Source: a virus. From it: a stretch of 40,159 nt of DNA. The stretch lies in UHGV virus genome UHGV-0014911; one strand, 5' to 3'. Below, in pieces: positions 1 to 40,159 of this stretch. A model generated the notes under the pieces. It searched no databases. It saw nothing but the letters and a program-made list of their open reading frames with translations, and was not told the origin of the DNA. A program made the translations under genes and the position numbers. Each line of letters opens with the position of its first letter. The first letter of the stretch is position 1.

Positions 1-90
1 TTGCCTCCCCCCCGTTGATGGGTAAAATAGCCGCAATTTTTCGTTTTCAACAAGCGCGGCGCGATGCCGCTTACTCAAGAAGAAAGAATT

Positions 91-165
91 ATGACGTTGT
101 CTCCTTATTTGCAAGAGGTGGCGAAGCGCCGCACTTTTGCCATTATTTCTCACCCCAATAATTAA
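91..165 (+). pseudogene. prfC: 5' fragment of a peptide chain release factor 3 gene: 22 codons ([22 protein letters not shown]) then two foreign codons and a stop; candidate attL junction
   Basis: ATG at 91 translates to [22 protein letters not shown], which I recall as the N-terminus of enterobacterial RF3, just before its GTP-binding loop. The frame then reads NN-stop instead of continuing, and the DNA turns AT-rich. An integrase gene follows 220 bp downstream. Confidence 0.55.
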
Positions 166-319
166 GCCTAAATTAAAGCTCTTTTACTTTTTCAAAGTCC
201 TTTCAGTTAATTGATGTTTGGTTTTATAAGTCATTTAAATACAGTTAGTTATGTGGCTTCTTTAATTGAAAATTCTTTCATGTAACTTTAAATCGATCAG
301 GTTGCTTTCATCAAAAATC

Positions 320-376
320 TGTACATATGCTTGTACATAATGTACAAAGCAGCAGAGGTGTTTTGCGATTTGTACA
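320..376. promoter_or_regulatory. Cluster of four TGTACA hexamers directly upstream of the integrase start, including a 17-bp palindrome TTGTACATAATGTACAA (331-347); candidate integrase-promoter operator or arm-type recombination sites
   Basis: TGTACA occurs at 320, 333, 341 and 371, within 60 bp and ending 10 bp before the int ATG at 386. The middle two form perfect 8-bp inverted arms. Confidence 0.4.
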
Positions 377-385
377 AGGTGAGTA

Positions 386-1621
386 ATGGCGCTGTCTGAT
401 GCGTGGTTGCGTTCAGTCGTTGGAAAGGAACGTGATAAGGTTTTGGTTAAATCCGATCGTGATGGTCTGTCTGTCAGAGTATCACCGAAAGGTCGCGTAG
501 TGTTCCAATATCGTTATCAATGGGCAGGGAAAGGTGAGCGCCTTGATATCGGAACTTACCCGGCAACTGGATTAAAAGAGGCCAGAGAAGAAGTTATCCG
601 TCTCCGTGGTGAACTCGAGTCAAACCGCAATCCACGATTAGTCAAGCAGGCTGAAAAACGAAAAGCTACTGAAGCCATGACGGTAGAGTCTGTGATCTGT
701 GCCTGGTATGAAGCATATTGTGTAAAAAATAAAAAAGGTTCTGAACAGATACTCCGCTCGTTTGAGCTGCACCTGTTCTCTAAAATCGGGAATATCCCTC
801 ACGATGCAGCTACATTGCATGATTGGTTAGAAGTCCTGGAGCCTCTTAGCACCAAGACTCCAGCAATAGTAGACCGATTGCTAATTAACGCAAAGCAGGC
901 TCATGTCTGGGCGTATAAGAGAAAGCTCATTGAAACTCGCCCACTGTCGGATATCACGGGTAAAGATATGGATATCCGTAAAGGTCAGAAAAAACGGTTT
1001 CTGACACATGATGAAATTAACATCCTTTATGCTGCGATCGATGGTTCTCGAATGGTTCCTAAATACCGAGCCTTCATTAAACTATTGCTGCATTTTGGTT
1101 GCCGTAGTTCAGAGCTAATTACTGCTAGGGTGGATGATTTTGATTTCATAAATAAGGTATGGACTGTACCACCAGAACGACATAAGACTGGGGACATAAC
1201 AGGCGAACCGCTAAAGCGGCCCATTATTGAACCGGTTGAAGAGCTTATAAAATACGTTATCTCTATGAACAACGGTTCCGATATGCTTTTTACTAAGGAA
1301 GGAAGCAGGGAGCCAGTTGGTCGGACATCATTGCAGTCGCTGCCTTACAATTTAATGCAGTTCGCATGGCGACGTTTGGGGTATCAATTTCCTCATTGGT
1401 CTCTTCATGATTTGAGACGAACAGCACGAACAAACTTTTCTGATCTTACTGCTCCTCATATTGCTGAAATAATGCTTGGTCATAAACTGCCAGGTGTATG
1501 GCAAGTTTATGATAAGAGCGATTATCTAGAAGAACAGCGTAAAGCTTACTGGGCATGGTGGGAGAGGGTTGAATCGATCGTTACTTGTACTGACTTAATC
1601 TCCAACGGACAGTTTGCGTAG
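386..1621 (+). CDS. int: Tyrosine site-specific integrase (P4/CP4-57-like, N-terminal arm-binding domain)
   Basis: 411-aa ORF with RBS AGGTGA before the ATG. The C-terminus carries the tyrosine recombinase signature (HDLRRTARTN ... LGHK ... VYDKSDY). It sits next to the apparent attachment junction. Confidence 0.9.
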   Translation: MALSDAWLRSVVGKERDKVLVKSDRDGLSVRVSPKGRVVFQYRYQWAGKGERLDIGTYPATGLKEAREEVIRLRGELESNRNPRLVKQAEKRKATEAMTVESVICAWYEAYCVKNKKGSEQILRSFELHLFSKIGNIPHDAATLHDWLEVLEPLSTKTPAIVDRLLINAKQAHVWAYKRKLIETRPLSDITGKDMDIRKGQKKRFLTHDEINILYAAIDGSRMVPKYRAFIKLLLHFGCRSSELITARVDDFDFINKVWTVPPERHKTGDITGEPLKRPIIEPVEELIKYVISMNNGSDMLFTKEGSREPVGRTSLQSLPYNLMQFAWRRLGYQFPHWSLHDLRRTARTNFSDLTAPHIAEIMLGHKLPGVWQVYDKSDYLEEQRKAYWAWWERVESIVTCTDLISNGQFA

Positions 1622-1779
1622 CCAGAGCGTAATCATATCTGCCAGTCCGCTGCGGATACCTTGTGTACTGGGTTTTTAGCCAGACTACGTTAACCGGTAG
1701 CTTCAGTATTTGGGGTGTCGGCAGGAGTTTGATGGTTTATTGGGTTACTGTGGGACTAAGGATGTAGGGATGCCAATCG

Positions 1780-2913
1780 ATGAATTATGAAAAATATCAT
1801 AGCACAAACAGAAGCAAGGGTTTGCGAACCTTCTGCTACTTAATTTATTATGTGCAGGTGATTTTTAATGTGATGAAGTGTTTTATGACTCGCGGAAACT
1901 TTGATTTTATAAACTCTAACGTGGTTTTCTCAGAAGCCGATAAGTCATTGTGGATTGATCTCATTAACACCGATTGTATTTGGTATGATATGATAATTAA
2001 TCCTCCTGATGATATAAGAACAAATAAGATAATAAAGAACTATCTCAGAATTATGGAAAAATATACGAGGGAAAGCTGTGAAAAGAGATTTATTTATTTC
2101 TTAGGTTCAAGAAAAAAAGTGAGGTTTTCAACCAAGAAACAGCCTAGGTATAACCCATTCACAAAAAATATAGTATTCACTCTGTTGATTGGCAAAGAAG
2201 AGCGAAAGCTTCGGATAAAATATTCCTTTTGCACGTTTACGCAGAATGGGGTAGTGAAGGTAACTCCAAATGTTAGAGTAACTGAGAAGTTTCTCTACAT
2301 TGAATATGAAAATGGCAATTTATGTGTGATGTCAGTTCATGATTTCGTAAACGGACATTATATTGATTTAGGAATTCATACAGAAGTGCATTACGTAGGA
2401 TATACACGTCATCCGCATCGGCGCCCTGTTGATTTTATTCACCGTGGCTTATCAAAGATGCTGTATAGCGTTTCAAATGACGATAATGATTTTTTTGTTT
2501 GTTTTAGTATATTTAATCCAAGGATTATATCTCTGAATAATAAATGTAATGTGGTCTTTAATATTTCAAATTCTCTACTGGATGAAATTGATGTTGATAA
2601 TGAGGGGAGAATTATTGAAAACTGCTTAATACGTTACTTTGATCCTAAGCTTCAAGATGATGACAAGGAAAGTAAAAGGTCAGATTTAAATAAAATGTTT
2701 ATGGACCTGGTGGAAAATAAAAAAATTAAAAAAATATACGTTAATTTTCAATATGAAAGGAATAATGAGTATTTCTGCTTTTACTCTAAAGTTGTTCCGC
2801 CGAAATTTCATCATTTCTTTGTGTTGGATTTTTCTGATGGCAAGATAAATATTGATAGAGACCAGGATATGATGACTCAGATGGCATTGTGCATGGGGTA
2901 TTATAATTATTAA
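1780..2913 (+). CDS. Hypothetical protein, AT-rich orphan cargo gene; start codon uncertain (alternative ATG at 1873)
   Basis: 377-codon open frame in visibly AT-rich DNA with Lys/Asn/Ile/Phe-rich composition, in sharp contrast to the flanking phage genes. No motif recognised by eye. It occupies the integrase-adjacent slot where related phages carry conversion or defence cargo. Confidence 0.5.
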   Translation: MNYEKYHSTNRSKGLRTFCYLIYYVQVIFNVMKCFMTRGNFDFINSNVVFSEADKSLWIDLINTDCIWYDMIINPPDDIRTNKIIKNYLRIMEKYTRESCEKRFIYFLGSRKKVRFSTKKQPRYNPFTKNIVFTLLIGKEERKLRIKYSFCTFTQNGVVKVTPNVRVTEKFLYIEYENGNLCVMSVHDFVNGHYIDLGIHTEVHYVGYTRHPHRRPVDFIHRGLSKMLYSVSNDDNDFFVCFSIFNPRIISLNNKCNVVFNISNSLLDEIDVDNEGRIIENCLIRYFDPKLQDDDKESKRSDLNKMFMDLVENKKIKKIYVNFQYERNNEYFCFYSKVVPPKFHHFFVLDFSDGKINIDRDQDMMTQMALCMGYYNY

Positions 2914-3122
2914 TATTTCGCCTGATGCCAACTCAAAATCTTTTTTGTCGCATCCATTGTGGATTAATATTCAGAGGTAAGGGGTATCTGCGGAATTTAT
3001 ATTTTGCAGGATGAGCATACAATACATGATATAACATCTGTTTTTGGCACAGAGCATATAGTCAGATTATGTTTAGTTCTGTGCCATAGATGGATATTAT
3101 CTCACCTCTTGGCTAACTCTCA

Positions 3123-3317
3123 TTACTCAATAACTCCAGCAAATCTGTATATTTTGCGTGATGCCCATTTATTTGGGCAGGATTTAATATCAGGATCTGG
3201 AAAATCTGGCCTGTATTTCTGGCCTGTCCTCCTGTTTACGCTGTTCCAGCGAAGCACCGTCGATATTGAAACGCCACAGAATTCGGCGACTTGTTTTGTT
3301 GTCATTAAGTTGCTCAT
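3123..3317 (-). CDS. AlpA-family small DNA-binding protein (excisionase/regulator-like)
   Basis: 64 aa with RBS GGAGG 7 nt upstream of the ATG at 3317. Pattern HTH ... TVLRW ... YRPDFPDP ... W resembles the AlpA/Xis-like family typical of P4-type integrase modules. Confidence 0.55.
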   Translation of the reverse strand: MSNLMTTKQVAEFCGVSISTVLRWNSVNRRTGQKYRPDFPDPDIKSCPNKWASRKIYRFAGVIE

Positions 3318-3351
3318 TGCTACCCCTCCAGCGGTTGTTCAGTTGAAAGAC

Positions 3352-3888
3352 TCATGCGCATGTGCGTAACTCCGATAACTCGTTAAAGCGTTCCATAAAC
3401 ATCCCGTAGGCATGGCCTGGCGACAGTGGAATAACTTTGAACATCTCTGTGGCAGAGATGCCTTCCAGTACTGGCCAGAAAGAGCCATCATCAAGCCCGA
3501 GATCGCGGCGTTCGGTTGCCAGCATGATGAGATCGGCATATTTCACGGGTGTACTCATAACCGGGGGTAACCCGTATTTCTCACGGATTACTGTGTCTAT
3601 TTTTTCTTCCATCCGTTTATAGTCAGGAAGAAAGCGTTTCAGTGGTGCGGGGATGTCCTGGCAATACGCTTCTGTTGCATCATGCATTAACGCTTCAAAA
3701 GCAAATTCCTGCGGTACCAGCTGGCTGCAAAGCACCGCATGTTGGGCGACGCTGTAGAAGTGTGAAAGATGACCGGCAAAGCGACAGATATTTGAAAGGG
3801 AAACCGCGATATCGTTAATATCGATGTCGTCTTTATTTATCCTGTCATAATAAAAATGCTTCCCGGAAAAAGTTTTAATAAATGACAT
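3352..3888 (-). CDS. HD-domain metal-dependent phosphohydrolase (YfdR-like)
   Basis: Start placed at the internal ATG at 3888 (RBS GGAGA 5 nt upstream), giving 178 aa. His and HD motifs present (FAGHLSHFYSVAQHA; ALMHDATEAY). Confidence 0.7.
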   Translation of the reverse strand: MSFIKTFSGKHFYYDRINKDDIDINDIAVSLSNICRFAGHLSHFYSVAQHAVLCSQLVPQEFAFEALMHDATEAYCQDIPAPLKRFLPDYKRMEEKIDTVIREKYGLPPVMSTPVKYADLIMLATERRDLGLDDGSFWPVLEGISATEMFKVIPLSPGHAYGMFMERFNELSELRTCA

Positions 3889-4015
3889 TTTGTTCTCCAC
3901 GTATATGCGTTGCACTGTGCTGAATTCTGGTAAAAGGAAGCCCTCACCATCTGGCGATTATTGGGTAAATTATGTTTACATAAATGCCCCCGCAGGGGCA
4001 TTTGCAGTAATGAAA

Positions 4016-4840
4016 TCAGGCGGTGAAAGTACCAATAAAGGTTTCTACTTTGCTGTCTTTGAATTTCTCAACAAGCAGATCACGAAATTCGTTAGCCATT
4101 TCTTCCTGCACCGCTTCCAGCTGAATAATGCGCAGAACCAGTACAGGACGATCGCCAGTGATAATGCTGAGGCGTAATTTAAACGGACGTTCTTTCAGAC
4201 CTTCAAACGGAACGCATTTAAATTCAAATGCCACTGGCATAATGTCTTTGGTCTTCGCTTCGACAGACTCCATCAGGGAGCGTTTGCCGCTGAAGTCATT
4301 ATCTTCAAAATCAGCGGTCTGGTTCGCTTCAATTGTGATTTTACGGATCGCCGCAGCCGCTTTGGTTGCCTGAATGGCGTCACCATTAGCATCAAAGCCC
4401 ACAAGGTAGTCGGCCCAGTCTTCAATCCATTCTGCCAGTGATTTCTGGGAGTTACGCTCGCCGTTAACAGACAACAGGGCAGAGAACGGTGCTGTCTTTT
4501 TCAGTTTGAGAGTGGCGGTGTTATCTGCGTGACCTGGTTCATCAATAGTACCCAGGTTAAGCACACTGACGGCACGCATATTATCAGCATCGATAAAGCA
4601 GCGGGTGCCTTCATCTGCAAGATCTTTAGAATAACGGGTAAAGTCATCGATGCTGGCAGTGGAAAGCGCACCACGGAAACGGAAGCGATTTAAATTAAAT
4701 TTTTCCAGATCATGAATGCGGAAATTCTCAGGCAATGCCACAGCATCGGCACCAATCTTACTGATAATTTCATTAACACCCTGAGCAGAAATAAGGGCAT
4801 GGATTTGATTAATTGCGGTTGCGTCTAAGTTCTGAGACAT
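4016..4840 (-). CDS. Conserved prophage protein, YfdQ-like (DUF2303-type), 274 aa
   Basis: Long ORF of the length and position I recall for YfdQ in the CPS-53/KplE1 early block, in the same leftward orientation as its neighbours. Confidence 0.5.
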
Positions 4841-4905
4841 AATAAGTCCTCACTATATTAAGATATTCAGTGATGAGATAAATAATCAGTTAATTAAGAA
4901 CGATA

Positions 4906-5268
4906 TTAATGACCTGCTGCGCGGAGTTTTCCGTCAGGTTCACCGGCAAGAGTCAGTAATTGTCCCTGGTCTTCCTGCAGAATAGTCAGGCGACCACCGC
5001 GATTGACATACATCGGCGTTTCGGTGGTGTCTTCTTCGGAAATTTTCCCGCGGTTAGTCGGACGAACATATGAGAGTTTGTGTTTTATTTTCACACGGTT
5101 CTCATCAAACGGTTCGATTTCCAGGTTGAGCGAGACCTTCCCTTTGGTTTTCGTGTTCATCACACCTGAAGCGACTTCACTGAGAACAGCGCCGATTTTG
5201 GTTTCAAATACGCCGCCGTCCAGCTCCCCGATAAATGCCTGCACATCAGTACTGCGTTCGCTAGCCAT
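4906..5268 (-). CDS. Small conserved prophage protein, YfdP-like, 120 aa
   Basis: Start placed at the ATG at 5268 with RBS AGGAG about 7 nt upstream. The track ORF extends further upstream without a ribosome-binding site. Confidence 0.5.
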   Translation of the reverse strand: MASERSTDVQAFIGELDGGVFETKIGAVLSEVASGVMNTKTKGKVSLNLEIEPFDENRVKIKHKLSYVRPTNRGKISEEDTTETPMYVNRGGRLTILQEDQGQLLTLAGEPDGKLRAAGH

Positions 5269-5279
5269 TTTGCTGCTCC

Positions 5280-5876
5280 TCATCATATCGACCCTGCAAG
5301 GTCGGTTGGTTTCTCCACAAAACAGAGAAGAACACCTGCGGTGGCAGCCGCCCGGGTGGATTGGGTTATGAGCCCGTCGTCCGGTGATGCTCTTCTCTGT
5401 TTTGTAAAAAGAGCGGTACCAGCCGGAAGCAAGTGTACAAACTGGTACCGCCAAAGCAGTGGCTGTTGTGGTGGGCTTGTCACTTAAGCGTATGGTCAAC
5501 CTGACAACCCGGTGTCCTCAACGGGGAAGGAATAACCCCGCCATACTTACCGCCGCGCCATTTCGCGGATTACCACAACGCTGAGAGCACTTAGCCAGTT
5601 ACGGCACCATACTTTGTCGCGGTTCCATAAATGCCCTCATCGTTGCACCCTGGTCTCTTCCCAGGCGTCAAACCGAATCGCCACGCTGGTTAGGCGTCTT
5701 ATCAGCATCATCATTGACTTGCACATTCCGGCTACCTGGTTTGTTTGCCCGAGCAAGGAGTGGATTGTCCCCTTTAACGTCACCAGACCGCTAACGACGC
5801 ATGTGCCATACGCCGTGTTACAACCAAATTTTGTTAGTACCTTGTTTGTATGTCTGGAAAGAAAGATAAAATGAAG
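5280..5876 (-). promoter_or_regulatory. About 600-bp non-coding, structure-rich leader of the leftward early operon (candidate cis-regulatory RNA, processing or attenuation element)
   Basis: No convincing ORF on either strand. Contains a 15-bp perfect inverted repeat ACAAAACAGAGAAGA (5317-5331) / TCTTCTCTGTTTTGT (5391-5405) around a GC-rich 59-nt spacer, plus hairpins CGACC-N6-GGTCG (5289-5304), GTACCAG-N19-CTGGTAC (5416-5448) and GGGG-N9-CCCC (about 5524-5540). Confidence 0.35.
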
Positions 5877-5915
5877 TTGCGCATTATGCAAGTGTTTTTA
5901 TTGCGAGATATGCAA
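5877..5915 (-). promoter_or_regulatory. Candidate OL operators: two TTGC-N7-GCAA palindromes (leftward early promoter region)
   Basis: TTGCgcattatGCAA (5877-5891) and TTGCgagatatGCAA (5901-5915). The same motif recurs between the cI-like and cro-like genes. Confidence 0.45.
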
Positions 5916-5932
5916 TTTGGTGGGTAATGAAA

Positions 5933-5950
5933 AGCCACCTTCTGGTGGCT
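5933..5950 (-). terminator. Rho-independent terminator downstream of the repressor gene
   Basis: Hairpin AGCCACC-ttct-GGTGGCT; on the minus strand it is followed by TTTCATT, 20 bp after the repressor stop codon. Confidence 0.5.
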
Positions 5951-5970
5951 AATTGATGTTGAGGTAGGGG

Positions 5971-6663
5971 TTAATTGTGTCGCTTAAGGGTTTGTGACTG
6001 ACTGATTAAGACCTTTCCAAAGACCATAAACCGATGTTCGTTTTCGCTGGTAATTCCCCATTCGCGGTAAATCTGATTATCAGAAATTACCAGCAGTTTA
6101 TCAGGTATCATTTGCAGTCGTTTGACGTAAATTTTATCATCAAAACCAAATACATATATACCATCCCCATCAAACTGATTGATACTGATATCAACGAAGA
6201 TGAGATCTCCTGGCTCAATGGTTGGACACATACTGTCCCCACGAACGTTGATAACTTTAATGTGATTTGCTGGTCGTCCACCAAACATCGATACAGCATT
6301 ATCAGTTCTGTATTCAATGGCATGAATCACATCAATGACATCACCGCCCTGGATAAGGCCATTTCCCGCACTGGCACTGACATCCAGCATTTCAATACGG
6401 AATACATCCTTCACCTGCGCAACATCCTCACTAATACTGTTTTTACATACAGTATTACTTTTGAGGTCTGAGGTAAAGAGATCAGCAATATCAACACCTA
6501 AGCTCCTGGCAATATTACTCAGGGCTTGTTCAGTGAATTGTTTCTGCTTACCTGTTTCGAGGCGCGAGATATTCGCCGCATCCACTCCTATTGCTTCAGC
6601 GAGATCGGCGATTTTCATGTTCTTCGCCTGGCGAAGTTGTCTGACTCGATTTCCTATGTTCAT
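5971..6663 (-). CDS. CI-like phage repressor (N-terminal XRE-type HTH plus C-terminal S24/LexA-like autopeptidase domain)
   Basis: 230 aa. HTH near the N-terminus (KIADLAEAIGVDAANISRLETGK), Ala-Gly cleavage site (SASAGNG), and Ser/Lys dyad motifs (VRGDSMCPTIEPGDLIFVD; YVKRL). Confidence 0.9.
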   Translation of the reverse strand: MNIGNRVRQLRQAKNMKIADLAEAIGVDAANISRLETGKQKQFTEQALSNIARSLGVDIADLFTSDLKSNTVCKNSISEDVAQVKDVFRIEMLDVSASAGNGLIQGGDVIDVIHAIEYRTDNAVSMFGGRPANHIKVINVRGDSMCPTIEPGDLIFVDISINQFDGDGIYVFGFDDKIYVKRLQMIPDKLLVISDNQIYREWGITSENEHRFMVFGKVLISQSQTLKRHN

Positions 6664-6683
6664 GCGTTTATTACATTTCTTTA

Positions 6684-6746
6684 TTGCGCGTTAAGCAAAT
6701 CAACTTGCGCAAAATATTTGCGTGAAATAATATGCTCATCACGCAA
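6684..6746. promoter_or_regulatory. Candidate OR operator region between divergent repressor and cro-like genes (PRM/PR)
   Basis: TTGCgcgttaaGCAA (6684-6698), a related near-palindrome around 6705-6722, and aTGCtcatcacGCAA (6733-6746) lie in the 97-bp intergenic region. Confidence 0.45.
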
Positions 6747-6760
6747 TATGTGGAGGTTAT

Positions 6761-7021
6761 ATGCAATCACCATTACGGAATGTGCGTAAGGCGCACGGAT
6801 TTACTTTGCAGCATGTTGCTGCGGGCGTTCAGGTCAATCCAGCGACGCTGAGTCGTATTGAAAGACTGGAACAAATTCCATCTATCGATCTTGCAGAACG
6901 TCTGGCCAATTTTTTTAAGGGTGAAATCAGCGAAATGCAGATTCTTTATCCGGCACGTTTTCAATCTAGCCAAAACCAGAATGGGTTTAAACCACAGGAA
7001 CAGGAGGTAAGCCGTGGGTAA
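6761..7021 (+). CDS. Cro-like XRE-family HTH regulator
   Basis: 86 aa, HTH motif (LQHVAAGVQVNPATLSRIE), RBS GGAGG 4 nt before the ATG, divergent from the repressor. Confidence 0.75.
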   Translation: MQSPLRNVRKAHGFTLQHVAAGVQVNPATLSRIERLEQIPSIDLAERLANFFKGEISEMQILYPARFQSSQNQNGFKPQEQEVSRG

Positions 7022-7571
7022 TCATCACTGGAAAGTGGAAAAACAGCCTGAGTGGTACGTGAAAGCTGTCAGAAAAACTATCGCGGCGTTGCCGGGGGGT
7101 TACGCTGAAGCTGCTGAGTGGCTGGATGTAACAGAGAACGCATTATTCAACCGCCTTCGTGCAGATGGCGATCAGATTTTCCCGCTGGGATGGGCAATGA
7201 TTTTACAACGTGCTGGTGGAACTCACTTCATTGCTGACGCTGTGGCGCAGTCTGCAAATGGCGTCTTTGTGTCTCTTCCTGACGTCGAGGATGTGGACAA
7301 CGCCGATATTAACCAGCGTCTGCTGGAAGTCATCGAACAGATCGGGAGTTACTCAAAGCAGATTCGTTCGGCAATCGAAGATGGGGTAGTGGAACCGCAT
7401 GAGAAGACAGCAATTAACGACGAACTGTATCTTTCAATTTCGAAGCTCCAGGAGCATGCAGCACTGGTCTACAAAATCTTCTGCGCTCCAGAAAAGAGTA
7501 ACGCCCGCGAGTGTGCAGCTCCGGGCGTCGTGGCGTCGATTGCTTCTGGTTGTGGAGAAACTAACGCATGA
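7014..7571 (+). CDS. Early-region protein, possibly a CII-like regulator by position (family not confirmed)
   Basis: 185 aa, GTG start with RBS AGGAGG 5 nt upstream, immediately after the cro-like gene. Confidence 0.4.
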   Translation: MGNHHWKVEKQPEWYVKAVRKTIAALPGGYAEAAEWLDVTENALFNRLRADGDQIFPLGWAMILQRAGGTHFIADAVAQSANGVFVSLPDVEDVDNADINQRLLEVIEQIGSYSKQIRSAIEDGVVEPHEKTAINDELYLSISKLQEHAALVYKIFCAPEKSNARECAAPGVVASIASGCGETNA

Positions 7572-7716
7572 ATAGTTTAACGGCAAATAACCGTTTGTCG
7601 CAACAGCTGGTGGTCAGCGTCGCTGAACACCTGTTGTTACGGCATGAATGCAGATTACCAAATCACCTGGCTGTAAGTAACCACAGAGAACTTTACCTGA
7701 TTGTGGGGGGCGAGTT

Positions 7717-7896
7717 GTGCAGGAACTTAACCGCTGGTTTCGTGACGGAAGAGGACTTTATGTTCATGTTATTCGTTGGGAGCCAGAAACACAGCGCGTT
7801 ATCTATCTTCGCAAAGACTACCCGCATGAGTGCTTTAGTCCTTTGTGGAAATTCAGGCGTGATTTTGTTGAGTGTGAAGGACCACCAGCATATTGA
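7717..7896 (+). CDS. Small hypothetical protein (59 aa, GTG start), absent from the ORF track
   Basis: Manual translation gives VQELNRWFRDGRGLYVHVIRWEPETQRVIYLRKDYPHECFSPLWKFRRDFVECEGPPAY, preceded by a G-rich RBS-like run, in a 600-bp stretch otherwise lacking a convincing gene. Confidence 0.3.
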   Translation: MQELNRWFRDGRGLYVHVIRWEPETQRVIYLRKDYPHECFSPLWKFRRDFVECEGPPAY

Positions 7897-8170
7897 TTCT
7901 GCAATTCCGGGACGTTACACTGTCTCTGCACCTTATAAAGCGGGTGCCGGGATTGGCGTCCTGAAATTGTCAACGGCGATGTATGACGCGCCAGCGTCTT
8001 TTTTATCGTCCGCATTTGCTCACATCCAGATTATGGTGGGCTGGGCGGGGGCACCGAAAGGTGCGCCGGTCTCCGTTGACGCCGGTTACGCCAACCCCGT
8101 CCAGTTCACCACCAGTGAAATTGGCGTTTCCGGTGGTGGAAGTTTTTCACTGTCAACGGAGGCTGCCATC

Positions 8171-8728
8171 ATGGCTACGATCCCAGCCCTCACTCAACCT
8201 GAAATCACCATTGACAACGGCCAGGCCGTTACCACTTCTTTGGCTGTTGCCAACTTCTTCTCCAAGCGTCACGACGATGTGCTGAAAAAGATCCGCACTC
8301 TGGATTGTTCCCCTGAGTTTTGTGCCCGCAATTTTGCGGAGACATCGATTTCGGTAAATCAACCGAACGGTGGTACACGCAAGCTCCCTTGCTATCAAAT
8401 CACACGAGACGGTTTTGCATTTCTTGCTATGGGTTTCACGGGTAAACGTGCTGCCCGGTTCAAAGAGGCATACATAAATGCCTTTAACCAGATGGAAAAA
8501 CTGCTTTCAAAGCCATCCACGCTGAGCGATGCCGCAGATAACGCCAGCGTGCTTTACTCCCACCTGTCGGTAATCCACAAGGTCTGGCTGCAGCAGCTTT
8601 ATCCCATGTTGGCAAAAGCCGAATCCCCGCTGGCTGTAAGTCTGTATGACCGCATCAACGACGCGGCGCTACTGGCCAGTCTCATAAATTTGTCGCTGAA
8701 CCCTTCAGAGGTAAGGGGGCGCAAATGA
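8171..8728 (+). CDS. Rha-family phage regulatory protein (antirepressor-like)
   Basis: pRha-type motif (TTSLAVANFFSKRHDDVLKKIRTL ... YQITRDGFAFLAMGFTGKRAARFKEAYINAFNQME). Start placed at the ATG at 8171 with RBS GGAGG 8 nt upstream. The frame stays open upstream to 7568, so the N-terminal boundary is uncertain. Confidence 0.7.
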   Translation: MATIPALTQPEITIDNGQAVTTSLAVANFFSKRHDDVLKKIRTLDCSPEFCARNFAETSISVNQPNGGTRKLPCYQITRDGFAFLAMGFTGKRAARFKEAYINAFNQMEKLLSKPSTLSDAADNASVLYSHLSVIHKVWLQQLYPMLAKAESPLAVSLYDRINDAALLASLINLSLNPSEVRGRK

Positions 8729-8949
8729 TCCGGAATATTTTCAAACGGTTTACCAATCATACTTTCCGTTGTCCTCGTCCGGGTCAGTGGTACACCACGC
8801 CTGCAGGGCATGTTCTACGTGTTAGCCTGGTTGACCGTGAATGTCAGAAGGTGATTTGTGAACCGCTGGGCCGTAATTACCGCGTCAGTATGCCGCTTAT
8901 AGCCTTTCGCTCCGGAAAAAACATGAAGCATCTCGGAGGTGCTGCATGA
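8725..8949 (+). CDS. Hypothetical protein (74 aa)
   Basis: ATGA start/stop overlap with the preceding gene suggests translational coupling. Confidence 0.4.
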   Translation: MIRNIFKRFTNHTFRCPRPGQWYTTPAGHVLRVSLVDRECQKVICEPLGRNYRVSMPLIAFRSGKNMKHLGGAA

Positions 8950-9764
8950 GTATGGAGTTGATGGTTAAAGCGATGAAAATTCGAGTGGGAAATCCATTGC
9001 GAAAACTGGTTCTGATTAAGCTGGCTGATAATGCCAGCGATCAGGGTGAGTGCTGGCCCAGCTACCAGCATATTGCTGACCAGTGCGAGATTAGCAAACG
9101 TTCTGTGATGAATCATATTGCGGCCCTTTGTGAGTCCGGGCTGGTAAAAAAAGTCACCCGGAAAGGTGAAAAAGGTAACTCAAGTAATATCTATCTCCTT
9201 CATCTGGATGGTGCAGGAGATTCACTAGGGGGTAGTGCAAATAATTCACTATCTGGTGCAGCAAATTCACCAGGTAGTGCAGGAGTTGCACCAGGGGGTA
9301 GTGCAGGAGATTCACCCAGAACCAGTCACTCTTTTGAACCAGTCAAAGAACCAGTCAATGAACCAATAGCTGTTGGTGCATCAGTTGATGAGTCCGTGCG
9401 AGTTCGTTCAAACCGACCGGAATACTCTCTGGAGTTTGAGCAGGCATGGCTGGCATATCCCAAACGTGCTGGTGGCAATTCAAAATCTGCAGCCTTCAAA
9501 GCCTGGAAAGCCCGTTTGAATGAGGGGGTAAACCCCGAAACCATGCTGGAAGGTGTGAAACGCTACGCGGGCTGGGTATCTGCGATGGGTAACAGCGGCA
9601 CACAATTTGTGAAACAGGCTGTCACGTTCTTTGGTCCGGATCGTCATTTCGAAGAATCCTGGGAAGTTCCTGCGGTATCTGCAGCCAGACGCGAGGACCC
9701 GTACTTCAAAGCCAGTTACGACAACGTGGACTACAGCCAGATCCCGGCAGGATTCAGGGGGTAA
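8946..9764 (+). CDS. Putative replication initiation protein (N-terminal HTH, repeat-encoded linker, conserved C-terminal domain)
   Basis: 272 aa with RBS GGAGG. N-terminal winged-helix-like segment (LADNASDQGECWPSYQHIADQCEISKRSVMNHIAAL) and C-terminal motif EFEQAWLAYPKRAGGNSKSAAFKAWKARL, which I recall from phage replication proteins. Confidence 0.5.
   Translation: MSMELMVKAMKIRVGNPLRKLVLIKLADNASDQGECWPSYQHIADQCEISKRSVMNHIAALCESGLVKKVTRKGEKGNSSNIYLLHLDGAGDSLGGSANNSLSGAANSPGSAGVAPGGSAGDSPRTSHSFEPVKEPVNEPIAVGASVDESVRVRSNRPEYSLEFEQAWLAYPKRAGGNSKSAAFKAWKARLNEGVNPETMLEGVKRYAGWVSAMGNSGTQFVKQAVTFFGPDRHFEESWEVPAVSAARREDPYFKASYDNVDYSQIPAGFRG
9210..9315. repeat. Degenerate tandem DNA repeats encoding a Gly/Ser/Ala-rich linker inside the replication protein gene
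   Basis: GGTGCAGGAGATTCAC occurs at 9210 and again at 9300; GGTAGTGCA recurs several times. Translation is GAGDSLGGSANNSLSGAANSPGSAGVAPGGSAGDSP. Confidence 0.6.
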
Positions 9765-9766
9765 TC

Positions 9767-10255
9767 ATGAGTCTTTTGAATGAAGTTCAGAAATTCATTG
9801 AAGCCCATCCGGGGTGTACTTCCGGAGACATTGCGGATGCTTTTGCAGGTTACTCACGGCAGCGCGTTCTGCAGTCAGCAAGCAAGTTACGTCAGAGTGG
9901 GCGTGTGGCTCACCGTTGTGAAGGGGATACACGCAGACATTTCCCGCGCCAGACAAAGGTATCGCCGGAGGCGGAACGGCAACCAGTTCGTGAAACCAGA
10001 CCTGTGCGCAATTTCTATGTCGGCACTAACGACCCGCGGGAGATTTTATGCCTGACCCGCCAGGCTGAAGAACTGGAGTCCAGGGGCTTATACCGTCGTG
10101 CTGCAACGGTGTGGATGGCGGCATTCCGTGAAAGCCACTCCCAGCCAGAACGAAACAATTTTCTGGCGCGTCGTGAGCAGTGTTTACGGAAAAGCAGCAA
10201 GCGCGCTGTATCGGGTGATGAGTGGTATCTGTCAGGGAATTACGTGGGGGCTTAA
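9767..10255 (+). CDS. Hypothetical protein with a PerC-like C-terminal motif (possible transcriptional activator)
   Basis: 162 aa; segment RQAEELESRGLYRRAATVWMAAF resembles what I recall of PerC-family proteins. Confidence 0.35.
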   Translation: MSLLNEVQKFIEAHPGCTSGDIADAFAGYSRQRVLQSASKLRQSGRVAHRCEGDTRRHFPRQTKVSPEAERQPVRETRPVRNFYVGTNDPREILCLTRQAEELESRGLYRRAATVWMAAFRESHSQPERNNFLARREQCLRKSSKRAVSGDEWYLSGNYVGA

Positions 10256-10908
10256 TGAGTAATAAATATTGCCAGGCGCTGGTGGAACTGCGGAACAAAC
10301 CAGCCCATGAACTGAAGGAAGTGGGCGATCAGTGGCGCACGCCGGACAACATTTTCTGGGGAATTAACACCCTGTTTGGTCCGTTTGTTCTGGATCTGTT
10401 CACTGACGGTGATAACGCCAAATGTGCTGCGTATTACACGGCGGAAGACAACGCGCTGGCGCATGACTGGTCAGAACGCCTTGCGGAGCTTAAAGGTGCT
10501 GCCTTTGGAAATCCCCCATACAGCCGCGCCAGTCAGCATGAGGGGCAATACATCACCGGCATGCGTTACATCATGAAGCATGCCAGTGCCATGCGTGATA
10601 AGGGCGGGCGCTATGTTTTCCTGATCAAAGCTGCCACCAGCGAAGTGTGGTGGCCGGAAGATGCAGATCATATTGCTTTTATTCGCGGGCGTATTGGTTT
10701 TGAACTGCCTGCCTGGTTTATCCCGAAGGATGAGAAGCAGGTGCCGACAGGCGCTTTCTTCGCTGGTGCTATTGCTGTTTTCGACAAGACCTGGAAGGGA
10801 CCGGCAATCAGCTACATCGGGCGCGATGAACTTGAGGCATGTGGTGAGGCGTTTCTGGCGCAGGTTCGCCAGCAGGCGGAAAAACTGGTCAGGGAGATGG
10901 CGGCATGA
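10255..10908 (+). CDS. Phage N6-adenine DNA methyltransferase (Dam-like, orphan)
   Basis: Catalytic NPPY motif (FGNPPYS). Start placed at the ATG at 10255, overlapping the upstream stop (TAATG) with a G-rich RBS. No adjacent restriction endonuclease gene. Confidence 0.75.
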   Translation: MSNKYCQALVELRNKPAHELKEVGDQWRTPDNIFWGINTLFGPFVLDLFTDGDNAKCAAYYTAEDNALAHDWSERLAELKGAAFGNPPYSRASQHEGQYITGMRYIMKHASAMRDKGGRYVFLIKAATSEVWWPEDADHIAFIRGRIGFELPAWFIPKDEKQVPTGAFFAGAIAVFDKTWKGPAISYIGRDELEACGEAFLAQVRQQAEKLVREMAA

Positions 10909-11231
10909 CGACGTTAACTCAATGCCAGCAGCAGGTGCTGGATATGCTGATTTCTTATCAGAAAGAACGTGGCTTCCCGCCAACCAATCAGGAGGTGGCA
11001 ACCATGCTGGGATACCGTTCAGTGAATGCAGCGGTGGAGCATCTTCGCGCACTGGAGAAAAAAGGCGTCATCACGATAAAGCGTGGCGTGGCCCGGGGGA
11101 TAACGCTTCATACCGCGGTGAAGGACGACGACAGCGAGGCGGTCGGGATTATCCGCGCACTGCTTGCCGGTGAGGAAAACGCAAGGCTGCGTGCAACCCA
11201 CTGGTTACATGAGAGGGACCTGAAAGTATGA
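10905..11231 (+). CDS. Stand-alone LexA N-terminal DNA-binding-domain protein (no peptidase domain)
   Basis: 108 aa; LTQCQQQVLDMLISYQKERGFPPTNQEVATMLGYRSVNAAVEHLRALEKKGVITIKRGVARGITL aligns by eye with the LexA winged-helix domain. The ORF stops before any S24 peptidase domain. Confidence 0.65.
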   Translation: MTTLTQCQQQVLDMLISYQKERGFPPTNQEVATMLGYRSVNAAVEHLRALEKKGVITIKRGVARGITLHTAVKDDDSEAVGIIRALLAGEENARLRATHWLHERDLKV

Positions 11232-11617
11232 AGCTGATCCTGCCTTTTCCGCCCAGCGTGAACACGTACTGGCGACACCCTAACAAAGGGGCGTTTGCAG
11301 GTAAGAGCCTGATAAGCGCGGCGGGGCGCAAATTCCAGAGCGCGGCGTGCGCAGCAATAGTTGAGCAGTTACGTCGTCTGCCGAAACCAACGTCGGCACC
11401 TGCTTCAGTGGAGATCGTGTTGTTTCCTCCGGATAACCGGATCCGCGATCTGGACAACTATAACAAGGCACTGTTTGACGCCCTGACCCACGCGGGTGTG
11501 TGGGAAGACGACAGTCAGGTGAAAAGAATGCTGGTGGAGTGGGGACCGGTTATCCCGGAAGGGAAGGTCGAGATCACTATCAGTAAGTACGAGAAAACGG
11601 CGGGTGCAGCCGCCTGA
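11228..11617 (+). CDS. rusA: RusA-family Holliday junction resolvase
   Basis: 129 aa with typical RusA motifs (LPFPPSVNTYWRH ... RDLDNYNKALFDALTHAGVWEDDSQV). Confidence 0.85.
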   Translation: MKLILPFPPSVNTYWRHPNKGAFAGKSLISAAGRKFQSAACAAIVEQLRRLPKPTSAPASVEIVLFPPDNRIRDLDNYNKALFDALTHAGVWEDDSQVKRMLVEWGPVIPEGKVEITISKYEKTAGAAA

Positions 11618-11636
11618 TTAAGAGGAGAAACGAAGT

Positions 11637-12434
11637 ATGAATAATCTGATGGTCATTGATGGTATTGAAGTTCGTCGTGATGCTTATGGGCGTTACAGCC
11701 TGAACGATCTGCACAGGGCTGCCGGTTCTCAGGATAAGCATAAGCCTGCATTCTGGCTCCGCAATGAGCAAACCGAACGTTTAATAAGCGAGTTGCAGAT
11801 TTGCAACTCGGTCAATATAGAGCCAGTTAACGTTAGTCGTGGCGGAAATAACCAAGGGACGTATGTCTGCAAAGAACTGGTGTATGCCTATGCAATGTGG
11901 ATCAGCCCGTCATTCCATCTGAAGGTGATCCGTACTTTCGATATGGTAACCAGCGCACCGGAAAAATTATCCGGGCAGGCTGCTGACAAGATGCAGGCTG
12001 GCGTGATTCTGCTGGACTTTATGCGCCGGGAGTTAAACCTGTCTAACTCATCTGTGCTTGGGGCCTGTCAGAAACTCCAGGAGGCTGTTGGCTTACCGAA
12101 TCTGGCACCACGCTATGCCATTGATGCTCCTGCTGACGCGCCTGATGGCTCAAGTCGCCCTACGCTGTCGCTGAGTGCACTGCTGAAACAGTATGGTATC
12201 CGCCTGACGGCTAATCAGGCATATCACCAGATGGCGAAGCTGGGGATCGTTGAACAACGCGAACGATACAGCCGTACTGCGATTAACAACATCAAAAAAT
12301 TCTGGTCGCTGACAGCGAAAGGCTGCATGTTCGGCAAGAACATCACCAGTCCCGCAAATCCGCGCGAGACGCAGCCGCACTTCTTCGAATCCCGATTCCC
12401 TGAGCTGTTAAAGCTGCTCGATACCGTTCATTGA
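11637..12434 (+). CDS. KilA-N domain protein
   Basis: N-terminal KilA-N-type signature (RYSLNDLHRAAG ... KPAFWLRNEQT ... GTYVCKELVYAYAMWISPSFHLKVI). Confidence 0.7.
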   Translation: MNNLMVIDGIEVRRDAYGRYSLNDLHRAAGSQDKHKPAFWLRNEQTERLISELQICNSVNIEPVNVSRGGNNQGTYVCKELVYAYAMWISPSFHLKVIRTFDMVTSAPEKLSGQAADKMQAGVILLDFMRRELNLSNSSVLGACQKLQEAVGLPNLAPRYAIDAPADAPDGSSRPTLSLSALLKQYGIRLTANQAYHQMAKLGIVEQRERYSRTAINNIKKFWSLTAKGCMFGKNITSPANPRETQPHFFESRFPELLKLLDTVH

Positions 12435-12435
12435 G

Positions 12436-13431
12436 GTGACCGTGAGAGCACTACTGACCCCTGAAATTGCCCCGCGTATGGGGATCGTATTGTTCAGGCC
12501 AGGTTCAGAGCTGATGCCCCTGTTTATGCAGGGGCGTGTCCTGCTGGAGCCTGAGCCGGAGCGTTATTCATCTTTCGCCAGTGGTGCCGTTCCGGCGGCA
12601 TCACAACCGCTGGCGGATGATCCTGCCGTTCGGGCCGTGTTCCGCAATGAGGCAGTTATTCGTCGTGCTGGTGGCGTGGAATGTCTTGAAAGCTGGTTAC
12701 TTCGTGAAAAGGGCTGTCAGTGGCCTCATTCCGACTGGCACAGCGAGAACATGACCACAATGCGACACGCTCCGGGCGCAATCCGTCTGTGCTGGCACTG
12801 CGATAACCAGCTGCGCGATCAGTTCACGGAACGGCTGGAATCAATGGCAACGGATAACTGTGCCCGCTGGGTGTTGTCTGTTGTGCGTCGGGATCTCGGT
12901 TTTTATGACAGTCACGTTGTGACAATGCCGGAACTGTGCTGGTGGCTGATTCGTAATGACCTGGCGGATGCCTTACCGGAAAGTGCAGCCCGTAAGGCAC
13001 TGAGATTACCAAAGCCTGTTGTGCCGTCTGTCACCCGGGAAAGTGACCTTGTGCCTTCGGTTCCTGCCACCAGCATCATCCAGGATAAAGCGAAAAAGGT
13101 GCTGGCGCTGAAAGTGGATCCGGAGTCGCCGGAGTCTTTTATGTTACGCCCAAAACGTCGCCGCTGGGTTAATGAAAAGTACACGCGCTGGGTTAAGACA
13201 CAGCCGTGTGCATGTTGTGGAAAGCCCGCTGATGATCCCCACCACCTGATAGGTCACGGTCAGGGTGGAATGGGAACAAAAGCGCATGACCTTTTTGTGT
13301 TGCCTTTGTGCAGAAAGCATCACGACGAGCTGCATGCGGATACCGTGGCATTTGAAGAGAAGTATGGCTCCCAGCTGGAGCTGATATTTCGTTTTATCGA
13401 TCGTGCGCTGGCAATTGGCGTATTGGCGTAA
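12436..13431 (+). CDS. DUF968-type phage protein with C-terminal Cys/His (HNH-like) motif
   Basis: 331 aa, GTG start. C-terminus CACCGKPADDPHHLIGHGQGGMGTKAHDLFVLPLCRKHHDELH. Sits in the nin-region position upstream of Q. Confidence 0.6.
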   Translation: MTVRALLTPEIAPRMGIVLFRPGSELMPLFMQGRVLLEPEPERYSSFASGAVPAASQPLADDPAVRAVFRNEAVIRRAGGVECLESWLLREKGCQWPHSDWHSENMTTMRHAPGAIRLCWHCDNQLRDQFTERLESMATDNCARWVLSVVRRDLGFYDSHVVTMPELCWWLIRNDLADALPESAARKALRLPKPVVPSVTRESDLVPSVPATSIIQDKAKKVLALKVDPESPESFMLRPKRRRWVNEKYTRWVKTQPCACCGKPADDPHHLIGHGQGGMGTKAHDLFVLPLCRKHHDELHADTVAFEEKYGSQLELIFRFIDRALAIGVLA

Positions 13432-13444
13432 GTGGAGAACGAGC

Positions 13445-14197
13445 ATGAACCTTGAAGCCTTACCAAAATATTACTCCCCAAAATCTCCAAAATTGAGCGA
13501 TGACGCACCGGCGACAGGCTCTGGTGGTTTAACAATTACGGATGTAATGGCTGCGCAGGGGATGGTGCAGTCGAAAGCACCGCTTGGGTTTGCCTTATTC
13601 CTGGCAAAAGTTGGTGTTCAGGATCCTCAGTTTGCGATTGAAGGTCTGCTCAATTACGCGATGGCACTGGATAACCCGACATTGAACAAATTGAGTGAAG
13701 AAACCCGGCTACAGATCATTCCTTACCTTGTGAATTTTGCCTTTGCTGATTATTCCAGGTCTGCGGCAAGTAAGGCTCGCTGTGAGCATTGTGCTGGTAC
13801 TGGATTTCATGATGTATTGCGCGAGGTGGTGAAACACTCCAGAAGCGGGGAATCTGTTATCAAGGAAGAGTGGGGGAAGGAACTATGTCAGCATTGTCAT
13901 GGTAAGGGAGAAGTCAGCACAGCGTGCAGAGGGTGTAAGGGTAAAGGTATTGTCCTGGATGAAAAAAGAACCCGGCTTCATGGCACGCCTGTTTATAAGA
14001 TTTGTGGGCGTTGCAATGGAAACCGGTTTAGCCGTTTACCAACCACACTGGCGCGGAATCATGTCCAGAAGCTGGTAGCGGACCTGACTGATTATCAGTG
14101 GTACAAAGGATATGCAAATGTCATTGATAAACTGGTGACAAAGTGCTGGCAGGAGGAATCTTACGCTGAAGCACAATTGAGAAAGGTGACGAGATAA
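13445..14197 (+). CDS. Late-gene antitermination protein Q-like (zinc-binding)
   Basis: Located immediately before the late promoter/terminator and lysis genes, with multiple CxxC pairs (CEHCAGTG ... CQHCHGKG ... CRGCKGKG ... CGRCNG). Start placed at the ATG at 13445 with RBS GGAGA. Confidence 0.6.
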   Translation: MNLEALPKYYSPKSPKLSDDAPATGSGGLTITDVMAAQGMVQSKAPLGFALFLAKVGVQDPQFAIEGLLNYAMALDNPTLNKLSEETRLQIIPYLVNFAFADYSRSAASKARCEHCAGTGFHDVLREVVKHSRSGESVIKEEWGKELCQHCHGKGEVSTACRGCKGKGIVLDEKRTRLHGTPVYKICGRCNGNRFSRLPTTLARNHVQKLVADLTDYQWYKGYANVIDKLVTKCWQEESYAEAQLRKVTR

Positions 14198-14228
14198 GTA
14201 ATTTTCGCCGAAGATGGCGACATGATGC

Positions 14229-14257
14229 TTGCATTTTTCAAAAAATATGGTTAGGAT
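14229..14257 (+). promoter_or_regulatory. Candidate late promoter PR' (TTGCAT, 17-bp spacer, TAGGAT)
   Basis: A sigma-70-like -35/-10 pair 30 bp after the Q stop, followed 50 bp later by an intrinsic terminator. This matches the Q-utilisation layout of lambdoid phages. Confidence 0.4.
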
Positions 14258-14304
14258 TTCCCTAACGATGGGCTTTGTGTGTCTACCGTTGATAATCTTC
14301 AAGA

Positions 14305-14327
14305 AACCGCCACCGAGCGGTTTTTTA
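14305..14327 (+). terminator. Rho-independent terminator (tR'-like) downstream of the candidate late promoter
   Basis: Hairpin AACCGC-caccga-GCGGTT followed by a T run. Confidence 0.6.
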
Positions 14328-14485
14328 TTGATGTCAATTGTGTTTTTAAGGCTCTCCTTCCTTAAAGTGTGTTGTACAAAAAACTGGCAGCCAGCTACGC
14401 TCATTTTGAAAAAGTGACACCCTTCAATGTTTCTTTTGAATGGAATTGCTACCCATAAATCTCTATCAAAAACAGGAGAGCATAT

Positions 14486-14728
14486 ATGGTGGAGCGTTGT
14501 TCTGTTTGTGAGCAGTCATTAAGTTATTCACGAGAAGTTGAACAAGATGGCGTTGAATATAAATCTTGCCCAAAATGTTCTGCTGATGCCGGAGTGCACG
14601 TTTTTTATAAAACAATAGACTTTGGTTATAGGGATATGGGAGACGGCAGACATATCGTTCAGTCATGGTGTCCGGCTTGCCGTTCTGGTGAAAAACCTTC
14701 TATACCACCAGCATTTAAATGTTGTTAA
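14486..14728 (+). CDS. Small Cys-rich zinc-ribbon-like protein (80 aa)
   Basis: Three CxxC pairs (CSVCEQ, CPKCSA, CPACRS) and RBS AGGAGA 6 nt upstream; lies between two terminators ahead of the holin. Confidence 0.45.
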   Translation: MVERCSVCEQSLSYSREVEQDGVEYKSCPKCSADAGVHVFYKTIDFGYRDMGDGRHIVQSWCPACRSGEKPSIPPAFKCC

Positions 14729-14746
14729 CTCAATGAATTATAAAAA

Positions 14747-14773
14747 GAGGCTGCCTGTGGGCGGCCTTTTTTG
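14747..14773 (+). terminator. Rho-independent terminator
   Basis: Hairpin AGGCTGCC-tgtg-GGCGGCCT with one mismatch, followed by TTTTTT. Confidence 0.55.
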
Positions 14774-14859
14774 TGCACTACGCATCTTTTGCGACTCAAC
14801 GCTATAACCAGCTTCTTCCCCTTCACTCGTTGCACTTCCGATAACCGGAGGTGGGAATT

Positions 14860-15201
14860 ATGAAAATGCATAACGATCCTCATTCTTGGTCTGACTTACT
14901 TGAATTGTTACAGAGCTGGTGGCGTGGAGACACACCGCTGGGCGCAGTAATTATGTCGATCGTTATGGCTGGCTTGCGCATTGCCTATTTTGGCGGTGGT
15001 GGTGGCTGGAAGCGAAAAACGCTCGAGATTTTGCTCTGTGGCGCTCTGACTCTGACTTTTGCATCCGCTCTTGAGTATGTCGGATGGCCTAAATCTCTTT
15101 CTGTTGCCATTGGTGGCGGCGTTGGGCTGATCGGGGTCGATGCTATTCGTGGGGCTGCAATGCGAGTAATCGGTAACAAATTTGGTAGCTCGAAGGAGTA
15201 A
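14860..15201 (+). CDS. S: Holin (lambda S-like) with dual-start MKM motif
   Basis: Start placed at the ATG at 14860 (RBS GGAGG 9 nt upstream), giving MKMHNDPH... with a second Met two codons later. Hydrophobic segments and a charged C-terminus; directly upstream of the endolysin. Confidence 0.75.
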   Translation: MKMHNDPHSWSDLLELLQSWWRGDTPLGAVIMSIVMAGLRIAYFGGGGGWKRKTLEILLCGALTLTFASALEYVGWPKSLSVAIGGGVGLIGVDAIRGAAMRVIGNKFGSSKE

Positions 15202-15204
15202 TTT

Positions 15205-15681
15205 ATGCAGGAACTAAATCCTCAGCGTAAAGCTTTCCTTGATATGGTGGCCTGGTCAGAAGGAACGGATAACGGACGACAACCGACACGTAACCACGGT
15301 TATGACGTTATTGTCGGTGGCGAACTGTTCACTGATTACTCCGATCACCCTCGCAAACTTGTCACGCTAAACCCCAAACTCAAATCAACAGCCGCCGGAC
15401 GTTACCAGCTTCTTTCACGCTGGTGGGATGCTTACCGTAAACAGCTTGGCCTGAAAGACTTCTCCCCCAAAAGTCAGGACGCTGTTGCACTGCAGCAGAT
15501 TAAAGAGCGCGGCGCTTTACCGATGATTGATCGCGGTGATATCCGTCAGGCTATCGACCGCTGCAGCAATATCTGGGCTTCACTGCCGGGCGCTGGTTAT
15601 GGTCAGTTCGAGCATAAAGTTGACAGACTGATTGCAAAATTCAAAGACGCAGGCGGAACGGTTAGAGAGATTGAGGTATGA
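15205..15681 (+). CDS. R: Endolysin, lambda R-type lytic transglycosylase
   Basis: 158 aa, nearly identical over most of its length to lambda R as I recall it ([20 protein letters not shown] ... [53 protein letters not shown]). Confidence 0.95.
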
Positions 15682-16145
15682 GCAGAGTAACCGCGATTAT
15701 CTCCGCTCTGGTTATCTGCATCATCGTCTGCCTGTCATGGGCAGTTAATCATTACCGTGATAATGCAATCGCCTACAAAGAACAGCGCGATAAAAAAGTC
15801 AGTGAGCTGAAGCAGGCGACTGCCACCATTACTGACATGCAGCAGCGTCAGCGTACTGCTGATGCACTCGATGCTAAATACACGAAGGAGTTAGCTGATG
15901 CGAAAGCTGAAAATGATGCTCTTCGGCGCAAGCTTGATGATGGTGGCAGGGTGCTCGTCAAAGGAAAATCCCCTGTGCCATCCTCAGCCGAAACCTCCAG
16001 CGCCTCCGGCATGGGCAATGATGCCACCGTCGAACTCTCTCCAAGTGCTGGACGAAACGTTCTCGGTATCCGGGACGGAATTATCCGCGACCAAACAGCA
16101 CTGAGAGCGCTTCAGGAATACATTAGGACGCAATGCCTTCGATGA
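15678..16145 (+). CDS. Rz: i-spanin Rz
   Basis: N-terminal half matches lambda Rz ([31 protein letters not shown] ... [16 protein letters not shown]); the C-terminal half diverges. Confidence 0.9.
15898..16104 (+). CDS. Rz1: o-spanin Rz1, embedded in Rz in the +1 frame
   Basis: 68 aa, lipobox (MMVAGC), proline-rich ([11 protein letters not shown]), wholly inside the Rz gene as in lambda. Confidence 0.85.
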
Positions 16146-16319
16146 TAGCGATAATTTTACTCATCATCCTTCACATCTGGCTCTGTAGACAGGGTGGTGC
16201 TCACTTCTGGAGTGAATCCAGATTAAATATCTCATTGCTGATGCTTGAAGTTGAGCATATGGCGCGCGGTAAGGGGCTGCGTTGAGATAAGATCCAGTTC
16301 ATTACAAATACCAGGATTT

Positions 16320-16345
16320 AGCCTCGCATTCGCGGGGCTTTTTTA
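16320..16345 (+). terminator. Rho-independent terminator after the lysis cassette
   Basis: Hairpin AGCCTCGC-attc-GCGGGGCT followed by TTTTTT. Confidence 0.5.
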
Positions 16346-16487
16346 TATCTGAATTCACAGCGCATCTCACGCGCATATAAACGAGAGCCTTTCAGTAAGC
16401 GAGCCTGAGAAATGCCGTTATAGGTGGCGACCTCTCTCGGGCGGCTTTTCTGTGAGACAGGCTCACTTTCTAAAAGGTAAAGACGCT

Positions 16488-16985
16488 ATGAAAGCAATCA
16501 CGCTTTTTAATACACCGATCCGTGTTGATGAATCAGGAATGATCTGCCTCACTGATATGTGGAAAGCCAGTGGTAAAAGTGAATCTGAATCTCCGTACCA
16601 CTACCTGCGAAACAAGCAGACCAAAGAGTTCTTAGCCGAGCTGGAGAAAAACCACGAATCTGTGGTTTTTACTGAGCGCGGTGTACACGGTGGAACATAT
16701 GGCGGGAAGTTTGTTGCTTACGATTATGCGGCTTGGTTAAACCCCGGGTTCAAGTACGCGGCCTATAAAGTCCTCGATGACTACTTCACCGGAGAGCTTC
16801 ATCATCGGAACAGCTTAAGTGCGCAGCTCAACATGAAATGTCATGAGTTTGACCAGAAGAAAGACATGGCGAGCTTCTGCGGACAAGGGCTGGCGGCATG
16901 GCGCTATACGAAGCCAGTGTTGGTCGCTGAGATTAACTCCCTGGCTAACCAGCTGCAGATTACGATCCCCGGGCTTCCGGGATGA
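16488..16985 (+). CDS. KilA-N domain protein (second copy)
   Basis: Start placed at the ATG at 16488. KilA-N-like signature (ICLTDMWKASGKS ... YLRNKQTKEFLAELE ... GTYGGKFVAYDYAAWLNPGFKYAAYKVL). Confidence 0.6.
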   Translation: MKAITLFNTPIRVDESGMICLTDMWKASGKSESESPYHYLRNKQTKEFLAELEKNHESVVFTERGVHGGTYGGKFVAYDYAAWLNPGFKYAAYKVLDDYFTGELHHRNSLSAQLNMKCHEFDQKKDMASFCGQGLAAWRYTKPVLVAEINSLANQLQITIPGLPG

Positions 16986-17203
16986 GTGATCGTGTCATTG
17001 AATGCGCCTCCAGAGTGGGGCGCGACTTCTCAGAGTTCATGAAAGGCGAGAAGGGCATGATGGAAGCATTGGCCTCGGTGGATGAGTTTGGCGAGCAGCT
17101 GCGTCTCAACGGCTGTGTCAATCATCACTTTGTTAGCTACATGATGCGGAACTCGATCATGCAGGCATTCATGGACATGGCAAAAGCCGAGAGGAAAGAA
17201 TAG
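16982..17203 (+). CDS. Hypothetical protein (73 aa); the frame stays open past its TAG stop
   Basis: ATGA overlap with the preceding gene. After the TAG at 17201 the same frame continues with no stop for about 66 codons of charged, helix-like sequence. Confidence 0.3.
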   Translation: MSDRVIECASRVGRDFSEFMKGEKGMMEALASVDEFGEQLRLNGCVNHHFVSYMMRNSIMQAFMDMAKAERKE

Positions 17204-17315
17204 CGCCGGCGTAAGCGAGCGGAAGCAAAAGCGGACCAGCAGCGTACTGAAGAACATGCCGCAGCAACTGAAGCGGTTGCAGAACGCCGGGTAGAAACAA
17301 CGAAAGAGGCCAGCA

Positions 17316-17546
17316 ATGTACAGCAGAGTGTTAACCATATGCTTGGCGACGATGTTGATCGTGAGCTGCGCAACAACTGGACCCGCCCCGGTAGTCGTTG
17401 ATACCGCGTGCGATTGGGTTAAGCCTATCTATCTTACTGACCACGATATTTCCGCTATGGATAAACAGATGAAGCGCGACATCCTGACGCATAACAAAAC
17501 ATGGCAGTCGAACTGTTTGAAGGGAGAAACTGAAATGAAGCAGTAA
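17316..17546 (+). CDS. Putative lipoprotein (signal peptide with lipobox LIVSC)
   Basis: 76 aa, RBS AGAGG. N-terminus MYSRVLTICLATMLIVSC followed by a polar, Cys-containing mature region. Confidence 0.5.
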   Translation: MYSRVLTICLATMLIVSCATTGPAPVVVDTACDWVKPIYLTDHDISAMDKQMKRDILTHNKTWQSNCLKGETEMKQ

Positions 17547-17827
17547 AGCGGACAGACCGCCCTTATAAGCCGCAGTCATGATGCTGCCCCGAGTCTCAAT
17601 GAGAGCCAGATGCAGGTCCAAACTGCAATACGCGCTGGTGAGGGTTAACGAAGAAAAAGGCGTACCGGTACTCCAGAGCGATCGCCAGTCGCTCACCGGT
17701 TAGAGGTGAGGGATTCATGAGATACCCCTGACTACAGACTCAAGGGCATGAGCGCGGCCACTGCGAGAGTGTGGTTTATAACCGCTAAAAAATTTATACT
17801 CCATGGGCATTGAGCATGGAGGGTTGA

Positions 17828-18235
17828 ATGAAACTAAATATCGATTATTTAAAGTCGTTCTTAGCTTTATTTTTAGAATCTGAAAATCCATTTGTTTCGA
17901 CAGATGAGTTGGCTAAAGCCGGTTACGATATTTCAGATGCTGTTGGATATTTTCACTACACCCAGCTAATTGAAAAAGGATTCGTGAGTACCTTGGATCT
18001 CAGGACGGGCAACCCAAAAGAGTTGGGATTAGTATTTTCTACAAATAGCATCACAAGCTGGTCTACTAACATCAGGCTAACTTCAAGCGGATATGATTTT
18101 GCATTGTCATTAAGTAAGCCGGATGTTTTTGAAAGATTGAAAGAGTTGAGCAATGAACCCATCGGGGTTTTGAAGGATGTTGGTGTTGAATTGCTTAAGT
18201 CTTATGCCAAGAAGAAGCTTGGTTTATCTGATTAG
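17828..18235 (+). CDS. Hypothetical protein encoded by an AT-rich moron between the lysis and packaging modules
   Basis: 135 aa in AT-rich DNA, RBS GGAGGG, putative promoter upstream (TTTATA ... TATACT) and a strong terminator immediately downstream. Confidence 0.55.
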   Translation: MKLNIDYLKSFLALFLESENPFVSTDELAKAGYDISDAVGYFHYTQLIEKGFVSTLDLRTGNPKELGLVFSTNSITSWSTNIRLTSSGYDFALSLSKPDVFERLKELSNEPIGVLKDVGVELLKSYAKKKLGLSD

Positions 18236-18263
18236 TATTACTTTCAAATAAAATGAAGTAGGA

Positions 18264-18295
18264 AGCCACAGGCATGTGCCGGTGGCTTTTTTTTA
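18264..18295 (+). terminator. Rho-independent terminator of the moron
   Basis: Hairpin AGCCAC ... GTGGCT with an inner GGCA/TGCC stem, followed by a run of nine T. Confidence 0.7.
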
Positions 18296-18306
18296 TTGGA
18301 GCAAAT

Positions 18307-18657
18307 ATGCCACCCCGGACACCTAAAGCTTGCCGTGTTCGCGGCTGCCGCTCTACAACAACAGACCCATCAGGTTACTGCGAGTCCCACAAAGGCGAAG
18401 GCTGGAAATCCTACAAATCGGGACAATCCCGGCATCAGCGCGGCTACGGTTCGAAGTGGGATGTTATCCGTGAACGAGTGCTGAAGCGTGACAAAGGCCT
18501 GTGTCAGTTGTGTTTGCGTGCTGGTGTGGTGCGCGAGGCGAAAACCGTTGACCACATCATCCCTAAAGCGCATGGCGGCACTGATGCCGAAAGTAATCTG
18601 CAGAGCCTGTGCTGGCCGTGTCATAAGGCGAAGACGGCCCGTGAATGGTTGAAGTAA
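18307..18657 (+). CDS. HNH endonuclease (terminase-associated)
   Basis: Cys/His HNH motif (CQLCLRAG ... VDHIIPKAHGG ... NLQSLCWPCHKAK). Start placed at the ATG at 18307 with RBS GGAG; directly upstream of the terminase small subunit. Confidence 0.85.
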   Translation: MPPRTPKACRVRGCRSTTTDPSGYCESHKGEGWKSYKSGQSRHQRGYGSKWDVIRERVLKRDKGLCQLCLRAGVVREAKTVDHIIPKAHGGTDAESNLQSLCWPCHKAKTAREWLK

Positions 18658-18782
18658 GAACCAGTTCCCACTGCCAGAGGGGAGGGGCGGGTCAAATCCC
18701 TGTGACCTGACGTCTTCCGGACTGCCCGCCCCATCGTTTTTTTATACCCGCGAAAAATGAAATTTAACCAGGAGTGCCGCAT
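18658..18782. other. Candidate cos/packaging-site region between the HNH and small terminase genes
   Basis: GC-rich inverted repeat GGGGCGGG ... CCCGCCCC (about 18682-18730) followed by a T run. Position matches cos in HNH-dependent cos phages. No experimental end mapping available. Confidence 0.3.
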
Positions 18783-19277
18783 ATGGCTGGAACGGCGGGG
18801 CGTTCCGGGCGTCGCCCCAAGCCAACGGCGCGCAAGGCGCTGGCCGGAAACCCCGGCAAGCGAGCCCTGAACAAAGATGAACCTGTTTTTACGCCCATCA
18901 AAGGCGTTGAGCCACCGGAGTGGTTCGCAGAAGAAAATCTCCCTCTCGCCACGATCATGTGGCAACTGACAACCAAAGAACTCTGCGGTCAGGGCCTGCT
19001 GTGCGTGACTGACCTCGCGGTGCTTGAGCGGTGGTGCGTAGCCTATGAGTTCTGGCGACGTGCCGTGAAAAATATTGCCAGCCAGGGCAACACCATCACC
19101 GGTGCAATGGGCGGTATGGTCAAAAATCCGGAGCTGACCGCCAAGAAAGAACAGGAGTCCGAGATGAGCAGCACGGGGGCAATGCTCGGACTCGACCCCA
19201 GCAGCCGCCAGCGTCTGATTGGCCTGGCGGGGCAGAAGAAAGCCACTAACCCGTTTCTGAAAATTATCGAATCATGA
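18783..19277 (+). CDS. Terminase small subunit (P27-like family)
   Basis: Start placed at the ATG at 18783 with RBS GGAG. Basic N-terminus ([25 protein letters not shown]) and position upstream of the large subunit. Confidence 0.8.
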
Positions 19278-21007
19278 GCCGGAAATCTTACCCCAACGTA
19301 AATGCTGCCAATCAGTATGCCCGGGATGTCGTGCGCGGAAAGATTGTGGCCTGCCAGTTTGTGATTCAGGCCTGCCAGCGCCATCTTGATGACCTGATGG
19401 CGGAAAAAAGTAAGTCGTTTCGTTACCGCTTCGACAAGGACCTGGCTGAACGGGCCGCCAAATTTATTCAGCTGTTGCCGCACACCAAGGGTGAGTGGGC
19501 ATTTAAGAGGATGCCCATCACGCTGGAGCCGTGGCAGCTCTTTGTGATCTGCTGCGCGTTTGGCTGGGTCAATAAAGGCTCCCGGCTGCGTCGCTTCCGT
19601 GAGGTGTATACCGAAATCCCCCGTAAGAACGGCAAATCGGCAATCTCTGCCGGTGTCGCCCTGTATTGTTTTGCCTGTGATAACGAGTTCGGCGCGGAAG
19701 TGTATTCCGGTGCCACGACGGAGAAACAGGCATGGGAAGTCTTTCGTCCGGCAAGACTGATGTGTAAACGCACACCCATGCTGACGGAAGCGTTCGGGAT
19801 TGAGGTTAACGCCTCAAACATGAACCGTCCGGAGGATGGTGCGCGTTTTGAACCGCTGATCGGTAACCCCGGTGATGGTTCATCACCCCACTGTGCGGTG
19901 GTGGATGAATATCACGAGCACGCCACAGATGCGCTTTACACCACGATGCTTACCGGGATGGGGGCGCGACGTCAGCCACTGATGTGGGCTATCACTACCG
20001 CCGGGTACAACATTGAGGGGCCGTGCTACGACAAACGGCGGGAAGTCATCGAGATGCTCAACGGCTCGGTGCCTAACGATGAACTGTTCGGGATCATCTA
20101 TACCGTTGATGAAGGTGACGACTGGACCGACCCGCAGGTGCTGGAAAAAGCCAATCCAAATATTGGCGTGTCGGTTTATCGCGAATTTTTGTTAAGTCAG
20201 CAGCAGCGTGCGAAAAATAACGCCCGTCTGGCAAACGTCTTTAAAACAAAACACCTCAATATCTGGGTGTCGGCGCGTTCGGCGTATTTCAATCTGGTGA
20301 GCTGGCAGAGCTGCGAGGATAAATCATTGACCATTGAGCAGTTCGAGGGGCAACCGTGCATTCTGGCCTTTGACCTGGCGCGTAAGCTGGATATGAACAG
20401 TATGGCGCGACTTTATACCCGCGAGATTGACGGTAAAACGCATTACTACAGTGTGGCTCCGCGCTTCTGGGTACCGTATGACACGGTGTACAGCGTCGAG
20501 AAAAATGAAGATCGCCGGACAGCCGAACGCTTTCAGAAATGGGTGGAAATGGGCGTTCTGACCGTTACCGCTGGTGCGGAGGTGGATTATCGCTACATCC
20601 TCGAGGAGGCCAAAGCGGCGAACAAAATCAGTCCGGTCAGTGAGTCACCCATCGACCCCTTCGGGGCGACCGGGTTGTCACATGACCTTGCTGATGAAGA
20701 CCTGAACCCCATCACTATCATTCAGAACTACACCAACATGTCCGACCCGATGAAAGAGCTGGAAGCGGCAATTGAATCGGGGCGCTTTCATCATGATGGC
20801 AATCCCATCATGACCTGGTGTATCGGCAACGTGGTCGGCAAAACCATTCCGGGTAACGATGATGTGGTGAAGCCCGTCAAAGAGCAGGCGGAAAACAAAA
20901 TTGACGGTGCAGTTGCGCTGATTATGGCGGTTGGCAGAGCCATGCTGTACGAGAAAGAAGACACGCTGTCTGACCACATTGAGTCCTATGGGATCCGCTC
21001 GCTTTAA
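19274..21007 (+). CDS. Terminase large subunit (ATPase/nuclease)
   Basis: 577 aa with a P-loop-like motif ([13 protein letters not shown]) and acidic nuclease-domain residues; ATGA overlap with the small subunit. Confidence 0.9.
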
Positions 21008-21018
21008 CTGAGGTAATT

Positions 21019-21201
21019 ATGATCATGCTGATTCTCGCGCCTCTGGTGGGCGTGCTGGGGGCGCTTTTGCTGGCGTATGGTGCCTGGCTGATTTATCCCC
21101 CGGCGGGGTTTGTTGTTGCCGGGGCGTTGTGCCTGTTCTGGTCGTGGCTGGTGGCGCGATATCTCGACCGTACACAGCTGTCTGTTGGTGGAGGTAAATA
21201 G
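21019..21201 (+). CDS. Small predicted membrane protein (60 aa, two hydrophobic helices)
   Basis: [26 protein letters not shown] ... [18 protein letters not shown]; RBS GAGG; between terminase and portal. Confidence 0.45.
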
Positions 21202-22442
21202 TGTTCTTTTCGGGATTATTTCAACGAAAAAGTGACGCACCGGTGACCACGCCAGCAGAGCTGGCGGATGCCATCGGGTTGTCCTACGACACCTATACCG
21301 GAAAGCAGATCAGCAGTCAGCGGGCCATGCGACTGACGGCGGTTTTTTCCTGCGTCAGAGTGCTGGCAGAGTCGGTCGGGATGTTGCCCTGCAATCTGTA
21401 TCACCTGAACGGCAGCCTGAAGCAGAGAGCCACCGGCGAACGTCTGCATAAACTGATCTCCACGCATCCCAATGGCTATATGACGCCGCAGGAGTTCTGG
21501 GAGCTGGTGGTCACCTGTCTGTGCCTGAGGGGAAATTTTTACGCCTACAAAGTGAAAGCATTTGGCGAAGTGGCTGAACTGCTGCCCGTCGACCCCGGTT
21601 GTGTGGTACCGAAGCTTAACAGTAGCTGGGAACCGGTTTACCAGGTCACATTCCCGGACGGCTCCACGGATGTACTGAGCCAGGAAGATATCTGGCATGT
21701 GCGCACGCTGACGCTGGACGGACTGGTGGGGCTGAATCCCATCGCCTATGCCCGCGAGGCAATATCGCTGGCGGCAGCGACCGAAGAGCACGGGGCCAGA
21801 CTGTTCAGCAATGGCGCGGTGACGTCGGGTGTGTTGCGTACAGAGCAGACGCTGTCAGATCAGGCTTACGAGCGCCTGAAGAAAGATTTTGAGGAGCGTC
21901 ACACCGGGCTTGGTAATGCTCACCGCCCGATGATCCTTGAGATGGGGCTGGACTGGAAGTCGATGGCGCTGAACGCCGAGGACAGCCAGTTCCTGGAAAC
22001 CCGCAAGTTTCAGCTTGAAGAAATCTGTCGTCTGTTCCGGGTGCCGTTGCACATGGTGCAGAACACCGATCGCGCCACCTTCAACAATATTGAAGAGCTG
22101 GGGCTGGGATTTATCAACTATTCACTGGTGCCGTATCTGACCCGCATCGAGCAGCGGATCAACACCGGACTGGTTCGAAAAAGTAAGCAGGGCGTTTATT
22201 ACGCCAAATTTAACGCCGGGGCGTTACTGCGCGGGGATATGAAGTCCCGTTTTGAAGCCTACGCCACCGGGATTAACTGGGGAATTTACTCTCCCAATGA
22301 CTGCCGCGACCTGGAAGATATGAATCCGCGTCCCGGTGGGGATGTCTATCTCACACCGATGAACATGACCACGAAACCCTCCGATGGCAGTAAAGCCGGT
22401 AAGCAGAAGGATAACGCCAATGCAGACGAAACAACGTCTTGA
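21201..22442 (+). CDS. Portal protein (HK97 family)
   Basis: 413 aa, GTG start with RBS GGAGG, immediately after the terminase and before the prohead protease. Confidence 0.85.
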   Translation: MFFSGLFQRKSDAPVTTPAELADAIGLSYDTYTGKQISSQRAMRLTAVFSCVRVLAESVGMLPCNLYHLNGSLKQRATGERLHKLISTHPNGYMTPQEFWELVVTCLCLRGNFYAYKVKAFGEVAELLPVDPGCVVPKLNSSWEPVYQVTFPDGSTDVLSQEDIWHVRTLTLDGLVGLNPIAYAREAISLAAATEEHGARLFSNGAVTSGVLRTEQTLSDQAYERLKKDFEERHTGLGNAHRPMILEMGLDWKSMALNAEDSQFLETRKFQLEEICRLFRVPLHMVQNTDRATFNNIEELGLGFINYSLVPYLTRIEQRINTGLVRKSKQGVYYAKFNAGALLRGDMKSRFEAYATGINWGIYSPNDCRDLEDMNPRPGGDVYLTPMNMTTKPSDGSKAGKQKDNANADETTS

Positions 22443-23070
22443 TGTACCGCTGAGTCTGAAATCTGTCAGTGACTCCGGTGAGTTTGAAGGGTATGGCTCC
22501 GTCTTTGGTGTAAAGGACAGCCACGATGATGTGGTGATGTCCGGGGCATTTGCTGCTTCCCTGCGGGCGTGGAGTGACAGAAAAGCGTTACCAGCGCTGC
22601 TCTGGCAGCACCGCATGGATGAGCCCATCGGTGTTTATACCGAAATGAAGGAAGACGATGTCGGGCTTTACGTCAGGGGGCGGTTGCTCATTGATGATGA
22701 TCCCCTGGCAAAACGCGCACATGCACACATGAAGGCCGGTTCGTTAACCGGCCTTTCTATTGGGTACGTCCTGAAGGACTGGGAATACGACCGGACGAAA
22801 GAAGCCTTTCTGCTGAAAGAAATCGACCTCTGGGAAGTCAGTCTGGTGACGTTTCCGTCTAACGACGAGGCGCGGATCAGCGACGTCAAGAACGCGCTGG
22901 CCCGCGGGGAAATCCCCGAACAGAAAAAAATCGAAAGAGTCCTGCGTGATGTCGGACTCTCCCGTACCCAGGCCAAAGCATTCATGGCCGGGGGCTATGG
23001 CGCACTGTCCCTGCGCGACGCTGAGGATGTGGGCTCTGCACTGAATGCACTGAAAAATCTGAACTTCTAA
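22420..23070 (+). CDS. Prohead maturation protease (HK97 family)
   Basis: Motifs GYGSVFGVKDSHDDVVMSGAF. Start placed at the ATG at 22420 (RBS GAAGG); the track start at 22384 is an alternative. Confidence 0.8.
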   Translation: MQTKQRLDVPLSLKSVSDSGEFEGYGSVFGVKDSHDDVVMSGAFAASLRAWSDRKALPALLWQHRMDEPIGVYTEMKEDDVGLYVRGRLLIDDDPLAKRAHAHMKAGSLTGLSIGYVLKDWEYDRTKEAFLLKEIDLWEVSLVTFPSNDEARISDVKNALARGEIPEQKKIERVLRDVGLSRTQAKAFMAGGYGALSLRDAEDVGSALNALKNLNF

Positions 23071-23084
23071 TCAGGAGAAATACG

Positions 23085-24290
23085 ATGGCGGTAGATATTA
23101 AAGATGTCGAACAGGTCGCGCAGGAGCTGCAGCAGAAGTTTGACGACTTCAAAGCAAAGAACGACAAGCGCGTGGATGCGATTGAGCAGGAAAAAGGCAA
23201 ACTTGCCGGGCAGGTGGAAACCCTGAACGGGAAACTCAGCGAGCTGGAAAACCTCAAAAGCGATCTTGAAAAAGAGCTTCTTGAGCTGAAACGTCCGGCA
23301 GGTGGTGCGCAAAATAAACTGGCCACCGAGCATAAAGAAGCGTTTGTGGGCTTCCTGCGTAAAGGCCGTGAAGATGGTCTGCGCGATCTGGAGCGCAAGG
23401 CATTACAGGTGGGCACCGATGAAGACGGCGGCTATGCCGTGCCGGAAGCACTGGATCGCAACATTCTTACCCTGCTGAAAGATGAAGTGGTGATGCGCCA
23501 GGAAGCCACGGTGATCACCGTTGGCGGTTCCGACTACAAAAAACTGGTGAATCTGGGCGGCACGGCTTCCGGATGGGTTGGCGAGACTGACACGCGCTCC
23601 CAGACTGCCACCTCAAAACTGGGACTGATTGAACCTTTCATGGGGGAAATCTACGGTAACCCGCAGGCCACCCAGAAAATGCTGGATGATGCCTTTTTCA
23701 ACGTGGAGGCCTGGATCAACAGCGAGCTGGCAACCGAATTTGCCGAACAGGAAGAAATTGCCTTTACCACCGGCGATGGTACCAAGAAGCCGAAAGGGTT
23801 CCTGGCGTATGAATCCACGGATGAAACCGATAAGGTCCGGGCGTTCGGCAAACTTCAGCATATTGTATCCGGCGACGCGACTGCGGTGACCGCAGACGCC
23901 ATTATCAAACTGATTTACACGCTGCGAAAGGCACACCGCACTGGCGCGAAGTTCATGATGAATAACAACAGCCTGTTTGCCATCCGTCTGCTGAAAGACA
24001 CCGAGGGTAACTATCTGTGGCGTCCGGGGCTGGAACTGGGGCAGCCGTCCTCTCTGGCGGGTTACGGTATCGCTGAAAACGAACAGATGCCGGATATCGC
24101 CGCTGATGCGAAAGCCCTTGCATTTGGTAACTTCAAACGGGGTTACACCATCGTTGACCGTATCGGCACCCGCATTCTGCGTGACCCGTACACCAATAAA
24201 CCGTTTGTCGGTTTTTATACCACCAAGCGCACCGGCGGGATGCTGGTCGATTCGCAGGCCATCAAACTGCTGAAGATTGCAGCGGCGTAA
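23085..24290 (+). CDS. Major capsid protein (HK97 fold) with N-terminal coiled-coil delta domain
   Basis: 401 aa, RBS AGGAGA. Coiled-coil N-terminal 70 residues followed by the capsid domain; gene order protease then capsid. Confidence 0.9.
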   Translation: MAVDIKDVEQVAQELQQKFDDFKAKNDKRVDAIEQEKGKLAGQVETLNGKLSELENLKSDLEKELLELKRPAGGAQNKLATEHKEAFVGFLRKGREDGLRDLERKALQVGTDEDGGYAVPEALDRNILTLLKDEVVMRQEATVITVGGSDYKKLVNLGGTASGWVGETDTRSQTATSKLGLIEPFMGEIYGNPQATQKMLDDAFFNVEAWINSELATEFAEQEEIAFTTGDGTKKPKGFLAYESTDETDKVRAFGKLQHIVSGDATAVTADAIIKLIYTLRKAHRTGAKFMMNNNSLFAIRLLKDTEGNYLWRPGLELGQPSSLAGYGIAENEQMPDIAADAKALAFGNFKRGYTIVDRIGTRILRDPYTNKPFVGFYTTKRTGGMLVDSQAIKLLKIAAA

Positions 24291-24296
24291 TCACTC

Positions 24297-24318
24297 AGGG
24301 GCGCGGAACCGCGCCCCT
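24297..24318. repeat. GC-rich perfect inverted repeat (hairpin) immediately after the capsid gene
   Basis: AGGGGCGCGG-aa-CCGCGCCCCT, 7 bp after the capsid stop; no following T run. Confidence 0.6.
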
Positions 24319-24338
24319 GTTCTGACGGGTGAAGAATC

Positions 24339-24539
24339 ATGATCCTGAAACAAGATCTGAAATGGTCACCGGACGGTATGCGTGTTGAGGTCATTCGGGC
24401 CGGTGAGTATGACGACGGGGCGCTTCCTGCCCGGGTGCAGGAGATTGCACTTCAGGCCGGGTTAGCAGAGCGCGGAACCAGTGCAAAAAGCAGTAAAGCG
24501 GCAAAAGAGAAAAAAGCCACGACCAGTAAAGAGGGCTGA
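24339..24539 (+). CDS. Hypothetical small head-module protein (66 aa)
   Basis: Lys/Ala-rich C-terminus; between the capsid and head-tail connector genes. Confidence 0.4.
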   Translation: MILKQDLKWSPDGMRVEVIRAGEYDDGALPARVQEIALQAGLAERGTSAKSSKAAKEKKATTSKEG

Positions 24540-24541
24540 GT

Positions 24542-24865
24542 ATGCTTCTGACAATGGAAGAGATTAAAGCCCAACTCCGGCTGGATGAGGATTTCGATGC
24601 TGATGACCGCCATCTGCAACTGCTGGCCTGTGCGGCGCAAAAGCGGACGGAAACGTATCTGAACCGGAAGCTCTATGCACCGGATGAAACCATTCCGGAC
24701 AGCGATCCGGACGGGCTGCACCTGTCGGATGATATTCGTCTGGGGATGCTGATGCTTATCAGCCATTTTTACGAAAACCGCTCTTCGGTTACGGAAGTGG
24801 AGAAACTCGACATGCCGCAGAGTTTTGGCTGGCTTGTCGGCCCGTACAGGTACTTTCCGCAATGA
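24542..24865 (+). CDS. Head-tail connector protein (gp6-like)
   Basis: 107 aa; position and typical N-terminus (EEIKAQLRLDEDFDADD). Confidence 0.7.
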   Translation: MLLTMEEIKAQLRLDEDFDADDRHLQLLACAAQKRTETYLNRKLYAPDETIPDSDPDGLHLSDDIRLGMLMLISHFYENRSSVTEVEKLDMPQSFGWLVGPYRYFPQ

Positions 24866-25272
24866 AAATTCGTCAGGCGCAGACCAGCGCAACCTACATT
24901 CTGCCGGACCCCGGCGAACTGAATAAACGCGTCCTGATCCGCCAGCGGGTGGATATGCCTGTGGATAACTTTGGCGTGGAGCCTCAATACCCGGTTGCGT
25001 TCCGGGCATGGGCGAAGGTTGTCCAGACCAGTGCCACCACCTGGCAGGAAACCGCGCAGACCGGGGACGCCATCACCCATTACATCACCATTCGTTACCG
25101 CCGGGGGATCACTGCTGATTATGAGGTGGTCTGTGATGACAGTGTGTACCGGGTGAAACGTCAGCGTGATCTGAACGGGGCGCGGCGCTTTCTGCTGCTG
25201 GAGTGTACGGAGCTGGGCGAATGTAGGCAGAGTCACGGAGGCAGCAATGGCGACTCCCTTTTTTCACGTTGA
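24862..25272 (+). CDS. Head closure / head-tail adaptor protein
   Basis: 136 aa, position in the head completion block; overlaps the next gene by 26 nt. Confidence 0.55.
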   Translation: MKIRQAQTSATYILPDPGELNKRVLIRQRVDMPVDNFGVEPQYPVAFRAWAKVVQTSATTWQETAQTGDAITHYITIRYRRGITADYEVVCDDSVYRVKRQRDLNGARRFLLLECTELGECRQSHGGSNGDSLFSR

Positions 25273-25753
25273 TGTTCAGCAGCCCGCCGAGATGCGCTTT
25301 AACCGCGCCCGTGTCCGGCGGGCGTTTGTCACGATTGGGCAGCGTCATATGCGTGATGCCCGTCGGCTGGTGATGCGCCGTGCGCGGTCGGCACCGGGTG
25401 AAAACCCCGGTTATCAGACCGGACGCCTGGCTCGTTCGATTGGTTATATGGTGCCGAGAGCCAGTAAAAAGCGAGCCGGTTTTATGACACGCATTGCCCC
25501 TAACCAGCGCAACGGGAAGGGGAACCGGATGATCTCTGGTGACTTCTATCCGGCGTTTCTGTTTTTTGGTGTCCGGGGAGGAGCAAAACGTCGTCGCAGT
25601 CATCATCGTGGTGCATCCGGTGGCAGCGGCTGGCGACTGGCTCCACGTAATAACTTCATGGTGGAAACTCTTGAAAAGAACCGCAGCTGGACACGCTATT
25701 TTCTGGCGCGGGAATTGCGTAAATCACTGAAGCCGGAGCGACGACACAGATGA
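25247..25753 (+). CDS. HK97 gp10-family head-tail joining protein
   Basis: 168 aa, RBS GGAGG, motif QTGRLARSIGY, basic C-terminal region. Confidence 0.6.
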   Translation: MATPFFHVDVQQPAEMRFNRARVRRAFVTIGQRHMRDARRLVMRRARSAPGENPGYQTGRLARSIGYMVPRASKKRAGFMTRIAPNQRNGKGNRMISGDFYPAFLFFGVRGGAKRRRSHHRGASGGSGWRLAPRNNFMVETLEKNRSWTRYFLARELRKSLKPERRHR

Positions 25754-26310
25754 AACTGACGCCTGTTATTGCTGCGCTGCGTGCCCGCTGCCCGTATTTT
25801 GAAAACCGGGTGGCAGGCGCGGCACAGTTCAAAAATCTGCCGGAGGTCGGAAAGCTGAGACTCCCGGCGGCGTATGTGGTACCGGGTGATGACTCTCCGG
25901 GAGAAAACAAAAGCCAGACCGACTACTGGCAGGAGCTGAAAGAGGGCTTCTCCGTGGTTGTCATACTGAGTAACGGGCGTGATGAGCGCGGTCAGTTTGC
26001 CTCGTATGATGTGGTGGACGATGTCCGGCAGATGTTCTTTAAGGCCCTGCTGGGCTGGAACCCGGAAGCGTGCGGTAACCCGATTACCTATGACGGCGGC
26101 ACGCTGCTGGATCTGAATCGTCATGAGCTGATTTATCAGTTCGATTTTTCGGTCATCAGCGAGCTGACTGAAGACGATACCCGCCAGCAGGATGATCTGA
26201 ACAGTCTGGATGAACTGCAAACGCTGGCGATTGATGTTGATTATCTCGAGCCCGGTAACGGGCCTGACGGCGATATCGAACATCACACCGAAATAACCCT
26301 TCCTTCCTGA
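25750..26310 (+). CDS. Putative tail completion / sheath terminator protein (Mu gpK-like position)
   Basis: 186 aa, between the head completion genes and the sheath gene. Confidence 0.4.
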   Translation: MKLTPVIAALRARCPYFENRVAGAAQFKNLPEVGKLRLPAAYVVPGDDSPGENKSQTDYWQELKEGFSVVVILSNGRDERGQFASYDVVDDVRQMFFKALLGWNPEACGNPITYDGGTLLDLNRHELIYQFDFSVISELTEDDTRQQDDLNSLDELQTLAIDVDYLEPGNGPDGDIEHHTEITLPS

Positions 26311-26317
26311 GGATCCT

Positions 26318-26488
26318 CATGTTTGTGAAACCTGTTAAAGGGCGGTCAGTTCCTGACCCTGCCCGCGGCGACCTTTTGCCCGCCGAAGGGCGAAATGTTG
26401 ACGAGAACAACTACTGGCTGCGCCGTGAAGCAGCGGGTGATATCCGGCGCGTGAATAAAAAGGTGAACACCGATGACGATAAGCTTTA
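26318..26488 (+). CDS. Small conserved protein preceding the sheath gene (DUF2635-like), absent from the ORF track
   Basis: Manual translation gives MFVKPVKGRSVPDPARGDLLPAEGRNVDENNYWLRREAAGDIRRVNKKVNTDDDKL (56 aa) with RBS GAGGA 5 nt upstream. Confidence 0.55.
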
Positions 26489-27969
26489 ACACCATTCCGT
26501 CGAATACGCTGGTTCCGTTGTTTTATGCGGAAATGGATAACCAGGCGGCGAATACTGCACAGGACAGCGGGGCATCGTTGCTGATTGGTCATGCCAGTAA
26601 CGGTGCAGAGATTGTTGCCAACAGTCTGGTACTGATGCCGTCGGCAGACTATGCACGCCAGATTTGTGGTGCGGGAAGTCAGCTGGCGCGTATGGTCGAG
26701 GCTTATCGCCAGACCGACCCGTTTGGTGAGCTGTATGTGATTGCCGTTCCTGAATCCACGGGCGCGGCGGCAACGGTTACGCTGACGGTGACCGGGGAGG
26801 CAACCGAAACCGGCACGGTGAATGTGTATGTGGGACGTACCCGCGTGCAGGCTCCGGTGACCAACGGCGATAACGTCGCGACGATTGCCAGCAGTATTAA
26901 AGATGCCATCAATGCCGTTCCGACCCTGCCGTTTACTGCCTCATCTTCGGCAGGCGTGGTCACACTGACCGCGCGTCATAAGGGGCTTTGCGGGAATGAA
27001 ATTCCTGTCAGCCTCAATTACTACGGCTTTGGTGGGGGCGAAGTGCTGCCAGCGGGCGTACAGATTGCCGTGGCGACGGGGACCGCCGGAACGGGCGCTC
27101 CGGTTCTCACCGGCGCGGTGGCTGCAATGGCGGATGAGCCGTTTGATTATATCGGCCTGCCGTTCAACGACACGGCCTCCGTTAACACGCTGGTGACCGA
27201 GATGAACGATACCAGCGGTCGCTGGAGCTATGCGCGTCAGCTGTATGGTCATGTGTATACGGCAAAGATCGGCACGCTGTCAGAACTGGTGACCGCAGGT
27301 GACCAGTTTAACCAGCAGCACATTACCCTGGCGGGGTACGAAAAAGAGACCCAGACGCCTGCCGACGAGCTGGCGGCAAGCCGTACCGCCCGCGCAGCGG
27401 TGTTTATCCGCAACGATCCGGCTCGTCCCACGCAGACCGGTGAGCTGGTGGGTATGCTGCCTGCGCCGAAGGGGAAACGGTTCACGATGACCGAGCAGCA
27501 GACCCTGCTGTCTCATGGCGTGGCAACGGCGTATGTCGAAAGCGGGGTGCTGCGCATTCAGCGTGATGTCACCACGTACAGGAAAAACGCTTACGGTGTT
27601 GCGGATAACAGCTACCTCGACAGCGAGACGCTGCATACCAGCGCGTATGTGCTGCGCAAACTGAAATCCGTCATTACCAGTAAGTACGGGCGTCACAAGC
27701 TTGCCAGCGACGGTACCCGCTTTGGTCCCGGTCAGGCGATTGTCACCCCGGCGGTGATCAAAGGGGAACTGCTGGCAACCTACCGTCAGCTCGAGCGTGC
27801 GGGGATCGTGGAAAACTACGAACTGTTCAAGCAGTACCTGGTTGTGGAGCGTGATGCCAGCGATCCGAACCGCCTGAACACGCTGTTCCCGCCTGACTAT
27901 GTTAACCAGTTGCGTGTCTTTGCCGTGGTTAACCAGTTCCGTCTTCAGTATTCAGAGGAGTCTGCATAA
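26473..27969 (+). CDS. Contractile tail sheath protein (Mu gpL-like)
   Basis: 498 aa, directly upstream of the tube, chaperone and tape measure genes. Confidence 0.85.
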   Translation: MTISFNTIPSNTLVPLFYAEMDNQAANTAQDSGASLLIGHASNGAEIVANSLVLMPSADYARQICGAGSQLARMVEAYRQTDPFGELYVIAVPESTGAAATVTLTVTGEATETGTVNVYVGRTRVQAPVTNGDNVATIASSIKDAINAVPTLPFTASSSAGVVTLTARHKGLCGNEIPVSLNYYGFGGGEVLPAGVQIAVATGTAGTGAPVLTGAVAAMADEPFDYIGLPFNDTASVNTLVTEMNDTSGRWSYARQLYGHVYTAKIGTLSELVTAGDQFNQQHITLAGYEKETQTPADELAASRTARAAVFIRNDPARPTQTGELVGMLPAPKGKRFTMTEQQTLLSHGVATAYVESGVLRIQRDVTTYRKNAYGVADNSYLDSETLHTSAYVLRKLKSVITSKYGRHKLASDGTRFGPGQAIVTPAVIKGELLATYRQLERAGIVENYELFKQYLVVERDASDPNRLNTLFPPDYVNQLRVFAVVNQFRLQYSEESA

Positions 27970-28325
27970 TGGCCCGTATCGGGGGAACCTGTTATTTCAA
28001 AATTGACGGTCAGCAGCTATCGCTGACCGGCGGCATTGAGGTGCCCATGAACAGGACGGTCAATGATGACATCATCAGCCTGGACGGTTCAGTGGACCGC
28101 AAGGAAACTCACCGTGCGCCTTATGTCAAAGGGACCTTCAAGGTGCCGAAGAATTTTCCGGTGAACAAAATCACCTCGTCTGATGAGATGACTATCACTG
28201 CCGAGCTGGCGAACGGTCAGGTCTATGTACTGTCGTCTGCCTGGCTGCACGGCGAAGCGAACCATAATGCCGAAGAAGGCACGGTTGATCTTGAGTTCCA
28301 CGGTGAAGAAGGGGATTACCAGTAA
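27969..28325 (+). CDS. Tail tube protein (Mu gpM-like)
   Basis: 118 aa, RBS GAGGAG, immediately after the sheath gene. Confidence 0.8.
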   Translation: MARIGGTCYFKIDGQQLSLTGGIEVPMNRTVNDDIISLDGSVDRKETHRAPYVKGTFKVPKNFPVNKITSSDEMTITAELANGQVYVLSSAWLHGEANHNAEEGTVDLEFHGEEGDYQ

Positions 28326-28594
28326 TGAAAGAGCTTGAGTTAAAGAAACCGATTACTGCTCATGGCGAGACACTCTCCGTACTGGAGTTTGATGAGCCCA
28401 CCGGGAAGGATGTCCGCGAGCTGGGGTATCCCTACCAGATGAATCAGGATGAGTCAGTCAAACTTCTGGCGCATGTGGTGTCGAAATACATTGTGCGGCT
28501 GGCGAAAGTGCCGCAAAGCTCTGTCGACCAGATGTCTCCGGCAGACCTGAATGCAGCGGCGTGGCTTGTGGCTGGTTTTTTCCTCCAGGCCTGA
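28325..28594 (+). CDS. Tail assembly chaperone (short form)
   Basis: 89 aa, directly upstream of the tape measure gene; slippery TTTTTTC at 28576-28582 near its 3' end. Confidence 0.7.
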   Translation: MKELELKKPITAHGETLSVLEFDEPTGKDVRELGYPYQMNQDESVKLLAHVVSKYIVRLAKVPQSSVDQMSPADLNAAAWLVAGFFLQA

Positions 28595-28743
28595 CGGCTG
28601 AATACCTCACTGATCGCTTCTTTGACTGCGCCAGCTACTGGCGCATTAATCCTTTCGAATTGCTGAATATGCCGATCAGTGAAATTCCCTTACTGGTCAG
28701 TCAGGCAAACAGGATAGAGCAGGAGAAACGCACACATGGCTGA
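28325..28743 (+). CDS. Tail assembly chaperone, predicted -1 frameshift fusion product
   Basis: Slippage at T-TTT-TTC (28576-28582) into the -1 frame joins ...AAWLVAGFF to PPGLTAEYLTDRFFDCASYWRINPFELLNMPISEIPLLVSQANRIEQEKRTHG, ending at 28743 and overlapping the tape measure start. Confidence 0.6.
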
Positions 28744-30568
28744 ATTTGAGCTTAAGGCGTTGATCACCGGTGTCGACAGGCTTTCTCCCGCGCTGTCGAA
28801 AATGCAAAAGAAAATCCGGGGATTTAAACGCCAGGCGGAAGAAGCGTCACAGGGTGGGCTGGCGCTTGGTGGCGGACTGGCAGCGGGTCTGACGCTTTCC
28901 CTGAAATCTTATGCCGATCAGGAAAACGCCGCCACCGGGCTGAAAGTCGCCATGATGGATGCGAACGGCGAGGTTGGAAAGAGCTTTCAGGACATCAATA
29001 AACTGGCTATTGGCCTGGGTAACCAGCTACCCGGTACAACGGCTGATTTCCAGAACATGATGCAGATGCTGGTGCGTCAGGGGATCCCGGCAGAAAACAT
29101 TCTGGGTTGTGTGGGTAAAGCGACAGCTTATCTTGCGGTACAACTGAAAAAAACACCGGAAGCGGCTGCCGAGTTTGCCGCAAAGATGCAGGATGCTACC
29201 GGAACGGCGTCAGAAGACATGATGGGGCTGTTCGACACTATCCAGAAGGCGTTTTATCTGGGCGTTGACGATACCAACATGTTGTCCTTCTTCACTAAAA
29301 CCAGTTCTGTTCTGAAGATGGTGAACAAGGATGGTCTTCAGGCTGCACAGAGCCTTGCCCCCATCAGCGTCATGATGGATCAGATGGGGATGAACGGGGA
29401 GGCGGCAGGTAATGCCCTGCGAAAAGTTATCCAGTCAGGATTAAGTGTTAAGAAAATCAGGGACGTCAATAAAGTCATGGCCCGCCAGAAACTCGGGGTA
29501 CAGCTCGATTTTACTGACGGCAAAGGAAGTTTTGGCGGTCTTGATAACATGTTTAAGCAACTGGCAAAGTTGCGAAAACTGACTGACGTTAAGCGAACTA
29601 ATGTACTTAAGGCAATATTTGGTGATGATGCCGAAACCATTCAGGTGGTCAATGCGCTGATCGATAAAGGAAAGGATGGTTACGATCAGATCCAGCAGAA
29701 GATGAATAAACAGGCCAGCCTGAATAAACGTGTTCAGGCACAGCTTGGTACGTTGTCCAACCTGTGGGAGGCAATGACGGGGACCGCAACTAACGGCCTT
29801 GCAGCTATTGGCGGCGCATTTTCTGGTGACGCTAAAAATATCACGCAATGGCTGGGGGAGTTGGGGGAGAAATTCACGAAGTTTGCGGATCAAAATCCCC
29901 GGGTTATTCGCGGCGTCGTCGGGCTTGCTGCCGGTCTTGCGATTCTGAAACTGGGATTGATGGGCGTGGGCAGTGCCATCAGTATCGTCAGCAGGATCAT
30001 GTCGATGACGCCGATTGGCATGATTGCGACGGCGATTGCCCTGGCTGCGGGATTAATTATCACTAACTGGGATGTTGTTGGACCTTATTTCAAGAAGCTC
30101 TGGGAAACCATTGGTCCTTATTTTGAGGTTGGCTGGGAACTCCTTAAGAAAGTTTTTGCCTGGTCGCCGCTGGGGATGGTGATCAATAACTGGGGACCGG
30201 TTGTTAAGTGGTTTCAGGATATGTGGGACAAGCTGAAGCCAATTATTGAGTGGTTTACTGACAGTTCCGGTGACACGGTCGATGCCATTAACTCTGCGCA
30301 GTGGGGCGCAGGTGCCTATGATGCTTATGGGACGGGAATACCGGCGTGGGGATACACACCTTATCCGGCGGTGGATCCGGCTCAGTCAAACAACGCCTCC
30401 GGTGCCACAGGTCCGAATCCCTTCATGATTAACAAAGCTTCTGCGCCAAAAGTTGATGGTGAGATCAAGGTATCTTTTGTGAATATGCCACCAGGTATGC
30501 GGGTTATGGAAACGCGATCCAGCGGTATTGATGTCAGCCATGATGTTGGCTATACGCGGTTCAGGTAG
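28736..30568 (+). CDS. Tail tape measure protein
   Basis: 610 aa, long helical Ala/Gly/Met-rich protein with a hydrophobic segment, placed after the frameshifted chaperone. Confidence 0.9.
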   Translation: MAEFELKALITGVDRLSPALSKMQKKIRGFKRQAEEASQGGLALGGGLAAGLTLSLKSYADQENAATGLKVAMMDANGEVGKSFQDINKLAIGLGNQLPGTTADFQNMMQMLVRQGIPAENILGCVGKATAYLAVQLKKTPEAAAEFAAKMQDATGTASEDMMGLFDTIQKAFYLGVDDTNMLSFFTKTSSVLKMVNKDGLQAAQSLAPISVMMDQMGMNGEAAGNALRKVIQSGLSVKKIRDVNKVMARQKLGVQLDFTDGKGSFGGLDNMFKQLAKLRKLTDVKRTNVLKAIFGDDAETIQVVNALIDKGKDGYDQIQQKMNKQASLNKRVQAQLGTLSNLWEAMTGTATNGLAAIGGAFSGDAKNITQWLGELGEKFTKFADQNPRVIRGVVGLAAGLAILKLGLMGVGSAISIVSRIMSMTPIGMIATAIALAAGLIITNWDVVGPYFKKLWETIGPYFEVGWELLKKVFAWSPLGMVINNWGPVVKWFQDMWDKLKPIIEWFTDSSGDTVDAINSAQWGAGAYDAYGTGIPAWGYTPYPAVDPAQSNNASGATGPNPFMINKASAPKVDGEIKVSFVNMPPGMRVMETRSSGIDVSHDVGYTRFR

Positions 30569-30667
30569 TGTACAAAATGATTAATGTGTTTTTGTCTGGC
30601 ATAATTTGGGTTTTCAACTTTAAGTAGTTAATATAATCACTCCTTACAAATGATTGAAGGGATGATT

Positions 30668-31162
30668 ATGCGTATCTTTGTGTTTTTTATATCTGCACTT
30701 TTATCTTTTAACTTGGCAGCGGAAGAGTGTAAGTTCAGCTTTAATGAGTCAGAATTAATCTCTTCTATAGGTATTGCACCAGTTAAGCAAGAGATAGTAA
30801 AGGATGAAGGAATAACTAAGCGTCAATATGAATTCAGGAGAGAATTGTCTTTTGAAGAAATGCTTGGCGATGATGCTGATGAAAAATATGAGCCGCAGTT
30901 TTATATATCTGTTTATAATCCATCATGTCCACAAAAGGTTATTATTTGGTTTTTCAAAGACAATAAAAACACACAAGCTTTAAGTAATGAGGTCCTTGCT
31001 GGTAGAGCATTCAAGTATTTAACTGGTGTTAATGAAAGTATTTTTGAAAATAAAATGAAAAAGTTTTCAAAGGTACAGTCATTTGAATCCTTTGATGAAA
31101 GGACGGACTCTAAATTTATAAAGAGTGGTAATGTTTATTCCATTGATGTTCAACTCAGATAG
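30668..31162 (+). CDS. Secreted hypothetical protein encoded by an AT-rich moron inside the tail operon
   Basis: Start placed at the ATG at 30668. N-terminal signal peptide MRIFVFFISALLSFNLAAEE, AT-rich DNA, TATAAT box about 30 bp upstream, hairpin plus T run downstream (about 31184-31245). Confidence 0.6.
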   Translation: MRIFVFFISALLSFNLAAEECKFSFNESELISSIGIAPVKQEIVKDEGITKRQYEFRRELSFEEMLGDDADEKYEPQFYISVYNPSCPQKVIIWFFKDNKNTQALSNEVLAGRAFKYLTGVNESIFENKMKKFSKVQSFESFDERTDSKFIKSGNVYSIDVQLR

Positions 31163-31252
31163 TAATTGAAAATATTAGAACCCCGCTACATCTTCTGCGA
31201 TGTAAATAACTGACAAAGCAGATTTGGCGGGTTTTTTGTATCCGGAGTTTAT

Positions 31253-32581
31253 ATGACGTGGAAAGACAGGCTTCAGGATGCGTCATTTCGCGGCGTACCG
31301 TTTAAGGTTGAAGAAGAAAGTGCGGGAACCGGTCGCCGTGTGGAAACACACGAATATCCGAACCGCGACAAGCCCTATACCGAAGATCTGGGAAAAGTCA
31401 CTTTCCGCCCGTCCATCACAGCTTATGTGGTGGGAGATGACTGCTTTGACCAGCGCGATCGCCTGATTGACGCGCTGAATAAACCCGGTCCCGGCACGCT
31501 TGTCCACCCGACATATGGTGAGCTGAAAGTCTGTGTTGACGGGGAAGTTCGGGTCAGCACATCGAAGAGTGAAGGGCGTATTGTCCGCTTTGACCTGAAG
31601 TTTGTCGAAGCAGGAGAACTCTCTTACCCCACATCAGGTGCGGCGACGGCGCAGACGCTGATGTCATCCTGTTCTGCACTGGATGACTGCATCAGTGACA
31701 GCTTCAGCGGTTTCAGTATCGATGGTGTGGCGGATTTCGTGCAGAACGACGTTATCGGTAATGCCAGCATAATGCTGGGGTATGTTTCTGATGCGATGAA
31801 AGTGGTGGATTCTGCCGTATCGGATGCCGCCAGGCTGTTGCAGGGGGATATCTCGGTACTTCTGCCGCCGCCATCGTCAGGCAAAAATTTCGTTGAGCAG
31901 GTGCAGAAAATGTGGCGTACCGGGAAACGCCTTTATGGTAACGCCAGCGACCTGGTCACCATGATCAAAACGCTTTCCGGTGTCAGCCTCGGCAGCGATC
32001 TGCAACCGCGCGGCGTCTGGAAAACGGACAGTAAAACCACCGCCACGGCGACGCAGCAGCGTAACGTGGTTGCCAGCACCCTTCGTACGACCGCAATCAG
32101 CGAAGCGGCGTATGCCGTCACCCGATTGCCTGCGCCAACAACTTCCGCGGTGATGCAGAATGCCGCAGTGGGGCAGGCAACAACACCCGTGCAGAGCACT
32201 GGCTGGCCTTCCGTCACGCATCCGGCACTGAACAATGCACCGGCGGTGAAAAACACGGTTGACCTGCCGACGTGGGAAGAACTGACCGACATTCGCGACA
32301 CACTGAATACGGCAATTGATAAGGAGTTGTCCCGTACAACCAGCGATGCGCTGTTTCTGGCGCTGCGCCGGGTGAAAGCAGATCTGAATGCGGATATCAA
32401 CACGCGCCTTGAACAGTCTGCACGGATCATTCAGCGCACACCGGATGAGGTTTTACCCGCGCTGGTGCTGGCGGCGACCTGGTTTGATAACGCGGCGCGT
32501 GACGCGGACATTATCCGGCGTAATGCCATTACGCATCCCGGCTTTGTGCCGGTGATCCCTCTGAAGGTGCCAGTGCAATGA
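31253..32581 (+). CDS. DNA circularisation protein (Mu gpN-like)
   Basis: 442 aa, N-terminal motif WKDRLQDASFRGVPFKVEEES ... HEYPNRDKPYTEDLG, immediately after the tape measure/moron. Confidence 0.8.
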   Translation: MTWKDRLQDASFRGVPFKVEEESAGTGRRVETHEYPNRDKPYTEDLGKVTFRPSITAYVVGDDCFDQRDRLIDALNKPGPGTLVHPTYGELKVCVDGEVRVSTSKSEGRIVRFDLKFVEAGELSYPTSGAATAQTLMSSCSALDDCISDSFSGFSIDGVADFVQNDVIGNASIMLGYVSDAMKVVDSAVSDAARLLQGDISVLLPPPSSGKNFVEQVQKMWRTGKRLYGNASDLVTMIKTLSGVSLGSDLQPRGVWKTDSKTTATATQQRNVVASTLRTTAISEAAYAVTRLPAPTTSAVMQNAAVGQATTPVQSTGWPSVTHPALNNAPAVKNTVDLPTWEELTDIRDTLNTAIDKELSRTTSDALFLALRRVKADLNADINTRLEQSARIIQRTPDEVLPALVLAATWFDNAARDADIIRRNAITHPGFVPVIPLKVPVQ

Positions 32582-33657
32582 ACGACAATGTCACGCTACG
32601 GGTAAATGGCCGGGAGTGGAATGGCTGGACATCGGTGCGCATCGGTGCCGGTATTGAACGGCTGGCGCGGGATTTCAGTGTGGAGATCACCCGCCAGTGG
32701 CCGGGAGATGAGGGTATTACCACGCTTCAGCCGCGCATTAAAAACGGTTCAAAAGTGGAGGTGCTGATTGGTGATGAGCTGGTGATCACCGGCTGGGTGG
32801 AGGCGACGCCCGTTCGTTACGATGCCCGTTCGGTCAGCACCGGTATTGCCGGACGCAGTCTGACCGCTGACCTGATTGACTGTGCAGCCGAACCGACACA
32901 GTTTAACGGACGATCGCTGGTACAGATTGCGCAGGCGCTTGCTGCGCCTTTCGGCATTGAGGTGGTGAACAGCGGTGCGCCGTCGGGTGTTATTCCTGAC
33001 GTCCAGCCTGATCACGGTGAAACGGTGATTGAGGTAATCAACAAAATACTCGGTCAGCAGCAGGCACTGGCTTACGACGACCCGCACGGCAGGCTGGTGA
33101 TTGGCGGTATTGGCTCAACGCGGGCACATACTGCGCTGGTACTCGGGGAAAACATCCTTTCCTGCGATACGGAGAAGAGTATCCGGGAGCGGTTTTCTGT
33201 TTACCAGGTGGCGGGGCAGCGTGCCGGAAACGACGATGATTTCGGTGAGGCCACCACCACCGCGCTGCGGGCCCGCACAGAGGACGCATTTATTGCCCGT
33301 TACCGTCCGATGTATATCAGGCAGACAGGGCAGGCCACGGGGGCAGGCTGTATTGCGCGTGCTGACTTTGAAGCCCGACAACGGGCGGCGCGGACGGATG
33401 AAACCACCTATGTGGTGCAGGGCTGGCGACAGGGTAACGGTACGCTGTGGCAGCCCAACCAGCGGGTGATTGTCTTCGATCCGGTCTGTGGTTTCGACAA
33501 TACCGAACTGCTTGTTTCGGAAGTCACGTTTACTCAGGACCAGAACGGCACCCTGACGGAAGTCCGTGTCGGCCCACCTGATGCTTATCTGCCTGAACCC
33601 GAAGCCCCCGGCGCGCGGAAAAAGAAAAAAGCCAGAGTACAGGAGGACCCGTTCTGA
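32578..33657 (+). CDS. Baseplate hub / tail protein (Mu gpP-like)
   Basis: 359 aa, conserved position between the circularisation and spike genes. Confidence 0.7.
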   Translation: MNDNVTLRVNGREWNGWTSVRIGAGIERLARDFSVEITRQWPGDEGITTLQPRIKNGSKVEVLIGDELVITGWVEATPVRYDARSVSTGIAGRSLTADLIDCAAEPTQFNGRSLVQIAQALAAPFGIEVVNSGAPSGVIPDVQPDHGETVIEVINKILGQQQALAYDDPHGRLVIGGIGSTRAHTALVLGENILSCDTEKSIRERFSVYQVAGQRAGNDDDFGEATTTALRARTEDAFIARYRPMYIRQTGQATGAGCIARADFEARQRAARTDETTYVVQGWRQGNGTLWQPNQRVIVFDPVCGFDNTELLVSEVTFTQDQNGTLTEVRVGPPDAYLPEPEAPGARKKKKARVQEDPF

Positions 33658-34205
33658 TGAGGACGATTGAAGCCATGCAGCGACAACTCCTCGGCCTGAT
33701 TGGGCGGGCCGTGGTGAAAAGCATCAGTGCCGCCACGAAATGTCAGACCGTGGATGTGTCCCTGATTGCCGGTGAACCCAAAGCCGGGGTTGAACATCTT
33801 GAACCCTACGGTTTTACCGCAAGGGCAAACAGCGGTGCGGAAGCGGTGGTGTTGTTTCCGGATGGCGACCGTTCTCATGCGGTGGTTGTTACGGTGTCGG
33901 ACCGTCGCTACCGCCTGAAAGGGCTGCAAACGGGGGAGGTGGCTGTCTATGACGATCAGGGGCAGTCCGTGACGCTGACCCGGGAGGGGATCGTGGTGGA
34001 CGGTGCAGGTAAAACGATCACGTTTCGCAATGCGCCTAAGGCACGTTTTGAAATGGACCTGGAAGTGACAGGACAGGTGAAAGACCTGTGCGACTCCGGC
34101 GGCACCACCATGTCAGCGATGCGGCTTGCCTATAACGGCCATCGTCACAGAGAGAACGGTCAGGGCAGTAACACCGACAAACCTGATAAAGCGATGGAGG
34201 CATGA
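33657..34205 (+). CDS. Baseplate assembly protein V (spike; Mu gp45-like)
   Basis: 182 aa, beta-rich spike-like N-terminal domain, typical position. Confidence 0.75.
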   Translation: MRTIEAMQRQLLGLIGRAVVKSISAATKCQTVDVSLIAGEPKAGVEHLEPYGFTARANSGAEAVVLFPDGDRSHAVVVTVSDRRYRLKGLQTGEVAVYDDQGQSVTLTREGIVVDGAGKTITFRNAPKARFEMDLEVTGQVKDLCDSGGTTMSAMRLAYNGHRHRENGQGSNTDKPDKAMEA

Positions 34206-34630
34206 TGGAACTGTGGCTGACGGTGAACGGTAAACGCACCTGCGCCAGCGCACCGCTGGATCCGCTGACCCGCGCCGTTGTGATTTCCCTGTTTACCTGG
34301 CGGCGGGCGGAGCCTGATGATAATGCCGACGTCCCGATGGGATGGTGGGGGGATACCTGGCCTGCGGTACAGAATGACCGTTACGGCTCCCGACTGTGGC
34401 TGCTTCAGCGCAGCAAACTGACCAATCAGCTGGTGCAGACGGTAAGGGGGTATATCCGCGAATGCCTGCAATGGATGATTGATGACGGCGTGGTGTCCCG
34501 TATTGATTTGGATATCCGCCGTACCGGGATTAATGAACTGGGTAACAGTATCACTCTCTGGCGTCGTGACGGACCGGTAATGATTTCTTTTGATGATCTG
34601 TGGAGTGCGATAACGCATGGCGGACAGTGA
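34202..34630 (+). CDS. Baseplate protein (Mu gp46-like; gpW/gp25 family)
   Basis: 142 aa, directly before the baseplate J-like gene. Confidence 0.7.
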   Translation: MMELWLTVNGKRTCASAPLDPLTRAVVISLFTWRRAEPDDNADVPMGWWGDTWPAVQNDRYGSRLWLLQRSKLTNQLVQTVRGYIRECLQWMIDDGVVSRIDLDIRRTGINELGNSITLWRRDGPVMISFDDLWSAITHGGQ

Positions 34631-35675
34631 ATTTCAGCGCCCGACGCTGGCAGAAAATATCAGTATGCTCCGTAACGATTTATTCGCCAGGCTGGACGTC
34701 AGCGACACGCTCCGGCGCATGGATGAAGACGTGCGGGCAAAGGTGTATGCGGCGGCGCTGCATACGGTTTACGGTTACATCGATTATCTGGCAATGAACA
34801 TGCTGCCTGACCTGTGCGATGAGTCCTGGCTGGCGCGACATGCTGCGATGAAACGGTGTCCGCGCAAGGGGGCCACGGCTGCCAGCGGGTATATGCGCTG
34901 GGAAGGTGTCAGCGATGGCCTGAAGGTGACTGCCGGGAGCGTGATTCAGCGCGATGACCTGGTTCAGTACACGGCAACTGCTGATGCAACCAGCTCCGGT
35001 GGTGTCCTGCGCGTGCCGATCACCTGCTCAACTACAGGCGCGGTCGGTAACGCTGACGACGGTACGGCATTAATCCTGGTCACGCCGGTGAATGGTCTGC
35101 CGTCTTCCGGTGTGGCTGACACCCTGACAGGCGGATTTGATACTGAAGAGCTGGAAACGTGGCGCGCCCGCGTCATTGAGCGGTATTACTGGACGCCGCA
35201 GGGCGGGGCTGACGGGGACTATGTCGTCTGGGCTAAAGAAGTGCCCGGCATTACCCGCGCATGGACATACCGTCACTGGATGGGAACGGGAACTGTCGGT
35301 GTGATGATTGCCAGCAGTGACCTGATTAATCCCATTCCGGAAGAATCAACGGAAACGGCGGCAAGACAACATATCGGGCCACTGGCCCCGGTGGCAGGCT
35401 CTGATTTGTATGTGTTCAGGCCGGTGGCACATACGGTGGATTTTCATATCCGCGTGACGCCGGACACACCGGAAATACGGGCTGCCATCACCGCCGAGTT
35501 GCGTTCGTTCCTGCTGCGTGATGGTTATCCGCAGGGAGAACTGAAGGTGTCACGTATCAGTGAGGCGATTTCCGGTGCGAACGGGGAATACAGCCATCAG
35601 TTGCTTGCACCGGCGGACAATATCACCATTGCGAAAAATGAACTGGCGGTTCTGGGGACGATTTCATGGACGTGA
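34617..35675 (+). CDS. Baseplate J-like protein (Mu gp47-like)
   Basis: 352 aa, position and size typical of the J family. Confidence 0.8.
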
Positions 35676-36250
35676 CAAACGATGATTACATCCGTCTGTT
35701 GTCGGCACTGCTGCCCCCTGGTCCGGCGTGGTCAGCCAGCGATCCGGCGATTGCCGGTGCAGCACCGTCATTAACCCGCGTTCATCAGCGTGCGGATGCC
35801 CTGATGCGGGAGCTGGATCCGCGCACCACCACTGAACTGATAAACCGCTGGGAGCGTCTGTGCGGCCTGCCGGATGAATGTATTCCGGCGGGAACGCAGA
35901 CCCTTCGCCAGCGTCAGCAACGGCTGGATGCGAAGGTTAATCTGGCGGGCGGCATCAATGAGGATTTTTACCTTGCACAGCTTGCTGCCCTGGGCAGACC
36001 AGACGCCACCATCACGCGATACGATAAAAGCACGTTCACCTGCTCATCGGCCTGTACTGACGCAGTGAATGCGCCGGAATGGCGGTATTACTGGCAGGTC
36101 AACATGCCAGCCGCCACCAACACCACCTGGATGACATGTGGCGATCCCTGTGATTCCGCACTGCGTATCTGGGGCGACACCGTTGTCGAGTGTGTGCTTA
36201 ACAAACTCTGCCCGTCGCATACCTACGTAATTTTTAAATATCCGGAGTAA
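35666..36250 (+). CDS. Tail protein (Mu gp48 / YmfQ-like, DUF2313-type)
   Basis: 194 aa, Cys-rich C-terminus, immediately upstream of the tail fiber gene. Confidence 0.7.
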
Positions 36251-36253
36251 TCC

Positions 36254-37012
36254 ATGCATCGTATAGACACGAAAACCGCGCAGAAGGATAAGTTCGGCGC
36301 GGGTAAGAACGGTTTTACCCGTGGTAACCCCCAGACCGGCACGCCAGCCACCGATCTGGATGATGACTACTTTGACATGTTGCAGGAGGAGCTTTGCAGC
36401 GTGGTGGAGGCATCCGGTGCCAGCCTGGAGAAGGGGCGGCACGACCAGTTGCTTACCGCGCTTCGTGCGCTGCTGTTAAGTCGCAAGAATCCGTTTGGCG
36501 ATATCAAATCGGATGGCACGGTGAAAACAGCTCTCGAAAACCTTGGTTTGGGAGAAACGATAAATAAAGCCTCCGGAGCTATGCAGAAATCGGCTAATGG
36601 AGCTGATATTTCTGATGTATCAGCCTTCCGAAATGCGCTCCAGTTAGGGACCGCTGCAACACGAGATGTTGGAGCAGATAATGCCTCGAAGTTACTGGAT
36701 TTAGACAGCTTCAGGTCAATGATGTCAGGTAATGGCTACATCTACATTCCATGCATTGCGACGACAGGAAACCCGGTGAAACTTATGTTGCAGTGGGGAA
36801 CGGTGGCAACACAAAAGGGAGCTGATGCTGGATATGCCTTACCATTTGCTTTTCCCTATGCAGGCTTGTTTGCGACCGGAAACCGTGGAACATCTGGCTA
36901 CAATGCCGCGATGAATGTGCGTATTGCCAGCAGAACGCATATCAGTATTCAGAACTGGTCGCCATCCGGAGAGGGCACCGAAGATTGTTGTTTTATCGCG
37001 TTGGGGTATTAA
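36254..37012 (+). CDS. Tail fiber protein
   Basis: 252 aa; conserved fiber N-terminus ([36 protein letters not shown]) with a variable C-terminal domain; RBS GGAG. Confidence 0.85.
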
Positions 37013-37014
37013 GA

Positions 37015-37449
37015 ATGAATAAATTTTATAAAGGATCTTTCTATCCGGAAGCTCTGAAAGAGGTATATATCAACGCTGGCTCATGGCCTGAAAACGGCGT
37101 TGATGTTGATGATGAAACAATGGCAATTTACACGAGCGTAGCGCCAAAAGGTAAAATTCTGGGGGCAGATAAAGACGGTAATCCTACATGGCTGGATATT
37201 CCTCCCCCGAACCATGAAGAGTTAATCCGGATAGCAGAAAACGAACAGAAGAGGCTTCTAACCCATGCTGATGCTGTAATGCTCGACTGGCGAACTGAGT
37301 TGATGCTGGGTGAAATAAGCGACGCCAACAAAGCTAAACTGTCGGCGTGGATGGCTTATAAAAACGAAGTTAAGGCGATTGATGCGACAACCGCTCCCGA
37401 GCATGTTAACTGGCCGGTTCCTCCGGATGGTGGGGCCATCAGGTATTAG
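37015..37449 (+). CDS. Tail fiber assembly protein (Tfa chaperone)
   Basis: Start placed at the ATG at 37015. Typical Tfa C-terminus (LSAWMAYKNEVKAIDATTAPEHVNWPVPPDGG). Confidence 0.85.
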   Translation: MNKFYKGSFYPEALKEVYINAGSWPENGVDVDDETMAIYTSVAPKGKILGADKDGNPTWLDIPPPNHEELIRIAENEQKRLLTHADAVMLDWRTELMLGEISDANKAKLSAWMAYKNEVKAIDATTAPEHVNWPVPPDGGAIRY

Positions 37450-37661
37450 ATGCGTTTGGCCTGTCAATATGCATTAAAATTGATGTAGTACAGATAGTGT
37501 GAGGGACAACCCCTTATTTAGTGATTTTCTTCTTCCCTACACGATTGTGTAGGGATAGAGGTTTAATAAAAGCCGGAACCGTTAATTATTGTCGACGCTC
37601 AAATTGGTTATGTAACTTAATCTATTGTGTTGTTTTTTTTTGAACTTAATCCAATTAGATT

Positions 37662-38745
37662 CTATAATTTTGATAGTGGTGACGGTCTTTTTTTTATCAG
37701 CTTGGTTAAATTTCTATATGCAATTTCAGATCTTAACCCACTAACTCCAGTATAAGATGTCATTGTTTTTCTTAACTTATTATTGAAGTGTGGAGATTGA
37801 TATTTGCGTAGAACATCCATAATGTCTTTTATATCACAGGAGTCAGCCACTATATCAAAATCACGATATACATTACCATTTTGTTCAGGAATAATAATGG
37901 TTGGTTTGTACGCTTCTATAGACTCAAGTGCAGCAGTACTTCCTGATGTTAGGACAATATCAGCTTCACTTAGTGCCTCGATGAAAGTTTTGTTTTTGTC
38001 AGATAATTTAACGCTATTGTCTAATAGGGGTGAATATATATCAATGTGTTCTGGATGTGGTCGTAATATAACGTTATAACTCTTCTGTTGTAAACATTTT
38101 ACAATATCTCTAACTATTTTAGTTGGTACTGTACTTTGTAGGGCAAAAAGAAATGATAATTGTCCTGTTTTAATTTTTATTTCTATTTCTCTTGCTGTTG
38201 TGTTATAATGCTGTGCTGTGCTGTGCTGTGCTGTGCTGTGCTGTGCTGTTATCTAGTTTTGGAAGTCCAAGACTTATTACCCTATTTCTAAATTTTTCGT
38301 TGAATTTATTAATAAAAGCCTCGCCAAACACACCGAAGTAATCAAAGCAATCAAAGTTATTCTCATATCCTTCCCAGTTTTGATAAAATCCATGTTGAAG
38401 CCCAATGAAAATTGGACTTTTATAACTGTTATTCATGGCTTTCTTTAAATCTAATTCCGGACCTGCAACACAACTGGTCATCAAAACAGCATCATAATTA
38501 ACTGCATTTTTTGTAAAATCTAAAAGAACCTCTTCTTTTGTTCTGTTGACAAAATTAAAATTAGAATCAATTTTATCTACCAAAAGAATGTTTTCTTTAA
38601 TTTCCAGTAGTTTTCTGTGATTTGGATCGGATATTCTAGGGAAGAATATATAGTCACATATTCCTCCGTTCTTACGGATTTCATAAACTAAGGGAAGCCA
38701 GTTTTCTAAACATCTGTAAGTAAACGCAGTAAATAATATTCGCAT
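37662..38745 (-). pseudogene. AT-rich transferase-like cargo gene split into two reading frames at a pentanucleotide repeat (currently frameshifted; candidate phase-variable gene)
   Basis: The N-terminal segment (ATG at 38745, MRILFTAF...) runs into the repeat and stops at 38203. A second frame is open with no stop and no start codon from 38252 to 37662, spanning the repeat, and encodes ...ILRPHPEH ... IVLTSGSTAALESIEAYKPTIIIPE... The two frames meet exactly at the repeat. Confidence 0.7.
38210..38249. repeat. Perfect pentanucleotide microsatellite (GCTGT)x8 inside the coding sequence
   Basis: Eight uninterrupted GCTGT units on the plus strand, encoding (STAQH)n on the minus strand, located exactly where the frame breaks. 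Confidence 0.95.
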
Positions 38746-38784
38746 TGTTGTATGTTGTCCAATTGATAATAATGCATTCTTCTG

Positions 38785-38813
38785 ATTGTACAATGGTTTG
38801 TTGTTTGTTACAA
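38785..38813 (-). promoter_or_regulatory. Candidate sigma-70 promoter of the transferase-like gene (TTGTAA, 17-bp spacer, TACAAT)
   Basis: Read on the minus strand, about 40 nt upstream of the ATG at 38745; the -10 overlaps the palindrome ATTGTACAAT. Confidence 0.4.
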
Positions 38814-38896
38814 CAACGCTGCAGAGTTATAAGTTAGAATATGCTCGGGAGATTATTAGTGATAATTAAATCTGAATAGAAACCAAATCTTGTACG

Positions 38897-39209
38897 CCCA
38901 AGAAAGGGATAAAACTTCTCAGTTTGACGGATAGCATCGATACGAGTACGCCTATGGGCAGATTCTTCTTTCATGTAATGGGCACTGGCAGAAATGGAAA
39001 GGGAGCTTATAATCGAACGCTACCGGGCAGGTTTAGAAGCTGCGCGCGCGGAAGGTCGCATTGGTGGCCGTAGACCAAAACTAACGGATGAGCAGTGGGC
39101 GCAGGCAGGGAGATTAATTGCTGCAGGGGAAACGCGTCAGCGCGTGGCAATAATTTACGATGTAGGAGTGTCAACACTATACCGAAAATTCCCTGTAGGC
39201 AGGGCTTAG
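38897..39209 (+). pseudogene. Remnant of a Gin/Pin/Hin-family serine DNA invertase (5'-truncated and internally frameshifted)
   Basis: One frame reads ...LSLTDSIDTSTPMGRFFFHVMG; a second frame, offset as if 2 bp were deleted, reads ALAEMERELIIERYRAGLEAARAEGRIGGRRPKLTDEQWAQAGRLIAAGETRQRVAIIYDVGVSTLYRKF. These match the invertase middle and C-terminal HTH; the N-terminal catalytic part is missing. Confidence 0.7.
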
Positions 39210-39258
39210 ACATGATGCAGGCCGCCGGTAAAGATTAATGCTGGCAGCCAGCACAACT

Positions 39259-39525
39259 TTAGAGCCCAACCTGGCGAACTGTCGGGAACTCAGACACCAG
39301 CCACATATCGGCCTCTTCAAACATATCCTCCAGCATGCGGTTCAGCTTTTCCCGATCGCTTTTGCTGGCATCGCTATTCAAGGCGTTTGCCTGCATCGGT
39401 TTCACCTTCACTTCGGCATAAGGGAAAATCTGATGCACTTGCTTCGTCAACTCAGCCAGGATGATCTCTCTGGCCCCCGCCAATCCTTCAACATTACGCT
39501 TGTCATAAACCAGTTCAACGAACAT
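39259..39525 (-). CDS. DinI-family protein (MsgA-like)
   Basis: 88 aa starting MFVELVYDKRN with an acidic C-terminal region; LexA boxes lie just upstream. Confidence 0.75.
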   Translation of the reverse strand: MFVELVYDKRNVEGLAGAREIILAELTKQVHQIFPYAEVKVKPMQANALNSDASKSDREKLNRMLEDMFEEADMWLVSEFPTVRQVGL

Positions 39526-39542
39526 ACAAGCCTCCGGAAAAA

Positions 39543-39586
39543 TACTGTGATTGTATACAGTAATTTTACTGTAAGAATAAACAGTG
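39543..39586. promoter_or_regulatory. Two tandem LexA (SOS) boxes upstream of the MsgA-like gene
   Basis: TACTGTgattgtatACAGTA (39543-39562) and TACTGTaagaataaACAGTG (39567-39586); both fit CTGT-N8-ACAG. Confidence 0.7.
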
Positions 39587-39644
39587 TCAAGGCGAGCTGA
39601 GTGCGAAGAGGTGATGTATTTTTGTTACCCTTAGTTACAAACAG

Positions 39645-39677
39645 AAAACCCCAGACCGTGAAATCTGGGGTTCTTTT
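39645..39677. terminator. Bidirectional Rho-independent terminator
   Basis: Hairpin CCCCAGA-ccgtgaaa-TCTGGGG flanked by A and T runs on either side; downstream of the dinI-like gene on the minus strand. Confidence 0.6.
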
Positions 39678-39910
39678 AAAGTGCACGTGCATATTTTTGT
39701 CTTTTCTCGGTCTGCCTACTGTCTGGTCAGTGTCCGTAAGTGGCTGTTTTTATTTCCTCTTTCCGGTTGCAGTCCTATCAAAAGTGGTGGAGCTGGCGGG
39801 AGTTGAAACCGCAGACACGTCGTATGCAAGAACGTGCTGCGGTTGGCTGGTAAGCTTCCGATAGTGCGAGTATTGAATGATTTCCAGCCGTTACTGATTT
39901 TACGTGCTAA

Positions 39911-40159
39911 TTAGTGAACAAACCACTCGTCAGCAGACTCCCGGGTATCTTTCAGAGTTTCCTGAACAAAAGTTTTAGCTGAATCTTTATCGGCGGTGCG
40001 CGTAACAGAAAGGCCATCGTTGCTGGTGGCTTTTACGATCACCTCTACATCGTCATAACGCTTACTGATGCGTCGAGTTAATTCTTCCTTTAACGCATCC
40101 ACAGCACCGTTTGGCATTTTAGTCATCTTCTCTTTGGCTATGCAGATCTCAATACGCAT
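39911..40159 (-). CDS. dinI: DinI-like DNA-damage-inducible protein
   Basis: 82 aa, MRIEICIAK ... ESADEWFVH, closely resembling E. coli DinI; the start codon sits at the last bases of the window. Confidence 0.8.

Follow-up and report, generated by a model that had tools for sequence, protein, structure and literature searches.

Escherichia coli DinI is a RecA filament-binding protein whose complex with RecA has been resolved by cryo-EM: in the RecA-DinI structure it occupies the same groove of the filament as is used by LexA, UmuD and lambda CI, and the residues of DinI important for this interaction form two sets, namely a pocket for RecA F203 (L13, L21, W71, W77 and F78) and an acidic patch (E24, E69 and D76) (PMC9926225). 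Of these, W71 is sensitive to substitution: alanine at this position impairs the stabilization of filaments. LexA-regulated homologues of dinI on prophages are already established in Salmonella (PMC3121763; PMC8072944). The homologues carried by the Gifsy prophages are LexA-dependent, induced by mitomycin and preceded by terminators (PMC3121763), and with nalidixic acid these copies go up 4.6- to 23-fold (PMC8072944); non-polar deletions of them have no significant effect on prophage induction (PMC3121763). In S. Typhimurium, SOS induction of msgA is mild, and its single predicted LexA box lies 14 bp from the ATG; the chromosomal dinI has two boxes, at distances of 19 and 42 bp from the start codon (PMC8072944).

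Here we report two further DinI-family genes, dinI_A and dinI_B, found one after the other on the minus strand of UHGV virus genome UHGV-0014911 (hereafter the window, i.e. the whole 40,159-nucleotide stretch of DNA analyzed). Judged from its sequence, the prophage in this window is an SfV-like myovirus integrated in prfC: its morphogenesis genes are 97% identical to those of the SfV, SfII and SfI-type myoviruses, and it codes for a tyrosine integrase at 386-1621. The window starts with the yjjG-prfC intergenic region and the first prfC codons, which are broken off at 155, the last base of the 14-bp core ATTATTTCTCACCC (Table 1). A second copy of this core is found at window-equivalent 40427-40440, about 268 bp past the window, and beyond the right end of the window the remainder of prfC is fused to a replacement 5' end that the phage supplies; the promoter and first 16 codons of prfC are replaced by the prophage. 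In the host flank the identity to E. coli is 99.7%, and the empty site reconstructed by joining the host arms is contiguous and 100% identical in prophage-free E. coli, being present as one piece in 4717 of 5426 complete genomes. Both dinI genes are placed at the right prophage end, past the tail-fibre and assembly genes and within the att repeats. As they are inside these repeats and absent from the empty prfC site, they are phage cargo. The original prediction had held that their assignment to phage or flanking DNA could not be decided; the 14-bp repeat and the empty site decide it in favor of the phage.

The two genes encode small single-domain proteins (88 and 82 aa) that are members of the Pfam DinI family (PF06183) and have a homologue in DinI, whose structure is solved. 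With the gathering cut-off at 24.2 bits, the dinI_A product matches profile positions 2-63 of 63 (E 3.5e-21, 75.7 bits) and that of dinI_B positions 1-63 of 63 (E 5.1e-17, 62.4 bits). In phmmer searches dinI_A is aligned with the E. coli DinI structures 1GHH/7YWA at E 6e-6 and dinI_B with 1GHH at E 9e-11; the respective identities to E. coli DinI are 35% and 46%, and identity between the two proteins is as low as 30%. Each of them also hits PHROG 189, annotated as 'RecA filament binding protein DinI', aligning only to the C-terminal half (positions 71-150) of this 151-position profile. With scores of 37.6 (dinI_A) and 65.9 bits (dinI_B), both fall well below the 111-bit cut-off of the NCBIfam DinI equivalog NF007893 and are hence paralogues of dinI rather than its orthologues, whose activity may differ from that of DinI. 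The presence of two minus-strand DinI-like genes, one of them MsgA-like, had been anticipated from the DNA, and it is borne out on both counts by these family matches and by clustering: a protein named 'virulence protein MsgA' is a member of the 90% identity cluster of dinI_A (89% identical over 65 aa), which makes the label a fair one. Public databases hold the exact dinI_A protein as 'DinI family protein' on 42 contigs and the exact dinI_B protein as 'DinI-like family protein' on 35 contigs. Viral contigs contain 54 distinct variants of dinI_A, 53 of them intact at 88 aa.

At the eight RecA-contact positions of E. coli DinI, each of the two proteins has an identical or conservative residue at seven and departs at a single, different one. 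The dinI_A protein retains L13, E24 and W77, has I for L21, D for E69, F for W71 and L for F78, and has lost an acidic residue by the change of D76 to M. The dinI_B protein retains L21, E24, W77 and F78, and has M for L13, D for E69 and E for D76; its exception is R in place of W71 (W73R in its own numbering). The equivalent position is W in 80 of 80 phage homologues and also in two sister contigs with the same tandem; hence the R is a recent change, and it may weaken this copy of dinI_B.

Upstream of dinI_A lies a predicted promoter that agrees with the consensus at 11 of 12 positions and has a 16-nt spacer. Two LexA boxes are superimposed on it, separated by a gap of 4 bp and situated 17 and 41 bp from the ATG; the distal one overlaps the -35 by 2 nt. 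With one box filling the -35/spacer region and the other covering the start, the layout has the geometry needed for LexA repression by promoter occlusion. The boxes are conserved in the loci L001, L002, L003 and L004. They stand well apart from chance: the window contains 4 CTGT-N8-ACAG cores where 0.36 would be expected, a count reached in 0 of 100 shuffles, and sites with at most 5 mismatches to TACTG(TA)5CAGTA have a mean of 0.03 per simulated 40 kb. Both also exceed the null maximum of 14.8 bits for our position weight matrix (19.9 and 21.0 bits), a rough matrix built from E. coli LexA sites, whose scores are approximate and are not exact heterology indices. The two adjacent 20-bp sites that had been read before the MsgA-like gene are thus upheld, and are now placed on its promoter.

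Of the five best LexA-like sites of the prophage, all above this null maximum, four belong to the two dinI promoters and one lies within cI. The last of these, at 6435-6454, is the best match of the whole prophage (25.5 bits). Its CTGT and ACAG cores are kept in phage 1720a-02, in Salmonella ST64B (75% regional identity) and in a Klebsiella phage (69%), and among these relatives its centre and the peptide encoded by it vary while the cores stay. Viral contigs yield only copies of this site that are 99-100% identical, and these are therefore uninformative as a divergence series; no promoter-like site was found to overlap it.

The promoter of dinI_B is hidden in the window, which stops at the start codon of this gene, but can be read from a public E. 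coli contig retrieved by exact-protein look-up (L010), which is 100% identical to 29259-40159 of the window. Here the promoter (L010 9302-9355) is located 14-65 bp, and its LexA boxes 14-61 bp, past the window end; the -35 TTGACA overlaps the distal box and the -10 AAAAAT sits in the gap between the boxes. The core of the distal box reads CTGA in this lineage, the same that has the W-to-R change in dinI_B, and CTGT in the sister contig L014. The remaining three of the four dinI boxes have an intact core and 4-5 mismatches to the 20-mer consensus. Hence, each gene has two predicted boxes over its -35/spacer and +1 site, and the tandem boxes that the original prediction had assigned to one gene alone are a property of both, the asymmetry being an artefact of the window edge.

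As to the extent of the two units, dinI_A appears to be monocistronic: the list of open reading frames has no same-strand ORF after it before a hairpin and a convergent invertase remnant. After dinI_B the same list has no same-strand ORF of plausible size, only a 37-aa one with a TTG start that overlaps a relic of ssrA. The strong intrinsic terminator between the units would end the dinI_B transcript and insulate the promoter of dinI_A.

Table 1. Features of the dinI_A-dinI_B locus and of the prophage that carries it (window coordinates; window-equivalent positions lie past the window end)
Feature	Position	Strand	Remarks
attL core ATTATTTCTCACCC	142..155	+	14-bp direct repeat in original prfC 5' end
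CI-type repressor	5971..6663	-	HTH + S24 peptidase
Weak hairpin, possible terminator	39238..39254	-	just past dinI_A stop codon
dinI_A	39259..39525	-	88-aa MsgA-like DinI-family ORF
Shine-Dalgarno GGAGG of dinI_A	39532..39536	-	6 nt before ATG; read from sequence
Proximal LexA box of dinI_A TACTGTGATTGTATACAGTA	39543..39562	.	4 consensus mismatches, 19.9 bits; covers predicted transcription start near 39556
-10 TAAAAT of dinI_A	39563..39568	-	in gap between the two LexA boxes
Distal LexA box of dinI_A TACTGTAAGAATAAACAGTG	39567..39586	.	5 consensus mismatches, 21.0 bits; fills promoter spacer
-35 TTGACA of dinI_A	39585..39590	-	promoter match
Intrinsic terminator	39645..39674	-	13-bp stem + U run; between the two units
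ssrA (tmRNA) 3'-end relic, 28 nt	39785..39812	-	att remnant brought with dinI_A module
dinI_B	39911..40159	-	82-aa DinI-family ORF; ATG is the window's final three bases
LexA box of dinI_B CACTGTGTTTGTATACAGTG	window-equivalent 40173-40192		19.5 bits; from L010
Distal LexA box of dinI_B AACTGTATGAATAATCAGTG	window-equivalent 40201-40220		19.1 bits; from L010

The two genes belong to distinct modules with separate distributions. The dinI_A module (38925-39812) runs from the invertase remnant through dinI_A with its promoter and the terminator to a stretch of 28 nt that matches the ssrA 3' end exactly. It aligns at 93% with an E. coli locus (L001) in which its counterpart directly adjoins the real ssrA gene, and a copy with 87.5% identity ends a prophage beside torT (L004). 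The invertase remnant, at 38994-39209 on the plus strand and thus convergent, retains only the HTH; in another ORF of the prophage, a low-GC cargo ORF, there is a (TGCTG)x8.2 repeat at 38209-38249, and its called length differs between contigs that are otherwise nearly identical, from 175 to 413 aa. The segment 39806-40159, in turn, is 93-98% identical to the dinI region of lambdoid phages such as PhiR63_1, 2H10, cdtI and mEp460, where the dinI_B module adjoins the tail-fibre region. One Shigella flexneri and one E. coli genome also carry a dinI_B copy, with a match limited to 39789-40159 (96%); from its translation we take the gene beside this copy to be yecD. The aligned relatives of both modules all retain the two boxes and the -35.

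Side by side, the two modules are confined to one setting. The dinI_A-dinI_B tandem is present in 8 of 8 contigs with the prfC site, where the adjacent phage is variously Mu-tailed, P2-like or lambdoid; none of the 160 viral loci has it, and in complete E. coli genomes the coverage of the 901-bp region with both genes never reaches 80%. Since the modules occur singly elsewhere and the tandem is restricted to prfC-site contigs, the pair is best explained by mosaic recombination of prophage ends. A tandem duplication as the origin of the pair is ruled out by the 30% identity of the proteins and by the occurrence of each module alone in other phages. The ssrA relic is probably a footprint of this recombination, the module having come from an ancestor that integrated at ssrA. 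ARAGORN finds no tRNA or tmRNA gene between dinI_A and dinI_B, and the Rfam matches between the genes are confined to ClpQY_promoter, CssrB and COG3860, none of which comes near its gathering score. We also considered two prophages in tandem at ssrA and rejected this arrangement: the flanking host gene is prfC, and both dinI genes fall between the att repeats.

The account of the locus that we favor, and which we consider probable in its entirety, is the following. Both genes are accessory (moron) cargo carried by an SfV-like prophage in prfC at its right end, their two distantly related DinI modules (30% identity) having been joined by phage mosaic recombination and not by duplication. Each dinI gene would constitute its own transcription unit, with a strong sigma-70 promoter and two LexA operators: one operator would fill the -35/spacer region and the other cover the transcription start, leaving the -10 in the A-rich gap between them. 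In an undamaged lysogen LexA is expected to sit on both operators and to keep the genes off. Upon DNA damage RecA* would cleave LexA and both small proteins would be made, as expected from the behavior of dinI and its Gifsy counterparts. Going by what is established for DinI proteins, they should then bind the groove of the RecA filament; such binding would stabilize filaments and compete with LexA, UmuD and CI-type repressors, among them the S24 repressor of the prophage itself. As this repressor is an autocleaving CI of the S24 type, an effect of such groove competitors on induction is conceivable.

It is possible, though somewhat less likely than not, that the genes are cargo for the benefit of the host and not phage regulators: once induced, they would shape or dampen the host SOS response (e.g. 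by limiting the cleavage of UmuD or by aiding survival of stress, quinolones or macrophages), to the advantage of the lysogen and with induction unaffected. Several observations point this way. The att-proximal position past the tail-fibre genes, with own promoter and terminator, is that of a typical moron; the 90% identity cluster of dinI_A includes a protein named as virulence protein MsgA; and the deletions of the Gifsy dinI homologues leave induction unchanged (PMC3121763). Further, the gene groups linked to evolving quinolone resistance in E. coli include a DinI-like prophage gene (PMC10575684), and the list of 'fitness' cargo of Citrobacter rodentium prophages includes DinI-like proteins. 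This reading is, however, compatible with the account that we favor, as the biochemistry is the same in both and the beneficiary alone differs; moreover, the CI is RecA-cleavable here, unlike in Gifsy, which makes an effect on induction more plausible than it is in Gifsy.

A different view would be that one or both genes are decaying relics, with the tandem a by-product of recombination and dinI_B in particular on its way to losing function. Some features of the locus do suggest erosion: the W73R change in dinI_B falls at the equivalent of DinI W71; the core of its distal box has gone from CTGT, as in the sister contig L014, to CTGA; the neighbors have decayed too, as seen in the HTH-only invertase remnant and the ssrA att relic; and the tandem is rare, the exact proteins being on 35-42 contigs and the tandem itself absent from complete genomes. 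Nevertheless, both ORFs are intact and are preceded by good ribosome-binding sites, numerous homologues of dinI_A are likewise intact at 88 aa, the altered distal box still scores 19.1 bits, and one substitution is no proof of lost function. We accordingly regard decay as unlikely.

It could also be supposed that the dinI_B unit acts in part through a small RNA from its 3' UTR, comparable to DinR of Klebsiella. [quoted passage not shown] The same sequence is conserved without an upstream dinI, namely after ssrA (L001, L003) and beside torT (L004), and because it is kept where no dinI precedes it, its conservation and structure are explained by the terminator and the att relic with no need of an sRNA. 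In addition, there is no significant Rfam match in the region, and the ftsZ-pairing region of DinR is Klebsiella-specific (PMC10907235), all of which makes this supposition very improbable. Finally, a LexA-controlled antirepressor module governing induction, as in Tum of phage 186 or the dinI-gfoA/gftA-irsA operons of Gifsy, would fit the match to the C-terminal half alone of PHROG 189, as expected if that family includes Tum-like fusions, and the Gifsy-like layout of terminator, LexA promoter and dinI (PMC3121763), but we reject it as hardly credible: both proteins (88 and 82 aa) are without the N-terminal antirepressor half, so there is no fused domain; no partner ORF follows dinI_A and only the 37-aa TTG ORF follows dinI_B, so there is no co-transcribed antirepressor gene; and a repressor of the S24 autocleaving type needs none.

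Returning to the favored account of LexA-controlled DinI cargo, its regulatory arrangement can be followed across many phages. Among viral-contig loci of the dinI_B type, two strict CTGT-N8-ACAG boxes are present in 56 of 60, and one strict with one relaxed box in 4 of 60; among those of the dinI_A type, two strict boxes are seen in 9 of 60 and a single one in 43 of 60. The 40 distinct two-box promoters share a layout in which distal box and -35 overlap, most often with the junction TTGACA|CTGT (28/40), the -10 falls in the A-rich gap, and 13 or 17 nt separate the proximal box from the start codon. The centre-to-centre spacing of the boxes is 24 bp in one type of cassette and 28-29 bp in the other. 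This variation implies that there is no fixed helical phasing; each box is likely to occlude its own part of the promoter, and cooperativity of LexA on one face of the helix would not be required. The 'tight' SOS control that had been attributed to the paired boxes is plausible.

DinI cargo behind a two-operator SOS promoter can thus be viewed as a standard and portable cassette that many enterobacterial prophages have at their ends, with the order: terminator, -35 overlapping a LexA box, -10, second LexA box, dinI. Of 5426 complete E. coli genomes, 4205 contain DNA homologous to it, with a maximum of 8 places in a single genome. With such a prevalence, lysogens may produce several extra RecA-groove binders during the SOS response, and these could affect mutagenesis, the tolerance of DNA-damaging antibiotics and the induction of prophages, including Stx phages. 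A bolder and rather improbable proposal is that of a three-node SOS circuit, made up of the two divergent DinI paralogues with their altered groove surfaces (D76 to M and W71 to R) and the LexA operator in cI. If it were true, the DinI proteins would be selective competitors for the RecA* groove that time the cleavage of the phage's own CI, or else protect co-resident prophages from induction or provoke it; through the site inside cI, LexA would in addition control repressor expression directly; and the phage would in effect rewire which proteins RecA* cleaves, and when.

Compared with the known systems, the locus combines features of several of them. E. coli DinI (81 aa; 1GHH, 7YWA) is of the same Pfam family and size and likewise has a promoter under LexA control, and its C-terminal acidic/aromatic helix and W77 are common to both proteins described here. 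It is, however, chromosomal, whereas dinI_A and dinI_B are prophage-borne paralogues with two strong predicted LexA boxes each; for E. coli dinI we presume a single box. In relation to E. coli DinI, moreover, dinI_A has a 9-aa C-terminal extension in addition to its D76-to-M change, and dinI_B the W71-to-R change in this lineage. MsgA, the Salmonella macrophage survival protein, is of the DinI family like dinI_A, from which it is set apart by the location of the latter on a prophage, its two strong boxes and its length of 88 aa; canonical MsgA is, we assume, a protein of about 79 aa without the FPTVRQVGL tail. The boxes of S. Typhimurium dinI (19 and 42 bp) nearly match the dinI_A layout (17 and 41 bp), but the second of them is weak (heterology index 17.6) and both of those of dinI_A are strong. 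[quoted passage not shown] 2011, PMC3121763). The Gifsy genes have one box (PMC8072944), a count shared by the one-box promoters of many close dinI_A homologues in viral contigs, as against two per gene here; and they are the first genes of antirepressor operons associated with non-cleavable repressors, whereas the genes of the present locus appear to be monocistronic, have no antirepressor and coexist with a cleavable CI of the S24 type. In having at least two LexA boxes within about 50 bp of the start codon, dinI_A and dinI_B join the multi-operator SOS promoters of lexA, recN and S. Typhimurium dinI. The finding is thus real yet ordinary: when set against the DNA-damage-inducible phage cargo already known, it is nothing new in kind.

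The prophage lies inside prfC, at approximately codons 17-21 (window 91-155; positions 9080-9366 of L010, the public E. coli contig that supplies window-equivalent positions 40160-40440). The original prfC start is replaced by a prophage-supplied substitute and all DNA upstream of it also comes from the prophage: therefore, transcription of release factor 3 in lysogens must start in phage DNA, divergent from the LexA-controlled promoter of dinI_B, the 82-aa DinI-family gene. Promoter prediction gives no clear candidate for prfC. Adjoining the att cores at both prophage ends are repeated motifs containing TGTACA, which are probably arm-type binding sites for the integrase or excisionase.

Codon 73 (CGG) of dinI_B (window 39911-40159) specifies an arginine, which aligns with W71 of E. 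coli DinI, a part of the pocket that receives F203 of RecA. The equivalent position is occupied by tryptophan in 80/80 phage homologues and in the two sister contigs with the same dinI tandem (L008 and L014). The core of the distal LexA box reads CTGA in the Arg73 lineage versus CTGT in L014. Together, Arg73 and the CTGA core may reflect relaxed selection on this copy of dinI_B.

Coordinates of the additional features of the window (LexA-box scores are from a rough, approximate weight matrix)
Feature	Position	Strand	Details
LexA-like box in cI-type repressor gene	6435-6454 (gene 5971-6663)	- (gene)	TACTGTTTTTACATACAGTA; 25.5 bits, 3 mismatches to consensus
TGTACA-containing repeated motifs	311-375; window-equivalent 40310-40365		e.g. 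TTGTACATAAT, TGTACATATG
LexA-like 20-mer in low-GC ORF	38472-38491		AACTGGTCATCAAAACAGCA; 16.4 bits
Perfect pentanucleotide repeat (TGCTG)x8.2	38209-38249		within ORF 38203-38793 (-), low-GC region 37500-38800
Pin/Hin-type serine invertase remnant	38994-39209	+	71 aa; only C-terminal HTH_7 domain left
28-nt copy of ssrA 3' end, then ~92 nt shared with a torT-site prophage and lambdoid phages	39785-39904		

By the rough, approximate weight matrix, the top-scoring LexA-box match of the entire window is the one within cI. It falls in the linker-coding segment of this S24-type repressor gene. Its CTGT/ACAG cores are retained in phage 1720a-02, Salmonella ST64B and Klebsiella phage Kp4872-1 (the region being 75% identical in ST64B and 69% in Kp4872-1), while the centre of the box and the peptide encoded there differ among these phages. 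No sigma-70-like promoter overlaps the box; possible roles include that of a roadblock or of a weak internal or antisense promoter. The second LexA-like site, with a score on the same approximate matrix that barely exceeds the simulated null maximum of 14.8 bits, is probably a chance match.

The cargo ORF bearing the pentanucleotide repeat has no Pfam or PHROG match. Across contigs otherwise 99-100% identical, the called length of this gene ranges from 175 to 413 aa, and the alignment to contig L009 is interrupted precisely at the repeat. It looks like a prophage-borne contingency gene, phase-variable by slipped-strand mispairing.

The T-arm-like part differs from ssrA by a G-to-U change. The ~92-nt stretch after the ssrA copy recurs in two settings: a torT-site prophage (L004), where it lies upstream of a homologue of the MsgA-like dinI_A, and lambdoid phages, where it follows dinI_B-type genes. 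The two segments mark mosaic joints at ~39806-39812 and ~39904-39910. Where the window has the invertase remnant, the related prophage ends of L001, an E. coli locus with the dinI_A module abutting the real ssrA, and of the lambdoid phage PhiR63_1 instead carry full-length recombinase genes.
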